This document shows, one piece after another, positions 1 to 64,000 of a stretch of 64,000 nucleotides of DNA. The translations under genes and the position numbers were made by a program. Each line of letters begins with the position of its first letter. Positions within the stretch are counted from its first letter, which is position 1. Source of the DNA: Candidatus Bathyarchaeia archaeon (GTDB taxonomy: Archaea > Thermoproteota > Bathyarchaeia > Bathyarchaeales > Bathycorpusculaceae); assembly GCA_049515895.1 (NCBI GenBank), contig JBEKTQ010000004.1, forward strand, positions 1-64,000. The letters are read 5' to 3'. Under the pieces are notes generated by a model that worked only from the letters and a program-made list of their open reading frames with translations, had not been told where the DNA came from and ran no database searches.

Positions 1-2
1 TT

Positions 3-788
3 TGGAAAAGCCATGGGATCGCTGAGCATGCTGAATACTGTTTTGAAGATTTTCTAAGATTCGCAAAAGCATACAACTGCAACCTTGAGCTGGGAACCTT
101 TGCCTACGCTAACGCACTAGACAGTAATTGGCGCAGCCTAGTAAAGGGGCATCAACGTGCGCTATCGGCATTTAAAGGCAAAGTGTCTGTTCACGGCGTG
201 TTTCAGGATATTTGCATACACAGCAACGACAGCAAAATAGCCAAAGTCTCAAAACAGCGCATCCTCAGAAACATGGACATTGCGCAGTCCCTAAGCGCCA
301 AGTACGTGGTTTTCCACGCTAATTTTAACCCCTTCGTCTACGGCGAACTCTACAAGAGCAACTGGATCACGAGAAACGCCAGTTTTTGGAAGGAAGTTCT
401 TGATAACTATGAAGCTACGGTGCTTTTGGAGAATTTTTGGGAGTTTTCACCTGAAATCTTCAACGAACTTCTAAAGGAAGTAAACCTGCCTCGCCTAAAA
501 GTTTGCTTGGACACCGGGCACGTAAACGCCTTCTCAAAAGTACCCGTCGATAAATGGATAGCAGAATTGAACAAGCAAATCCCCTACATACATTTTAGCG
601 ACAATATGGGAAACTCAGACCAGCACTTGGAAATAGGCCGCGGCAACATCAACTGGCAAACATTAACCTCCATCCTCGAAAAACACCAACTTACCCCGGA
701 AATCGTACTTGAAACTGAAACAATAAAGAAAACCCATGAATCGTTGACGTATTTGGAGAGGAACAAAGTTTATCCCTTCAACCGTTAG
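3..788 (+). CDS. Sugar phosphate isomerase/epimerase (xylose isomerase-like/AP endonuclease 2 TIM barrel), 5'-truncated by window edge
   Basis: Frame is open from position 3, upstream of the track start at 183. Motifs SVHG, VVFH, LLEN, CLDTGH, YIHFSDN, DQHL..G.G.I and VLE are typical metal ligands of this family. Confidence 0.8.
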   Translation, partial: WKSHGIAEHAEYCFEDFLRFAKAYNCNLELGTFAYANALDSNWRSLVKGHQRALSAFKGKVSVHGVFQDICIHSNDSKIAKVSKQRILRNMDIAQSLSAKYVVFHANFNPFVYGELYKSNWITRNASFWKEVLDNYEATVLLENFWEFSPEIFNELLKEVNLPRLKVCLDTGHVNAFSKVPVDKWIAELNKQIPYIHFSDNMGNSDQHLEIGRGNINWQTLTSILEKHQLTPEIVLETETIKKTHESLTYLERNKVYPFNR

Positions 789-962
789 TCTTCAAACTGA
801 AATCATGCTTTGATTTAGAACCAATACCATACTAATTTGGTAAAGCGTTTTCATTGGTAACATGCAATGTTTGGAAGCAAAAACGGTTATTAATAAGGAA
901 ACAGGTTACGCATTACGCACAGACGCGGAACAGTGGATGACTGTAGAATAGGAGAAACATGC

Positions 963-1922
963 ATGAGATTATTGAAGAAAATGGTTATTGCCCTAGTACT
1001 TGCAATGGTTGCGTTTTCAGCAATAAGCCTGTTTACAGGTTCTGTTTCAGCTGCCAGCGGTCTTAGCTTTCAAGCATCTATTTCCAGTAGGTCTTCCGCC
1101 GTGGGGCAAAACACGTCGTACACTTTTGTTATAACTAACACGGGAGCCGTTTCTATTGGCAGTGCAAACATAACGGTGCCTGCAGGTTACAGCAAAATAG
1201 GGAACTTGGTTATTGCTGAACAACCAGTTTTGCAAAATTGGACCGTAACTCTGCAAACAATTACCACCAGTACTAAGATAAGCTATTTCATTCTTCTCTA
1301 CGGATCCACACAGGGATTAGTGCAGAGTCAGGGGATCACTTTCACTTTTGATGCAAGAAACCCCTTGCCCGAAGGAACTTACAACTGGGTAGTTGGAGTC
1401 AACGGGAACACCTCGGCGACGGGAGTCAACGTTCCACAATCGGTCAAGGTAACCAAAACTTCTTCCATCTTAATAAGTTCAGTTACTGCTGCACTCTTCA
1501 TCTTAGTTATCGCTCTCGGCATAGCCTTCATAAACGTCGCGTTGAACAGATTCTTAATCAACTACTTCGTAGGCTGGGAACAATATCGGGTCATGCAGAA
1601 GGAAATGAACGAGTACCGACAAGAAACCATGGCGGCCGCGAGATCTAAAGACACGAAACGAATGGAAAAACTCAAAAAAAGACAATCTCAAATCAATAGC
1701 ATGCAGGCCAAAATGTTAAAGCCCCAGATGGTTCAACTTGGCGTTTCATTTCTCTACATCTTCGTCTGGATTTTCGTTTTAACACCCACCTATGGAATAA
1801 CCTCCATGGTTTACTTACCAGGCCTCGGCGCCATCTCAGTAGTCTACTGGTATCCAATCTGCTCGTTCTTCCTTGGTCTTTTGGCATCACGCGTACTTGG
1901 CATCATGCCCATTGAACCCTAA
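963..1922 (+). CDS. EMC3/TMCO1 (DUF106, Oxa1-superfamily) membrane insertase with an N-terminal signal peptide and extra beta-rich domain
   Basis: C-terminal part has a TM helix, a Met/Lys-rich coiled coil (MQKEMNEYRQE...MQAKMLKP), further TMs and a YWY motif. It sits directly before cmk, the usual archaeal position. ATG at 963 follows GGAG. Confidence 0.8.
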   Translation: MRLLKKMVIALVLAMVAFSAISLFTGSVSAASGLSFQASISSRSSAVGQNTSYTFVITNTGAVSIGSANITVPAGYSKIGNLVIAEQPVLQNWTVTLQTITTSTKISYFILLYGSTQGLVQSQGITFTFDARNPLPEGTYNWVVGVNGNTSATGVNVPQSVKVTKTSSILISSVTAALFILVIALGIAFINVALNRFLINYFVGWEQYRVMQKEMNEYRQETMAAARSKDTKRMEKLKKRQSQINSMQAKMLKPQMVQLGVSFLYIFVWIFVLTPTYGITSMVYLPGLGAISVVYWYPICSFFLGLLASRVLGIMPIEP

Positions 1923-1944
1923 TCCAGAAGAAATGGTGGCGTAG

Positions 1945-2559
1945 ATGTCCGAAAAATCCAAGTTCTGTTCCCCCCCCAAAAAAATGGTAATCTGCATTTC
2001 AGGAATGGCTGGAACTGGAAAAAGCACGCTCTCTAAGAAACTTGCAAAAAAATACAATCTTAAATGTTATTCAGGCGGAGACGCGCTTAAAGAACTGGCC
2101 AAAGCAGAAGGCTATGAGGCGTCGCGTGAAGGTTGGTGGGAGACACCTGACGGCCTGAACTTTCTTAATAAAAGGGCAGGTGACCCTAAATTCGACAGAG
2201 CAGTAGACATTAAGCTGGTAGAATACGCTGGCAAAGGAAACGTCCTTTTGGACAGTTGGACTATGCCTTGGCTTCTGAAAGAAGGTTTTAAGATTTGGTT
2301 GATGGCGTCAATTGAGAAGAGAGCAGCCAGAGTTGCGCAGCGTGACGGCATAACTCCTGATGAAGCGATCAAAGTTTTGAAAGAAAAAGAAGAGAGGACA
2401 AAAGCGATTTACCAGAAGCTTTACGGCTTTGTTTTAGGTGAAGATCTGGCGCCTTTTGATTTGGTTTTAGATACTGATCAATTGAATGCTGAAGAAGTTT
2501 TTGATGTTTTGTGCAGAGTCATCGGCAACGTTGTTATCCCCCGCTTTGCGTCTAACTGA
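1945..2559 (+). CDS. cmk: Cytidylate kinase (archaeal type)
   Basis: P-loop ISGMAGTGKST, SGGD, D..FDR.VD, RA.RVA.RDG, YQKLYG, FDLVLDT. Confidence 0.9.
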   Translation: MSEKSKFCSPPKKMVICISGMAGTGKSTLSKKLAKKYNLKCYSGGDALKELAKAEGYEASREGWWETPDGLNFLNKRAGDPKFDRAVDIKLVEYAGKGNVLLDSWTMPWLLKEGFKIWLMASIEKRAARVAQRDGITPDEAIKVLKEKEERTKAIYQKLYGFVLGEDLAPFDLVLDTDQLNAEEVFDVLCRVIGNVVIPRFASN

Positions 2560-2641
2560 CTTGAACTCTTCTTCAGAGTTTCACAAGGCTTAAGCCTGTC
2601 AACCCTGCAATACTTTGGGGCTCTATTTCTAATAATGAGTT

Positions 2642-3685
2642 TTAGCTACTTTTCTTGAATACTAATCCTGCGTTTTTCCATTGGTCAAAAGCTACTGATA
2701 CGTGGCCCCATGGGCTTCCCTGAAGAGAATAGAAAATATAGCACAAGTAATTGCACTGCGTACATTCATGGTAAACTCGGCGCAGGTCTTTGAATTCTTG
2801 ACTTTTCCACAACTTAGGCAAATCGAACACTGAGCCCGCGAAATCGTGGCTGTGGCATCCTGCAACCCTGCCTAAAGGATCAATAACGAAAAAGTTCGTA
2901 AGCGCTTCGCATTTCCATGCTCTTTCATCCCCCTGATAGAAGCTTCTGAGGGCTTTGAGCAGTTTGTTCGTCATTAGTATTTTCTTATTTTTCTTTTTCA
3001 TCTCAATCAAAGTATCCCATAGTTTAACCATGGCTTGTCTATCTGTAATTATGAATTCATCATTTTCTTTTCCGATTCGGAACAACTGGTTTTCGTTTGC
3101 CGACGCATCGTACGAGTAAAGGCAATACCATACAGGAATCCCTTTTTTGGTAAAATATTCAGTCAACTCAGGTATTTCATGCAGGTTTTTCTGCGAGATC
3201 GTCGGCGTAACGCTGACGTTTATTCCTTCGCTGTGAAGCGTCTCAACTGTTTCCATCGCCCTCTTCCATGCACCTGGCACAGTTTTGATAGAGTCGTTTT
3301 TTGCTTCGTCTAAGCTGTCTATTGAAATAGCGACGAAGTCTACGTTTCGGAGACAATCAATCTTTTTTGCAGCCATGCTGCCGTTGTCGTACACTGTGGT
3401 TATAAACGATTTTGTAGCGTAATCAATTATTTCCCCGATGTCATCTCTCAGAAGCGGGTCTCCGCCTGAGATAACAAGTTCGGCTATTCCAAGTCTTTTT
3501 AGGATATCCAAACCTTTCTTTATGTCTTCAGTCGCCAGCTCTCTTTCGTCCTGTTCTTTCCAAACGTTGCAGCCTGCGCAACGGTAGTTGCATTTTCTTG
3601 TTACCAGCCATTGGGCGTGATGAGGTTTACCTGATGCAAGAGAACGCACTGTGACGGATGCTGCTTTTTTGAGGTCTGGAGTCAA
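2642..3685 (-). CDS. Radical SAM protein with C-terminal Cys (SPASM/Twitch-like) region
   Basis: CNYRCAGC (CxxxCxxC), SGGDP, ISIDS; C-terminal C..IDPLGRVAGC...CTQCNYLC. Confidence 0.85.
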   Translation of the reverse strand: MTPDLKKAASVTVRSLASGKPHHAQWLVTRKCNYRCAGCNVWKEQDERELATEDIKKGLDILKRLGIAELVISGGDPLLRDDIGEIIDYATKSFITTVYDNGSMAAKKIDCLRNVDFVAISIDSLDEAKNDSIKTVPGAWKRAMETVETLHSEGINVSVTPTISQKNLHEIPELTEYFTKKGIPVWYCLYSYDASANENQLFRIGKENDEFIITDRQAMVKLWDTLIEMKKKNKKILMTNKLLKALRSFYQGDERAWKCEALTNFFVIDPLGRVAGCHSHDFAGSVFDLPKLWKSQEFKDLRRVYHECTQCNYLCYIFYSLQGSPWGHVSVAFDQWKNAGLVFKKSS

Positions 3686-3972
3686 ACAATTATCACTGGC
3701 TGCTTATTGGATGGTTAGTGTAATAAAATTAGAGTATAAAAACAATTATCCATGACCCAGTTTTTCAAACTTCTTTTTTCGTTTTGGAAAATGTTGCTTG
3801 AAAGGTTATTTTCTCCTTTTTTCCAGTCGTTTTCCAAAAGAAAATGGCGTGATGATTTGCTCGGGAGAAATCGGGCACTAATATCTTCAGGCTAATTATT
3901 CGCTGATTCTTGCGAGGGTTTTTATAAATGATGTGTCTGGTTGTAAGCTAGAATCTTTTCACTCTTGTTGGA

Positions 3973-6900
3973 GTGAACGCTGGCGGGGAGAACTTGGCGA
4001 ATGAAGCGCAAAGCAACCCAGAAATATTCACGGTAAAAGAAAATGTTCCTTTAGCGCAGCCTCCGGTAACCACGGAAGAAGTTTTGACTCTGCCCGCGAA
4101 TGAATTGTTATCTAGGCTTGGGACATCCACTCAAGGTCTTAGCTCAGAAGAGGCGGAACGAAGAATCTACGTCTATGGAACCAACGAATTAGCGCGGAAA
4201 TTGAAACGTTCTGGCCTAGTCAGTTTTCTTTTACATTTTAAAAGCCCACTCATTCTGATACTTTTAGCTGCGGCCGCCTTCGCCGGCGCCACTGGCGACA
4301 TTCCTGACTTCGCCATAATATTCGTCATTGTAATGATTAGCGTTGGCATTGACCATTATCAGGAATCCAAAGCTGAAAACGCCGCAGAGCTTCTTAAGGA
4401 AAAGGTCAGTACAACAGCCACGGTTGTACGCGATAACACCAAGAAAGAGATTAAACTTTCCCAAATTGTTCCCGGCGACATTATCTACCTATCAGCTGGC
4501 GACATCTCTCCTGCGGACGCACGAATAATCAGCGCTAAAGACCTATTCATAAACCAGAGCGCCTTAACTGGCGAATCGTTCCCTGCTGAAAAAACAGCCA
4601 ACAGCTTGCAGTCCATTAACTTAGCGTCCAGCTCGATCACAGAATGGAATAATTACTTGTTTATGGGCACGTCAGTTGTAAGCGGCAGTTCAACAGCTGT
4701 TGTAGCGAAAACGGGCGGCGCCACAGAATACGGAAAGATTGCCAAGAAGCTCGTTTCAAAGCCGCCAGAGACAGAATTTGAAAGAGGCGTCAAAGGGTTC
4801 AGTTACCTCATTATGCAAGTGACTTTTGTGTTGATTATTTTCGTTTTCATCGTGCTTGCCTTGTTCCATCGCGGTTTGGTGGAGTCACTGCTTTTTGCCG
4901 CTGCTTTAGCCGTTGGGTTGACGCCCGAGCTTTTACCTATGATTATTACGATGAATCTTTCTAAGGGCGCCGTCAACATGTCGAAAAAAGGCGTCGTAGT
5001 CAAACATTTACCTTCAATCGAAAACTTCGGCAGCATGAACGTTTTATGCACGGATAAAACAGGAACTCTGACTGAAAACAGCATATCGCTAGTAATGCAT
5101 GTTGATTCTGAAGGAAAAGACGACGACAAAGTTCTCCTCTATTCGTATCTGAACAGCTTTTTCCAAACTGGACTAAAAAGTCCACTTGACGATGCAATAC
5201 TACTCCATAAAGAAATGGATGTTGCAGACTTCCAGAAAATCGATGAAGTCCCATTCGATTTTGTGCGAAGACGAGTCTCCGTAGTGGTTGAACACGAAAG
5301 GGAAAGGTTTTTCATAGTAAAAGGTGCTCCCGAAGACGTACTGAAAATTTCAAATTATTGTGAAATAGACGGACTCATACAAGATATCAGCGAAGAGTTG
5401 CGCAAGAAAATTGAGCAAAAATATCTTGACCTGAGTTCGGAAGGCCTAAGGGTCTTAGGCGTAGCATACAAGAATCTCAGAGAAGAGAAAATCACCTACT
5501 CAGTTAATGATGAAAGCGACATGGTTTTTCTTGGTTTCGTGGCTTTTCTTGATCCGCCCAAGGAAACAGCAAAAGAATCTCTGAGACTTTTATCAAGCGA
5601 AGGGATAGAGCTTAAAATCTTGACTGGCGACAACGAGCTGGTTACCAGGAAAATTTGCGAGGAACTTGGCTTCGAAATCAAGGGAGTCGTTCTTGGCAGC
5701 GACATTGTTCAAATGCATGATGACGCGTTAGCGCGCGTCGTAGAACAAGCTAACGTTTTCGCCCGCGTAACTCCCGTGCAAAAAGACAGAATAATGAATC
5801 TGTTAAAAAGTAACGGCCATGTTGTTGGCTTCATGGGGGACGGCATTAACGATGCTCCTTCGTTAAAAACGGCGGATGTTGGTGTTTCCGTCAATAATGC
5901 GGTTGATGTTGCAAAAGAGTCTGCCGATATTATTCTTCTTGAAAATGATTTGACAGTGTTAGCTCAGGGTGTAGTCGAGGGAAGAAAAACCTTTGCCAAC
6001 ACTATGAAGTATGTGATGATGGGCATCAGCTCAAACTTTGGAAACATGTTTAGTGTGGCGGGAGCGGCATTATTTTTGCCTTTCTTGCCGATGTTATCTA
6101 TACAGATACTTTTGAACAATCTTCTCTACACACTTTCCCAAACAACAATAGCCACCGACAATGTAGATGAAGAATACATTGAGCGCCCCAAGAGATGGGA
6201 CATTTCTTTTATCAGAAACTTTATGGCTGCTGAAGGTCCCATTAGCTCAATTTTTGACTACGCAACGTTCTTTACTATGGTCTTTGTTTTTGCTATTCCT
6301 ATAACTGCCGCAGCGGGTGTCCCGTTAGCATCGCCTTTCCAGCGATCGCAATTTCAAACAGCGTGGTTCGTAGAATCCCTTTGCACCCAAACTTTGGTAG
6401 TATTTATAATTAGAACGAGGCAAACGCCATTCTGGAAGAGCAAGCCTGGAAAATACTTGACGATCAGTAGCCTTTCAGTGGTTGCGGCAGCCTTGATAAT
6501 ACCCTATACAGCGTTGGGTCGGGTTTTCCATTTTGTCCCTCCCGCACCCTTGTTCTACGTTTTCTTGCTGGCTTTTATTGTTACATACCTGTTTTTGGCC
6601 GAGGTTGTGAAACGGTGGTTCTACAGGCGGCATGCGTTTAGGATTGAGCAGGTTTTGGTGCCTAAACGAAAAACTCTCTATTTAAGTGCTAACACTAGAT
6701 TGACTCTCGATATAGCCGCCGTGGTTTGTCTTCGCCAGGAAAACGAGATTTCACTTGATTCATTACTTGACGATCTAAAAAGCTTAAACTACCCTATCGA
6801 TTCGGACCGCGTTGATCAGAATCTGCAGCATCTACGTCGAGCTGGATTAATCGAGGTCGATTGGCACATGCGCTTAATCAAGAGGACGGGACCAATCAAA

Positions 6901-7041
6901 GAGTACGTCACCAAGCGAGTCGCAACCAACGACATTTGGTCTTTGATATATGACGATTGGCTAAACATGAACAGGGTGATTCAGCAGAAATACGGGCAAG
7001 CCAACCCCGACTTCCAAAACCTCTTTGCGCCGAAACGATGA
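3973..7041 (+). CDS. mgtA: Magnesium-translocating P-type ATPase (P3B) with C-terminal extension
   Basis: TGES, AVGLTPELLP, DKTGTLT, PFDFVRRR, KGAPE, GDGINDAP, SSNFGNMFS, FQTAWFVES. Start is either GTG 3973 or TTG 3994. Confidence 0.92.
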   Translation: MNAGGENLANEAQSNPEIFTVKENVPLAQPPVTTEEVLTLPANELLSRLGTSTQGLSSEEAERRIYVYGTNELARKLKRSGLVSFLLHFKSPLILILLAAAAFAGATGDIPDFAIIFVIVMISVGIDHYQESKAENAAELLKEKVSTTATVVRDNTKKEIKLSQIVPGDIIYLSAGDISPADARIISAKDLFINQSALTGESFPAEKTANSLQSINLASSSITEWNNYLFMGTSVVSGSSTAVVAKTGGATEYGKIAKKLVSKPPETEFERGVKGFSYLIMQVTFVLIIFVFIVLALFHRGLVESLLFAAALAVGLTPELLPMIITMNLSKGAVNMSKKGVVVKHLPSIENFGSMNVLCTDKTGTLTENSISLVMHVDSEGKDDDKVLLYSYLNSFFQTGLKSPLDDAILLHKEMDVADFQKIDEVPFDFVRRRVSVVVEHERERFFIVKGAPEDVLKISNYCEIDGLIQDISEELRKKIEQKYLDLSSEGLRVLGVAYKNLREEKITYSVNDESDMVFLGFVAFLDPPKETAKESLRLLSSEGIELKILTGDNELVTRKICEELGFEIKGVVLGSDIVQMHDDALARVVEQANVFARVTPVQKDRIMNLLKSNGHVVGFMGDGINDAPSLKTADVGVSVNNAVDVAKESADIILLENDLTVLAQGVVEGRKTFANTMKYVMMGISSNFGNMFSVAGAALFLPFLPMLSIQILLNNLLYTLSQTTIATDNVDEEYIERPKRWDISFIRNFMAAEGPISSIFDYATFFTMVFVFAIPITAAAGVPLASPFQRSQFQTAWFVESLCTQTLVVFIIRTRQTPFWKSKPGKYLTISSLSVVAAALIIPYTALGRVFHFVPPAPLFYVFLLAFIVTYLFLAEVVKRWFYRRHAFRIEQVLVPKRKTLYLSANTRLTLDIAAVVCLRQENEISLDSLLDDLKSLNYPIDSDRVDQNLQHLRRAGLIEVDWHMRLIKRTGPIKEYVTKRVATNDIWSLIYDDWLNMNRVIQQKYGQANPDFQNLFAPKR

Positions 7042-7148
7042 ATCAGTGGGCGCCAGTCTCAGTTTTTTTGTTTGATGATGTAACATAAAGGATAATAATT
7101 CGCAGCGTGAAAAGATGAACCAAACACACCTGAAAGTGAGACGCTCGA

Positions 7149-8096
7149 ATGCCACCATTACCCTTCTTAAGAACAGTCACGCAGGTTCCGCAGAAAGGTT
7201 TTGTTAAAACCACAGCTATGGTTTTGGCGTTAGCACTTAAAGGTGCGAATGAAAAGTTGAAGTATTTGCCTAAGAAAACCATTGCCTGCGTGAACAATTC
7301 AAAAATGTACTTGTACCCGAGGCAGGGCGGCATCAACTATGACCTTTACCTCTACAGGAAACGGGAGCCTCTGTGCACAGACTTTCTGATTCATTCCTGC
7401 ATTCTCAAAGAGGGCGACGTCGTCTTGGACATCGGCGCCAATATTGGATACTACGTGCTAATCGAATCACAACTGGTTGGCAAAACGGGGAAAGTCTACG
7501 CAGTTGAACCCGTAACCACTACTTTTGAGCTGATGCAGAGGAACCTGCAACTTAACGGTCTAACAAACGTTGCTGCTTCAAATTTTGCCTTCGGCGAAAA
7601 AGACGGCGAATCAGAAATCTACGTGTGCAACGAATCCAACTTGTGCGCGATGAACAAAAATGCCGTGGGCGGCAAAATCGTACGCGTACAGAAAGTTCCG
7701 TTGGTGACTGTGGACACGTTTTTCAGAGGCAAAGCCCCGCCGAAATTGATCCGCATGGATGTTGAAGGCTACGAGTACCAAATTTTCAAAGGAATGGCAG
7801 AAACCTTGAAGGGCAACGCAAGAATCCTCATGGAGCTGCATTATGGGCCGCCGTTCATCAGCCTTGAAAAAATGGATGAATTCTTCCGTCTTCTTGAGGA
7901 AAACCATTTCAGGGTTAGATTCGCCGTTTTCGAGGACAAAGTTGAAGACATCAGCGTCGTAAGGTCTCTTCTAAAGAAGGCTGGCTACAAACTCCCTATC
8001 ATACTTACGAACGTATCCGTGCAAGAGCTAAAGAGTGTCCTGCAGAAAAACCCGATGAGCCCAAATGTACTCTTCGAAAAAGTTCTTGCCGCCTGA
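7149..8096 (+). CDS. FkbM family SAM-dependent methyltransferase
   Basis: LDIGANIGYY, VYAVEP, LIRMDVEGYE. Confidence 0.88.
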   Translation: MPPLPFLRTVTQVPQKGFVKTTAMVLALALKGANEKLKYLPKKTIACVNNSKMYLYPRQGGINYDLYLYRKREPLCTDFLIHSCILKEGDVVLDIGANIGYYVLIESQLVGKTGKVYAVEPVTTTFELMQRNLQLNGLTNVAASNFAFGEKDGESEIYVCNESNLCAMNKNAVGGKIVRVQKVPLVTVDTFFRGKAPPKLIRMDVEGYEYQIFKGMAETLKGNARILMELHYGPPFISLEKMDEFFRLLEENHFRVRFAVFEDKVEDISVVRSLLKKAGYKLPIILTNVSVQELKSVLQKNPMSPNVLFEKVLAA

Positions 8097-8314
8097 CCTC
8101 AAACAACCTTTTAATCGGATAGCTGTTTTTTTTAGGATGCACCCACACTTCTTGATTCCGCTTTTTCCAAATCGTGAACGGAAAGCGGCTGGCTATTTCA
8201 GCTTAGAAACGATCTTTTCTAATTGGCTTAGTTAGAAATTGAGTCAAGTGTGTGCCAAGGAGGGTTTATATCTCGCTTTTTGTTGACCCTTCTTTGCGTA
8301 AGTGATGTTTTATC

Positions 8315-9214
8315 ATGTTTCCTAGGTCTTTTGATTATTCCGCCCCGAAAACCCTCACGGAAGCTTTGGAGCTTCTTAAAAACGCCGATTCAAAAGTGAA
8401 GGTGCTGGCTGGCGGACAAAGCCTCATACCTGCTCTAAAAACACGCAGTTCCCCTTTGATTTCTTCACTGAAAAGCGTTGTCGACATAAATGGAGTCAAA
8501 GAGCTAAACTACATCCGAAAAGTAAATGAAACACTTAAAATTGGCGCGTTGACGACAGTCAGCGTTTTAGAAAATGACCTGGATGTCGCTTCTTCGTTTC
8601 CTATTCTGCATGAGGCCGCGTCGGAAATTGCTGACCCACTGGTGAGAAATCTTGGAACCGTTGGCGGCAACTTGTGCCACGGAGACCCAGTTAACGATTT
8701 GCCAGCCACAATGATTGCGCTTAATGCTTCAGTCGTCTTAGCTTCAATGGGAGGCAATCGAAAAGCAAACGTTGAAGACCTTTACATCAGCCCTTACAAA
8801 ACTTCAATTAGACCGAACGAAATTCTCACTGAAATCCAAATCCCAATACGGGCGGGCAGACGCGGAAATGCTTATCGCAAGATAAAAAAAGGTTCAGGAG
8901 GCTTCACGATAGCCGGGGTGGCAGCTGACCTATCGGTTGAGGAAGACAATTCTATATCAGCGTGCAGGCTCGCGTTAACTGGTGTCGGTTCAAAGACGCT
9001 TAGACCCCGAGAAGCTGAGCAAACCCTCGTTGGAAAAAGGCTTGAGTCTCCTTTTTTGAAGGGTGCTGCCAAGCTTGCTGTGGAGGCTTCTCACCCTGTC
9101 AGCGATCTTTACGCTTCGGCAGAATATCGACGCAAAATCTTGGGAATGCTCGTTAAAGATAGCTTGGAATCGGCTTACAAAAGAGCGGCGATGGGTAATT
9201 ATGAAAAAAGTTAA
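8315..9214 (+). CDS. Xanthine dehydrogenase/CoxM-family FAD-binding subunit
   Basis: LAGGQSL, IADPLVRNLGTVGGNLC, SAEYR. Confidence 0.92.
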   Translation: MFPRSFDYSAPKTLTEALELLKNADSKVKVLAGGQSLIPALKTRSSPLISSLKSVVDINGVKELNYIRKVNETLKIGALTTVSVLENDLDVASSFPILHEAASEIADPLVRNLGTVGGNLCHGDPVNDLPATMIALNASVVLASMGGNRKANVEDLYISPYKTSIRPNEILTEIQIPIRAGRRGNAYRKIKKGSGGFTIAGVAADLSVEEDNSISACRLALTGVGSKTLRPREAEQTLVGKRLESPFLKGAAKLAVEASHPVSDLYASAEYRRKILGMLVKDSLESAYKRAAMGNYEKS

Positions 9215-9692
9215 AACAAGTTTTAAGGTAAACGGAAAAACCGTTGAGCTTGAACTGGAACCTAGGCGTCTTCTGGTAAACGTGCTGAGAGATGACCTTG
9301 GGTTAACGGGGACGCATCTTGGCTGTGACACGTCCAATTGTGGAGCGTGCACCGTTCTGTTGGATGGCAAAGCGGTTAAGTCTTGCACCATGCTCGGTGT
9401 ACAAGCCGACGGCAAAGAAATATTAACCATCGAAGGCTTAGCACGCGATGGGCAACTGCATCCCATACAGCAGGCTTTTATTGAAAAACAAGGGCTGCAA
9501 TGCGGCTTCTGTACGCCCGGCATGATAATGACTTCTTTCTGGATGCTTAACCAAAACAGGAACTTTAGTGATGAAGAAATCAAGAGGATGCTTTCTGGTA
9601 ACCTATGCCGGTGCACGGGTTACAACGGCATCGTTGAATCCGTCAAGTATGCTAAAGACTTGATGAGAAAGAAAGGCGGTGATTCAAAGTGA
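9201..9692 (+). CDS. CoxS-family (2Fe-2S) subunit
   Basis: GCDTSNCGACTV, QCGFCTPG, GNLCRCTGY. ATG at 9201 overlaps the upstream gene end. Confidence 0.95.
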   Translation: MKKVKTSFKVNGKTVELELEPRRLLVNVLRDDLGLTGTHLGCDTSNCGACTVLLDGKAVKSCTMLGVQADGKEILTIEGLARDGQLHPIQQAFIEKQGLQCGFCTPGMIMTSFWMLNQNRNFSDEEIKRMLSGNLCRCTGYNGIVESVKYAKDLMRKKGGDSK

Positions 9693-11707
9693 GCGAATCC
9701 AAACTGTTGGTCAGGGGAGCAGGAAAATACGTGGATGACATCAAACTGCCCAATATGCTGTATATGGCTGTAGCTAGGAGTCCTTACGCACGGGCACGAG
9801 TACTTTCGGTAAAAGGTGGTTTAAACCGAAATGAATTAAAGGGATTCGGAGGCGGCGGAGGGGAAGGTTGGGGCGGAGATGTAAAATCTGTTTTGATGCA
9901 CCCCGTTTTCGCAAGAGACACAGTAAACTATGTCGGGCAGCCAGTTGCGGCAGTGTTTGATGAAGATCGTTACACAGCTGAAGATAAGCTCGATGAAGTA
10001 GAAGTTCACTATGCGGAGCTAAAGCCGTTGATGACCATAGAAGAGGCGCTTTCAGGCGACCCATTGCACGCAGGAACAAAATCAAACATAATTACGCAAA
10101 GATGGCTGGGCACCGATTTTGAAGACCCAAAATCACCCGTTGTCTTGGAAGACGAGTTTTCAATTGCTCGAATCGTAAATAACCCTTTAGAACCCAGAGG
10201 CTTGATCGCAGATTATGACGGCTCCAACTTAACCGTTTACATTTCCGCGCAAGCGGTTTTCAGCATCAAAGACGGCTTGGTTTCATCGCTTAAGCTAGAT
10301 GAATCCAAGGTGCGGGTTATTCAGGCAGATACTGGCGGCGCATTCGGAGCAAAAAGCGCGTTGTACCCCGAATACATCATGGCGGCTTACGCGGCTATGA
10401 AGTACAAACGCCCTGTAAAATGGATTGAAAGCCGCAGTGAACATTTAGCCGCTAGTCAACCTGGCAGAGGAGTACGCGGTAAGATGAAGATATTCGCCGA
10501 TAAAAACGGTAGGTTAACGGCACTGCGCGGTGAAGTATCGGTGGATGCAGGCGCTTTTGGCGGAACTGCGGGGTCCAACTCGCCGTTTTTCATAGCTATG
10601 CAGTTAACTGGTCCCTATGGCATTGAGAAAGCGCATGTATTTGCTAGGGCAGTCATGACTAACAAGCCTCCTCAGGGTCCTTACCGAGGCGCAGGCAGAC
10701 CTGAAGCCGCCTTCTTTAGGGAGCGAATGATGGATTTGCTGGCGGATGAGCTTGGAATGGAGGCTGACGAAGTTCGCTTAATTAACACCACAAATGCAAA
10801 CTTCAAATCCCCCTTAGGTTTAGAAATTGAAGCCTCACGCCCATTCTTCAAGCAAGCAGTCTTAGACTTAAAATACAAGGAAAAATCAAAAAGCGATAAA
10901 GCTGGACTCGGATTTTTCGTTTTACTTTCCGCCATTTGGGGGGGAGAGTCCGCAAGGATAGATGTTCAAGATGGGAAAGTAAATGTTTGGCTTGGCGGGA
11001 ACCAGCATGGACAGGAACACTATGTTTTTGTTAAGAAATTGCTTAACGAAGAACTCGGCATCCCGCAAGAAATAGTAACTTTGAACAAAGGGGACACTGG
11101 AACGCTTAAGGATGGCGTGGGAACTTGGGGAAGCAGGAGCGCCGTTGTCGCAGGAGCTGCAATCATTTCTGCAGCACAAAAACTGAAGAACCAAGTAGAG
11201 CGAAAACATGGGCGCTACTCATTAGAAAAGTTGCTGGAAGGCAATTACTCATCTGAGGTTTATGAAAATCAAAATGTTCAGCTTAACTCCTTTGGCGCGG
11301 TTGTTGCAACGGTTAGCGTCGACAAATTTGGCTTGGTTAAGGTGAAAGAATGCGCTGGCTGCTATGACGTTGGCAGGTCACTTAATCCGAAGATGGTTGA
11401 AAGCCAAATCATCGGCGGAACCATGCAGGGTATAGGTCAAGTGCTCTACGAAGAAGTTGTGCATGATGCTGAAGGCAACTTGCTTACAAAAAACCTCTTC
11501 GAAGCGGGGTTACCAACAGCCGACAACATTCCCAAATTCTCCATCCAGATAGTTGAGAACCCGTCCTGGATGCCGCATCACGCCAAAGGGCTGGGAGAAG
11601 CCCCAACGATAGGTGTCCCCGTCGCTGTGGTTAGAGCCATTGAAAGGGTGTCAGGAAAACGCATAAGACATACGCCAGTTAAACCCCAAGAACTTATCGA
11701 ATATTAG
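9689..11707 (+). CDS. Xanthine-oxidase-family molybdopterin-binding large subunit (aldehyde oxidoreductase/CoxL form II-like)
   Basis: TGGAFGAK, PYRGAGRPE, GTWGSRS, QIIGG..QGIGQ.LYE, KGLGE. It lacks the form-I CODH AYxCSFR motif. Confidence 0.9.
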   Translation: MSESKLLVRGAGKYVDDIKLPNMLYMAVARSPYARARVLSVKGGLNRNELKGFGGGGGEGWGGDVKSVLMHPVFARDTVNYVGQPVAAVFDEDRYTAEDKLDEVEVHYAELKPLMTIEEALSGDPLHAGTKSNIITQRWLGTDFEDPKSPVVLEDEFSIARIVNNPLEPRGLIADYDGSNLTVYISAQAVFSIKDGLVSSLKLDESKVRVIQADTGGAFGAKSALYPEYIMAAYAAMKYKRPVKWIESRSEHLAASQPGRGVRGKMKIFADKNGRLTALRGEVSVDAGAFGGTAGSNSPFFIAMQLTGPYGIEKAHVFARAVMTNKPPQGPYRGAGRPEAAFFRERMMDLLADELGMEADEVRLINTTNANFKSPLGLEIEASRPFFKQAVLDLKYKEKSKSDKAGLGFFVLLSAIWGGESARIDVQDGKVNVWLGGNQHGQEHYVFVKKLLNEELGIPQEIVTLNKGDTGTLKDGVGTWGSRSAVVAGAAIISAAQKLKNQVERKHGRYSLEKLLEGNYSSEVYENQNVQLNSFGAVVATVSVDKFGLVKVKECAGCYDVGRSLNPKMVESQIIGGTMQGIGQVLYEEVVHDAEGNLLTKNLFEAGLPTADNIPKFSIQIVENPSWMPHHAKGLGEAPTIGVPVAVVRAIERVSGKRIRHTPVKPQELIEY

Positions 11708-11726
11708 TAGATGGGGCGCGGCTTAA

Positions 11727-12554
11727 ATGAGCAAGAAAGAAAGCTACAAAGAAACTTTAACTACCCTATTAGACGAGGCCCTTGAAGCAGGAAAAGAAGA
11801 GAAGCTGAAGGAATATTTGATTTCAAACAGCAATCTTCCTGGGCCCAGAGCAAACTTGGAATTAGCTGAAGCTTTTGCTTTTGTTACCGAGTTTTGCGCT
11901 CAAAAAGTAGGTGAAAAACTGTGGAAACTAAATATGGAACTAACCTGTTTCTCTCCAACTGAAGCACCTGTGAATAGCGCTATGGAGTTTCTTGTCTTCT
12001 GCGGCGTTCGCGGTATTGGTTCTCTCGGGTCATCTGCACCATTCTTTGAAAATGCCATTGTGCGCCTGAAAGAATTAGCGAGCGATCCTCGGTGGAGAAC
12101 AAGAGAGGCTGTAGCAATGGCAATTCAAACTCTGATCAAAAGGCAACCGCAAAAAACTCTCAAAAAAATTGAAGAGTGGATTGAGGATAGCAATTGGCTC
12201 GCGATGAGGGCAGTGGCAGCAGGAGCAGCGGAACCTGCTTTACTTAAAGATATGCAAACTGCAAAATCAGCACTTGAATTACACAAGAAGATATTTACCA
12301 AAGTACTTGACTCGGGGGAGCGGGAGTCCTCCGAATTTAAAACGCTAAAACAAGGGCTAGGTTACTCATTAAGTGTCGTGGTAAGTGCTTTTCCCTACGA
12401 GGGTTTCAAGTACATGCGACAACTAGTGGACGCCCAAGACGAAGATGTTCTTTGGGTCATAAAAGAAAATCTCAAGAAAAACAGACTGACAAAAAACTTT
12501 CCGCAAGAAGTCGCGTCAATGAACAAATTATTGGCTAAATCGCAGGTTGCTTGA
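11727..12554 (+). CDS. HEAT-repeat protein (AlkD/DNA-alkylation-repair-like fold), co-oriented in the molybdoenzyme operon
   Basis: SNLPGPRANLEL, ASDPRWRTREAVAMA, W.IKENLKKNRL; helical repeat pattern. Confidence 0.65.
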   Translation: MSKKESYKETLTTLLDEALEAGKEEKLKEYLISNSNLPGPRANLELAEAFAFVTEFCAQKVGEKLWKLNMELTCFSPTEAPVNSAMEFLVFCGVRGIGSLGSSAPFFENAIVRLKELASDPRWRTREAVAMAIQTLIKRQPQKTLKKIEEWIEDSNWLAMRAVAAGAAEPALLKDMQTAKSALELHKKIFTKVLDSGERESSEFKTLKQGLGYSLSVVVSAFPYEGFKYMRQLVDAQDEDVLWVIKENLKKNRLTKNFPQEVASMNKLLAKSQVA

Positions 12555-12603
12555 TTAATCAAGGACTAAAACGCTAGCCTAAAATTGATAACTTGGATTG
12601 TAA

Positions 12604-13416
12604 ATGATGGTGAATTATACGCCCTCCGATTTAGAGATTTTAAATGAAGCATCACGTTTGCTGGAAAAAAGAAAAATCGTTGCTCTCTGCACAGTTGTCG
12701 AGAAAAAAGGGTCCGGTCCTAGAGACATTGGGGCGAAGATGCTTATTAGCGAGGAGGGAAAGAATTTTGGCACGATAGGCGGAGGCAACGTTGAACGAGC
12801 CTTGCTTGATGAGTGTTTGAGGGCAATGAAAGAGCGCAAATCCAAGAAAGTCACGTTCAATCTGAATAAAAGCTCGAAAGAAGGTACAGTCGGAACTGCT
12901 ATGATTTGCGGCGGCGAATTAACTGTGCTTGTGGATGTATTGGAACCCGTTCCGAGACTCGTAATTGTCGGCGCTGGGCATGTTGCCTCACCCTTAGCGA
13001 AGCTAGCCAGCAATGCAGGCTTTAAAATCGTCATAGTTGACGACGAACGTAAATTAGCCAATAAAGATCAGTTTCCTATGGCTGAAACGATCATTGCAGG
13101 TGACTACGCGCAAATCCTCAGCGAGTTCGAGTTAACTCCACATGACTCAGTAGTTATCGCTCACGGGGAACCGGAACATGATTATGCCGCGTTAAAAGGC
13201 GTGATTGAGAAAAACGCTTCTTACGTTGGCTTACTTGGCAGCCGAACGAAAGCTACGATTCTTACTGAGAGACTTAGAAGTGAAGGAGTAGATGAGGCAC
13301 ATGTGAAGGCCCTGCATGCTCCGTTAGGTTTAGACATAGGCGCGGAGACCCCTGAAGAAATCGGAGTAAGTATACTAGCGCAAATCATTCAGTTCAAGCG
13401 GCAAAGGCAAGAATAA
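12604..13416 (+). CDS. xdhC: XdhC/CoxI family Moco insertion chaperone
   Basis: GSGPR..GAKM, GTIGGG, MICGG, GAGHVA, YVGLLGS, PLGLDIGAETPEEI. Confidence 0.92.
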   Translation: MMVNYTPSDLEILNEASRLLEKRKIVALCTVVEKKGSGPRDIGAKMLISEEGKNFGTIGGGNVERALLDECLRAMKERKSKKVTFNLNKSSKEGTVGTAMICGGELTVLVDVLEPVPRLVIVGAGHVASPLAKLASNAGFKIVIVDDERKLANKDQFPMAETIIAGDYAQILSEFELTPHDSVVIAHGEPEHDYAALKGVIEKNASYVGLLGSRTKATILTERLRSEGVDEAHVKALHAPLGLDIGAETPEEIGVSILAQIIQFKRQRQE

Positions 13417-13430
13417 ACAAAAAACCGCAA

Positions 13431-14045
13431 TTAAGGAGTTTGGCTTGTTTTCATTGATTTGCATATTCTGTTGTAGTCATGGGGTGTATCAATATCCATG
13501 ACTGTCCACCGCGGCGCCTCGACTGTAACCAGCTTGTCAGCGTGCCTGTAGACAACGTCGCGGATGGTCTGGGGATTCTTCAAATCTCTTATCTCTGGGA
13601 ACAGTTGGCTGTGAAAAAGCAGCGGATGCCCCCTCTTTTCTCTGTGAATCGGGCTTACAATCAAAGCTTCGCCCCTACTTTTCTCCATTTTCTCAATCAG
13701 GAAGCGTAGAACCTTCGGGTCAAAGATAGGCTCGTCACCGAGAACCAAAAATGCTGTATCCACATGTGGCAGCGACCGTAGCCCTATTTGAAAAGAAGAA
13801 GTCATCCCCTGCTCGTAGTTCGTGTTTATTCCTATCTTAAGCGTATTCAGTCTTGATCTCACAGCTCCAATTATCTCCCCAGGTTTGTGCCCAACCACAA
13901 GCACCTGATCATTAATGCCTGCGATTGTCAACGCATCCAGAACGTTTTCTATAAGCAGCTTTCCATCAAAACGCAAAAGAAGCTTGTTTTTACCCATTCT
14001 CTCTGACTTGCCAGCCGCTAATACAACCGCTCCAATAATCATCAA
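13431..14045 (-). CDS. mocA: Molybdenum cofactor cytidylyltransferase (MocA-like)
   Basis: VLAAGKSERMG.NKLLL, GMTSS, LGDEP, GHPLLF, DIDTP.DY; adjacent to the xdh-type operon. Confidence 0.85.
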   Translation of the reverse strand: MMIIGAVVLAAGKSERMGKNKLLLRFDGKLLIENVLDALTIAGINDQVLVVGHKPGEIIGAVRSRLNTLKIGINTNYEQGMTSSFQIGLRSLPHVDTAFLVLGDEPIFDPKVLRFLIEKMEKSRGEALIVSPIHREKRGHPLLFHSQLFPEIRDLKNPQTIRDVVYRHADKLVTVEAPRWTVMDIDTPHDYNRICKSMKTSQTP

Positions 14046-14339
14046 ACAACCCTGCCCAAAACCTGAAAACCGAGCTACTTATCTTATTGTAATTCAAACG
14101 GAAATAATAAATTAATTGTAGAGTCGGCTTCCAACTTGGATTTAGCTGAGACCGGTTGACCAGCTCAATCGGGTTGAAACTGCCTAGTGCCAACTCAGCT
14201 TTAAACAAGAAACTTTCTGTCCGTTTTTTCTTCAAACGTTCAGCCTTAATTGTTTCGTTAAGCAAGTTGTTTTTAAAGTTGTTTTGCATAGCCTCTATAA
14301 GTTAACCCTAAGCTTAGCGGTTAAGAAGGAGATGGTTGG

Positions 14340-15074
14340 GTGGACTCGGTTGACGTTGTGCTGTTAACTAAGAACAGCGATAGAAAACTCAAAGAATGCC
14401 TAGAATCTGTCTATAGCAACGTGCCAGTGTCAAGACTCATAGCAGTCGACGGCTACTCAACGGACAAAACCTTGGATGTTCTTAGTTGGTTCAACGAAAA
14501 ATACCACAACGTAAAAATCATCATGGACAAAGGAAACCGCGCCACCGCACGCCAAAAAGGCATAGCTGACGTAAATACAGAATGGTTTCTCTTTGTCGAC
14601 AGCGACGTCGTGCTATGCGACGACTGGTACAAAAAAGCACGACAATATATTGATGCCGACGTAGGCGCCGTTTGGGGAACAGAGGTTTGGTCAACAATCG
14701 GAAGCACAGTTACCATGGGAATTTTCTTGCGGATTACAAGGAAAATTTTTGAAGTTCGCGGCGGAACACATGACACTCTAATCAAAACGGAACTAGTCAA
14801 AGACATCGTAATTCCAAAAAAACTCCACGTTTACGAAGACGCCTACATAAAAGACTGGGTTGAACAAAAAGGCTACCGCGTAGTTCCATGCTACGTTCCA
14901 TTTTGCATTCACTACCGACCACCGAACGTTTGGACATTTGGCGGCAGCGTAGGTTTGATGGCTGAAGCTTTCATGCTTGGAGATCCAAAGTGCATTGGCA
15001 AGTTGCTGGCTCCCTACGCGTTCTACTCAGGATATGCTATTTATGAGTCTGCCAGGCGTGAGGGCCGTCACTAA
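14340..15074 (+). CDS. Glycosyltransferase family 2
   Basis: VDGYSTDKT, FVDSDV (DxD), EDAY. Confidence 0.88.
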   Translation: MDSVDVVLLTKNSDRKLKECLESVYSNVPVSRLIAVDGYSTDKTLDVLSWFNEKYHNVKIIMDKGNRATARQKGIADVNTEWFLFVDSDVVLCDDWYKKARQYIDADVGAVWGTEVWSTIGSTVTMGIFLRITRKIFEVRGGTHDTLIKTELVKDIVIPKKLHVYEDAYIKDWVEQKGYRVVPCYVPFCIHYRPPNVWTFGGSVGLMAEAFMLGDPKCIGKLLAPYAFYSGYAIYESARREGRH

Positions 15075-15136
15075 ACTCATCTTTTTAAGCGCTAAATGTG
15101 TATGTGCTAACAAAACCTAAAGGTTGAGGTGCATCG

Positions 15137-16006
15137 ATGGATCAAGTTGACGTTGTACTGCTGACCAAGAACAGTGAGCACCTGTTAAGCAAAAGCCTGG
15201 CGTCGATTTATGAAAACGTTCCAGTGAAAAAATTAATCGTTATCGACGGCTTCTCCACTGATAGAACCCTGCAAATCTTAGGCGCGTTCAACAAGATGCA
15301 CGGAAACATTGTGCTTTTTCAGCTGGACGGCTCAAGGGCTAAAGCACGAACTGAAGGCATACGCCACGTCACCACTGAATGGTTTTTGTTTGTCGATAGT
15401 GACGTTGTACTCTGTAAAGAATGGTACAGAAAGGCGCAAGCGGACCTATCGTGTGGCGTCGCGGCCGTTTGGGGGTTAAATGTCGATGTTATCCCCAACG
15501 TGCTGGACCGGCGAATTCTTCGTTTACAGGGAATAGTTGCACGGGAATGTTTCAAGCTGCGCGGCGGAACCCACGACACCCTGATTTTAACCAAGGCGGT
15601 GAAAGGCATAAGGATCCCCGAGCACCTGCATACTTACGAGGACGCCTACATCATTGGGCACATTAAGGAACAAGGCTACAAAGTGTCAGTTGGTACGGAA
15701 GCCTACTGCCTCCACTATAAGCCACCTACCGACTGGAGCATAAAAAAAGGTTTCTCACAAGCCATAGTCGAATTCAAGTGCGGCTTAGTCTACTCGCATC
15801 TATACCAATACATGCTCTTCTACCCAGCTTTCCTGCTCAACTGGATATTCCAAGTTCCTCTCAACTGGTTAAGAAACAATTCAACGACGAGACCTAACTT
15901 GAGTCAGCGTCCCGCCCTCATGAAGAAAATCTTCGAAATAGACCCCGATAAGATCAAGCCTTTTTCAGAAAAAAAACCCGCGAAGAAGCCTAAGCTTGAA
16001 TCCTAA
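15137..16006 (+). CDS. Glycosyltransferase family 2, tandem paralog of the preceding gene
   Basis: IDGFSTDRT, FVDSDV, RGGTHDTLI, EDAY. Confidence 0.88.
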   Translation: MDQVDVVLLTKNSEHLLSKSLASIYENVPVKKLIVIDGFSTDRTLQILGAFNKMHGNIVLFQLDGSRAKARTEGIRHVTTEWFLFVDSDVVLCKEWYRKAQADLSCGVAAVWGLNVDVIPNVLDRRILRLQGIVARECFKLRGGTHDTLILTKAVKGIRIPEHLHTYEDAYIIGHIKEQGYKVSVGTEAYCLHYKPPTDWSIKKGFSQAIVEFKCGLVYSHLYQYMLFYPAFLLNWIFQVPLNWLRNNSTTRPNLSQRPALMKKIFEIDPDKIKPFSEKKPAKKPKLES

Positions 16007-16051
16007 ATTGCAATACGGCATCTTTCTCTGGTTTGTTCATTTTTAACATGG

Positions 16052-17059
16052 TCAGCGTGTTAACGCGATCCACAGGTGGTCTGAAACTGGTCTTGGCAGC
16101 ATCTCAGCCGAGTCGTCCTTGTGTATCAGTATGCGCTTGTGCGGGCTCGGGTTGAACTCGCCGATGACTTCAGCGTAAATACGTTGCTGGCACAAGCTGT
16201 CGACTATTTTGCCTGCGGCATCTGGCTCAGCAGCGATTAATAGTGCACCCGAACTGATTAATTGCAACGGGTCAATTTCGTAGTATCTGCAGATTTTCAC
16301 GGTTTCAGGCTCAACCGTGATTTTTTCCTCAAAAACCCTCGTGCCTAGCCCTGCAGCATCTGCCATTTCGTGGATCCCGTTGAGTATTCCGCCTTCGGTA
16401 GGGTCATGCATGGCATGGACTCCGCCGGCCCTGTAGGCGGTCATTGCGTCCTTTACTACGCTGATCTGACTGTAGAAGCTTTTCGCGCTGTCAAGCACTT
16501 GTGGGCTGAGGACTTTTTTTAGCTGTTCTTCGCGGTCAGAAGCTAAGATGGCTGTGCCTTCGATTCCCGCGCTCTTGGTTAGAATCAGTTTGTCGCCTGA
16601 TTTTGCGCCTGCCGCAGTTACGTAATTGCCTTTTTCGGTTAAACCCATGATGCACCCGACCACTATGGGGCTAGTTAATCCTGGCGTTGATTCACAGTGA
16701 CCGCCAACAATCGCAACGCCAAGGTCCTTTGCCGCAGCGTTCATTTGTGTGCTAATTGCTTCCACGATTTTGCTGTCAGCATTCTCAGGCAACATAATGC
16801 AGGAGAAGAAGAAGGCTGGTTCAACCCCGAAGGTTGCGACGTCGTTGGCGTTGATGTTAACTGCTTCCCAGCCTATGCGTTCAACCGCGCCCGTTATCGG
16901 ATCCATCGAGACAACAGCGTTTTTGCTTCCCACATCTAAAATTGCGCCGTCCAATCCTGCGGCGGGACCCAAAACAACCTCATTACGTTCTGCACCCAGA
17001 TTTTTGAACACTATTTCCTTTAGGATTTCGATAGGGATTTTTCCCAGGGGAAGTTTCAT
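16052..17059 (-). CDS. AIR synthase-related (PurM/ThiL/HypE-like) protein
   Basis: GP..G.D, DPITGA, NANDVA..G, VGGH.E, MHDPTEGG, ISSGALL. Confidence 0.85.
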   Translation of the reverse strand: MKLPLGKIPIEILKEIVFKNLGAERNEVVLGPAAGLDGAILDVGSKNAVVSMDPITGAVERIGWEAVNINANDVATFGVEPAFFFSCIMLPENADSKIVEAISTQMNAAAKDLGVAIVGGHCESTPGLTSPIVVGCIMGLTEKGNYVTAAGAKSGDKLILTKSAGIEGTAILASDREEQLKKVLSPQVLDSAKSFYSQISVVKDAMTAYRAGGVHAMHDPTEGGILNGIHEMADAAGLGTRVFEEKITVEPETVKICRYYEIDPLQLISSGALLIAAEPDAAGKIVDSLCQQRIYAEVIGEFNPSPHKRILIHKDDSAEMLPRPVSDHLWIALTR

Positions 17060-17078
17060 AGTTTATCCTTTGTGAAAT

Positions 17079-17651
17079 CTAGCTTTTAAGCTGTGGCTGT
17101 GGACTTTTGCCGTATTCTGTGGTTTGGGGTTTGCCTTGGTTTCTCCAGGCTTCCGGCAGTCTCTTACGCAGTACAAAGGCAACAATGATGCCAACTGTTC
17201 CACCCACAACTATCTGCAGTATGTTTGCAGGCACTTCAACTAGTGCTGCATATCCTTCTGAGAGCCCGAAAAACTCTGCTAGGAAATATCCCGTTACCAT
17301 TTCTGTGCCTGCGATGACGACGGCTAAGATGTCTCTTTTTTTGCTTAGCCTGTTGGATATTAAACCTGCTATGAGTCCTTCAGCGCCCTTTATGATTAGT
17401 GTGAACGGCGAAAAGTAGGCGTATCCTGTGGCCACATCGGATATTGCCGAGCCGACTCCGCCTGCGAAGCCGCCGACTATGGGTCCGAAAGTGAAGGCGC
17501 TGACGAAGATCATTATGTCGCCGAAATTTAGGTACCCTCTAGTCGCTGGAATGTAGATTTGCACTAGGGCAGTTGTGACTGCGACTAAGGCCGCCATGAT
17601 TCCTGCCTCTGCAACTATGACAGTTGGTCTTCTCTCGGTTTTTGATCCCAT
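17079..17651 (-). CDS. ECF transporter S component
   Basis: Hydrophobic; IPATRGYLNFGD, GG.AGGVGSAISD, TLIIKG, N..Q. Confidence 0.88.
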   Translation of the reverse strand: MGSKTERRPTVIVAEAGIMAALVAVTTALVQIYIPATRGYLNFGDIMIFVSAFTFGPIVGGFAGGVGSAISDVATGYAYFSPFTLIIKGAEGLIAGLISNRLSKKRDILAVVIAGTEMVTGYFLAEFFGLSEGYAALVEVPANILQIVVGGTVGIIVAFVLRKRLPEAWRNQGKPQTTEYGKSPQPQLKS

Positions 17652-17800
17652 GCTTTAGCCTTCGATAGCCGATAATGTGTTTTAACAGCCCCTTTTATCT
17701 TATACTGTTCACCGATTAATCCGCGTCTCAAAACCAAGACGACTTGCAAAAAGGGAAAATCTAAATGGAAGTTCTCGCAGAATATTGCAAGTGATAAGTC

Positions 17801-18202
17801 ATGAGTGTAAGAGAAGATCCGATTAAACTTCATAAAGACGCTAACGCGTTAATGGAAAACGGCCACTACGCCGAAGCACGGGACCTTTTCATAAAAGTAG
17901 CAGACATGTACTATAAAGGACAAAACTACTTTGGCTCGGCCGAAATGAACTATAAAGCCGGGGAATGCAGCTTCCAACTAAAAGATTACCAGAAAGCTGC
18001 AGAGCTCTTCATGAAATCGGCTGATGTAGCTTTCGGCAAGGGATTTGACCGATACGGACTTAGTGCGCTTGAACAGGCGCGGGATAGCCAAAAAGCTTTG
18101 GGCAACACCGATGAAGAAAAGGAACTTAATAAGAAAATTCAAGAAATCAACGATAAACAAAAGGAGCCCGAAGGCGAATCATCGTTCTCTATATTTTCTT
18201 GA
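17801..18202 (+). CDS. TPR/SNAP-like helical repeat protein
   Basis: Repeating A...F.K.A pattern (YAEARDLFIKVA; YQKAAELFMKSA); acidic-aromatic C-terminus. Confidence 0.6.
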   Translation: MSVREDPIKLHKDANALMENGHYAEARDLFIKVADMYYKGQNYFGSAEMNYKAGECSFQLKDYQKAAELFMKSADVAFGKGFDRYGLSALEQARDSQKALGNTDEEKELNKKIQEINDKQKEPEGESSFSIFS

Positions 18203-18298
18203 TCGTTTAGCATCCCCAAAACAGATTTTTTTCTCTTTTGATTTCTTCTCTCAATAATTTCAGCTTAATCTTTTTTAAAGAGGATAAGTTTTTTGGGT

Positions 18299-18685
18299 TT
18301 ATTTTTGAAAGCTTTTTAAGAATTTTCTTTTATCCAAATAGTTTGCTAAAATCACAAGGATGAATACGAATAAGATTGCGGTTCCAATAGTCGAAAAAAC
18401 GGCGAGAAACAAATCGAGAGCTATTTTTAATAATATGTACCTGTAAAAATTACTTATTGAACCATAAACAAATAATGATTCTAAAGCTAAAATTCCTAAG
18501 ACTGCTAAGCGATCTTTAGTTTTTTGGTTTAGCGGTTTTATCTTTCTTCCCTCATAGGAGGACTTCGTTTTTTGAAATTGCATGAATATTCTATTTTGCC
18601 TTATATTGTTGATAGGTTCAAATCGGTTGATTTGTGCCCGTAGCCCCGGATCCAAAGAAGTTGTGTCGTTTTCTATGTAGCCCAC
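18299..18685 (-). CDS. Hypothetical membrane protein (2 TM), AT-rich
   Basis: 128-aa ORF with two hydrophobic segments; no family recognised. Confidence 0.45.
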   Translation of the reverse strand: MGYIENDTTSLDPGLRAQINRFEPINNIRQNRIFMQFQKTKSSYEGRKIKPLNQKTKDRLAVLGILALESLFVYGSISNFYRYILLKIALDLFLAVFSTIGTAILFVFILVILANYLDKRKFLKSFQK

Positions 18686-18765
18686 TTGTCCTTCTCAACT
18701 TGTAATTCCCTGTCCTCTAAATATTTGTTATGTTATTCTAAACGGGCGATTTGCAACATTTTGGT

Positions 18766-18978
18766 TTACTTGATTGTTTTCCTTTTCCTGATTGTGCCCT
18801 TAAAGTTTTGCACGGTCTCTTTACAAACGCCTGGTTTCCATTTGCAAATACCTTCAATTATCTCTTTAAGATAATATTCGAGTTCTTCATTTGTTAAGTC
18901 GGCAGCGCGGTCAACACTATAAACAATTTCGTCTTTTTTTCGGCTTACTGTTACTGACAATAAAACATCGTTATCCAA
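18766..18978 (-). CDS. Small hypothetical protein
   Basis: 70-aa ORF with protein-like composition; GAGG lies upstream of the TTG start. Confidence 0.45.
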   Translation of the reverse strand: MDNDVLLSVTVSRKKDEIVYSVDRAADLTNEELEYYLKEIIEGICKWKPGVCKETVQNFKGTIRKRKTIK

Positions 18979-19153
18979 AGGGATTTTCAGCCTCTGATTC
19001 TATTAGATTTAATTTGAATTTAAGCTTTTTACACTTTAAATTCCTTTATGGGAAGAGAAAAGATGGATAAAAACAAAATAAAGCCTGAAAGAATAAGCAA
19101 TCAAAATAAACAGCGAAACCACATCTTTGGTAGTAGTATTCTAGGTCCAAATT

Positions 19154-20842
19154 ATGCCCACATCTTTCAAATTGCTTTCGGAACTGCTTGAAAAAGTTGA
19201 AGCCACAAGAAAACGGCTTGAAATCATAGATCTGACAGCAAACTACTTGAAAACACTTGAGGCGGAAGAGGTGGAACCTGCGACGAACATGATGGTTGGA
19301 AGAGCCTTTCCAAAGTACAGCCAAAAAACGCTTGACGTCAATTGGTCAACGCTGACCCGAGTCTTAGAATGCATCAGCAAATTCGACTGGAAGCTTTTCC
19401 GCCAAGCCATGGCAAGCACAGGCGACATAGGCTCAGCAACAAAAACCGTCCTTGAACAGGCAAAAACACAGAAACAAACGCAACTGACTGAAACAACGCT
19501 AACCCTTACCGAAGTTAAGCGGGCACTGGAAGCTATCGCTCAAACGTCCGGTGAAGGAGCAAGAACCAGGAAAGAACGTCTAATGACCTCACTCATGAGC
19601 CAAACCACACCAGTTGAAGCCAAGTACCTCGTCAAAATTTTCACAGGCGAAATGCGCACGGGACTTCAAGAAGGCTTGATGGAGCAAGCCGTAGCTAAAG
19701 CTTTCCAAGTTCCAGTGCAGTGTGTGCAGCATGCAAGCATGGTTTTAGGCGACATCGGGGAGGTTGCAGCGATACTAAAAGCCACGGGGGCCGAGGGCTT
19801 AGAACAAGCCTCCTTCACAGTTTTCAGACCAGTTAAGCTCATGCTTGCCCAAACTGCCCAGACTGTGAAAGAAGCATTGGATACGCAAGGTTGCAGGACA
19901 GCTTTTGAATACAAGTATGACGGGGCAAGGGTTCAAATTCACAAGCAAAATGAAGTAATCCAAGTTTTCAGCCGAAGATTAACTAACGTGACAGAAAGCC
20001 TTCCGGAAATCGTTGAAACAGTGCATCTTAATATCAAGGCGCAGTCAGCAATAGTTGAAGGCGAAGTCGTCGCGCTCAACAGCGCAGGCTATCCAATAGC
20101 TTTTCAGCACTTGATGCGACGCTTCAAACGGATCCGCAATGTCACCGACATGGCCAAGAAGATCCCTTTGGCTCTTTACTTGTTCGACATTCTATACGTT
20201 GACGGAAAAAGCCTAATCACTATGCCCTACACCCAGCGAAGGCAAATCCTCGCAGAAAACGCAGGCCAAATCCCCATGAGCAAGCAAATCGTTACTGAAA
20301 AAGTCGAGGAGGCAGAGGATTTCCTTAAAGAAGCCATAGCCGCGGGTCAAGAAGGATTAATGGCGAAGAAGCTTGACAGTCAGTATACACCCGGAAGCAG
20401 AGGAAAAAAATGGCTGAAAATTAAAACAATCCTTGAACCATTAGACCTCGTGATAACAGCCGCCGAGTACGGCTACGGTCGGCGCAAAGGCTGGCTTTCG
20501 GACTACTACCTTGCAGCGAGAGACCCAGAGACTGGCGGTTTTTTGGAGGTTGGTAAAACTTTCAAGGGCTTAACCGATGCCGAAATAATTGGGATGACAA
20601 AGCAACTTAAAGAATCCGTCATCGCGGAAGAGGGTCATCGAGTAATCGTTATCCCGAAAGTCGTCGTTGAGGTGGCGTATAACGAAATACAGTGGAGCCC
20701 CAAATACAGGAGCCAAATGGCGCTTCGGTTTGCCCGGATAAGCCGCATCCGTGAAGACAAGACACCGCAAGAAGCTGACACTATCGTCAAAGTCAAGGAA
20801 ATTTACGAAAAGCAGTTCCTGCAAAAGGGCAAGTTTGCATAA
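19154..20842 (+). CDS. lig: ATP-dependent DNA ligase
   Basis: Motif I EYKYDG, EGEV, LFDILY, EGLMAK, WLKIK, LRFAR; N-terminal DNA-binding domain. Confidence 0.97.
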   Translation: MPTSFKLLSELLEKVEATRKRLEIIDLTANYLKTLEAEEVEPATNMMVGRAFPKYSQKTLDVNWSTLTRVLECISKFDWKLFRQAMASTGDIGSATKTVLEQAKTQKQTQLTETTLTLTEVKRALEAIAQTSGEGARTRKERLMTSLMSQTTPVEAKYLVKIFTGEMRTGLQEGLMEQAVAKAFQVPVQCVQHASMVLGDIGEVAAILKATGAEGLEQASFTVFRPVKLMLAQTAQTVKEALDTQGCRTAFEYKYDGARVQIHKQNEVIQVFSRRLTNVTESLPEIVETVHLNIKAQSAIVEGEVVALNSAGYPIAFQHLMRRFKRIRNVTDMAKKIPLALYLFDILYVDGKSLITMPYTQRRQILAENAGQIPMSKQIVTEKVEEAEDFLKEAIAAGQEGLMAKKLDSQYTPGSRGKKWLKIKTILEPLDLVITAAEYGYGRRKGWLSDYYLAARDPETGGFLEVGKTFKGLTDAEIIGMTKQLKESVIAEEGHRVIVIPKVVVEVAYNEIQWSPKYRSQMALRFARISRIREDKTPQEADTIVKVKEIYEKQFLQKGKFA

Positions 20843-20864
20843 GTTCACGATAGTCCAAAATCAG

Positions 20865-21100
20865 AAGTTTACGAAAGTATTTGCCCTCTGTCAAGGAAGC
20901 CGCCGCCAGCACCGTAACTCCTATTGGGCGAGGAGTTTCAACCCTTCAAAGGAGAAAGAAGAGTTGATTTGGGGATTGGGTTTGGGCTTTTTTACTGGCG
21001 GCGGCTTTGCGTGTGAGTGTTATTTGTTTGATGCTGCTTGGCTCGTTTTGGTTGCTCTTTTTTCTTTTGTTTGATTAGCTACTACTGCGAGTAGTAACGA
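20865..21100 (-). ncRNA. Putative structured non-coding RNA of unknown class
   Basis: Perfect 13-bp inverted repeat (20897-20909 / 20995-21007) enclosing two hairpins, plus a 5' hairpin at 21078-21098. Mismatches read as G-U only on the minus strand. BRE/TATA lies upstream and there is no ATG. Ends are approximate. Confidence 0.55.
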
Positions 21101-21121
21101 TAGTGTTTGACCGTAACTTTT

Positions 21122-21138
21122 TACTTAAACCTTTTTCC
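21122..21138 (-). promoter_or_regulatory. BRE + TATA box for the putative ncRNA
   Basis: Minus strand reads GGAAAAAGG-TTTAAGTA, about 23 nt upstream of the first hairpin. Confidence 0.55.
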
Positions 21139-21290
21139 AAATAACACCCTTTTTATTACTTAATCTCGCAAGGTGGACCAAAAAGAAAGTAACAACCAAA
21201 TGGGACATATGCAAAGCAATTCGATTAGCTTGGTAATTAAAGGCAAATATACCACCTGAAACAAAATTCACTTTGGGAACGGTTAAGAAA

Positions 21291-22319
21291 ATGGCAGGAA
21301 AGGAAGACTTCGCTACAGATTTCTACAGTCGCCAAGTCAAAATGAAAGAACTGGGCGAAAAAGGTCAGCAGCGTTTGTGCAAATCCAAAGTTGCAGTGGT
21401 CGGCGTAGGCGGGCTGGGCACGGTTTCTTCGCTGTATCTCGCGCTGGCTGGGGTTGGTTACATGCGTTTAATTGACCAAGACACGATTGAAACGCAGAAT
21501 CTTCATCGCCAAATCCTGTACACCCCGGCTGATTTGCATTACCCGAAGGCTGAAGTCGCCGCGAGACGCCTGCAGGAAGTCAATCCGATGGTTAAATGTG
21601 AGGCTTTCACTGAGAACGTGAATGCAAGCAATGTGGAAAGACTTTTGCAGGGCGCGAATTGTGTGGTTGATGGTTTAGATAATATGGTGACCCGCTACCT
21701 TGTTAACCGTGCCTGTGTAAAGCTAAAGATCCCTTACGTTTTTGGAGCAGCAATCGGTATTGAAGGGAACCTTTCAGTCTTTGAGCCTCCCGAAACGGGA
21801 TGCTTAGAATGTTTAATGCCGAACCTCTCCGACAATGATTTGCTAACATGCGCAACGCGTGGAGTAATCGGAGCAACACCGGGAACAATCGGCGCTCTGC
21901 AGGCGATGGAAACCATAAAATTGTTGGCTGGGATCGGCTCAAGCTTGAAGGGTAAATTGCTTGTGTGCGATTTCAGCGATATGGATTTTACCGCAATTGA
22001 GATTTCGAAAAGCACTCGGTGTCCCGTCTGCCACGGCGATTTGTCTTCGGTCGCTGGCGGCGAAAGGCTTGTTTGGCTTTGCGGACGAGATACAGCTAAC
22101 ATTAACCCTGAAAAACCCTTGCGTCTAAACCTTGATGAAGTTTACTCAGCCGTTAACAAGCAGTTCAACGTTCGCTTGAAGTCTCGTCTGGCTCTTATGT
22201 TCAATTATAACGGTTACGAAGTTAGCCTCTTCAACGGGGGAAGAATGCTGATAAAGGGAGTAATCGATGAACAAAAGGCGTTGGTAGTTTATCGGGAAAT
22301 ACTCAAAAAAATAGTTTAA
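21291..22319 (+). CDS. moeB: HesA/MoeB/ThiF family E1-like adenylyltransferase
   Basis: YSRQ, GVGGLG, D.D....NLHRQ, CLEC, TC...GV, CPVC, and a C-terminal LCGRD domain. Confidence 0.88.
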   Translation: MAGKEDFATDFYSRQVKMKELGEKGQQRLCKSKVAVVGVGGLGTVSSLYLALAGVGYMRLIDQDTIETQNLHRQILYTPADLHYPKAEVAARRLQEVNPMVKCEAFTENVNASNVERLLQGANCVVDGLDNMVTRYLVNRACVKLKIPYVFGAAIGIEGNLSVFEPPETGCLECLMPNLSDNDLLTCATRGVIGATPGTIGALQAMETIKLLAGIGSSLKGKLLVCDFSDMDFTAIEISKSTRCPVCHGDLSSVAGGERLVWLCGRDTANINPEKPLRLNLDEVYSAVNKQFNVRLKSRLALMFNYNGYEVSLFNGGRMLIKGVIDEQKALVVYREILKKIV

Positions 22320-23548
22320 GCTTTAGGCGTTAACGCGTGAACTAACTGCTTTGTATCTATTATCCAACAATCAATGATCCTTAGGTTTTCCTGAAGCTTT
22401 TTTGGGTCTTTCTCAAAACCTTTGAGTTGTTCTTGCTGGTGTTCGTAGTAGGCGGCTAACAGTTTCAAAGGTTCAACGTACTCTGTTGTTGAATTTTTTG
22501 CTTTCAAGTCATCTCCTAAAGCCTTAATCGTTGCAAACATTTCGTCAATTGACAATCCGGTGTTCTTCTTGAAGTCTCTGGCAACCCATTGTCTTTCAAA
22601 CAGATTACGTTTCTTCCATCCTTCAGATTGCTCAGAGTAAGTTTTCGAAACCATTTTGTATAGCTCCGATATCGTTCGGTTTTCAATCGGCTTAATGTAT
22701 TGCGCGTCTTTTGGTGATTTTTGTTCTTGTTCTTGACTTGTTTCTTGCTCAGTTACAGGTATTTCTGCCTCTCGTAAAACTTGAATAGAGCTTGTCTCTT
22801 GACCATGATACCTTTTGGCAAGGGCAATAGCTATTGCAAAGCCTGCGCCAGCAGCTTCAGGCGAAATCTGCGCATTTTTGTTCAATTCGAAGAGTTCATC
22901 CAAACTCATGCCCATAAATGCTGCAACTTTTCTTCCGCCTTCAATAAACCCGGGCGTGCGGGAAATTCCAGGACCAATAGTGAAAGCGTAAACTCCGGTG
23001 CCTTCAACTTCAGCAGCGACAGTGTTTGCCAATTCGACTTGTGCCGTTTTGAAAACCTCGTAAGGCCCCATGAACGGTGCAGCGCCTGAGGATGAAACGC
23101 AGACGAATACGCCATGTTTGCGTTCTATCATTGCTGGAAGGAATTTTCTTGCCAAAAGAACAGGGCCTCTTAAATTAACACGGTAACTAAAATCCCAAGA
23201 ATCAACTGTTGTGTCCTTAACAGCACTAATTGGGAATACTGTGGCGTTATTTAGAACTATGTCGACCTTACCAAACTTTTTCATCGCAGTTTCGGCGAGT
23301 TTATCAATGTCTTTTTCATTGCCAATATCAGTCTTCACAAAAAGCGCTTCACCTGTTCCGAACTCTCTTTTGATGCTTTCTTCGGCGGCTTTGCCATTTG
23401 GTTCGTTGATTTCAGCGATAATTACATTTGCGCCAAGCCAAGCAAGGGCTTTTGCCGCTTCATAGCCGATTCCGCGTCCAGCCCCAGTCACCAGTGCAAC
23501 TTCATTTATTAGAGAATCCTTTTTTACGTTGGACTTCTCGATTATCAT
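22316..23548 (-). CDS. Short-chain dehydrogenase/reductase with C-terminal helical extension
   Basis: TGAGRGIG, LNNA, VSS, YEVFK (YxxxK). Confidence 0.85.
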   Translation of the reverse strand: MIIEKSNVKKDSLINEVALVTGAGRGIGYEAAKALAWLGANVIIAEINEPNGKAAEESIKREFGTGEALFVKTDIGNEKDIDKLAETAMKKFGKVDIVLNNATVFPISAVKDTTVDSWDFSYRVNLRGPVLLARKFLPAMIERKHGVFVCVSSSGAAPFMGPYEVFKTAQVELANTVAAEVEGTGVYAFTIGPGISRTPGFIEGGRKVAAFMGMSLDELFELNKNAQISPEAAGAGFAIAIALAKRYHGQETSSIQVLREAEIPVTEQETSQEQEQKSPKDAQYIKPIENRTISELYKMVSKTYSEQSEGWKKRNLFERQWVARDFKKNTGLSIDEMFATIKALGDDLKAKNSTTEYVEPLKLLAAYYEHQQEQLKGFEKDPKKLQENLRIIDCWIIDTKQLVHALTPKA

Positions 23549-23601
23549 TTTGCCGCACTCTCAAGTTTCGGGATGTTACATAATTAGTTTACCGCTTTCA
23601 T

Positions 23602-24945
23602 TTAAAAAACTTTAAAGCCGGCACTCAGCTCCGCCCACAAAACAAGCGAAGCCACGGCAACTTGCGCTATTGACAGCACCGAGCCAACTTTAAGGTACTC
23701 TTTAAGACCAATGCTAACCCCCTTACGCTTCATTGTCTCCAGCCATATCACGATTGCCAATGATCCCAGCGGGAAAAAGTGAGGACCTAGGTTGTTTCCG
23801 ATGATGTTGCTGAAAATCAGTCCTGTCAAGGCGGATCCAGAGGCTCCTATGTGCTGGATGCTTAGCAAGCCGAGAATTGTCATGGGCCAATTGTTCATGA
23901 AGCTTGCTCCGACAGTGACAACCGTGCTTGGCACAAAAATCCCTAGTGCTGAGGGCAACTTGCTCGTTGTCAGAAGTGCCGAGGCTAACAAGTTTGTGAT
24001 GCCAGCGGTTTCGAGCCCTTGGACGACTAGAAAAATGCTGAACATGAATAGCACAATGTCCCAGTTGATGTCTTTCGCCAGGTCGAGGAGCCCTTTTTTC
24101 TCGCCGTTTGCTGAGCCGTTCCACTTTAGCGTAAACCAGTAAATCGCTACCAGAAAAACCGTCCCGCTGCAAATAACTATTGAAACTGGGAACCGATTCA
24201 GAGAAGTCAGCACGTAACCGATGTCGATTGCAACCAGTGTAGCCAAGCTTATCCTCAAAAGAAGGGGCGAAATAACTGTTTTGCCTTTGGTTAAAGGGTC
24301 TGCTGTTTCCATGTCATAGGTTTTGGGAATCTGTTTTCTGAAGAACAGGTAAAACAAAAGTAAACTGCTCAGAATTGTTGCAACTGCTACTGGTCCCATG
24401 AAAACTAAGTGGTCAGTGAAGCTGTATTTGAAGAAATCAGCGCTTAGAATGTTGATTGGGTTGCTCGTAATCAGGGGCATAGCGGCTGTATCCGCCATCA
24501 AGCCTGCACTGAAGAGATATGCTATCTTACTCTTTGAGTCGATGCCCAAGCAAGTTACAATTTCCAGGACGATTGGAGTCAAAATCAAAACTGCGCTGTC
24601 ATTCGCAAAAAGGATACTTACGGCCGCGGTCAGCAGCGTAATGTAGAAGAAAAGCCTCAGGCCATTGCCGCCGGCCATATTAACCACACGCAGAGCAGCC
24701 CACTTGAAGAATCCTATCGTATCCAACGTTACGGACAGCGCAACTATTCCAAGGAACGCTAACGCTGCATCCTAAATGTTGAGAAAAGACTGTGCAGCCT
24801 GCCCTAAACTGACCGTTCCGAGGAGAAGCGAGGCAGCGGCGCCGATTCCCGCCGCGTAGCCCAGCCGCAAACCGAAGGGGCGTTTAATCATAAGTAAAAG
24901 CGTTACTATGAAGACGGCTACTGCAGCAACAGTGACGTATTCCAT
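23602..24945 (-). pseudogene. arsB: ArsB-family (ArsB/NhaD) transporter interrupted by an in-frame TAG at codon 58
   Basis: From ATG 24945 the frame reads MEYVTVAAVAVFIVTLLLMIKRP...SFLNI*DAALAFLGIVALSVTLDTIGFFKW and continues in frame with FANDSAVLILTP, SNPINI, MNNWP, GNNLGP..P.GSLA. The TAG is at 24774-24772. Confidence 0.8.
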
Positions 24946-25063
24946 GTTTCTTGCTCGCGTTGTTTAGGAAAGCGTTGCCTTTAGGTATAAAAAATTAGCT
25001 AAGCCTACAACACAGAAACCGAAGGGATGTATAGAGACAAAAAACAAAGAAATAGGGAGAAGC

Positions 25064-26131
25064 TTATTCTTGCTTCTTCTGTTTTCGCGGTCGTAGCGAG
25101 CGGACGGTTGCGCCTGCACGCCACATTTCACTGTTGCCCATCGCTTTAAGTTCGTCAGCTAGTCTTTGGCGGTAGTCGGGTGCTTTGCTCTTTTCCAGAA
25201 CAATGCGTGTTTCTTCCCCTGCAGCAACAAGATCGTAGAGCGAGTCAAACACTGGTTGAGTAGCTTGACGGAACCGAGGTCTCCAGCGTAATGCGCCGAT
25301 GCGTGCCGTTTCGCTGCAGTTGCAGTACATCCAGTCCATCCCATTCTCGTCGACTAAGCGTATTAGGCTCTGGGTCAGTTCTTCGACGGTTTCGTTGAAG
25401 GCTTCGCTTGGGCTGTGTCCGCGTTCACGCAGAGTGTTATATTGTGCTTCCATTATTCCTGCGAGCGCGCCCATTAAGACTCCTCGTTCGCCTGTTAGGT
25501 CACTGTAAACTTCTTTCTCAAACGTTGTTGGAAATAGGTAGCCTGCACCGATTGCGATTCCCATGGCTTTGGCGCGGTCCATTGCTTTGCCAGTTGCATC
25601 CTGGCCAACAGCAAAGCTGCAGTTTATGCCAGTTCCATCAACAAAGTTTCTTCGTACGCTTGTGCCTGAACCTTTAGGGGCGACTAGAATTACGTCAACG
25701 TCTCTTGGAGGGATGACGCCTGTTTGCTCCTTGTAAACAATGCTAAAGCCGTGGCTGAAGTATAGTGCATCGCCTGGCTTGAGAGTTGCCTTGATTTTTG
25801 GCCAAACCATTTTTTGTCCAGCGTCGGTGAGAAGAAACATTTTGATTGTTCCTTTTTTGGCTGCTTCTTCCATGGGGAAGAGGTTTTCGCCTGATTTCCA
25901 GCCGTCTGCGACTGCTTTGTCCCATTCTTTCTTGAAAACTCCTTCTTTTTCCTGTCCAATTATTACTTTTACTCCGTTGTCCCGCATGTTTAGTGATTGA
26001 GCTTGGCCTTGAATACCGTAGCCAAGTGAAACAACGACTTCGTTCTTTAGGATTTTTTGGGCTTGCGCCACTGTAAACTCTTTACGGGTAATGACATCTT
26101 CCATAACGCCACCGAAATCCATTTTCACCAT
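25064..26131 (-). CDS. ilvC: Ketol-acid reductoisomerase
   Basis: GYGIQG.AQSLN.RD.G, FSHGF, VAPKGSG, SDLTGER..LMG, EAFNETVEE. Confidence 0.95.
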   Translation of the reverse strand: MVKMDFGGVMEDVITRKEFTVAQAQKILKNEVVVSLGYGIQGQAQSLNMRDNGVKVIIGQEKEGVFKKEWDKAVADGWKSGENLFPMEEAAKKGTIKMFLLTDAGQKMVWPKIKATLKPGDALYFSHGFSIVYKEQTGVIPPRDVDVILVAPKGSGTSVRRNFVDGTGINCSFAVGQDATGKAMDRAKAMGIAIGAGYLFPTTFEKEVYSDLTGERGVLMGALAGIMEAQYNTLRERGHSPSEAFNETVEELTQSLIRLVDENGMDWMYCNCSETARIGALRWRPRFRQATQPVFDSLYDLVAAGEETRIVLEKSKAPDYRQRLADELKAMGNSEMWRAGATVRSLRPRKQKKQE

Positions 26132-26296
26132 TCATTTTTCCCTCAAACCACAGTCTTTACATAGCGAGGTAATTAAGAATTATGTTGGAAATTCCCTTGA
26201 TAATAATGCTTCAAATGCCCAAGCTGCTGTTCGCTTGAAGCCGAAGACGGGAAATTTAGATTGGAGGATGGGAAGTGTCGATAAATGATTTTAGTC

Positions 26297-27928
26297 CTAT
26301 TTGACAGTTTTAGCAGCAATTCTAATTATAATAAATACAAGAATTGAAGAGACCTGTTTGTGAAACTCTTTTACCTCCAGATCACCATGAGCAAGTCTAT
26401 TTCTAAAGTTGATCGCATCCCCTTCAACTAGAAATAACTTCATGAAATACTGAAAATCTCGCCCGAAATTTGCCTCAACTTCTTTTAGATTTAATAGCCC
26501 ACCCAATTCTCTACTCTGGATAACTTTCCCTTCAACGCTTGAGACATTAGCACCAATTCCCTTCAAATAATTAAATAGAGTTGCTTCAATCATTGGAACT
26601 AGAATTGATATTGAGGCCACATAATCACCGTTAAAATGGTGATAAAGACCGAAATCAGCGATTTCTAATATGTTGTTATCGATGCAAGAACAGCGGGACA
26701 AAAACTCTTCAATCATAGATGCTGAAAACCGACCTCTCTCTTCAAGACTGTCCGTTATCTCGCTAACGAACCAAATAGTCTCTCTTAGACCCGGTATCAG
26801 TTGTTCGTTCAGCTGAGCCCTTTCTTTGCCTTCGCCTGGTTCCACCTGAATAATCTTATGTCCAGTATCGAGTATAGTATTAAAGATACTTAGCATTGGC
26901 CTAGTTTTTGCTATATCTTTCGCTAATTTTTCACTCTCAGTAACGTTAGGAGCGATTAGTTTGGGTTCATTCGCCAAATTCATCAAAATTGAGATTGAAT
27001 CAATTTGGCTTAATTTATCAACATATTTTCCGATTACTTTTTCTATTCTCTCATAATGTTGTTTAGCCGCCTTTTCAAACTCTTCCAATTGCTCTTTAGG
27101 CAAAGTTATTTCGTTAAGCTCGCTGGAAAAATCAGTCTTTGACAGCATCAATTTTATTTCTTCAGTCTTTTCTTTATTTCCGAAGCGAATGCTGCAATCC
27201 AACGCCGACTCAAGAACTGCAAATTTAATTAGGTTGCTTCCTTTTCCCTTTAAATTCGCCTCTTCGATCCATTTCTCAAGGATTCTATTTTGAAATTTCT
27301 CGACATCAGCATCGTTTTTTAGAAAACGAGCTAAATCTATAGCATCAAATAGAAATGACCTTTGAAAATGGTAAGGGTCTTCGCCTAACTTCCTTTCAGA
27401 GAAATCAACCGCAGTTTCAATTACCTTTTGGATATTCGTTTTCTCGGAACAAAGAAGAAGGTTCTTATACAATTCGATGAGGCGTATTACAGTTATCGTT
27501 GGCTTAGATTCTTTTTCACTGTTCAAGTAATCGATTATCCTGAGTGAGATTGTCTTCAGATTTTCTGTCTGGTTATAAGTTTTATAAATATGGACGGCAT
27601 TTTCAAGCGAATACACAAATGTCCAATACCAGTTCTTATGCAGCGATAGTTTTTCCATCTGCTCAAATTTCTCAGCAGATGCAACACCCTTCTTGAAATT
27701 TTTCTCTATCCTTGACTCTCCATAGAGGTTAATTGCCTCGAATAAGGGACTTCTTTGTAAATCAAGCGTTTTTAAAGACTCAATTCTGCTCGACCATTGG
27801 TCCTTGTTATCTTCTCTTTTGAAAAATGACATGTAGTAACTCTCGGCCATCATAGATAAATGAAAATCTTTAGTTGGGTCAGCCTCGGCGTCTTCGAGCG
27901 CTTGAGATAGAAAATGCTTTTCCGACAT
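26297..27928 (-). CDS. DUF4209-domain protein with C-terminal HEPN-like motif, AT-rich
   Basis: C-terminal G..HHF.GDY..SI.IL.P.IE..L ... FRNRLAHG (R-x4-H). Confidence 0.7.
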   Translation of the reverse strand: MSEKHFLSQALEDAEADPTKDFHLSMMAESYYMSFFKREDNKDQWSSRIESLKTLDLQRSPLFEAINLYGESRIEKNFKKGVASAEKFEQMEKLSLHKNWYWTFVYSLENAVHIYKTYNQTENLKTISLRIIDYLNSEKESKPTITVIRLIELYKNLLLCSEKTNIQKVIETAVDFSERKLGEDPYHFQRSFLFDAIDLARFLKNDADVEKFQNRILEKWIEEANLKGKGSNLIKFAVLESALDCSIRFGNKEKTEEIKLMLSKTDFSSELNEITLPKEQLEEFEKAAKQHYERIEKVIGKYVDKLSQIDSISILMNLANEPKLIAPNVTESEKLAKDIAKTRPMLSIFNTILDTGHKIIQVEPGEGKERAQLNEQLIPGLRETIWFVSEITDSLEERGRFSASMIEEFLSRCSCIDNNILEIADFGLYHHFNGDYVASISILVPMIEATLFNYLKGIGANVSSVEGKVIQSRELGGLLNLKEVEANFGRDFQYFMKLFLVEGDAINFRNRLAHGDLEVKEFHKQVSSILVFIIIRIAAKTVK

Positions 27929-28243
27929 GGTGACCAAAACATAATAGTCCTAGCTTGAAGAAAAAAGTATTGCGCTCAAGGGGTTAGCTATTTGTGTATT
28001 CCTATTTACTGAAGTAATGTTGAAATCTTTGGCAAAGTCGCGCAGTAGATTTCCTTGGTATATTGTGTGGATATCGCGGTGCGCTGAGGCTTGAGAGCTG
28101 AAAGTAATATCAATAATACAGCTTGAGTTTAAAACAAAATTAGTTAAGGATCAAATGGAAAAAAAACAATTATTAAAGTGACCCATATCAAGACCATGAA
28201 TGGGTACTTTAAGTCAAAACTAAATAAGCACGAATTATGGAGC

Positions 28244-28700
28244 TTAACAGCCGTGTCGTTGCAAGAAAAAGATGTATGAATACCTTTGGTTAAAACCGAA
28301 CTTCGGAAGTGTGTCTACTTTCATCGATATCCTAGTATTTGGTCTGACGTTATTTTGCCATACAATGAACAGCAGTGTATCTAATTCCTTTGCCTTCAGT
28401 CTATTTTCCTCTGCAATCGTAGCCATAACTGAATATATTTGTAAAATAGGTGTTTTTGAACCAATCAATCCAACACGTTCCAGTAATCGACAAACATGTA
28501 GGTTAGGTTTGAAAATGTCGAGCCCTAAATTTTTCATCAAGTGAAAAATTGTGATATTGCCAATTCCCTTAAATTTTAACTCTTGAAGAATTCTTGGTGC
28601 CAATATAACCAAATCCAACGTCTCCAGTTATGATAACTCAAGAAAATATCCTTTGAGCCTTCCAATTTGCCATATGTTGAAGTAATTGGCATTCTGTTAG
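28244..28700 (-). pseudogene. Degraded HhH-type DNA glycosylase-like gene
   Basis: Retains FKGIG.IT.FHLM..LG....KP.LHVCRLLER.G...ELD.LLF. There is an upstream stop or frameshift and no intact N-terminus. Confidence 0.5.
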
Positions 28701-28764
28701 TTCAAAAAGTTGTTTCTAAAATCTTTTAAGTAAGAAAAGGATATCTCAATTACTGGAAAATTTT

Positions 28765-29190
28765 ATGCTACATTCTTTCAGAGTAACTCAGACTCGAATT
28801 GTAGATTGGATTCTTGGATTAGTTGGTGTTTTATTGATGCTGATAGGTTTACCACTGGCTTCTTTTTCAACAGGTTCTTTTTACCCATACCTACCACTGG
28901 GTATGTGTTTGATTATTCTCGGTTTCGGTTTCATTCTTTTGCTTGCTGCTTTCAATAATCAAAAGTTGAGTTTGCGTCAGACTCAAATATGTTTAGGGTT
29001 TTGCGGCCAGGCTCTTTTGGGAATAGTTGCATTCGCAATACCACTAGCTCCTTCCGTTACTTATCCACTAATTCCGCCTTTCACTTCCTCGCCTTTCAAT
29101 CTTCGCACTTATTCAATTATCCTTGGCATTTTAGGCATCACCATTTCATTGACAAGCATTATCATGATTAGTAATTCTGACAAAAAATAG
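28765..29190 (+). CDS. Hypothetical 4-TM membrane protein
   Basis: Four hydrophobic segments in 141 aa. Confidence 0.55.
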   Translation: MLHSFRVTQTRIVDWILGLVGVLLMLIGLPLASFSTGSFYPYLPLGMCLIILGFGFILLLAAFNNQKLSLRQTQICLGFCGQALLGIVAFAIPLAPSVTYPLIPPFTSSPFNLRTYSIILGILGITISLTSIIMISNSDKK

Positions 29191-29251
29191 CCCTCTTCCG
29201 AGAATACCTCTGCCACATCATATCATGGTAAAATTTGGAGACCTGAAAAAT

Positions 29252-29401
29252 ATGGGTAAAGAACATAAGTTTAGGAAAGACTTTACGCCAGAGCAATATG
29301 CAGCTTATTTGTTGAGAAAGGCTAAATCGTCTGATGTTTTAAATCTAGACGATAAGGAGCCATCGATTGAAAAGTTTAGATCTAAAAAGAAGATAGGTTA
29401 A
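29252..29401 (+). CDS. Small basic hypothetical protein (49 aa), absent from the ORF track
   Basis: MGKEHKFRKDFTPEQYAAYLLRKAKSSDVLNLDDKEPSIEKFRSKKKIG*; GGAG upstream and a T-rich tract downstream. Confidence 0.4.
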   Translation: MGKEHKFRKDFTPEQYAAYLLRKAKSSDVLNLDDKEPSIEKFRSKKKIG

Positions 29402-29626
29402 TTTTATTTTTAGGATTTTTGGTTTGAAAAGTCGACCTATGAGCGTTTTATGTAGCGATCCTAGAGAGAAACATGACTTAAACCGTTCTTGGCAATCGAA
29501 GCCCAGCGAAGCCATTATTTATGATCGTTTGTGGCTACTTATCAGATTTTCAGCCAAGCGGACCATTATTCTTGCTTAAGGAAACTACAAAAATGTTAAG
29601 TTAGGAAACTTATCTAACATTAACCT

Positions 29627-30058
29627 ATGAGCATGAAGCCGTTTATTCCCGAACTTATAGCCCCCTGTGGCATGAACTGCGGCATCTGCAAAGGATACAT
29701 AGCCTACGTGCACGGGATACCGCGAGTAAGAGGGAAAGTCAGCTACTGCGCAGGCTGCCAGCCGAGAGCCAAAAACTGTTACATCAAACGAAGCTGCAAG
29801 AAACTAACACCCCACGAAATCAAATCCTGCAGCGAATGCGAAACAATGCCCTGCGAAAAACTACGTCACCTAGATAATCGCTACAGAGAACGCTACAGCA
29901 TGAGCATGGTTGAAAACCTAAAAATGCTAAAAGCGAAAGGCATGGAAGAGTTTCTGAAGAGCCAAGAAGAAAGGCATCGGTGCCCTAGCTGCGGAGACGT
30001 GGTTTGTGTTCACGATGCAAAGTGCTACGTCTGCGGTTACATTAGGAAAAAGCATTAA
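29627..30058 (+). CDS. DUF3795 Cys-rich protein
   Basis: APCGMNCGIC, CAGC, C.I..C, CSEC..MPC, CPSCG..VCVH...CYVC. Confidence 0.8.
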   Translation: MSMKPFIPELIAPCGMNCGICKGYIAYVHGIPRVRGKVSYCAGCQPRAKNCYIKRSCKKLTPHEIKSCSECETMPCEKLRHLDNRYRERYSMSMVENLKMLKAKGMEEFLKSQEERHRCPSCGDVVCVHDAKCYVCGYIRKKH

Positions 30059-30359
30059 CTTACGCCATTATTTTTTGGCAGAGACTTGCTTACTTCATTT
30101 TTTTACAGGCCTTTAAGAAATTGCATCGGAATTTTGACTCGGCAAGAGCAGAAATCAACTCGTCAGGTTAATGTTGGGCGTCGGAGAAGAAGAAAAGAAG
30201 AAGAAGACGCTTGGTGGTAGCACCCTGCTTCTTGTTTCAAAAAATACGCGTTGCCTTTTCGCACGGTCTCTGTTACTACAATATTTCAGACCCAAGGAAG
30301 TAGACATTGGGCGAGTGCAAAGGCAAAGTCGAAAACAAGAGAAAGGCCGTCAAGTTGCT

Positions 30360-30893
30360 CTACCCAAACTTTTCAACGATTTCCCTTATAATGTTCATGT
30401 TACGGGTGGTTGCTTTTGCCTTCAGCTTTGACTCCACAAACGGGTTAGGTAGTGCTCCTTCTCCGCCGCCGTGAGTGAGACTGAAAACCTCCTTGCCTTC
30501 AGCTGAAATTATCTGCGCCGTTGATTTTGGGATTGTTAACGGCAACTGTAGTGGGAATTTTGGCTGGGAGCTTGGAAGCATAGTCACGAGAAAGCTTGTG
30601 CCCTCTTTGCTCTGGCCTCTGAATGGTTCCATGTCAATTATACGTTTAAGTTGCGGAATTGTGCGTATGAAAACGGAAACGTCGTAGCTTAGCACTCCGC
30701 GCAGCGCATCTTCAATTTTCTTCCTGATTTCTTCCATGCTTGTTGATGTGGTTTCAAAGATTATGTTGCCACTTTGCCTGTAAGTGGAAACATTCTGAAA
30801 ACCTAAGCCTGTGAAGGCTTCTTTCAACTTCTCTTTTTTAACACTACGGCCGCCGACATTGATTCCTCTTAGAAAAGCTACGAGACGAAGCAT
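30360..30893 (-). CDS. DUF1697 family protein
   Basis: VAFLRGINVGG, V.TY.QSGN..F, TTRN.N. Confidence 0.88.
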   Translation of the reverse strand: MLRLVAFLRGINVGGRSVKKEKLKEAFTGLGFQNVSTYRQSGNIIFETTSTSMEEIRKKIEDALRGVLSYDVSVFIRTIPQLKRIIDMEPFRGQSKEGTSFLVTMLPSSQPKFPLQLPLTIPKSTAQIISAEGKEVFSLTHGGGEGALPNPFVESKLKAKATTRNMNIIREIVEKFG

Positions 30894-31148
30894 GGAAAAA
30901 ACTAGTTAGCAGAAGCTGTTATTAACTTTGCTTTAACTAAAAAGACTGGCAACTGCGTATTTTTTCCTAAAAAAAAACCATAAGCCCATAACCAAGAAGC
31001 AGATTAAGAAAGACATCAAATATTGCTTTTATTTTATGTCCGCCAGCAGTCTAAGGTTATGTTTAAGACGGCTCAGTCAAGGTATTTGAAAGAAGAACGA
31101 CAACACCAAAAAAATGCATTGTTGTTGTTCTTCTATGCATGAATTCAA

Positions 31149-32060
31149 TCAAGCACTAATTAACGTTAGCATTATTGCCTTGGCCGAGTACAAGCGGTTT
31201 TCTGCTTGCTCAAAAATTACTGATTTCGGGCTTTCGATGGCTTCCCCGCTTATTTCGTACCCGCGGTGAATCGGCATATCATGCATAATGTATGCATTGC
31301 TCCCTTTGAGCAGTTCAGCGTTGATTTGGTAGGGCATCATAAGTTTAGTGCGCTTCTCTTTTTCAGCTGCAAACTTGGGGTCGGTAAAAAACTCCATGTC
31401 AATCCATGTGTCCGTGTAAACGAAATCTGCATCCTTAACCGCTTTCTTTGCGTCCAATGTTGACTGCCAAAGACCGGTCTTCTTCGCTTCAGCCATTAAC
31501 TTTTCATCCCGGGCGGCTTCATTGAAAAACGGCGTCACAGTTGTCAGCTTGACTCCTGTTTTGATGCAGCCTTCTATGAGTGAGTTGCAAACGTTGTTGT
31601 GTACGCCGATGTAGACAAGTTTGGTGCCTTTAAGCGTGCCTTTCTTCTCTTTCATGGTGATTAAGTCTGCTATGATTTGGCTCGGATGATATTTGTCGTC
31701 GCAGCCGTTGATGACTGGAACACGGGAGGCAGCAATCATCTTCAGCAGGTCAGAGTTGTAAAGCAGCCGCGCCATGATCATGTCAACGTTCCGCGACAGG
31801 TAATGGATCTCGTCACCAATGTCTGCCATTGTGAAGTTTGTGGTTCGCCAGTCAATAAATAATCCATGACCGCCCAGTTGAGTATCGGCAACTTCAAAAG
31901 CAACCCTTGTTCGGGTAGAAGTCTTCTGAAAAATCAACGCGGTGGACTTACCGTCAAATGCTTTGCGATATTTTTTCGGGTTGTGCTTTGTTTCAATGCC
32001 TAAATCTACAAGCGCGTTAAGGTCTTGACTTGACAGTTCTTTGAAATTGATCAAATGCAT
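31149..32060 (-). CDS. argF: Ornithine carbamoyltransferase
   Basis: STRTR, HPSQ, YTDTW, HDMP.HRG.E, QAENR. Confidence 0.9.
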   Translation of the reverse strand: MHLINFKELSSQDLNALVDLGIETKHNPKKYRKAFDGKSTALIFQKTSTRTRVAFEVADTQLGGHGLFIDWRTTNFTMADIGDEIHYLSRNVDMIMARLLYNSDLLKMIAASRVPVINGCDDKYHPSQIIADLITMKEKKGTLKGTKLVYIGVHNNVCNSLIEGCIKTGVKLTTVTPFFNEAARDEKLMAEAKKTGLWQSTLDAKKAVKDADFVYTDTWIDMEFFTDPKFAAEKEKRTKLMMPYQINAELLKGSNAYIMHDMPIHRGYEISGEAIESPKSVIFEQAENRLYSAKAIMLTLISA

Positions 32061-32267
32061 TTTTCACGTTACCCAGTAGGCTGAACAAAGCCAGTAATAA
32101 TAAGCTTTATGTAAATTTAATTTGCCGGATCCAAATTGTTTCAGTAAAACTCTTTCTTACTTTCTTTTAACTTATGTATCAGCTGAAGGGGGGTCTTTAT
32201 TGCCGCTAGCTCGCTTTCTTTTGCAGGACTCTGACAACGTTTTTAGAGAGAACTAGCTAAGAGATAC

Positions 32268-33107
32268 ATGGAAGTGCAAGTGATGATCCTGCTCGTTCAC
32301 TCTAGCCGCGATATTGCAGGTGTAAACATAGCTAAAAGCATACTTCATCACTATCCATTTACAAAGACGACCCACACGTACCAAGAAAGCCCGATCCACG
32401 TCGCTGATTTCAGTGGAAAACAAGTCAGCTTCCTAACGCTTAAGGAAGAAGCGATCAAGTCTCAATGTCTTGGAGTAGACTTTCCAAACGCGGAGTTAGT
32501 TGTCTTCATTTCGCGCCACAGCAGCCAAAGCGGCATGCCTACCCTTTCTGTTCATACAACGGGAAACTTCAGTGAAGCCCAACTTGGCGGTTTAGCACGT
32601 GCGCTGTCGATCGCACCCGCCTTTGCGATGCAAACCTCACTTAGAGCATTATGCAGCTTAAAGCAGGAATTGAACCTCAACTACGAGGTCTCGTACGAAT
32701 GCACCCACCACGGTCCAAGCCTAAACGTGCCCGTCATGTTTGTTGAATTAGGCAGTTCAGAGCCCCAATGGAACGATTTGGCCGCTGCACAAGCCGTTGG
32801 CGATGCTGCAATGACTGCGATCACTAATTTCTCGGAGCCAGCAGAGGAAGCAGTTCTCGGGATAGGAGGACCCCACTACAACCAAAAATTCTCTCGCATG
32901 GCTCTATCAGGCGAAGCAGCGTTTGGGCACATGATACCCAAATATGCCGTTTCCACAGTTGATTCCGAAATAATATCGCAGTGCGTGGAGAAAACTTTGG
33001 AAAAGGTTTCACTTGCTGTTCTTGACTGGAAGGGAATCGCAAGCCAAGACAAACCCAAGCTGCTGTCTGCTCTGCAATGTGCAGGCTTGACTTTCAAGAA
33101 AGTCTAA
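32268..33107 (+). CDS. dtdA: D-aminoacyl-tRNA deacylase (DTD2/GEK1)
   Basis: SRHSS, LSVH..GN, ECTHHGP, FVELGS, GGPHY, GH..PKY. Confidence 0.92.
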   Translation: MEVQVMILLVHSSRDIAGVNIAKSILHHYPFTKTTHTYQESPIHVADFSGKQVSFLTLKEEAIKSQCLGVDFPNAELVVFISRHSSQSGMPTLSVHTTGNFSEAQLGGLARALSIAPAFAMQTSLRALCSLKQELNLNYEVSYECTHHGPSLNVPVMFVELGSSEPQWNDLAAAQAVGDAAMTAITNFSEPAEEAVLGIGGPHYNQKFSRMALSGEAAFGHMIPKYAVSTVDSEIISQCVEKTLEKVSLAVLDWKGIASQDKPKLLSALQCAGLTFKKV

Positions 33108-33177
33108 AAAGTTGATCGCTTTAGCAAACATTAAAAGTCTTATGGAACTTGTTTTTAAACTCTAAATCACAGTAACA

Positions 33178-33187
33178 TTTATTATTG
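33178..33187 (+). promoter_or_regulatory. TATA box of the secE-spt5-rpl11-rpl1-rpl10 operon
   Basis: TTTATTATTG about 30 nt before the secE ATG; the same 10-mer occurs at 59343-59352 before rpl18a. Confidence 0.5.
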
Positions 33188-33216
33188 AATAATGAAATGT
33201 TGAGTGTGCGATAGAT

Positions 33217-33411
33217 ATGGGTATAAAATCTTGGTTAACGCAAGCTGGACGAACCTTAAAGCTTGCTAACAAGCCTGGACGGGAAGAGCTCTGGCTTTCG
33301 ATAAAAATCAGTCTTCTCGGCATAGGCCTCGTTGGCGTAATCGGCTTCGTAATCAAACTCTTATCATACGCTCTAGGCGGCGCAGCGCATAGTGCGTCAT
33401 CGACAACCTAG
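33217..33411 (+). CDS. secE: Protein translocase subunit SecE/Sec61 gamma
   Basis: R.LKLA.KP..EE, G...VG.IGF.I; lies before spt5. Confidence 0.92.
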   Translation: MGIKSWLTQAGRTLKLANKPGREELWLSIKISLLGIGLVGVIGFVIKLLSYALGGAAHSASSTT

Positions 33412-33424
33412 AGGGAACTGAATT

Positions 33425-33898
33425 ATGGATAAGAAAGAAGAAGAGCAAATGCAAACCAAAATTTTCGTGGTTAAAACAACCACTGGGCAGGAAAGAAACG
33501 TAGCCCGGTTAATCGCTTCAAAGGTTGAGATGAATCACATTCCCATAAAAGCTCTTCTTGTGCCAGATACATTGAAAGGATACGTGTTTGTCGAGGCAGA
33601 TGGGCCACATTTGGTGGAAGAAGCCATTTCAGGTTTAAGGCATGTTCGCTCCCGGATCCCTGGGCTTGTCAGCTTCGCCGAAATAGAACGGTATATTGTT
33701 CGCAAACCAGTCATGGAAGACCTCAACGAAGATGACGTCGTTGAAATTACAGGTGGGCCGTTCAAAGGTATGCGAGCTAAAATCACAAGGCTTGACAAGT
33801 CAAAAGGCGAAGTTACCCTTGAACTGCTTGAGGCGACATTCACTTTGCCAATCACAGTACACTCAGATTACGTAAAACTGGTGGAAAAAGCAAAATAA
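33425..33898 (+). CDS. spt5: Transcription elongation factor Spt5
   Basis: TT.GQE, KGYVFVE, KOW motif VEITGGPFKG. Confidence 0.96.
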   Translation: MDKKEEEQMQTKIFVVKTTTGQERNVARLIASKVEMNHIPIKALLVPDTLKGYVFVEADGPHLVEEAISGLRHVRSRIPGLVSFAEIERYIVRKPVMEDLNEDDVVEITGGPFKGMRAKITRLDKSKGEVTLELLEATFTLPITVHSDYVKLVEKAK

Positions 33899-33917
33899 AA
33901 CAAAACTGGTGAAAAAA

Positions 33918-34406
33918 ATGAGCGAAAAAAAATCTGTTGAATTACTCGTAAACGGCGGACAAGCCAATGCAGGTCCACCTCTGGGTCCTGCTCTTGGACC
34001 GTTAGGCGTCAACATCATGGCTATTGTCAACAAGATTAACGAGCTAACAAAGGACTATGCCGGAATGAAGGTTCCGGTGAAAATCAGTGTTGATACCGAG
34101 GACAAGACTTTCGAGGTTACCGTAGGTACCCCGACCGCTTCAGCCTTGATTGTTGCTGAGTTAAAGGTGGAAAAGGGCTCCGGAACACCTAACACCGTTA
34201 AAGTGGGCAACTTGTCCATGGAACAGATGGTGCGCATCGCTAAAATTAAGCGTCCTGAACTTTTAGCTCCAACATTGAAGAAGGCGACAAAGGAGATGCT
34301 TGGCACATGCGTCAGTTTAGGCGTCACTGTTGAAGGCAAAGACCCGCGGGAAGTCCAAAAAGACATAGACGACGGAAACTACGAACAACTGTTTGGTAAC
34401 GAGTAA
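33918..34406 (+). CDS. rpl11: 50S ribosomal protein L11
   Basis: GG.A.AGPPLGPALGPLG; GM.VPVK; GTC.S.GV. Confidence 0.97.
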   Translation: MSEKKSVELLVNGGQANAGPPLGPALGPLGVNIMAIVNKINELTKDYAGMKVPVKISVDTEDKTFEVTVGTPTASALIVAELKVEKGSGTPNTVKVGNLSMEQMVRIAKIKRPELLAPTLKKATKEMLGTCVSLGVTVEGKDPREVQKDIDDGNYEQLFGNE

Positions 34407-34464
34407 TGACAAGCGAATATTTTTATAATGGGTTTCCAATCCCTCATTGGCACGAGGCTTAAAA

Positions 34465-35115
34465 ATGCCCCTAGACAACAAGACAATTTCCGAGGCAATT
34501 AAACAAGCAAAAACGAAGTCTGGCGACAAAAAATTCAATCAGACAGTAGATTTGATCTTAGACATTACTGAGATCGACATGAAGTCGCCCGAAGGCAAAA
34601 TCCAAGAGATCGTTGAGCTTCCGCACGAGACGGGTAAACCAAACAAGGTCTGCGTTATTGCTTCTGGAGAATTTGCGTATAAAGCCAAGAACGCTAATGC
34701 TGACTACGTTGTTGAACGTGCTGACTTAGACGCGTTGAACGGAAAAAAGAAGGAACTACGTAAACTTGCTGAAGATTATGACGTTTTCATTTCTGAAGCG
34801 CCTTTGATGCCGCTTGTAGGCAGGATTCTTGGTCCGGTATTGGGTCCGAGGGGTAAAATGCCTATTCCGGTTGCGCCTAACGCAGATATTGCAGCCCTGA
34901 TAAATAAGCATCGTAAAACGGTGGTTGTAAGAATGCGTAACCAACCGATTATTCAAGTTTCAGTTGGCTCTCAGCAGATGAAAGATGAAGACCTAGTAGA
35001 TAACACTATGACTGTTCTTCGTGTTTTAGATGGAAAACTTAAGCGTGGCCTCAAGAACGTGAAGTATGCCTTCATTAAGACATCCATGGGTGAGCCAGTT
35101 AAGATTAAACCGTGA
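34465..35115 (+). CDS. rpl1: 50S ribosomal protein L1
   Basis: KF.QTVDL, LGPVLGPRGKMP, KTSMG. Confidence 0.97.
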   Translation: MPLDNKTISEAIKQAKTKSGDKKFNQTVDLILDITEIDMKSPEGKIQEIVELPHETGKPNKVCVIASGEFAYKAKNANADYVVERADLDALNGKKKELRKLAEDYDVFISEAPLMPLVGRILGPVLGPRGKMPIPVAPNADIAALINKHRKTVVVRMRNQPIIQVSVGSQQMKDEDLVDNTMTVLRVLDGKLKRGLKNVKYAFIKTSMGEPVKIKP

Positions 35116-35130
35116 TAGAGTAGAGAAATT

Positions 35131-35997
35131 ATGCCGTCCCAACAAGTGTTAGAGGAAAAATCAGGCGAAGTAGATGCGATAAAGGACATACTCAAAGAGT
35201 ACAAGTCCATCGGCATCGCTAGTCTGAAGAAGGTTCGCGCTTCCCAGCTTCAAGAGTTGAAGAAAAGTATGGCTGGCAAAGTTTACCTCCGAGTTTTGAA
35301 GAACACGCTTATGAAGCTGGCTATTGAAGAAATGGAGCAGGAAGACCTTAAGAAGATTGAGGAATACTTGGAAGGGTCAAACATTTACATGTTTACAGAC
35401 CTAAACCCCTTCAAACTTGCGTTGCTTTTGGAACGGGGGAAAGTCAAAACAACTGCGAAATCAGGCGACATAGCCGCCATGGACGTGATTGTTCCAACCG
35501 GCAATACGGGGCAACCTCCGGGACCCATCATTAGCCAACTTAACTCCGTCGGTTTGCCGACACGCATTGAGTCTGGCAGCGTCTGGGTCAGCAAGGACAC
35601 GTTGGTTGTTCGCAAAGGAGAGGAGATCAACGAACGTCTTGCAGGTGTTCTTTCGAAACTGAACATTAAAGCCGTTGAACTCGGCATTTCAATGCGAGCA
35701 GTCTTTGACAACGGGTTAATCATCGTTGGCGACCAACTCAAAATCGACCTTGACGCTACAAGGAAAAGCCTTGTGCAAAGTAATCAAGAAGCATTCGCCT
35801 TGGCAATGGGCATTAGCTACCCAACCAAAGACACAATCAAACCGTTACTGCAGCTAGCTCACCAGAAGGCCGTTGCTTTAGCCGTCGCCGCAGTAGTGCC
35901 GACCAAAGACACAATCGGCGATCTGATGCGAAAAGCCAACGCGGAAATGACAAGCCTAAGCAGCGCAGTCGATAAAGCGAAGCCGAAAGCCGCATAA
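35131..35997 (+). CDS. rpl10: 50S ribosomal protein L10 (P0)
   Basis: KNTL, AKSGDIA, GNTG.PPGP; follows rpl1. Confidence 0.95.
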   Translation: MPSQQVLEEKSGEVDAIKDILKEYKSIGIASLKKVRASQLQELKKSMAGKVYLRVLKNTLMKLAIEEMEQEDLKKIEEYLEGSNIYMFTDLNPFKLALLLERGKVKTTAKSGDIAAMDVIVPTGNTGQPPGPIISQLNSVGLPTRIESGSVWVSKDTLVVRKGEEINERLAGVLSKLNIKAVELGISMRAVFDNGLIIVGDQLKIDLDATRKSLVQSNQEAFALAMGISYPTKDTIKPLLQLAHQKAVALAVAAVVPTKDTIGDLMRKANAEMTSLSSAVDKAKPKAA

Positions 35998-36232
35998 AAC
36001 TGCCCTTTCATATTTTATTTTTCTCTCGTTTAGTTTTTCTCAATGCGTCTGTTTTTGTTATTTGCATTATGGCTTCGTTCCAAGGTGGGAAGAAGGGGTG
36101 TTTGCCTATTATGCGCTTTTTGATGGTTTCTAGTCAAAAAATGGGTCCAATGGAATAGGTCAAGATTTGTCTTGAGAATTTAAGAAAAGCTTTTCTGGCT
36201 TCAAGTTCATGCTTAATTGAGTATGTCGGGTT

Positions 36233-36853
36233 ATGAGTGGAAAGAGTAAAGTCTGTCTTGTCTCCTGCAGTGTCTTAAAAGATGAGTTGCAGCGTCTGGT
36301 TAAGGACGGGCGGTTGGATGCAGAATTAGTTTTCGTTAGCAAATACTTCCGCGTTGACTATGAGACGCTCGAGAAAAACCTCCGCAAAGTCCTAGAAGCA
36401 ACACTGAAGCGTTTCAGCGGCAAAGTGGTGCTAATTTACGGCGACCTCTGCCTTGGACCAGATGGTGAAATGAAAAAACTAGCAGACGGATACGGCATCG
36501 TTAAGGTTGATGCGGCGAACTGCGTCGACTGCCAAATAGGTGGCGGAGGAAAATTCTTTGAGGCTGACCCCGAGCATAACTTGATGTTCATGGGTCCAGG
36601 AATGATCGCGTTTTTTAAGTATATGAAGCAGAAAATGCTTCAAGATGGAGTTGATGAGGCATCTTTTGCAGGTATGTTCAGCGGAATCAAGGGCATCGTG
36701 CTTCTAGATACCTGCGACAACGCAAAGGAATGCCGTGAAGAGCTTGAAAAGTCGGGCTTGGGACTGCCGATTCTTGAAGCAAGGGAAGTTGGGCTTGAAA
36801 ACGTGAGGCAAGTGGTTTTTGATGCAATTCAACGTGCAACAAGTAATAAGTGA
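36233..36853 (+). CDS. DUF1638 family protein
   Basis: SC.VL..E, L.YG.LC, NCVDC..GG, G.V.LDT. Confidence 0.7.
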   Translation: MSGKSKVCLVSCSVLKDELQRLVKDGRLDAELVFVSKYFRVDYETLEKNLRKVLEATLKRFSGKVVLIYGDLCLGPDGEMKKLADGYGIVKVDAANCVDCQIGGGGKFFEADPEHNLMFMGPGMIAFFKYMKQKMLQDGVDEASFAGMFSGIKGIVLLDTCDNAKECREELEKSGLGLPILEAREVGLENVRQVVFDAIQRATSNK

Positions 36854-36965
36854 CTCTATTAGCACACGAAAATTGAGTAATTGATTGCTTGAGGCGTCAT
36901 GGAGTTACCGCAAATATTAAAGAAGCATCAGCGTAATAGTGCAGCCTGTGGGTGTGGTTGTTGTT

Positions 36966-39900
36966 ATGACACAAACTGTTTCTTCCCAGCCTATGAAGAG
37001 AGTGGAAGACTGGAAGTCAAGATTAATTGACCTTTCAAGAAGAAACAGCCTCCTATATTTTCATAGAAACAAACGGGGAAGCTTATCTATCTCACAGCCT
37101 GACACGCAGACGGCTTTTAATCTGCTGGTTTTGAAAAAGAAAAAATTGGAATTCTGGCTACCTCCTCCAGAAAAAGCCCAAGATACTGAAACGCAGGAAA
37201 AACCCCAAGAGCAAGAGAACCCGAAAGGCAAGGGGAAGACCAAAACTGCCAAAACAGCGAAAGGCAACACCCAAGCCTCCTTTAATGAAACCTTAGCATT
37301 GGCTGATGAAACCCAGCGTCCCAAAGCAAACCAGTTAGTAAGCGAAAGAATGTCTCGAGCAGAACTTGAAAGAAGCCTCAAAGGGCTGCAGTGGCGCTCA
37401 CTTCTGGATTACCGCGAACGTGGTGTTCGCATTTTACATGCGGCTTTTGGTACGCTTGACTGGGTTGATTTTGAAACAAAAGAGCAAGTCCAGTCACCCT
37501 TGATTCTTGTGCCACTAGAGTTGACACGGGATTCTATACGTCAACCCTACAGTATCGGCCTGCCGCCCGTTGAAGACGAAGAGGTCTTAAACCCTGCTTT
37601 ACAGGTCAAACTGAAAAACGATTACAAAATTGATTTGCCGCCTTTGCCTGAAGAATGGGAAAACCTGGCCCTGCAAAACTACTTTGACATGGTTAATCAG
37701 GCTGTTGCTGAGTTAGGCTGGAAGGTTGAGACGTCCTTTGATTTGGGGCTTTTTTCATTTCAGAAATTGGTCATATACAAAGATTTAGAGGCGAATGCTC
37801 CTTTAGTTACGCAGCACCCCATCGTTCGAGCAATCGCAGGCATAAAAGAAGGCAACCTCATTATGGACGGGTTGCCTGACGAGAAAGACGTTGACAAAAT
37901 CGAGCCGCCAGACAAAACTCATCAGGTTCTTGATGCCGACAGCAGCCAACGGGTCTCTATTGAATACGCCTTGAGAGGACAAAGCTTCGTTATGCAAGGT
38001 CCCCCAGGCACCGGAAAAAGCCAAACCATCGCGAACATAATCGCAGAGTGCATCGCTAACGGGAAATCTGTGCTCTTTGTCAGTGACAAGATGGCAGCCC
38101 TCGAAGTTGTTTACAAGCGGCTTAGCGAGGTTGGGCTGGCGCATTTTTGTCTTGAACTTCACAGCAGCAAAGCCAACAAGCAGCAAGTTGTCGCCGAGCT
38201 TAAACGTAGTCTTGACGAGAACCTTATCCCGCGCAAATTGCCGTCCCCCCATGAGTTTGAAAAAATGGTTGACTATCGGGAAGCACTGAATGGTTATGTT
38301 GCAGCCTTGCATGAGAAACGACAATACCTTCAGAGAAGTGCTTATGAAGTTTTGAGTTTAATCTCCGGCCTTGAGCGGGTTCCTTTCGTGTCTGTCGGCT
38401 TAACTGAATTGGGAACGCTGACCCCTCAGAAAATGCATGAGTTGGAAGCGCTTGTTTCTCAACTGAGCAAAGTTTGGCAAGTGATAGAAGAGCCCGATTT
38501 TCCATGGGTAGGTTATCGAGCCGATGTCTACAACCTGGAACTCCGCTCTGAAGTGCTGTCGGCGCTTGAAAACATTAGTGAAACTCTGTTGGAACTGCAA
38601 AATGAAGCGGAAGACTTCTCCGCTAAGCTGGGTGTTTTTCCGCCTGAAACATTTGTCCGCGTAAAATGGCTTTTAGAAGTAACCAAGTTCCTAATTGAAA
38701 GCCCCAAGCCCGAAGTTTACTGGCTGACGGACCTAAACATCGATAAACTCCACGCTGAAGCCAAAACCTACCTCGAAACCAGCATCTGGATAAAAAACAC
38801 CCGCGTCAGCCTCATGGAGCGCTACCAGCCCTCCCTGTTCGATTTGGTTCTTAATCAGTCAGCAGATATCGAGAAGCAGCTTGAGGCTCTAAGCAGGATT
38901 CTCCCAGGAGTCGGCTTGGAAGAAAGCGAATTTTTGCCCGAACGCGAAAAGTTCTTGGCTTTCATGAGAGGCACTGCGGTTTTCGCTAGGAAATGGCGTG
39001 AAACCTCTCAAGCACTTGCTCCGCGATTGGGATTGGACGGCGAAGGTTTGACTATTAATCAAATAAAAGAATTGTCCCGCATGGCGCTGCTGTGCTTCGC
39101 TGAAGATAAACCTGAGCCGCAGTGGTTTGACACTAAATATTTCGAACAAGTTGCTGACACAGTGAGGAAGCAAAAACAACTCTATCAAGACCACGGCCTC
39201 CTGAAAAGCCGCTTAGACGAAACTTACACTGATGGAATCTTCCAACTTGACTTGGACGGGCTAATCGCAAGATATAACCGATACAGCCAAAACCCCCTTA
39301 AACTGTTCAATTCAAGTTACCGCAACGACCAAAAACAAATCGCACGAGTGACCAATAACGGGAAAGTTCCTAAAACCGTTCTGCCTGACCTGGTTGACGC
39401 CCGAAAAGTCAAAAAGTTGCAGGCGCAGATTGAAGAGTCAGCTGAAACGGTTCGAGCCTTGCTGGGTCACTTCTACGACAAGTCAAAAACAGACTTCCAA
39501 GGCGCCGAAAAAGCCTTAGAACTAACAGCGGAAATCCGCAAACTCAATTGGGCGACAACAATTCCGGAGAACCTGCTGAAACTGATCACCAACACTTCCA
39601 GCCCCTCGCCTATGATTAAGAATTTAGGGTTGGAACTTCAGGAATCCATTAACAAGTGGGAGCAACAGCTCAAAGATTATTCAATGTTCATACCAGCGAA
39701 CATTCCCAAATCAAATAATGCAATCTCTCAAACGCCCCTGCCGCTGCTCGAGGAATGGGTCACCGAAACAGAAAAACAACTGACTCCGCTTCGTGAGTCA
39801 ACAAATGTAGCACTCGCAACTTCCAAGCAGGAACCCCAAACCTACAAGCAACTTATGGTAGATCTTAAGAACGCCGAAGACATACGCAAAAAAGAAGCGG

Positions 39901-42659
39901 CCATCTTAGGGGAAAAGGCGCAGCTTCTGGAGAAATTCGGCTCACGCTTCAGCGGTCTTGAAACAAACTGGCAAGATATCGTCGAGGTTATAGAATGGGT
40001 GAAAAAAGTCCAGGCAGCTTTCCTTGATATTCCAGTTTCGCAGGCTTTCGCGCAATTAGCTGCTCAGGGACCAAGCGCAACTCCATCGAGCATGGAGCTA
40101 ACTAGAAAATATGATGCTTCTTTAAGAGTTCTCGAAGATTTTGGGACTCGTTTCGAAGCGCCGATGAAGTATAAAAACCAGTTTTTGAGGGATTTGGAAA
40201 TAAAAGTTATCAACGAACGAATTCACACGCTCCGGGACCGTGTTGACGAAATTCAAGTTTGGGTTGACTTCAAAGACATCAAGAACCGTTTTGCCCTCCG
40301 TGGCTTAGACCAGTTCTTCAACCATCTGGTTGAACAGAAACTCCCAGCGGCAGATCTGGTAGATGTTTTCCGCAGAGGCGTTTACCAAGAATGGATCAAC
40401 AACCTTTACAATGAAGATCCCAAGCTTGGCAAGTTCAGGTGGGAAAATCATGAGCAGTTAATCGCTGATTTTAAGAAACTGGATCAAGACCTCATTAAGC
40501 TGAGTTCCAGCATGGTTATCGAAGAGGCAAACAGCCGTAAACCCCAAGACATTCTTATTCAAGCCGCAGACTCCGAGGCAGCAATTCTTCAAAAAGAGGC
40601 GGCAAAGAAGAGGCAGCTGATGCCGATTCGAGTCCTATTCCAGAAGATTCCTAACTTGCTTGTCAAACTAAAACCATGCCTACTCATGAGCCCAATAAGC
40701 GTAAGCCAATTTCTACCACCTGAAAGCAAGTTTGACTTGGTCCTTTTCGATGAGGCTTCCCAAATTGTTCCCGAAGACGCAATTGGCTCAATTTACCGCG
40801 GAAAAACAGTGGTGGTGGCAGGCGATAACAAGCAGTTACCGCCCACGTCTTTCTTCCAAAAAAGCTTGTTCGACAATGTGGATTGGGATGAACTCAGCGA
40901 TGAGGACGTTGAAATCTTCGACAGCATACTCGACGAGTGCCTAGGCATTGGGTTACCAGTCAAAACCTTACGATGGCACTATCGAAGCAAGCATGAAGAC
41001 TTAATAGCGTTCTCGAACCACCGCTTCTACGAAGACACGCTCGTAACTTTCCCATCTGCACAGGCGCAAAATGACACTTTAGGCGTAAAACTAGTTTATG
41101 TCCAAAATGGCATCTATGACCGAGGCGGCCAAAGAAACAACATAAAAGAAGCAGAAAAAGTAGCAGACCTTGTCTTTGAACATTTCCGCCTCTACCCAAA
41201 GAAAACCCTCGGCGTCGTAACCTTTAGCGTAGCCCAGATGGAAACCGTTGAAGACGCCATAGACCGCCAATTAAAAGAACAACCCGATTTCGAACAGTTC
41301 TTTAAAGAAGACCGTTTGGAAGGCTTCTTCGTTAAAAATTTGGAGAACGTTCAAGGCGACGAACGGGACGTAATTTTCTTTAGCGTCGGCTATGGTTATG
41401 CCCTGCAAAAGCAAATGGCGATGAACTTTGGTCCACTCAACAAGCCCGGTGGAGAACGGCGCTTAAACGTTGCAGTCACAAGAGCCCGGGAAAAAGTGGT
41501 TCTGGTGACCTCGATTAAAGCTACTGACATTGACCCTGAAATAAAAGCAGTCGGCGTGCAAACGCTACGGTACTATCTTGATTACGCTGAGCACGGACCC
41601 GAAGCGTTAGAGTCCGTTAAGGCGATGGAAGGCGAGTTTGAATCAGCTCTGGATGAAGATGTGGCCGCAGAAATTAAGAAGATGGGCTATGAGGTTGTTC
41701 CACAAGTAGGATGCAGCGGCTACAGAATAGACATCGGCGTTGTCGACCCAGTTAATCCAGGAAACTTTTTGCTCGGCGTAGAATGCGACGGAGCCTCATA
41801 CAAATCGAGCAATAGCGCGCGGGACAGAGATCGCCTCCGTGAACAAGTGCTAAGACAGCTTGGCTGGCGCATTCACCGAGTTTGGTCTCCAGCTTGGGTC
41901 GCAAGACGCGACTCTGAAATTCGACGCCTAAAAGAAGACTTAGAACAAGCCAGTAAGCAGCAGATAGATAGGGAGACGCAAGAACCGATGATTGAAATTA
42001 AGGGGGGGATGACTCCGAAGACTGATGTCCAGAAAATCGAGTTTGCAGGCATCGAAAAAATCGGTGAACCCTACAAGACCTACCCGCTTAAGGCGTCATT
42101 TAACCCATACATCAGGGTTGCCTCAGCTAACGGCTCTGTCAATTCTAAGCAGAAGAACGAATTTCACTTTCCTGAGAACAGGGAAAACCAAACTAAACTG
42201 CTTGCTGAGCTTGTGCAGAATGAAGGGCCCGTAAACTTTGATTATGCCGTGGAGCGTTTAGCATCCGCGTGGGGAATCAAACAAGTGACGCCACAAGTAA
42301 CTCACGCTGTGAAAGAAGCCCTCAACAACCTGTTAAGAGAGCAAAAAGTCGTGCTCAAAGGCAGCTTCCTTTGGTCCCCCACGCAAAGAGAAACTCTAAT
42401 AAGGGTTCCAGTGCAAGGCATCCCCGAAACCAAACGCAAAGCCAGTTACATTGCCCCAGAAGAAATAGAATCCGCTATGTTGCTTGTTACACGTTACGCA
42501 TTGGGCATCAGCCAAGAGTCTCTGATTTGGGAAACTGCTAGGGTGTTTGGGCTTAACCGTTCAGCTGAAGGAGCGTTTGAGGTGTTCTCAGAAATCTTAC
42601 AGCGGCTAGTAAGGGACAGAAAACTCGTCTGCAAAGACGATGTTGTTACCGTTGCTTAA
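36966..42659 (+). CDS. DUF4011 + SF1 (Upf1/Dna2-like) helicase + Vsr/DUF559-like nuclease + DUF3320 protein (Hhe-like defence architecture)
   Basis: W...L.DLSRRN.L, PL.L.P, GPPGTGKSQTI, CLELHS, MSP.SVSQ, FDEASQ, GD.KQLPPT, HYRS, QGDERD, RRLNVA.TRA, RIDIGV..ECDG...RDRDRLR...GW. Confidence 0.9.
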   Translation: MTQTVSSQPMKRVEDWKSRLIDLSRRNSLLYFHRNKRGSLSISQPDTQTAFNLLVLKKKKLEFWLPPPEKAQDTETQEKPQEQENPKGKGKTKTAKTAKGNTQASFNETLALADETQRPKANQLVSERMSRAELERSLKGLQWRSLLDYRERGVRILHAAFGTLDWVDFETKEQVQSPLILVPLELTRDSIRQPYSIGLPPVEDEEVLNPALQVKLKNDYKIDLPPLPEEWENLALQNYFDMVNQAVAELGWKVETSFDLGLFSFQKLVIYKDLEANAPLVTQHPIVRAIAGIKEGNLIMDGLPDEKDVDKIEPPDKTHQVLDADSSQRVSIEYALRGQSFVMQGPPGTGKSQTIANIIAECIANGKSVLFVSDKMAALEVVYKRLSEVGLAHFCLELHSSKANKQQVVAELKRSLDENLIPRKLPSPHEFEKMVDYREALNGYVAALHEKRQYLQRSAYEVLSLISGLERVPFVSVGLTELGTLTPQKMHELEALVSQLSKVWQVIEEPDFPWVGYRADVYNLELRSEVLSALENISETLLELQNEAEDFSAKLGVFPPETFVRVKWLLEVTKFLIESPKPEVYWLTDLNIDKLHAEAKTYLETSIWIKNTRVSLMERYQPSLFDLVLNQSADIEKQLEALSRILPGVGLEESEFLPEREKFLAFMRGTAVFARKWRETSQALAPRLGLDGEGLTINQIKELSRMALLCFAEDKPEPQWFDTKYFEQVADTVRKQKQLYQDHGLLKSRLDETYTDGIFQLDLDGLIARYNRYSQNPLKLFNSSYRNDQKQIARVTNNGKVPKTVLPDLVDARKVKKLQAQIEESAETVRALLGHFYDKSKTDFQGAEKALELTAEIRKLNWATTIPENLLKLITNTSSPSPMIKNLGLELQESINKWEQQLKDYSMFIPANIPKSNNAISQTPLPLLEEWVTETEKQLTPLRESTNVALATSKQEPQTYKQLMVDLKNAEDIRKKEAAILGEKAQLLEKFGSRFSGLETNWQDIVEVIEWVKKVQAAFLDIPVSQAFAQLAAQGPSATPSSMELTRKYDASLRVLEDFGTRFEAPMKYKNQFLRDLEIKVINERIHTLRDRVDEIQVWVDFKDIKNRFALRGLDQFFNHLVEQKLPAADLVDVFRRGVYQEWINNLYNEDPKLGKFRWENHEQLIADFKKLDQDLIKLSSSMVIEEANSRKPQDILIQAADSEAAILQKEAAKKRQLMPIRVLFQKIPNLLVKLKPCLLMSPISVSQFLPPESKFDLVLFDEASQIVPEDAIGSIYRGKTVVVAGDNKQLPPTSFFQKSLFDNVDWDELSDEDVEIFDSILDECLGIGLPVKTLRWHYRSKHEDLIAFSNHRFYEDTLVTFPSAQAQNDTLGVKLVYVQNGIYDRGGQRNNIKEAEKVADLVFEHFRLYPKKTLGVVTFSVAQMETVEDAIDRQLKEQPDFEQFFKEDRLEGFFVKNLENVQGDERDVIFFSVGYGYALQKQMAMNFGPLNKPGGERRLNVAVTRAREKVVLVTSIKATDIDPEIKAVGVQTLRYYLDYAEHGPEALESVKAMEGEFESALDEDVAAEIKKMGYEVVPQVGCSGYRIDIGVVDPVNPGNFLLGVECDGASYKSSNSARDRDRLREQVLRQLGWRIHRVWSPAWVARRDSEIRRLKEDLEQASKQQIDRETQEPMIEIKGGMTPKTDVQKIEFAGIEKIGEPYKTYPLKASFNPYIRVASANGSVNSKQKNEFHFPENRENQTKLLAELVQNEGPVNFDYAVERLASAWGIKQVTPQVTHAVKEALNNLLREQKVVLKGSFLWSPTQRETLIRVPVQGIPETKRKASYIAPEEIESAMLLVTRYALGISQESLIWETARVFGLNRSAEGAFEVFSEILQRLVRDRKLVCKDDVVTVA

Positions 42660-43342
42660 GGCTTATTTATTTCTCTGATGAGGGATGGCAGGTCACTGAG
42701 CGAAGTTATGATAAAGTTTGCAGAATTATGCTTAAGCTGCTCCAGAGTAGCCATGCCTGTCGGGATTCCCACAGCGATTGCCTTAAGCTCTTTGGCGCTT
42801 TGCATGTCAACAATGCTGTCTCCGACAATAACGGTTCCTTGAGCCCGTGCGTCTAACGCCTCAAGCGCCACCTCAAACTGTTCCGTGTGCGGCTTAACGT
42901 ATTTGACTTTGTCTCGAGGGACAACCGTTTTGAAGAAGTCCTCAATCTTGAAACGCTGGAGAATGTACTTCGCCGCTTTCTCGCTGTTAGTGGTGCACAA
43001 ACCCATCTTCAGCTTCATCCCATTAAGCTCCTTCAACATCTCGACGGCTCCTGTCTGCAAGCTTGTCGTTAAAGCAGCCTCCATCTCGTATTTCTCAGCT
43101 ATAGCCAAAGCTTGCGTGCGAATCTCTTCAAAAATGCGCGCAGAATTTGATTTATCACCATTTTTAAAGAAAATTTCCGATTTAGCCAGCATTTCAAATA
43201 TGCTTTCGTTAACTATCAGAACTGATGCGGGAACGCCAGCTCTTATAAGGTAGCCCCTAACTTCGGCGCGCATGGCTTTGAAATCCAAGTTGAAGTGGGC
43301 AAGTGTCCCGTCTAAATCAAATATTACTGCTTCTATAGTCAC
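42656..43342 (-). CDS. HAD family hydrolase (phosphoglycolate phosphatase-like)
   Basis: IFDLDGTL, KP, VGDS..D. GTG start at 43342 follows GGAG. Confidence 0.88.
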   Translation of the reverse strand: MTIEAVIFDLDGTLAHFNLDFKAMRAEVRGYLIRAGVPASVLIVNESIFEMLAKSEIFFKNGDKSNSARIFEEIRTQALAIAEKYEMEAALTTSLQTGAVEMLKELNGMKLKMGLCTTNSEKAAKYILQRFKIEDFFKTVVPRDKVKYVKPHTEQFEVALEALDARAQGTVIVGDSIVDMQSAKELKAIAVGIPTGMATLEQLKHNSANFIITSLSDLPSLIREINKP

Positions 43343-43542
43343 AGATGTTGGCTCCTTAATCCGAAACTGGGTTAACACTTACTCTTACAGAAATATACTT
43401 TGTGGTAAAATTCATCGCCAATGGCACAAGCTGAATTGCGAAAAAACAAGATTTCAATTGCTTTTTGTTTTGAGTAAAACCCCTAATTTCGCTTTTGTTC
43501 ATTGAGATTGATGCTTAGCTGGGTAGAAATTCGAATTCAACA

Positions 43543-44514
43543 TTACGAAGTTATTATTACCTTCAAAGCTTTCTCTACGGGATTATCGACTGTTTGCAGG
43601 GCTCTCTCAAAATCGTCAATCTTGAATCTGTGCGTAATTAGACCTTTCACATCAACCAGTTTCCTATCTATTAACTCCAGAGCCGCTGGGTACTCAATAG
43701 GCGAAAGGTAAATGGTGAAAAATGACGCTTCATCAGCATCCTCCAAGTTCAAGTACCCCTTCGACTCGCCGACCAAAGCCACTTTACCAGCCTTCCTAAC
43801 CAAAAACGGCGTCTGCTCAACGGTTTGTCTAGTTCCAGCAGCTTCAATAACCAAATCTGACCCGTGCTTTGTCAGTTTCCTAACCGTTTTAGCTGCGTCT
43901 TGTTTTTTGGCATTGATGACTGCGTCTGCGCCGTATTTCTCGCTTAATTCAAGCCTATAATCCTCTACATCAACTGCGATAACGCGGCAACCCTTCAGCT
44001 GAGCCACCTGCGTCATTAACAAGCCTATAGGTCCCTGCCCAATTACTGTCACCCAATCACCAAGATTAGGCTTCATATAATCGAGCACTCGAAGCGCCAA
44101 AGCAACAGGCTCCACTATCGCCGCCTCATCATCGCTTACACTTGCAGGAACGGGAATTAAGCTTCTAGGCAACATTGCTTTTGATTCAGCGAAGAACCCA
44201 TCACGTGTTAACCCGTAAAACCTGCCTCTGACGCAGTAGGTTGGCAATCCCCTAAGGCAATAATAACAGTGTCCGCAGTTAACCACAGGAACCATAACAA
44301 CCCGTTCGCCAGTGTCCTCGCGAACCCCCCAAGCATCATGCCCCAATATCCTGCCCTTTTTCATCCATTTCCAGTCTCCTCTATACAGGTGCATGTCGGT
44401 GCCGCAGATGCTTCCAGCTCTAAAGTGCACAGGAACCCATATGCCTTTCACTTTGGGTTCAGGAACGTTTTCAACATTGATCTTATGGGGTCCACGATAA
44501 ACAACCGCCTTCAA
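43543..44514 (-). CDS. Zinc-binding alcohol dehydrogenase (MDR family)
   Basis: ICGTD.H, GHD, CGHCYYC..G....C, EP, GQGPIG. Confidence 0.9.
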   Translation of the reverse strand: MKAVVYRGPHKINVENVPEPKVKGIWVPVHFRAGSICGTDMHLYRGDWKWMKKGRILGHDAWGVREDTGERVVMVPVVNCGHCYYCLRGLPTYCVRGRFYGLTRDGFFAESKAMLPRSLIPVPASVSDDEAAIVEPVALALRVLDYMKPNLGDWVTVIGQGPIGLLMTQVAQLKGCRVIAVDVEDYRLELSEKYGADAVINAKKQDAAKTVRKLTKHGSDLVIEAAGTRQTVEQTPFLVRKAGKVALVGESKGYLNLEDADEASFFTIYLSPIEYPAALELIDRKLVDVKGLITHRFKIDDFERALQTVDNPVEKALKVIITS

Positions 44515-44626
44515 AAAAACATCAACCTCTAACATTTCATCGGCGACTGAAAGGTATTAAGTTTATTGTACGTGCCGTGTGGCTTTTGCGTTAGGTTAAT
44601 AACTCTAATAGCACATGCATGTTTGA

Positions 44627-44857
44627 ATGCCTATGGACTTGGAAGAGTACTCAAAAGAGAAGCTTTGGCAGCTACTTGTTGAAACAGTGCATGCTTCAGT
44701 TATGTACCCGACCCATAAGGCTTACACGCGCGGGAGCATTTTGCCGCTGAAAGCTGATGTAACCGCTTCTGAGCTTGCCGAAAGGCTTGGCATGCCGCTC
44801 GGTGAAGCATTGGTGATTCTGAGCGAGCTGCTGGAAGAGAGAAAATTGCCCGCTTAG
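44627..44857 (+). CDS. Small hypothetical protein, HTH-like C-terminus
   Basis: 76 aa with VTASELAERLGMPLGEALVIL. Confidence 0.55.
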   Translation: MPMDLEEYSKEKLWQLLVETVHASVMYPTHKAYTRGSILPLKADVTASELAERLGMPLGEALVILSELLEERKLPA

Positions 44858-44925
44858 ATGCCTGTTATTTGTGTAGGACTCATGAGTTTTTTAAGCGAGG
44901 TACAATATTTAAAGCGCTGAGTTGC

Positions 44926-44949
44926 CGTTATGTTTATATAAGCATAACG
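44926..44949. promoter_or_regulatory. ModE-type operator palindrome upstream of tupA
   Basis: CGTTATG-TTTATATAAG-CATAACG; 22 of 24 positions self-complementary; ends 25 nt before the tupA ATG; a modE gene follows the operon. Confidence 0.8.
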
Positions 44950-44973
44950 TTATCCCTAAAAACAGTGAAAAAA

Positions 44974-46332
44974 ATGAAAGTTCTAACAAAGGTACTCGCA
45001 GTAGTCTTGATTGTCATAATTATAGCTGGAATAGGCACTTACGCAGCATACACTTACCTTAAGAACACGCAAAGTACACCTTCACCGACTCCATCCCCCA
45101 CGTTCACCCCAACACCAACGCCTAGTCCAACCACATCTCCAACAGCAACTCCAACATCCTCTTCGAGCCCAACAACCATTCCTACCCCAACTCCTACTAT
45201 CAATACCTCACCCAACCCTCCCCGCACAACATTGACAGTAGCAACGACCACAAGCCTCCATGACACAGGATTAGAAGACAACGGAGCAGGCAACATCAAA
45301 GATGCCTTCCAATCAGAATATCCATGGATAACAATTAACTTCAATGCGTTAGGAACTGGCGCTGCAATAGCAAATGCAGAGGCAGGCGACTCGGACATGA
45401 TCCTTGTTCATTCGCCATCTCAGGAACTTAACTTTTTAAAAAGCGGGTCAGGAGTAGACCGCAAAATAGTGGCATACAACTTCTTCGTTATTGTCGGCCC
45501 TGCAAACGATCCTGCAGGTATCAGCAGCATGACTAATGTGAGTCTAGCTCTGCAAACACTTTACAACGCTACCCAACCTGGCAATCCGAAATACAACCCC
45601 AATGTTCAGTGGTTCTCAAGAAATGATGGTTCAGGAACAGCCACCGCAGAGCAGAATCTTTGGAAAGCCGCGGGATTCAATTACAATACATTAACAACAC
45701 AGACATCCTGGTTTCATACCACTCAGCAAGGGATGGGATTAACCTTGCTTGCAGCCAACAACGGCGTAGGCTCTAGTCCTTCGGGGTACACATTATCAGA
45801 CACCGGCACATACCTTTCCTATTACGATCAAAACCTAATACAATTGAAGATCCAAATTCAAGCTCAACAAGCCTTGCTCAATGTCTACAGCGCAATAATT
45901 GACAACCCGCAAAATTCTACTCTAGCGGGCACAAACTTTAACGCTGCCTTACTTTTCGTCAACTGGCTAGTTTCACCTCAAGGACAGCAAGTGATAGGCA
46001 GCTATGGGATTTCAACCTATGGGCAATCGTTGTTCACTCCCTTTGTTCCTCTGGTTAGCGGCGCTTCATCTAACACTACATTACTCGGTTGGATTCAAAG
46101 TTACGCTTACATGAATGCAAACCCTGCCATCAGCGCTAGCGGAACAGAGTGTCCGTCGCAGTACCGATATAACGCCGGTGACCTTTACTCGCCGTCTTAT
46201 GACGCAGTAGCGAACATGAACGCTAATGTTCCCATAGACTTTGTGAACTATACCGTAGCAGACAGCCAAAAGCCAATAATTGCACTGCCAGCAAAAAGCA
46301 GTCCGAGCACGGCTAAAATAATTTGGGAGTAA
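44974..46332 (+). CDS. tupA: Tungstate ABC transporter substrate-binding protein
   Basis: N-terminal TM anchor, Pro/Thr linker, ATTTS..DTGL, GTG.A, VHSP, YN.F.IVGP..DPAG, SR.D.SGT. Confidence 0.9.
   Translation: MKVLTKVLAVVLIVIIIAGIGTYAAYTYLKNTQSTPSPTPSPTFTPTPTPSPTTSPTATPTSSSSPTTIPTPTPTINTSPNPPRTTLTVATTTSLHDTGLEDNGAGNIKDAFQSEYPWITINFNALGTGAAIANAEAGDSDMILVHSPSQELNFLKSGSGVDRKIVAYNFFVIVGPANDPAGISSMTNVSLALQTLYNATQPGNPKYNPNVQWFSRNDGSGTATAEQNLWKAAGFNYNTLTTQTSWFHTTQQGMGLTLLAANNGVGSSPSGYTLSDTGTYLSYYDQNLIQLKIQIQAQQALLNVYSAIIDNPQNSTLAGTNFNAALLFVNWLVSPQGQQVIGSYGISTYGQSLFTPFVPLVSGASSNTTLLGWIQSYAYMNANPAISASGTECPSQYRYNAGDLYSPSYDAVANMNANVPIDFVNYTVADSQKPIIALPAKSSPSTAKIIWE
45070..45225 (+). repeat. Low-complexity Pro/Thr/Ser linker in TupA
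   Basis: STPSPTPSPTFTPTPTPSPTTSPTATPTSSSSPTTIPTPTPT. Confidence 0.8.
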
Positions 46333-46381
46333 GGTTAAGAAAAGCTCAAATAAACTTCCTCTTATTTCTTTTGTGATATGC

Positions 46382-47128
46382 ATGGCTGATATTATCGGTC
46401 CCGCATTCGAACAAGCAATCAAACTAATCTTAGGCGGCAATCACGACGTTTACGCGACAGTTTACCGATCCATCTACATTGCAGGTTTGGGAACGTTTTT
46501 GGCTTGTTTATGGAGCATTCCAATAGCTGTAGTTTTAGGTTTGTATAGTTTCAAAGGAAAATGGGTTATCAAAGGCATCTTTAACGCTTTGATCGGTGTA
46601 CCAACTGTAGCCTTAGGGCTGCTATTGTATTTGCTCCTGTCAAGGCAAGGCGAATTCGGAAGCTTTCATCTTCTTTACACTCTTAACGGTATCGCAATTG
46701 GCGAATCAATTCTCGTAACCCCAATAATTGTTAGTTTTGCATCAAACGCGTTGGCGACAGCTGACACACAGCTCAGGGACTTAGCCAGAACACTCGGCGC
46801 TTCAGGGCTGAGAACCAATTCAACTTTGATTCGGGAAACAATCTGGTCAATAATGCTTTCGATTACGGCTTCTTTTAACAGAGGATTTGGCGAGCTTGGC
46901 ATAGCGATGATTGTGGGCGGAAATTTCGTGGGCGTTACCCAAGTTTTAACTACTGCCATCAGCGTTCAGATAAACTTTGGAAATTTCAGTTTTGCTGTGG
47001 CTTACGCAATAATTCTTATGGCAATAGTGATTGCGTTAGCTTTAACGATCAGTCTAATTGAGCGGCTCAGGCAAGAAGATGCATCAATATATCGGCTCCA
47101 TTTCTGGAGAGGTCTAGGCGGAAGCTAA
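46382..47128 (+). CDS. tupB: Tungstate ABC transporter permease
   Basis: PTVALGLLLYLLLSRQG.FG, LL.T..G, F.RG..ELG..MIVGGN, TTAI. Confidence 0.92.
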   Translation: MADIIGPAFEQAIKLILGGNHDVYATVYRSIYIAGLGTFLACLWSIPIAVVLGLYSFKGKWVIKGIFNALIGVPTVALGLLLYLLLSRQGEFGSFHLLYTLNGIAIGESILVTPIIVSFASNALATADTQLRDLARTLGASGLRTNSTLIRETIWSIMLSITASFNRGFGELGIAMIVGGNFVGVTQVLTTAISVQINFGNFSFAVAYAIILMAIVIALALTISLIERLRQEDASIYRLHFWRGLGGS

Positions 47129-47131
47129 AAA

Positions 47132-47848
47132 ATGAGTGTCCGTCTTCAGCTGGCAGATATTAAAAGAAGCTATCGAGCCGTAAAAGCTCTGCAATCAGTG
47201 TCGCTTGACCTACAGGGTGGAAAAATAATAGTTCTTTTAGGTGTTAACGGTGCAGGCAAAACAACGCTTATGCGGATTATGGCTGGCTTAGAAAACGCCG
47301 ACTCTGGAAAACTTATGCTTAACAATCAAACAATCGAATGTAAGGCTTTACGTCAGATTTCAACATTGGTTTTTCAAAGGAGTGCAATGTTTAGCCTAAA
47401 CGTTTACGACAATCTGGCGTATGGCCTTCGAATCAGAGGAGTCCGAAAAGAGGAAATACAAAAAAAAGTCGCTGAAGCCCTCCAAGAAGTGCGGCTCTCC
47501 GGATTTGAGAAACGAAAAGCAAAAAAGGCTTCAGGCGGAGAACAACAAAGAATTGCACTTGCCCGAGCATTCCTGCTAAATTCACACGTGCTGCTTTTAG
47601 ATGAGCCTACTGCGAATTTAGATCCGAACAGCGCAACCATCATTGAAAAGGCAATAGTGGCCCGAAAGCGCTCTGACCGCATTATAGTTATTTCAACCCA
47701 CAACCTAAGCCAAGCGAAAAGAATTGCTAACGAGATAATTCACATCTACAACGGCGAAATACTTGAGGTAGCAACGCCTGAGGATTTCTTTGACAACCCA
47801 AAAAGTGAAATCTCACGCAAATTCGTCAACGGGGAATTGGAATTCTAA
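47132..47848 (+). CDS. tupC: Tungstate ABC transporter ATP-binding protein
   Basis: GVNGAGKT, SGGEQQR, LLLDEPTANLD. Confidence 0.9.
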   Translation: MSVRLQLADIKRSYRAVKALQSVSLDLQGGKIIVLLGVNGAGKTTLMRIMAGLENADSGKLMLNNQTIECKALRQISTLVFQRSAMFSLNVYDNLAYGLRIRGVRKEEIQKKVAEALQEVRLSGFEKRKAKKASGGEQQRIALARAFLLNSHVLLLDEPTANLDPNSATIIEKAIVARKRSDRIIVISTHNLSQAKRIANEIIHIYNGEILEVATPEDFFDNPKSEISRKFVNGELEF

Positions 47849-48036
47849 TTGCAACCTTCGACTTCAGGCAAATTTCAGTCTCGCTGGGTTCATTTTCCCA
47901 TAGGTCCTCTATTGTCGGAGGCGGAGCAACATACCTCGTTTGGGCAGTGCTTAAGTCAACTAAAAAAACCTAGCAAAACCGCTTCTATCATTATCGACTA
48001 TCTTTATATGGACTTTGCAACATAACCATTTATAGA

Positions 48037-48594
48037 ATGCTTGCCAACAAAAAACGTAAGCTCTCATGCAAAGTCTGGTTAGAATACAAAGATAAACCGA
48101 TAATAGGCAAAGGTGGAGCCGAAATACTCGAAGCTGTCGACAAAGAAAAGTCCATTTCTAAAGCTGCGGAAACCTTAGACATGTCTTATCGTTACGTGTG
48201 GAATTACCTGCAGGATATTCAAAATGCCCTTGTGCAGCCGATAGTTGAAACCCACAAGGGAGGCAAGGCTGGAGGCGGAGGCGCGAAGCTGACGGATTTA
48301 GGGAAGAACTTGCTGGTTGAGTATAAGCAGGCTGAGAGCTACTTGGGGAACGTTTTGTCTAACTCGGGAAGTTTGGAGGTGAAAGCTTTGAAGTTGAGTG
48401 CAAGGAACCGATTTAAAGGGAAAGTTGTAGCAGTGGAAAAAGGCGTTATTACAGCTAAAGTGAAGGTTGAAGTGAAGGTGCCCGTAACAGTTACCGCCGT
48501 CATAACTAAGGACGCAGTTGAAGACTTAGACATTAAGGTAGGCGACGAAGTAGAAGCAATCATAAAGTCAACAGAAGTAATGATCGCCAAATAA
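48037..48594 (+). CDS. modE: ModE-family regulator (wHTH + one TOBE/Mop domain)
   Basis: SISKAA..L.MSYR..W, GG..GGGA.LT..G, SARN...GKV, A.IT..A...L, IKS..VMI. Confidence 0.92.
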   Translation: MLANKKRKLSCKVWLEYKDKPIIGKGGAEILEAVDKEKSISKAAETLDMSYRYVWNYLQDIQNALVQPIVETHKGGKAGGGGAKLTDLGKNLLVEYKQAESYLGNVLSNSGSLEVKALKLSARNRFKGKVVAVEKGVITAKVKVEVKVPVTVTAVITKDAVEDLDIKVGDEVEAIIKSTEVMIAK

Positions 48595-48722
48595 TCCTTC
48601 TAAATTTTTAATTCTTTTTCTTAACCGAAAAATGCCTAAGCACTATTTTTGCATGCACAAAATGGTATGGGTACAATTTTTCATATGAACTAAAGAAATG
48701 CCGGGGGGGTGGAGTCTTTTTT

Positions 48723-49280
48723 TTACTCTACCACGTATCTGTATGTTATGTGTTCACCTGCTGTGGTGCTTTTTCTCGTGATTTTAAGAACATCTCCAGG
48801 CTTTGCGCCTATCGCTTTTACTGCGGGGTCACCTGACTTTATCTGCGGTATCTGGTAGGGTTTAACCTTGTATTGCGTGAGAAGCTGGGTTTTTTCTTTT
48901 TCGGTTAGGATTTCATGCAGTGGGACTAGTGCGTGTTCGAAAATGTCAAAGACTGGGAAAGACTTTGGTAGCAGTTCAACCTGCTTCTTTTTTGCGCCAA
49001 GTTTCACTGCATGGGTGTAACGTCCTTCGGTGACGACTATTGCGCGGTCGATTTCTTTTTCTTTCATCACTTTGTACAGGGTGTTCATTGCGGCTATGCC
49101 TACGGTTGCTTCACCCAAAATGCACCAAATTAACGCTTTTTCTTTGTCTTGCGGAATATCAATTATGTAGGCTATTGCGCCTTCATACTTACCTGTTTCT
49201 TTTTCGAGAAGCTTGTATTTTCGAAGTTTAATCAGGACTTCTGCCTTTCGTTCTTCAATCGATTCAAGTTTAGTTGACAA
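48723..49280 (-). CDS. rpo5: RNA polymerase subunit Rpo5 (RpoH) with RPB5-like N-terminal domain
   Basis: C-terminal H.LVP.HEIL...E...LL..Y......P.I...DP....GAKPGDV.KITRKS.TAG....YR.V, preceded by ~105 extra residues. TTG start follows GAGG. Confidence 0.92.
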
Positions 49281-49447
49281 ACTATAAACCTCAAAGATCG
49301 GGAATACGCGAAACCATAACTTACTTTAACCCTTAAACTTTTCCCTCAAAACGGAAAATCCCAAGCACTTTCTTGTCATATTCATCTGCGAATCTGTTAA
49401 TTGCTGAAAATAACCGGCCTTAAAATCTTTGAGGGATTGCAAGTGGC

Positions 49448-49966
49448 TTAACCTGGCAGCACAGTTACGAATCCGCCCATGAAACCTATTTGATCGGGTT
49501 GGCCATCGCTGCCTGTAGTCATCGCCCAGCCTCCTGCACCGGAGTCGCATGGGTAACTGCAGTACCAGCGGTAGACGCCAGCGTTGGCTTCCGTAAACTG
49601 GAAATTGGACACCGTTGGGGTCCCTGTGGTGTTGCTTGGTGGGATTGCGAAATTCACATTTAATGTGGGGCTTGTGAATGAATGCTCGCTGCCGTCGTAG
49701 TTCACAACGGTGAGATAAACAACTTGATTTGTATAGACTGTGAAGTTGCAAGGAACAAAGGCGTCGTGAAGCTTGCCGTCGGGACCAAGAGCCAAGTTGC
49801 CTTGAACCACCAACGTAATGTCTGCAGTTTCGCTGGAAGCTTTGCCGTTAACAGTTGTTGAAGGTTTCAGGTTGTACCCAATAATCGCTCCAAGCACGGC
49901 AACGGCCAGTAAAACAACGATGATTGCGGCAACTGCGAAACCTTTCGGAAAATCACCGCTCGTACT
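49448..49966 (-). CDS. Membrane-anchored cupredoxin-domain protein (start uncertain)
   Basis: P.NFTV, V.LTVVN.D...HSF, GVY.WYC..PC...M. The frame is open to 49966 and includes a TM anchor upstream of the GTG at 49897. Confidence 0.75.
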   Translation of the reverse strand, partial: STSGDFPKGFAVAAIIVVLLAVAVLGAIIGYNLKPSTTVNGKASSETADITLVVQGNLALGPDGKLHDAFVPCNFTVYTNQVVYLTVVNYDGSEHSFTSPTLNVNFAIPPSNTTGTPTVSNFQFTEANAGVYRWYCSYPCDSGAGGWAMTTGSDGQPDQIGFMGGFVTVLPG

Positions 49967-50061
49967 TTATCGCCACAGACAGAATTGACATTGATTCTTT
50001 AATATTTCAACAGGTTTAAATAGATAATTGATTAAGAGATGGATTTTAAAAAAGTGAAAAC

Positions 50062-50640
50062 TTAACCTCTGACTAGTTTGTAGCCTATTTTTACTCCCAT
50101 ATTGTAGCTGTAGGCTAGATTGATTATCATTACTCCCATTGCCTCTAGGTACCGCGCAGCCTTAAGTGGGCCGCAGTCCACGGAGTCAAACCCGATGTCA
50201 CGTGTTAACCGAGCGACTGTCTGTTTAGCTTTTAAGTCGTCGCCAGCCATAAAAGCCGTCAACTGTTCGTTGCCTATCTTGCCTGTGCTTTGGTTGCTGG
50301 CAAAAACGGTGTTGAATGCTTTGACTACCCGTGCTTTGGGTAGCTTCTTTTGGGTTTCTTCTGCTGTGGAGGTTGTGCAGATTATTCCTAAATCACCGTG
50401 GGGTCCTACGGCGTTCATGACATCGATGACAATTTTCCCTTCCGTGAAAGGCGCGATTTCATTAATCGCTTCATCTGCGTTACCGTGGGGTACTGCTAAT
50501 ATGATTATTTCTCCCCATTTCGCCGCTTCAGCAACTGGCTCTGTGGGGCTTCTGTGACCAAACTTCACTTTATGCTTTCCACTTAGGCCCTTGCCAAGTG
50601 AAGTGCCAACGTTGCCTTTTCCGATGATTGCAATTTTCAA
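50062..50640 (-). CDS. NADPH-dependent F420 reductase-like oxidoreductase
   Basis: GKGNVG, LAVP, ID..N, VVKAFNT, GDD..AK, D.G.L..AR.LE. Confidence 0.88.
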   Translation of the reverse strand: MKIAIIGKGNVGTSLGKGLSGKHKVKFGHRSPTEPVAEAAKWGEIIILAVPHGNADEAINEIAPFTEGKIVIDVMNAVGPHGDLGIICTTSTAEETQKKLPKARVVKAFNTVFASNQSTGKIGNEQLTAFMAGDDLKAKQTVARLTRDIGFDSVDCGPLKAARYLEAMGVMIINLAYSYNMGVKIGYKLVRG

Positions 50641-50773
50641 AGTTTTACCTCAACCTATGTGGTTTGGTTGTGGCTCTTTAGAAGTTGTGACTGTGTGATG
50701 CCTACAACAACCGCTTCTAAAGGAAGCTAAGGGGTTAAAAGTTATGGATTTTGGCTCTTTTTAAAAAATATGC

Positions 50774-52513
50774 TTATCCAGTGGCGTATGGTTTGCCGCC
50801 CACTATGTTTGAGCTGTCGATGCTGTTTGGCTCAGAGTTTTGAAGGATCAGGTTATTGGTGTTTCCGTTGATTTCGTTGCTTCTGAACACATTGTAAGTT
50901 GAATTGACAAGAAGGACTCCCACGTAGTTGTCGGTTACAATATTGTTGTTTACTGTGCAGTTTTGGGCGTTTTCAAGCAGAATCCCAGTGCCTATCGCGG
51001 CTGAAGGGGAACCGGTGTTCTTGATTGTGAACCCAGTCACGGCCACGTTGTCGGCATCAATCGAAAGCACTGTTCCGTTATCCGCGCCGTCTATTATGGT
51101 GGTCTGGTTGTTTTGGCTGGTAAATGTTAAGGGTTTGTTGACTGCGACGTTTTCTTGGTACGTCCCAGACTTAACGAGAAGCAAGTGGCCTTCGTAGGTT
51201 GCGAAGGATGACACCGCGTCTTGGATGGTGTTGTATCCTAAACTGTCGTTTAAGTCTACGATTTGGTAGTTCGCACCGTTTTCAAAGTTTTGCGGCCAAT
51301 AGAGGCTTTTGCTGTATTCGCTTTGAATCAAGCTTCGGAATTGGGGGTCGCTGTAGACGATGTCTAAGCGCCCCTTGTATTTGGCGACAAGGTTTGTGAT
51401 GTCGGTGTAGAGTTGCCGGCTCCAATGAGTGGCTGTGTGATTTTGCCATATTGAATCATCTATGTTGCGGAAGCCGATCCCGTAGTCTTGCGGGAGCACA
51501 ACGGCGGCGTCTGCTTTGAGGCTGCCATAATTGTTAGGGTTTTGATGCATGTAGCTCCAGAATTCCTGAAGCTTAGTGCGGTATTGTGGGTTTAAAGTCG
51601 TATTCAGGTAGTTCTGCGTCGAGTCATAAATGGCTACGTATGATGCGCCTGAATCATAAGCCAAGACGATGTCGCTGTACATTTGATCGGGAGGCTCCAA
51701 GTAGATTCCACCATTAGTTGTTCCATTGTATGTCCAGGTCACGATGGCGCCCCAAGTCTGGTTCTGGGCCGCCGCAGCGCCTCTGACTAGGCTAATCTGC
51801 ATCGGTCTGCTGTCATTCCAGCCGAACTGCGCCAAAACTGTGTTGTACCCGAGTTCATAGTCAAACCAATACAAGCCGTAATCAGAAGTAAATAGCGAGG
51901 AATTTCTGCTCTTGAAGAAGCTGGAAGTTGCAGTTAGGCCGCCGCCGCTGCCATGTGTCCAAAGCCAAAAGAAGTAGTTGGTATAGTCCAAGTAGCTTTT
52001 CGCTGGAGAAGTTGGGGTTATGATAGTTTGGTTTTCTATGATTTGGGTTGTGTCCAGTTGGCTTCCCGCAGGTTCATCATAATAGTAGACGCCGAGCAAA
52101 TGGTCTCCATACCGCTCTTGAGCCGCATTGAACCATTCGTAGGGTGTGTAGCCGTTTTGATTTAAGAAGAACTGTTGGTAGAACTCGGGCATAAAGTACA
52201 TTCCTGCTGTGTAGGCGTAGTCACATACTTGGTTAAGCTCCGTCTCATTCTTGATGACTTGCGGCGACGCGATAATGTACATGTTAGTGTAATTTTTGAC
52301 TTGGTCAATTATGGCTTCACATTGGGCAACCGTGGCGCTCCATCCTGTTTCAATTCCCACGTAGAAAGGCTTGGATGGCCCCTCGGTTTGTTTTGCGGGC
52401 GAAAGAAGGTTGGAAGCTACAAAGAAAGACACAATTATTATTGCTATGAGCACCGTGGCAATCAGGATTTTTCTATGCTTCACCGAGTTTGTGTCACCTG
52501 AATTAATAAGCAA
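50774..52513 (-). CDS. Membrane-anchored secreted protein: glycoside-hydrolase-like domain plus NosD/parallel beta-helix repeats
   Basis: N-terminal TM; YYYDEP, FTSDY.L.WFDY; C-terminal TIQ.A, G.Y.ENV.V.K, IIDG, V.GFTI, N-rich repeats. Confidence 0.65.
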   Translation of the reverse strand: MLINSGDTNSVKHRKILIATVLIAIIIVSFFVASNLLSPAKQTEGPSKPFYVGIETGWSATVAQCEAIIDQVKNYTNMYIIASPQVIKNETELNQVCDYAYTAGMYFMPEFYQQFFLNQNGYTPYEWFNAAQERYGDHLLGVYYYDEPAGSQLDTTQIIENQTIITPTSPAKSYLDYTNYFFWLWTHGSGGGLTATSSFFKSRNSSLFTSDYGLYWFDYELGYNTVLAQFGWNDSRPMQISLVRGAAAAQNQTWGAIVTWTYNGTTNGGIYLEPPDQMYSDIVLAYDSGASYVAIYDSTQNYLNTTLNPQYRTKLQEFWSYMHQNPNNYGSLKADAAVVLPQDYGIGFRNIDDSIWQNHTATHWSRQLYTDITNLVAKYKGRLDIVYSDPQFRSLIQSEYSKSLYWPQNFENGANYQIVDLNDSLGYNTIQDAVSSFATYEGHLLLVKSGTYQENVAVNKPLTFTSQNNQTTIIDGADNGTVLSIDADNVAVTGFTIKNTGSPSAAIGTGILLENAQNCTVNNNIVTDNYVGVLLVNSTYNVFRSNEINGNTNNLILQNSEPNSIDSSNIVGGKPYATG

Positions 52514-52630
52514 TTTTCATTCACTTATTTACTTCTGTTCTAGATCTACGAAATCAGGGCACAACTTGCGCTCTCCATGCTAAAGGCTTTAAGCAATCCG
52601 TAATATAACAAACGGCTGAGGTGTGAAACT

Positions 52631-53527
52631 TTGGACAAGACAGACGTTATACTAAGCCAGCTGCTGCTCTCAGACTCCCGACTTTCTTACCGCGAACTAG
52701 GCGAGAAACTGAACCTTTCTGTGACGGCAGTTCACAACCGCATTCAATCCCTAATCCAGCTTGGCATCATAAGGAAGTTCACCGCTAAACTCAGCCTAAT
52801 AGCCAAAAACGGCATTCCTATCTTAATCTTCGGGACCTCAAAACTCAATTCGACCCGGGACTTAAACCCCAAACTGGAAAGGAACCGGTCTATTTACTGG
52901 CTGGCACTTAGTGGCGGAAACATCCTGTACATTGGCGCTTACCTCAAGAACATTGCTGAATTGGAAGGGCTGGTTCGCTTCGTCAAAGAAGCGGCTCAGA
53001 TCCCTGAGCCCACAGTCGGAATAACCGTTTCTTCTGTACCTGCCTCCATGCAATTCAACTTTAATCCTGAAACAAAACTTTGTGAGCTTGACTATAGAAT
53101 TGTCCGTTCACTAAAAGATGATTCGCGCAAAGCTACCTCAAAGGTTGCTGAGGAGATAGGTGTTTCCGCTAAAACGGTTCGCCGTAGACTAACTCGAATG
53201 ACAAAGAACTATCTCATCACGCTGTCTATAGACTGGTACCCTGATGCTTCAAACGACATAATCTCCGCTTTCCACGTTCAGCTCAAACCTGAAGCTGACC
53301 CAAACGCCGTTAACGCAATCTGGCAGAAACATTACCCGAACGCGCTTTTCTATTGGGGTTTCAGCAACATACCGAACACCTACCTTTTTCTGGTTTGGAC
53401 ACCTACCGCAAAGGAACTACGTGAAATTCGAGAAAGCCTGGAAAACGAATCAGCAGTGCAGGCGGTGTCACCGAACATCTTGTACACAGGTTACATTTTC
53501 CCGACGTGGATCGATGACATTCCATAA
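52631..53527 (+). CDS. Lrp/AsnC family regulator with duplicated HTH module
   Basis: D.TD..I...L..DSR.SY.EL and a second LD..I...L..DSR.....A...GVS..TV.RR. Confidence 0.85.
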   Translation: MDKTDVILSQLLLSDSRLSYRELGEKLNLSVTAVHNRIQSLIQLGIIRKFTAKLSLIAKNGIPILIFGTSKLNSTRDLNPKLERNRSIYWLALSGGNILYIGAYLKNIAELEGLVRFVKEAAQIPEPTVGITVSSVPASMQFNFNPETKLCELDYRIVRSLKDDSRKATSKVAEEIGVSAKTVRRRLTRMTKNYLITLSIDWYPDASNDIISAFHVQLKPEADPNAVNAIWQKHYPNALFYWGFSNIPNTYLFLVWTPTAKELREIRESLENESAVQAVSPNILYTGYIFPTWIDDIP

Positions 53528-53655
53528 AACTGGGCAAGTCCCGTTCTTTCACCCATTTTAGTTGAAAGCAGACTTTCTAGGCTCTGCCAAGTGCATTTCT
53601 TTCTGCAACTCCTAAACATGAAACTAAATTGCGCCGCGCCTATTGGGAACTTGAG

Positions 53656-54411
53656 ATGACCAAAATGTCGGAATCAGCAATAGAAATCAGAAACCTCACC
53701 AAAAAATTCGAAGACAAGGCGGCGCTGAACAGCCTCAACCTTAAAGTCGGTAAAGGCGAACTATTCGGGCTTCTGGGGCCAAATGGCGCAGGCAAAACAA
53801 CCACCATCAACATCCTATGCGGAATCATGAAACCCACAGGTGGTACAGCCAAAATCTGCGGCTACGACGTTCAGACCGAAACTCAGAAAGTCAAGGAGCT
53901 AATCGGGGTTTGCCCTCAAGAAACAGCCATCTACCCCTACTTATCTGGCGTAGAAAACCTGCAGCTTTTCGGGAACCTACATTGCATGAGCAAGAAGATG
54001 CTTAGAGAAAGGATCAGATTGCTGCTTTCTACATTGGGGCTTGAGGACGACGCGAAAAGAGTGGCGGCAAAATACAGCGGCGGAATGAAACGGCGCCTTA
54101 GTTTGGCTTTGGCTTTAATTCATAACCCACAAGTAGTGTTTCTGGATGAGCCCACAGTAGCTATGGATCCGCAGTCTCGCCACGCAGTCTGGGGCTTCAT
54201 AAAAAACCAAAAAACCAACGGCAAAACCGTTGTTTTAACCACTCATTACATGGAGGAAGCCGAGGAAATATGCGACCGAGTAGGCATAATTGACCACGGG
54301 AAACTCATCGCGCAAGGCATCCCAAAAGAGCTCATTGCCAAAAGCCAAGTCAAGAATCTGGAGGAACTTTTCATTAAACTTACAGGAAGAACCATCCGGG
54401 AGGAAGCCTAA
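53656..54411 (+). CDS. ABC-2 type exporter ATP-binding protein
   Basis: GPNGAGKTT, YSGGMKRR, FLDEPT, TTHYMEEA. Confidence 0.93.
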   Translation: MTKMSESAIEIRNLTKKFEDKAALNSLNLKVGKGELFGLLGPNGAGKTTTINILCGIMKPTGGTAKICGYDVQTETQKVKELIGVCPQETAIYPYLSGVENLQLFGNLHCMSKKMLRERIRLLLSTLGLEDDAKRVAAKYSGGMKRRLSLALALIHNPQVVFLDEPTVAMDPQSRHAVWGFIKNQKTNGKTVVLTTHYMEEAEEICDRVGIIDHGKLIAQGIPKELIAKSQVKNLEELFIKLTGRTIREEA

Positions 54412-55566
54412 ATGAAACTGCAACGAATAACTGCATTAGCCAAGAAGGAACTCAAAAGAACAATACGCGAACCATCCGTGCTCTTCATGATTTTCCTTTT
54501 CCCCATAATCTTTGTATTCGCCTTCGGGGCATCGTTCGGCGGAGTAGGCGGCCAAACAGTAACATACAACGTCGGTGTCGTCAACATGGACCATTCAAAC
54601 AGCGTTAACGCCTCACAAATACTTGTCACAACGTTAGTTGACACCAAGATAATCGATTTGCACTTTTACACCAGCAATGAAACTGCGCAAACAGACCTTT
54701 CTCAAGGCACAGTGCAGGCAGTAATGGTTATTCCGTCGGATTTCAGCGAAGGCCTATCTGCTTACCAAGCATCACCGAATAACCCTTCCCAATGGACAAA
54801 CACCACGGTTCAACTGTACCTTGACGAAGGCTCCTTAGTTGCAACCCAAGCAATCCCGCCAATCATTCAACAAGCCGTTGCATCCATGGCGGGGCAGAAC
54901 CAGCATGTTCAGAGTCCCTTCCAGATCCAAACCGCTTCACTGGTTGCAGCAAAAGCAACCCCAGCTCTTGACTTCATCGCACCAGGCATGTTTACCTTTG
55001 CGTCTATTTTCCTGATAATGATGGTTGCCCAATCGTTCACCCAGGACAGGGAAAACGGCATGATGAAACGCATCCGCATCTCGCCTACAACGCCCACCGA
55101 GTTCATGGCAAGCCAAGTCGTTTCTTACACGGGCATCGCGCTAATCCAAGCGGCCTTAGTCTTCGCAATGACCTATGCCTTAGGCTTCAGACCACCTGTC
55201 GGGGCATCCACATACGGGTTTGCCTTCATGATCGTGCTTGTGTTTTCGCTTTCCAACATTGGGTTCGGCTTAATTACCGCAACAATTTCAAAATCCGCGA
55301 GTGCAGCAACAGGCTTAAGCTTCCTGTTCGTGCTTCCGCAACTTTTCCTAGGCACATTCGTTGGTGCATCGCTTTCTTCAGGCGCTCAAGTCGCAGGCAA
55401 ATTCGTTCCCAGCTACTACGTCACAAACGCGTTAACGTCGCTTTTCCTCAGAGGCGCCGCAGTCACAAGCCCAACGGTTCTTGTTGATTTGGCGGTGGTT
55501 TCAGTGTCTTGTGTAGCTATCTTGGCGATAGGGATAGCGCTGTATGCAAGGTACTACAAAATTTAA
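54412..55566 (+). CDS. ABC-2 type exporter permease
   Basis: KE.KR..R, TM, large loop, PG, DRENG...R...P, six-TM pattern. Confidence 0.9.
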   Translation: MKLQRITALAKKELKRTIREPSVLFMIFLFPIIFVFAFGASFGGVGGQTVTYNVGVVNMDHSNSVNASQILVTTLVDTKIIDLHFYTSNETAQTDLSQGTVQAVMVIPSDFSEGLSAYQASPNNPSQWTNTTVQLYLDEGSLVATQAIPPIIQQAVASMAGQNQHVQSPFQIQTASLVAAKATPALDFIAPGMFTFASIFLIMMVAQSFTQDRENGMMKRIRISPTTPTEFMASQVVSYTGIALIQAALVFAMTYALGFRPPVGASTYGFAFMIVLVFSLSNIGFGLITATISKSASAATGLSFLFVLPQLFLGTFVGASLSSGAQVAGKFVPSYYVTNALTSLFLRGAAVTSPTVLVDLAVVSVSCVAILAIGIALYARYYKI

Positions 55567-55627
55567 CTCTCTTTCTTTATGTAATCTTTTTTATCTAAGC
55601 GCTCTCTTGAATACTTGAGGTTTCTTT

Positions 55628-56581
55628 TTGAAATTAAGAGAAGCATTTTCCGATGAGTTCGAACCAGTTCCACCTTACAGCTTCGACCTTACTTTGCGCA
55701 AGCCGGCTGGCTGGTGGTGGTCCACACCTGACGAAGTCTTCGAGGCGGGAACTTGCTGGACCCTCACACGGTTTGGCGGCGAACTTTTAGGTATGAAACT
55801 GTGGTCAACTGGAACTGTGCAGAAACCCAAAATAAACTGCACCATTTACTCCAAAACCGCCTTTGACGCCTCCGACACACAAGGTGTAAAGCAGATGCTG
55901 AAAATGGCGCTGAAGATAGATGAAGACCTCAAAGAATTCTATAAACTCAGCGGCAAAGACGACATTTTGTGTGACGTGGTCAAGGATTTGTTCGGCATGC
56001 ACACCGTGGGTTGGCCTGAGTTGTTTCCCGCCTTGATTTTAGCCGTAACGCTACAGATGGCGCCCATGAAAAGAAGCAACCAAATGATTGACTCACTGAT
56101 TACAATGTTCGGCGACAAAGCCAGTTTTGACGGAAAAACCATGAGTTACTGGCCCTCTTCCGAAACAATTGCCAAGTCTGCTGTTGAAGATCTTATGGCT
56201 AAGGCTAAACTTGGGTACAGAGCCAAAAACCTCAGGGCGATAGCAGAGGCGTTGGACCAAGGTTTTCCCAGCATGGATGACTTGTGGATCATGGCTCCTG
56301 AAGAGGCGAAGAAAAAGCTACGTACCTTAAGAGGAATCGGCGACTACTCAGCGGAACTTGTGATGCCGAGGATGGGGTTTCCGCTTGACGTTTGGAGCGC
56401 CAAAATTTTCAGTGTCCTATTTCACGGCAAGAGACCTGGCAATCCACGGGAAGCCATACCTACTCTCAAGAAGGCTGCGGAGGAGCGATGGGGTGACTGG
56501 AGGGGTTACGCTTTTGTCTACATCCTAAATGATCTGCCTCAACTATCAGAGAGATTAGGTGTTGACTTCACCAAATTCTAA
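55628..56581 (+). CDS. AlkA-like DNA-3-methyladenine glycosylase (HhH-GPD)
   Basis: LGYRA, LRGIGDYSA (HhH), FPLDVW, WG.WRGY. Confidence 0.85.
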   Translation: MKLREAFSDEFEPVPPYSFDLTLRKPAGWWWSTPDEVFEAGTCWTLTRFGGELLGMKLWSTGTVQKPKINCTIYSKTAFDASDTQGVKQMLKMALKIDEDLKEFYKLSGKDDILCDVVKDLFGMHTVGWPELFPALILAVTLQMAPMKRSNQMIDSLITMFGDKASFDGKTMSYWPSSETIAKSAVEDLMAKAKLGYRAKNLRAIAEALDQGFPSMDDLWIMAPEEAKKKLRTLRGIGDYSAELVMPRMGFPLDVWSAKIFSVLFHGKRPGNPREAIPTLKKAAEERWGDWRGYAFVYILNDLPQLSERLGVDFTKF

Positions 56582-56697
56582 GTTATGGGGGAACTAAATC
56601 TTTAATTCCGTGACAGCCTCGTTGTTTGAAAATCCCTAACCCATTCGGGACAATGGCTATTTGGGGAGCAGCCCAATGTATCAACTAGGTATTAGAA

Positions 56698-58332
56698 ATG
56701 AGTCAAAACCAAATGTTCTGTTATCAATGCGAACAAACTGCCAAAGGGCAAGGTTGCACCGTAGCAGGCGTCTGCGGAAAAACCGCGGATGTCTCTGCAC
56801 TTCAAGACTTGCTTGTCTACATGCTCCGCGGACTTGGGCAGCTGTCAAATGAAGCCCGAGAAGCAGGGGTAAGGGATGAAGACATTGATCTGTTTGCTTG
56901 CGAAGCCCTCTTTTCTACTTTGACAAACGTGAACTTTGACCCTGAAGCAATAACTGCTTACATAAGAAAAACAGCGCATTACCAGGAGCAGGTACGTAGC
57001 AGACTTTTCGCAATAAAAGGTACAGTCAACTCGACATTTAATCTGAAGTTGGAAAAAACCACGGCCGCCCTTGTTCAACAGGGAAAACTATACGGCATAA
57101 ACTCTGGCGTCACGGTTGACCCTGACCTGCATTCGCTCCAGTGGCTGCTGACTTACGGGTTAAAAGGAGTAGCCGCCTACACGTATCATGCTGCTATGCT
57201 CGGCAAGAAAGATGATAAGGTTTTCGATTTCATAAATCAGGGACTCGCGGCTCCGATTGACAAATCGCTTGGCTCCAACGAGTTTGTAGGTTTAGTTTTC
57301 AAATGCGGAGAAATCAACGTTCGCGCAATGGAGCTTTTGGACGCTGGAAACACTGAGAAGTACGGTCATCCAACTCCTACGCGGGTGCCTTTGGGACACA
57401 AGAAGGGCAAAGCGATACTTGTTTCGGGTCATGACCTCATCGATTTGGAAGCTATTCTAAAGCAAACTGAAGGAAAAGACATTAATGTTTACACTCACGG
57501 CGAAATGCTGCCTACCCACGGCTACCCCGCTCTCAAGAAATACCCGCATTTTTACGGTCATTACGGAACCGCGTGGCAGAATCAGCAGAAAGAGTTTGCT
57601 CAATTTCCGGGCGCCATTTTGATGACGACCAACTGCATCCAAAGACCCGTAGAAAGCTATAAAGACAACATTTTCACTTCAGGACCCGTCGGGTACCCAG
57701 GCGTCCCACACATTAGCGGCAGAGACTTCTCGCCTGTGATCCAGAAAGCACTTGAAATGCCGGGTTTCCAAGAGGACGTTGTGGGCAAGACCGTTCTGGT
57801 CGGCTTTGGAAGAAACGCCGTGCTTGGCGTGGCGGACAAAGTCATAGCCTCAGTCAAGAGTGGGCACATCAAACGGTTCATACTGGTCGGTGGGTGCGAC
57901 GGAGCAAAACCTGGTAGAAACTACTTCACGGAATTTGTTGAAAAAGCACCCAAAAACACCATCATTCTAACGTTGGCATGCGGAAAATTCCGTTTCTTCG
58001 ACAAAGATCTCGGCGCAATCGATGAAATCCCACGGTTACTGGACATTGGGCAATGCAATGACGCTTACTCAGCTGTTAAGATAGCGCAGGCTTTAGGGGA
58101 AGCATTCGGCGTGTCAATCAACGAGTTGCCGCTGTCGCTAGTGCTGTCATGGTATGAACAGAAAGCCGTTGCCATTTTGCTGTCACTGCTGTACCTTGGC
58201 ATTAAAGACATTCGCATTGGACCAAGTCTGCCCGCTTTCATAACACCAGGCATACTCAACGTGCTTGTGGAAAAATTCAATATTATGCCCATAAAGACGC
58301 CTGACGAAGACTTGAAAGAAATCATGAAATAA
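56698..58332 (+). CDS. hcp: Hybrid-cluster protein (hydroxylamine reductase)
   Basis: MFCYQCEQT...GC...GVCGK, SGHDL, YTHGEMLP, GGCDG, GQCND, SWYEQKA. Confidence 0.97.
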   Translation: MSQNQMFCYQCEQTAKGQGCTVAGVCGKTADVSALQDLLVYMLRGLGQLSNEAREAGVRDEDIDLFACEALFSTLTNVNFDPEAITAYIRKTAHYQEQVRSRLFAIKGTVNSTFNLKLEKTTAALVQQGKLYGINSGVTVDPDLHSLQWLLTYGLKGVAAYTYHAAMLGKKDDKVFDFINQGLAAPIDKSLGSNEFVGLVFKCGEINVRAMELLDAGNTEKYGHPTPTRVPLGHKKGKAILVSGHDLIDLEAILKQTEGKDINVYTHGEMLPTHGYPALKKYPHFYGHYGTAWQNQQKEFAQFPGAILMTTNCIQRPVESYKDNIFTSGPVGYPGVPHISGRDFSPVIQKALEMPGFQEDVVGKTVLVGFGRNAVLGVADKVIASVKSGHIKRFILVGGCDGAKPGRNYFTEFVEKAPKNTIILTLACGKFRFFDKDLGAIDEIPRLLDIGQCNDAYSAVKIAQALGEAFGVSINELPLSLVLSWYEQKAVAILLSLLYLGIKDIRIGPSLPAFITPGILNVLVEKFNIMPIKTPDEDLKEIMK

Positions 58333-58591
58333 ACTCCCCCTTTCTTCTTTTTTAGTCTCATTTTTCTAAAGCACAATCCTGAAGAATTCTAACTCAAAAT
58401 TGAACAAAAGACATATTGATAGAACTCTTTTGCTAAAGAAAATCTACGCTAACGGACGCTCAGTTACCAGCCGAGTAACAATTAAGAATCAGACTCAGAC
58501 CGCTAAGAAAATGTTGTGAACACCACAATCTAAAAAAGGGAGTACGCATGAAACATCGACACCATGAGTCTTCCATAGGAGAAATTAGTTC

Positions 58592-59260
58592 TTGACCGTT
58601 TACTTATCCAGCATAGTCGGAAGCGCAAGCATAGGCGTATACGCACTAGCAACTGAGAATATAGTGATGATTCCAAGAATGGTGCCGCAGGAAAAAGCTC
58701 AAGAAATCGCTGATTGGCTGAAGGCTAAGCTGGTTTACACATCAATAGGCGGATCGGTTCTCGCAGGTGCCTTAGCTTGTGCAAACTCCAACGGTATGCT
58801 ACTGCCACACTACATACGTGAAGAGGAACTTACGCAGATAAAATCCGCTTTCGAAGGAAACATCACCATTATGGAAACAAAAAAGACGGCTTACGGCAAT
58901 CTGATCCTTGTTAACGACAAGGGCGCAGTGGCTGACCCGCGTTTGAAAAAACCTGAGACAAAACTAATTAGCGACACCCTCGGAGTTGAAGTTGTGCCGA
59001 CGGAAATAGCGGGATTACCGTATGTGGGGTCGCTAGCCGTGGCAACTAACAGCGGATTACTTGCGCACCCGCTTCTGAAGGATGAAGAAAGAAAAGTTTT
59101 GGAAAACGTTTTCAAGGTTCCAGTTGATGTGGGCACGGTTAACTGCGGTGTCCCCTACGTTGGAACAGGCCTTATTGCTAACTCACACGCTTCGGTGGCT
59201 GGCTCTATGACAACTGGACCAGAGATGTTCATAATTGAGCACGCCTTAGGAACTTTATAA
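58592..59260 (+). CDS. eif6: Translation initiation factor 6 (aIF6)
   Basis: IGVY, NSNG.L, GN..L.ND.GA, GTVN.G.P.VG.G, TTGPE. Confidence 0.95.
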   Translation: MTVYLSSIVGSASIGVYALATENIVMIPRMVPQEKAQEIADWLKAKLVYTSIGGSVLAGALACANSNGMLLPHYIREEELTQIKSAFEGNITIMETKKTAYGNLILVNDKGAVADPRLKKPETKLISDTLGVEVVPTEIAGLPYVGSLAVATNSGLLAHPLLKDEERKVLENVFKVPVDVGTVNCGVPYVGTGLIANSHASVAGSMTTGPEMFIIEHALGTL

Positions 59261-59387
59261 TGGCCAAGAGACTTAGTTCACATTAATCTTTACACAGAGT
59301 TGAAAGATGCGGAGCTTAGACCTCTATTTTTCGGTGAATATGTTTATTATTGGGAACGCTGTGGTTGTTGTGCGGAAAGATTGAAAA

Positions 59388-59615
59388 ATGAAAGCTTTCA
59401 AAGTAACCGGCCAAATCAACAAGCCGAATTTAAAGACTCCATTCGTCAGAGAACTGTTAGCGGACAAGAGTGAGCATGCGGTGGAGAAGGTTTTCGCCGA
59501 AATAGGTAGTAGGCACCGTGTGAAAAGATGTCACATTAAAATCACCGATGTCCAGGAAATTTCTGCTGACCAAATTGAGAATGCCATTCTTAAGAAAATA
59601 GTCATGGAGCAATAA
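59388..59615 (+). CDS. rpl18a: 50S ribosomal protein L18a (LX/eL20)
   Basis: F.V.G, A.EK....GSRH.VKR..I.I; lies between eif6 and pfdA. Confidence 0.92.
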   Translation: MKAFKVTGQINKPNLKTPFVRELLADKSEHAVEKVFAEIGSRHRVKRCHIKITDVQEISADQIENAILKKIVMEQ

Positions 59616-59628
59616 GGAGAATAAACTT

Positions 59629-60069
59629 TTGGCGCAACCAGATAAATCCGAAGAAGAGCTTCGAAAGCTCAGCGTGGAGTTGCGGTATCTTGAGCAAACA
59701 GCAGATACCCTGCAGCAACGTATCAGCATGGTGAACGCAGCCATTTCAGACTTAACTTACGCAAACATGACTTTGGATGGAATTGAAAAGGAAAAAGAAA
59801 ACTCTGAGCTTCTAGTTCCTATTGGCGGAAGCGCATACGTTAAAGCTAGGCTTGCGGAAACAAACACGGTTATAGTCGGAATGGGCGCAGGCGTTTCCAT
59901 AGAAAAAACGTTAGCTGAAGCAAGAGTAACCCTCAAAGAACGGTTAGACGAATTGGAGAAAACCATGAATTCAGCCCAACAACAGTTTAGTCAGGTGGCT
60001 GAAAGGATGAACACGGGCAGAGGAAGGCTTGAAACTCTGCTTTCATCTGGCAGAGAAGGGAAACCTTGA
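59629..60069 (+). CDS. pfdA: Prefoldin subunit alpha
   Basis: Coiled coils flanking LVPIGG..Y and VIVG.GAGV.IEK. Confidence 0.95.
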   Translation: MAQPDKSEEELRKLSVELRYLEQTADTLQQRISMVNAAISDLTYANMTLDGIEKEKENSELLVPIGGSAYVKARLAETNTVIVGMGAGVSIEKTLAEARVTLKERLDELEKTMNSAQQQFSQVAERMNTGRGRLETLLSSGREGKP

Positions 60070-60073
60070 ACCG

Positions 60074-60979
60074 ATGTTTGAGAAGCTCAAGTCAGGTTTT
60101 AAAGGCTTAATAAGTAAAGTTACTACAGCCGAGTTTAAACCTGAAAATCTTGCTCCTATATTGTCAGATTTCAAAATGAGCCTTGTCCAGAATGATGTTG
60201 CTTTTCCAGTCGCGGACAAAATCAGCGATGACCTGGAAAAGCGCCTTGTAGGAGTCCAGGTTAAGCGGTTGGATGACAAGAAAAAAATCGTTGAGGAAAA
60301 TCTCAGACAGGTTCTTTTGGAAGTTATGTTAACCGACGTTAGAGTTGATTTGCTCAAGTTGGCTGATGAGAAGCGAAAGGAGAAAGAGCCGTTTGTCTTA
60401 ATGTTTGTCGGCATCAACGGCACGGGAAAAACCACGACAGTGGCCAAGGTCGCTCAGTTTTTCAGTGACAAACGCTTTTCAGTTGTGCTCGCTGGCGCAG
60501 ATACTTACCGAGCTGGCTCAATCGAGCAATTGGAAGAGCACGCCAAACGTTTAGGCATGCGCATCATCAAAAGCAATTACGGCGGTGACCCCGCGGCAGT
60601 TGCCTACGACGCCGTTAATCATGCTAAGGCACACGGAATCAATGTTGTTTTGATTGACACAGCAGGTAGAATGCAGACTAACCAGAACCTGATGAATGAG
60701 CTTATCAAAGTGAAGCGTGTTGTAGGTCCAGACTTAACCGTTTTAACGGTGGATTCGCTGATTGGCAACGACGCGGTTATGCAAGCGGAAGAATTCAACA
60801 AGGCTGTCGGCGTAGACGCTACGATTTTGACGAAGGTTGACGCTGACGTGAAGGGTGGCTCTGCGCTCAGTGTAACTTACGTGACTCAGAAGCCAATCCT
60901 CTTTATAGGGGTCGGCCAAAGGTACAAGGATTTGGAACTGTTTAACCCTGAAAAATTCGTCAACATGGTGCTACGTTAA
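60074..60979 (+). CDS. ftsY: Signal recognition particle receptor FtsY
   Basis: GINGTGKTTT, DTYRAG, DPAAVA, DTAGR, TKVD.D.KGG. Confidence 0.97.
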   Translation: MFEKLKSGFKGLISKVTTAEFKPENLAPILSDFKMSLVQNDVAFPVADKISDDLEKRLVGVQVKRLDDKKKIVEENLRQVLLEVMLTDVRVDLLKLADEKRKEKEPFVLMFVGINGTGKTTTVAKVAQFFSDKRFSVVLAGADTYRAGSIEQLEEHAKRLGMRIIKSNYGGDPAAVAYDAVNHAKAHGINVVLIDTAGRMQTNQNLMNELIKVKRVVGPDLTVLTVDSLIGNDAVMQAEEFNKAVGVDATILTKVDADVKGGSALSVTYVTQKPILFIGVGQRYKDLELFNPEKFVNMVLR

Positions 60980-60981
60980 GT

Positions 60982-61341
60982 TTAGGTCTCTTCTAAGTCG
61001 ATCAGTTCAAAACGGATTTTGCTCGGGTAAACCCAGTAGGCTTTGATGAAGTCTTCAATGTTCTGATCGATATCTACCGCTTCAAAGAAATTAACGAATT
61101 CCTCGTCAACGCCTTCAACGTTTTTCGAGGTGTACACTCTCAAGTTAGCCAAGTACTCCTTTTCGAGGCTGAGTTCACCCATTGAAACCATTTCTGGCAC
61201 CTCAACCCCAAACATTAAGTTGGTCAAAACGTCCAAAACAGCAGCTTTGCGTACTTTTTCGCTCTTAGTTTTTACAACAATCAACCGTTTGTCAAAAACT
61301 CTGAAATTCCAGTCACTTTCAACATCCAAAGAAGCCGACAT
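60982..61341 (-). CDS. Hypothetical acidic protein
   Basis: Clean ORF convergent with ftsY; start may instead be GTG 61371. Confidence 0.6.
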   Translation of the reverse strand: MSASLDVESDWNFRVFDKRLIVVKTKSEKVRKAAVLDVLTNLMFGVEVPEMVSMGELSLEKEYLANLRVYTSKNVEGVDEEFVNFFEAVDIDQNIEDFIKAYWVYPSKIRFELIDLEET

Positions 61342-61621
61342 AAAAATCACAGTAAAACTAGACACTTCCACCTTAAAAAACTTAAAGACACCCTCCTATG
61401 GATTTTCTATAGATTATTTGTGAAACTATTAAGAGCCTAAAAAAAGATTGTTTCTTCTGCCAAGAATAGCGCAGAGCTGAATAGGAAATAAAGCTTCAGC
61501 GAATCAACGTTTAACAAGTCTCCATATTTCATCCACAGAGATGGATCCCCTAATCTTGCCCACCACTTGTTGAACGTGATTCGCTGAGCATTCGTTCTTC
61601 TTGGCTAGATAATTTTTTTGC

Positions 61622-61840
61622 TTATTTCTTGTTTTCTGTCTTTTTCCATTTAGCTTGGTCACGTAAGTTTTGTACAGGCGAATCATCCGTGTAGCCTAAG
61701 GTGGCTTGAGTTTTCAGTTTATAGTTTTTCTCAGCTTCTTTGGCTTTGCTCTCTTTATCGCTAAGCTCCAAGCTTCCCTCCAGCTTCCGTATTGTCTTGC
61801 CTATTCTACGTTGACCCTTCGTTACCGTGCATCTACCCAT
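61622..61840 (-). CDS. Small basic hypothetical protein (72 aa)
   Basis: MGRCTVTKGQRRIGKTIRK...KWKKTENKK from ATG 61840; divergent from the SRPBCC gene. Confidence 0.45.
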   Translation of the reverse strand: MGRCTVTKGQRRIGKTIRKLEGSLELSDKESKAKEAEKNYKLKTQATLGYTDDSPVQNLRDQAKWKKTENKK

Positions 61841-61913
61841 TTCTGGTCCCAACTGTAACTGAGCACTAAAGTTAAAAAACCCTTTCACAATAGTTTTGAT
61901 GGTGACGTTATTT

Positions 61914-62327
61914 ATGAAAACAAAAGTCAGAACCATAAAACAAAAAGTTGTAATTCCAGCTTCTCCCAAAGAAGTTTACGACGCCTACGTTGACCCGAAA
62001 AAACACAGCAAATTTACGGGAAGCAAGGCAACAGGCAAAGCAGTGGTCGGCGGCAAATTTACAGCTTGGGATCGATACATTTTTGGGAAATTTCTTGAAC
62101 TTGATGATGGGAAACATGTGGTCCAAGAGTGGACATCGACTGATTTTCCGGAAGGCTATGGTCCTTCAAAGTTAGAGTTATGTTTCAACAAGGTGCCTGA
62201 GGGAACAGAGCTCGTTATGGTGCAGTCAGATGTTCCAGAGGAGATAGCAGACGACGCTGCCGAGGGCTGGACAGAGTGGTATTGGAATCCCCTAAAGGAA
62301 TATTTTAGCGGCAAATCCAAAGCTTAG
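61914..62327 (+). CDS. SRPBCC/AHSA1 (Hsp90 ATPase activator-like) domain protein
   Basis: ASP.EVY.A..D, GG.F..W, Q.W, GT.L...Q, GW...YW..LK.Y. Confidence 0.88.
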   Translation: MKTKVRTIKQKVVIPASPKEVYDAYVDPKKHSKFTGSKATGKAVVGGKFTAWDRYIFGKFLELDDGKHVVQEWTSTDFPEGYGPSKLELCFNKVPEGTELVMVQSDVPEEIADDAAEGWTEWYWNPLKEYFSGKSKA

Positions 62328-62350
62328 TTGAAAAACGCTTGTTTAATGCA

Positions 62351-63604
62351 TTATTGCAGCTCATTCTTTGCTTCATCTCTTTTTTTGGCAACGCCTGACA
62401 GGAAAAAGACTGCAGCCGAAGCCGCAAGTAGCAGCGTTAGGGATGAAAAGAGCCCGCTGTAGCTGAGAATTGACGCTAAGATTACGCCGCTTATTATGGG
62501 TCCAACGGCTTGCCCTATATCCATCATCGTGCTCAAAAAACCCATTGAAGTGCCTACAAGGTTAGCCGGGTTAACCTCAACCATGATTGGTGAGGTTGAC
62601 GAAATTACCATGGCAAAGCCTAAGCCGTAGCCTACGGAGACCAGAATGAATACCCAGTATTGAGTGGTAAATGGAATTATGAATAAAAGCCCTCCGCTCA
62701 AGAGGCAGCCTATGACCACGGGTACGCGTCGGCTGGTTCTATCTGAGAAGCGCCCCATTACCGGTCTAGACACTATCAGAGAGACGATTTGCACAGTCAT
62801 GACGATGCCTATCTCAAACGAGTTAAAACCTGCTACGTGCTGCATATACAGCACTAAATAGAATTCCACGACGCCGTAAACGTAATACTGCACTGACTGA
62901 ACAAACGTAACAATTAACGTGCCCTTATTAGTTGCAACCTCAAGCCAACCCCTTAACAGCTTCCTGGTTGAAAACGGCGCCTTCAGTGTCTCGGCGGGCA
63001 CGGTTTTTGTTTCTCGAAGCAAAAGAAGCGCTATTACAAACGCGATGGCGCCTGAGACGCCAACAGCTATGTATAATATTGCAAAGTTGCTCGGAGTTGT
63101 TAAGCCTTGATTCGTCAAGAGTAAAATGTAGCCGCCCAAAGCTGGTGCAAGTCCTCTTCCCACATAAGTCGCAGCGTTGAAATCGGAAATGCGTTCGCCT
63201 TTTTTTGCGGGAAACTGCTCTGCAATAGTAGCTTCAGCAACAGGGACAAAAATCGCGGTTGCAAAGCCATGGTAAAACCTCACGAGCGCAAGCTGCCACC
63301 AGACCGTAACCAGCAAGTAAAGGAAAGGTGCCGACGCGAAGATGAAGGTTGCAAGTAGGACAAATTTTCTTCTTCCGAAATGATCTGATAATGAAGCTGC
63401 TGGCAGACTAACCAAGATTCCTGGAATGGTGGAGGCGGCTGCAACAAACCCAGTGAGATCAGCAGGTGTGTTGAGTTTTGAGACAAAAAATGGTAGAACT
63501 GGGTCTTTTGACATGGTGGAGCTTAAGATGGCGAAGGCTCCCATGAAGCATAAAATCAAAAAGTATGGGTCTGTGAGGGTTTTTCTAGCCTTCGTCAGCT
63601 GCAT
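62351..63604 (-). CDS. MFS transporter
   Basis: LSDHFGRR, second-half GRFSDRTSRR, ~12 TM. Confidence 0.92.
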   Translation of the reverse strand: MQLTKARKTLTDPYFLILCFMGAFAILSSTMSKDPVLPFFVSKLNTPADLTGFVAAASTIPGILVSLPAASLSDHFGRRKFVLLATFIFASAPFLYLLVTVWWQLALVRFYHGFATAIFVPVAEATIAEQFPAKKGERISDFNAATYVGRGLAPALGGYILLLTNQGLTTPSNFAILYIAVGVSGAIAFVIALLLLRETKTVPAETLKAPFSTRKLLRGWLEVATNKGTLIVTFVQSVQYYVYGVVEFYLVLYMQHVAGFNSFEIGIVMTVQIVSLIVSRPVMGRFSDRTSRRVPVVIGCLLSGGLLFIIPFTTQYWVFILVSVGYGLGFAMVISSTSPIMVEVNPANLVGTSMGFLSTMMDIGQAVGPIISGVILASILSYSGLFSSLTLLLAASAAVFFLSGVAKKRDEAKNELQ

Positions 63605-63712
63605 GAGCAATCAACAGATTACAGTTTGAGTAACTGGTATTTTGATTTTTCTTTCAAATGCGCAAAGTTGATATACGTTTTTTAGCGCATAGACGCTTAA
63701 CGGAGACGAGGC

Positions 63713-64000
63713 ATGACTTTAGCATTATTCTTGGTTAATAGTTACCTCAAAGAATCCGATGCCCAAGTAGTTGCAGTTAACGAGGGAAAATTCGTTGTTT
63801 TGGACCAAACAATCTTTTACGCTAAAGGCGGAGGACAACCAAACGATACAGGCAAAATAATCAAAGGCTCCGAAGTCTATGACGTGGTTTATGTGGGCAA
63901 GTTTTCGGGTGAAATTTCCCATGAAGTTGACCGCGTCGGGCTTCAAGTGGGCGATAAGGTTCATTTAGTACTGGATTGGGAGCGGAGGTACAAGCTTATG
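63713..64000 (+). CDS. alaX: Alanyl-tRNA editing protein AlaX (partial, runs off window; absent from the ORF track)
   Basis: MTLALFLVNSYLKESDAQVV...VLDQTIFYAKGGGQPNDTG...DWERRYKLM. Confidence 0.9.
   Translation, partial: MTLALFLVNSYLKESDAQVVAVNEGKFVVLDQTIFYAKGGGQPNDTGKIIKGSEVYDVVYVGKFSGEISHEVDRVGLQVGDKVHLVLDWERRYKLM

Follow-up and report, generated by a model that had tools for sequence, protein, structure and literature searches.

The spacer between lig and moeB, in a 64,000-nucleotide window from a Candidatus Bathyarchaeia archaeon, raises a simple question: does this stretch hold a gene of its own, and if so, what might its product do? Bathyarchaeia are archaea that abound in peat and sediments but have not been cultured. 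How they regulate their genes is, to our knowledge, hardly understood at all, and a literature search turned up no paper on regulatory RNA in Bathyarchaeia. In what follows, G000 is the genome holding the window, other G numbers are genomes of relatives, and L numbers are loci.

We find that the locus is very probably the gene of a structured non-coding RNA belonging to a conserved family. This structured RNA of peat-dwelling Bathyarchaeia is previously undescribed. The best explanation of the whole, to which we assign a probability of roughly 0.5, is that the RNA is a repressor-controlled, trans-acting sRNA that masks Shine-Dalgarno (SD) sites, its transcript, regulator, mechanism and targets being predicted from sequence. 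Its role would most likely be that of a stress-controlled regulator of translation.

The locus and its predicted fold

An initial annotation had placed a structured RNA with its own promoter on the minus strand between positions 20865 and 21138. When checked against the window sequence, all of the motifs it listed are present at the claimed minus-strand coordinates (Table 1). ATG is indeed absent from the minus strand between 21100 and 20858, and GCCCAA does recur, in the linker and again in the second hairpin's loop. The transcript would be about 240 nt long, running on the minus strand from ~21100 to ~20858, with its start placed, by the usual archaeal spacing between TATA box and transcription start, at the 3' end of the 23-nt segment that follows the TATA box in G000.

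Table 1. Features of the locus, listed in the direction of the proposed transcript.
Feature	Position	Strand	Basis
Upstream block GGTGTTATTTGG, BRE GGAAAAAGG (21138-21130) and TATA box TTTAAGTA (21129-21122)	21122..21148	-	window sequence; promoter role predicted
23-nt segment from TATA box to palindrome, G000 clade only	21099..21121	-	spacing across tabulated relatives
Palindrome GTTACTACT-CGC-AGTAGTAGC, likely operator; in the G000 clade also the transcript's 5' hairpin	21078..21098	-	sequence, fold
A/C-rich spacer, predicted unstructured	21008..21077	-	fold, base composition
P1 5' arm AAGCCGCCGCCAG	20995..21007	-	sequence, fold, pairing with 20897..20909
C/A-rich single-stranded linker with CCCAAA, CCCAAU and CCCCAAA	20968..20994	-	fold
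P3 hairpin, loop UUUCUCCUUU (20957-20948), UCUCCU at 20955-20950	20938..20967	-	fold
P4 hairpin AACUCCU/AGGAGUU, loop CGCCCAAU	20916..20937	-	fold
P1 3' arm CUGGCGGCGGCUU	20897..20909	-	sequence, fold, pair statistics
3' tail with U4 run at 20860-20857, likely 3' end	20857..20896	-	sequence; termination predicted

The minus strand of 20865-21110 folds with a minimum free energy (MFE) of -66.3 kcal/mol (z = -5.52), a value equalled by 0 of 200 dinucleotide shuffles, and the predicted fold is exactly the architecture that had been proposed. For the plus strand of the same segment, z is 0.00 and 99 of 200 shuffles fold equally well. This strand contrast, the z-score of the fold and the conserved BRE/TATA together support a non-coding RNA gene on the minus strand behind its own predicted archaeal promoter. 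Ten further family cores have z values between -3.4 and -6.6; in nine of them the strand proposed to be the RNA has the more negative z. A run of at least four T residues lies within 85 nt past the core in 30 of the 32 family members.

The RNA was said to lack the hallmarks of tRNA, 5S, SRP, RNase P and C/D-box RNAs, and database searches agree. Rfam 15 gave no match at gathering scores across the whole 64-kb window, and none at E ≤ 0.1 in 14 homologous loci; ARAGORN found neither tRNA nor tmRNA. A permissive Rfam search of 20700-21400 returned a match to mir-1426 (E 1.1), which we dismiss as chance.

Family, distribution and covariation

By direct BLAST against 40 relatives, the G000 element yields short chance matches only; the first homologs were recovered via synteny, in the lig-moeB spacer. 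BLAST enlarged the set, as did pattern scans (8/20 loci in one, 18/28 loci in another), and the family now comprises 32 distinct sequences from the genomes of a Bathyarchaeia genus and from metagenome contigs. Two covariance models place the RNA in 18 of 120 genomes of one genus (13 of type A and 5 of type B), and it was not found in 138 genomes from 62 other genera of the same order. The type-B model, R1, gives G000 only 20.5 bits, against 15.3 for the plus strand of G000, and because it models the G000 interior as an insertion, alignment A5 was left out. Weak extra R1 matches in G078 and G041 were dropped, since both fall within coding regions; by eye, these are ABC-2-like and inositol-monophosphatase-like reading frames.

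The homologs retain the structure while changing the sequence. The closing stem P1 measures 12-15 bp across the family, and pairing within it reaches 98.1% among the 26 distinct sequences of type A. This invariance is partly due to ascertainment, as is that of the loop motif UCUCCU, because the pattern used to gather 23 of the 32 members held both the P1 arms and the motif constant (the other 9 were gathered with a model trained on those). Compensatory changes in P1 separate type A from type B. P3 stem sequences vary among members with pairing retained, and in type A, P4 shows both-sided changes, each in at least one sequence, at five of seven pairs, with 85.4% of cells paired. Within type B, compensatory changes occur at 5 of 19 pairs.

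In A6, a structure-blind MAFFT alignment, 90.4% of cells are paired, compared with 27-61% when partners are slid, and the covariation score is 0.096 against 0.066, matched by none of 500 shuffles. In A7, which is fitted to the covariance model and has 26 distinct sequences, there are both-sided changes at 11 pairs against 3.8 ± 1.3 (0/500 shuffles). Because the relatives are non-independent, the shuffle counts for both alignments overstate the case. Given the type-A MAFFT alignment, RNAalifold recovers P1 alone, the inner helices requiring a supplied structure, and the MFE fold of 8 of 23 members fails to enclose the motif in a hairpin. The GGGC just 3' of the stem, which had been thought capable of forming a pseudoknot, is kept in only 4 of 32 members, and so has no comparative support.

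Which strand carries the structure can be asked of the wobble pairs. It had been argued that imperfections in the stems are G.U pairs on the minus strand, and in P1 this is borne out by 13 G.U cells against one A.C. Outside P1 the same comparison does not discriminate between strands (12 against 9 in P3, 15 against 15 in P4). The count in P1 fits selection at the RNA level on the minus strand, and bears on a very improbable alternative, namely that the functional product is a small plus-strand hydrophobic peptide behind the GGAG at AAAGGAGAA, possibly a type I toxin to which the minus-strand RNA would be the antitoxin. A TTG or GTG does follow the GGAG by 5-15 nt in 20 of 23 members, and an ATG follows by 3 nt in one more; the ORFs encode hydrophobic peptides, the shortest of 12 aa and the longest of over 70 aa (in G000, a TTG at ~20963 opens 36 aa), and close relatives have MGIGYG(I/F)LLAAAL... 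in common. However, a frame and start conserved together were not found among the members: the frame that runs over the conserved stem varies despite the same start (LAAAL, WRRL, GGG), C-terminal halves are frame-shifted even between near-identical sequences, and two of the 23 members have no suitably spaced start. Moreover, G/T-rich DNA composition alone yields stop-poor hydrophobic frames, and a plus-strand promoter is not evident.

The distribution of the family raises the further question of whether the segment is mobile DNA. The lig-moeB spacer is ~45 bp in most of the genus, so that the 400-730 bp segment is an insertion; the inserted spacer has a copy of a AAAGGCAAAT-like stretch at each end; G063 has a different insert with an orphan AAGCCGCCGCCAG; and presence is patchy, as the 18 of 120 genomes attest. 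These observations would suit a decaying mobile-DNA remnant, or an element acting as DNA (for instance an attachment site or an inverted repeat), without function as RNA. As to terminal repeats, the 13-bp inverted repeat of P1 is internal rather than terminal, and it is the AAAGGCAAAT-like duplication that flanks the insert. We give this reading as a whole hardly any weight. The dispersed copies of a MITE, the transposon-derived alternative first considered, are not seen: BLAST of the element against G000 returns only the element itself (the next match has E 0.018 over 29 nt), and no positive genome has more than a single copy by R2, the type-A model. Neither a transposase nor an integrase gene is seen in the 450-bp spacer. 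Finally, promoter, operator, stem and loop motif persist across sequences otherwise diverged past BLAST detection, and P1 shows compensatory and G.U-only changes. We return, then, to the conserved RNA gene, and ask how it might be controlled.

Promoter, palindrome and neighbouring genes

The block GGTGTTnnTTGG(G/A)AAAAnGTTTA(T/A)(A/G) is retained in the tabulated and aligned relatives, and the upstream block resembles other G000 promoters. Downstream of it lies the palindrome GCTACTA-N-TAGTAGC, which is found upstream of 30 of the 32 members. Measured from the start of the TATA box to the start of the palindrome, the distance between the two is 31-32 nt in seven rows (G000, L077, L096, L100, L105, L107, L117) and 13-18 nt in eight (L083, L085, L086, L088, L089, L091, L094, L121). 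In most relatives the palindrome follows the TATA box and precedes the predicted start; its best reading is that of a DNA operator. What the initial annotation described as a 5' hairpin is chiefly a repressor-type palindrome, common to the ArsR/BlaI locus; in the G000 clade it would also be the 5' hairpin of the transcript. L120 carries a partial palindrome between its TATA box and the full one, and in G000 the 23-nt segment 21099-21121 may be a degenerate second copy of the operator.

Where else the palindrome occurs is informative. A strict search for CTACTA-N5-11-TAGTAG finds two matches in G000, against 0.44 expected, and both are at the ArsR/BlaI/BlaR1 locus, where the ArsR-like gene and the BlaI/BlaR1-like operon each have the palindrome at their promoter. 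In many genomes across the genus the same 19-mers precede ArsR-like genes by 35-65 nt, and in G056, G081, G044 and G123 an ArsR-like gene with its own palindrome adjoins the RNA. The regulators, an ArsR-like protein of 109 aa and a BlaI-like protein of 149 aa, carry HTH_5 and Penicillinase_R domains, with a BlaR1-like Peptidase_M48/M56 partner, and the ArsR-like protein sequence contains no cysteine. The palindrome, then, is a dyad-symmetric site that overlaps the core promoter and is held in common with the regulator's own promoter. A repressor of the winged-helix type is predicted to bind there, gene linkage pointing to the ArsR-like protein as the likeliest candidate, and we consider it rather probable that the RNA is controlled through this site.

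The arrangement resembles ArsR/SmtB and BlaI/MecI modules, in which a dyad operator likewise lies over the core promoters of both the target and the regulator gene. The box of BlaI, MecI and CopY is TACA/TGTA, whereas the half-site here is GCTACTA. The present case also differs in that the ArsR-like protein lacks cysteines and in that the regulated product would be an RNA.

Gene neighbourhood also invites an account in cis, according to which the convergent RNA would control lig or an ArsR-like neighbour by antisense pairing or transcriptional interference. Indeed, lig is convergent downstream at 18 of 23 non-redundant loci and an ArsR-like gene is at two more (L085, L086); on longer loci, an ArsR-like gene is likewise convergent in G081 (identical in sequence to L085), G056 (identical to L086) and G044; and in G000 the U4 run at 20860-20857 would terminate only weakly, a mere 15 nt from the lig stop codon. 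We judge this account improbable nonetheless, for the covarying, conserved part lies entirely outside the neighbour's coding region, and a role in cis would have no need of the invariant loop. The convergent partner, moreover, varies by genome between lig and an ArsR-like gene, and in G123 the ArsR-like gene is a divergent neighbour on the promoter side, and a further gene is convergent downstream. The distance to the lig stop, counted by hand, ranges from ~55 to ~360 nt.

The UCUCCU loop and its possible targets

The most conserved feature of the RNA is its CU-rich, anti-SD-like loop, on which the initial annotation laid no stress. UCUCCU occurs in 32 of 32 members, subject to the ascertainment described above, and its mean unpaired probability is 0.84, compared with 0.44 for the rest of the core; it is mostly paired in 4 of the 32. 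P4 carries a second CUCC, which in G000 is paired to GGAG. The RNA thereby has what an sRNA directed against ribosome-binding sites should have, that is, a conserved SD complement predicted to be single-stranded.

The 3' end of the 16S rRNA in G000 is GGAUCACCUCCU, with the tail CCUCCU. GGAG precedes 256 of 2094 ORFs, where a within-ORF control gives 101, and SD-led genes are apparently a minority in this genome. The complement of the loop, AAGGAGAA, is found 3-13 nt before the start codons of 55 ORFs of at least 60 aa. Relatives without the RNA have similar A-rich ribosome-binding sites, and counts of AAGGAGAA are 2/6 and 0/5 in RNA-positive genomes versus 1/5, 0/6 and 0/6 in RNA-negative ones, a small sample with crude start calling. 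In G016 the moeB leader has a 9-nt complement to that genome's own loop, which we put down to chance; by eye, G053 and G000 do not have it.

That the RNA acts by masking SD sites is a tentative proposal, which we place at slightly under even odds. It would work as follows. A canonical archaeal BRE/TATA promoter would drive the RNA, which would be made upon release of the repressor, together with the BlaI/BlaR1-like sensor operon. The transcript would begin with an unstructured A/C-rich stretch, followed by a P1-closed domain exposing UUCUCCUU and other C-rich single strands. UUCUCCUU would then pair with SD regions of the AAGGAGAA type, which it is predicted to complement better than the 16S tail CCUCCU does, and the RNA would block initiation at the ribosome-binding sites of a set of mRNAs.

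The single strands might instead bind protein. CsrB and CrcZ are RNAs that sequester proteins, and by analogy the present RNA could serve as sponge or scaffold to an RNA-binding protein, Sm-like or otherwise, that recognises pyrimidines or CA. Conserved, repeated single-stranded CCCAAA, CCCCAAA and GCCCAAU, in addition to UUCUCCUU, speak for such a role: the linker stretch ACCCAA-nCCCCAAA is kept in type-A alignments, as is a GCCCAAU-like P4 loop in type A. The 5' spacer is 75% A+C across the family (A 49%, C 26%, G 16%, U 8%), with a length of 26-127 nt; in G000, the 73 nt counted hold 41 A, 19 C, 8 G and 5 T. Target prediction by pairing, furthermore, is unspecific, as only 4 of 27 surface-protein paralogs rank among the top 40 by duplex energy. 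Against this stand the small number of motif copies (one or two CUCC per RNA), the fact that the sole invariant motif exactly complements a common SD type, and neighbours (lig, ThiF/MoeB and ArsR-like genes) among which no candidate binding protein is linked. On balance we think sequestration unlikely. The suggestion of a template-like RNA, prompted by the CCCAAA repeats, finds no support.

SD masking has precedents in archaea. sRNA154 and sRNA41 of Methanosarcina mazei act by masking ribosome-binding sites, their loop sequences being complementary to these sites and proposed to repress initiation (PMC5867862). Like the present RNA, they are intergenic, between one and a few hundred nt in length, and have stable stem-loops; conservation at the genus level and control by stress or nutrient regulators, the latter presumed here, are further points in common. 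The present RNA differs in its phylum (Bathyarchaeia), in the long closing stem around a multibranch domain, in the A/C-rich 5' arm and in its presumed regulator, an ArsR-like palindrome being the site of control. The likeness is one of description rather than of aligned sequences, no Rfam relation was found, and our side of the comparison is built on sequence evidence.

In Firmicutes, sRNAs of the RsaE/RoxS type pair through several unpaired C-rich motifs with the G-rich SD regions of many mRNAs, and are transcribed under a dedicated repressor or responder. These RNAs are bacterial, unrelated in sequence, and have a CCCC motif where we find the CU-rich UUCUCCUU. The anatomy described here fits this known kind, the base-pairing regulatory sRNA. 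Accordingly, while the RNA is indeed an unrecognised one, as the initial annotation held, its status as a novel class was overstated.

The locus presents a compact and testable module, with a defined promoter and putative operator, a candidate repressor, a covariation-supported RNA and a precise candidate seed. If the proposal is right, SD-masking sRNA regulation would reach a new archaeal class, and in archaea a BlaR1-type sensor system would be tied to such regulation. Adding the family to libraries of RNA families would, besides, keep the spacer from being left blank when metagenomes are annotated.

A more specific version of the masking proposal, which we regard as doubtful, is that the RNA serves as the post-transcriptional output of an ArsR-like/BlaI-BlaR1-like envelope-stress circuit, throttling the translation of PQQ-propeller/Ig-like surface proteins. 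The repressor would leave the shared palindrome and the RNA would accumulate; its UUCUCCUU loop would then out-compete the 16S anti-SD at sites of the AAAGGAGAAA type. If true, no module of regulator, sRNA and target would have been defined in Bathyarchaeia before this one. As a lead only, like the AAGGAGAA scan above, such sites are enriched among the surface-protein paralogs (8/27 versus 2/170). These secreted PQQ-propeller/Ig-like proteins number 27 paralogs in G000, and 8-10 of them have an exact AAAGGAGAAA site.

The element and its relatives

The motifs that the initial annotation had listed for the spacer between lig and moeB are all present on the minus strand where it placed them. When the minus strand of 20865-21110 is folded with ViennaRNA, the architecture proposed there is recovered, with an MFE of -66.3 kcal/mol (z -5.52) that none of 200 dinucleotide shuffles equals; over the same interval z is 0.00 on the plus strand. 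As had been claimed, the putative transcript (21100-20858) contains no ATG. ORFs of the spacer lack convincing starts. The element occurs once in the 3.18-Mb source genome, G000.

Features of the element, its neighbours and a palindrome-bearing locus of the source genome
Feature	Position	Strand	Remark
BRE GGAAAAAGG	21138-21130	minus	sequence read
TATA box TTTAAGTA	21129-21122	minus	sequence read
Hairpin (palindrome) GUUACUACU-CGC-AGUAGUAGC	21098-21078	minus	sequence read
A/C-rich stretch	between hairpin and 13-bp stem	minus	sequence read
P1, perfect 13-bp stem, AAGCCGCCGCCAG with CUGGCGGCGGCUU	21007-20995 with 20909-20897	minus	sequence read
Inner hairpins P3, P4	20967-20938, 20937-20916	minus	sequence read
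ATP-dependent DNA ligase gene (lig)	19154-20842	plus	flanks element spacer
ThiF/MoeB-family gene (moeB)	start 21291	plus	other flank of spacer
AAAGGCAAAT-like copies	20822-20842 and 21237-21251
ArsR-like gene (HTH_5, 109 aa)	G000 contig C22, locus L067 3013-5485	divergent
BlaI-like repressor gene (Penicillinase_R), then BlaR1-like Peptidase_M48/M56 membrane protease gene	C22, L067 3013-5485

The description of the RNA as unrecognised also stands. The 64-kb window gives no Rfam match at gathering scores, the sole match in the element region is a chance miRNA (E 1.1), and ARAGORN returns no match for the element; membership in any described RNA family could not be shown, and no publication on a regulatory RNA of Bathyarchaeota was found among the matches listed.

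BLAST with the G000 element found no match in 40 related genomes, and homologs were therefore sought by synteny, at the loci of the 30 ligases that matched best, that of G000 included. Inserts of 400-730 bp separate the ligase from moeB in G000, G016, G053 and G063. Those of G016 and G053 are visibly homologous to that of G000, and the three have in common a promoter block, a palindrome, an A-rich spacer, a long GC stem whose arms differ yet remain complementary, and a hairpin with an identical loop. With the G053 copy as BLAST query, the 120 genomes of the genus yielded three more, G098, G020 and G123. Scans with a three-piece conserved pattern returned 20 loci in species-representative genomes (8 Bathyarchaeota MAGs and 12 bacterial chance matches) and 28 in metagenomes (18 family members and 10 chance), after which there were 23 non-redundant cores. 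These split into type A, which includes G000 (P1 GCCGCCGCCAG / CUGGCGGCGGC), and type B (GCCGCCUCCAC / GUGGAGGCGGC).

The covariance model of type B, R1, is positive in 5 of the 120 genomes and that of type A, R2, in 13, with G123 weakly besides; combined, 18 of the 120 are RNA-positive. Two weak additional R1 matches lie inside coding regions and were rejected. Among 138 sampled genomes from 62 other genera of the order, searched under stricter filters, R2 has no match, and by these searches the putative ncRNA gene is genus-restricted. Pooling all sources, we count 32 distinct members.

Conservation of the predicted fold, and the insertion site

The family sequences are kin, and most were collected with a pattern or model fixing P1 and the loop motif. 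Read in that light, a MAFFT alignment of 17 type-A cores, not fitted to structure, has P1, P3 and P4 paired in 90.4% of cells, against 27-61% in a slid-partner control, and its covariation score (0.096 vs 0.066) is reached by none of 500 shuffles. Among 26 distinct type-A sequences, in an alignment fitted to the model, double-sided changes affect 11 of 23 pairs vs 3.8 +/- 1.3 in shuffles (0/500). Five type-B sequences show compensatory changes in 5 of 19 pairs, and between the types two P1 positions are doubly changed, G-C to U-A and G-C to C-G. Ten further cores fold with z of -3.4 to -6.6. The compensatory changes, with scores unmatched by shuffling in these related and partly model-fitted sequences, bear out the structured RNA first proposed, and we put the probability of a real, conserved structured ncRNA gene at about 0.85.

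The best evidence for its strand comes from P1, where wobble cells in the 26 sequences number 13 G.U vs 1 A.C; the corresponding counts in P3 (12 vs 9) and P4 (15 vs 15) are uninformative. Nine type-A sequences were obtained by model search, not by pattern, and their P1 variants are transitions that retain pairing as G.U on the minus strand. The proposed strand is also more negative than its opposite in 9 of the ten further cores. Were the functional product instead a small hydrophobic peptide from the plus strand, one could point there to a GGAG with a TTG or GTG after it, and to hydrophobic frames poor in stops; such frames, however, are expected by composition in G/T-rich DNA, the frame over the conserved stem varies among relatives (LAAAL, WRRL, GGG), and the C-terminal halves are frame-shifted even among near-identical copies. 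We regard this peptide as very unlikely.

At most loci with both genes the ligase-moeB gap is ~45 bp and the ligase stop falls within the moeB TATA region; in the compact form (L030, L033-L038) it lies inside the moeB BRE/TATA (…ATAAAGGCAAATATAA…). RNA-bearing genomes have a AAAGGCAAAT-like stretch twice, at the ligase end and as the moeB promoter, and the copies flank the insert in the manner of a long target-site duplication. An insertion with duplicated flanks does fit the transposon alternative of the initial annotation, but a mobile DNA remnant is highly improbable, being at odds with an element that is kept in single copy and shows compensatory change. Nor does an RNA acting in cis, antisense to its convergent neighbour, seem at all likely: the convergent ligase at 18 of 23 non-redundant loci would fit it, but the change of neighbour elsewhere and the conserved loop would not.

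A different insert (~600 bp) occupies the same site in G063 (L031). It ends in a lone AAGCCGCCGCCAG, the exact sequence of the P1 arm, with partner arm and loop motif absent, and is possibly a copy that has decayed or been replaced. The promoter and palindrome of G063 lie elsewhere (L062), followed by unrelated A/C-rich sequence. In the more distant G050 and G058 (L046, L051), a ~190-aa ORF follows the ligase in place of the RNA, and after it comes a ThiF-like gene of greater divergence (56-59% identity). The ATP-dependent DNA ligase of the window is itself a second paralog and shares 34% identity with the copy at C5:24304-26049. The latter has a counterpart in most of 61 genomes searched and the second paralog in roughly half; because stops or frameshifts split it in several (e.g. 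G064, G014, G020, G004, G023, G021), the pattern suggests that it is undergoing loss.

The palindrome and the ArsR-like gene

Counted from the T that opens the TATA box, the palindrome begins after 13-18 nt in type B and in several members of type A, and would there span roughly -14 to +5, given the usual archaeal spacing. For the G000 clade the distance is 31-32 nt, which puts the palindrome at the predicted start, and a degenerate additional copy lies between. The sequence, position and fold of the 5' hairpin described earlier hold, but its TATA-proximal placement in the former members would make it chiefly an operator.

The strict form CTACTA-N5-11-TAGTAG occurs twice in G000 (0.44 expected), both times in the 230-bp region between the divergent ArsR-like gene and the BlaI-like gene, and the second is preceded by a promoter block resembling that of the RNA. 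The same 19-mer pair is found in many genomes of the genus, RNA-less ones included, and in G016 the 19-mer of the RNA promoter is identical to that at its TF locus. Many genomes have palindromes 35-65 nt ahead of ArsR-like genes, and the RNA directly adjoins an ArsR-like gene that has a palindrome of its own in G081, G056, G044 and G123 (in G081 the order is lig > arsR-like > < RNA, moeB >). A palindrome-associated ArsR-like gene, or fragment, is present in 18 of 18 RNA-positive genomes and was identified in only ~9 RNA-negative ones, the genomes being kin and the grouping not independent of the palindrome.

Because the palindrome is shared with the ArsR-like/BlaI-like promoters and the ArsR-like gene is linked to the RNA, we read it as an operator to which the ArsR-like protein would bind, the BlaI-like protein being the second candidate. 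The RNA would then belong to a small palindrome regulon of the ArsR-like protein, a plausible regulatory wiring for the ncRNA gene.

Locus L067, whose two GCTACTA-N-TAGTAGC palindromes are ~165 bp apart, represents an archaeal signalling module of BlaR1 type; the locus recurs across the genus. G016 has two identical additional palindromes (CTACTACATACGTTAGTAG) 1.1 kb apart, at C5:170438 and 171515, and two complete ArsR-palindrome loci besides; its regulon may have been duplicated or enlarged.

The motif predicted to be unpaired, and candidate targets

UCUCCU is present in 32 of 32 members, and UUCUCCUU in 30, with a predicted unpaired probability for UCUCCU of 0.84 vs 0.44 for the remaining core. 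The inner helices are variable, and in the MFE fold of 8 of 23 members the motif sits in a junction, not a hairpin loop. Type B has an additional single-stranded CCCCUUCUCC immediately 5' of the P1 3' arm; type A has a further CUCC within P4, paired to GGAG, together with a conserved GCCCAAU-like P4 loop and a CCCAAA/CCCCAAA linker. The 16S rRNA of G000 ends in GGAUCACCUCCU, and SD-like GGAG is enriched upstream of its ORFs (256 of 2094, vs 101 in a within-ORF control). Over 10 nt the RNA loop is complementary to ribosome-binding sites of the AAAGGAGAAA type, which, by inspection, pair with only ~5 bases of the 16S tail.

The RNA might conceivably serve as a protein sponge, which we consider doubtful. 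A base-pairing regulatory sRNA is the known kind to which it would belong by analogy. Bacterial sRNAs with C-rich motifs are a looser analogy. The closest known kind is that of M. mazei sRNA154 and sRNA41, archaeal base-pairing sRNAs with anti-RBS loops (PMC5867862).

In G000, AAGGAGAA lies ahead of 55 ORF starts, ten of them in a ~900-aa secreted protein family with PQQ_2 and Ig-like domains; by crude start calls this 8-mer occurs in 8 of 27 paralogs vs 2 of 170 other ORFs of at least 600 aa. Members of the family have lower duplex energies (-9.5 vs -6.4 kcal/mol), but only 4 of them are in the top 40, and RNA-less relatives have similar A-rich sites. The mRNAs of these surface proteins are leads only as targets of the RNA.

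The PQQ_2 beta-propeller/Ig-like family itself (~850-1000 aa, with signal peptide) is greatly expanded: G000 has 27 paralogs, and five relatives have 12-45 matches apiece. The G000 paralogs lie on contigs C1-C37 (e.g. L137-L146), one of them at C4:143936, beyond the window. In many of the family the A-rich ribosome-binding sites (…AAAGGAGAAAAA…ATG) are nearly the same.
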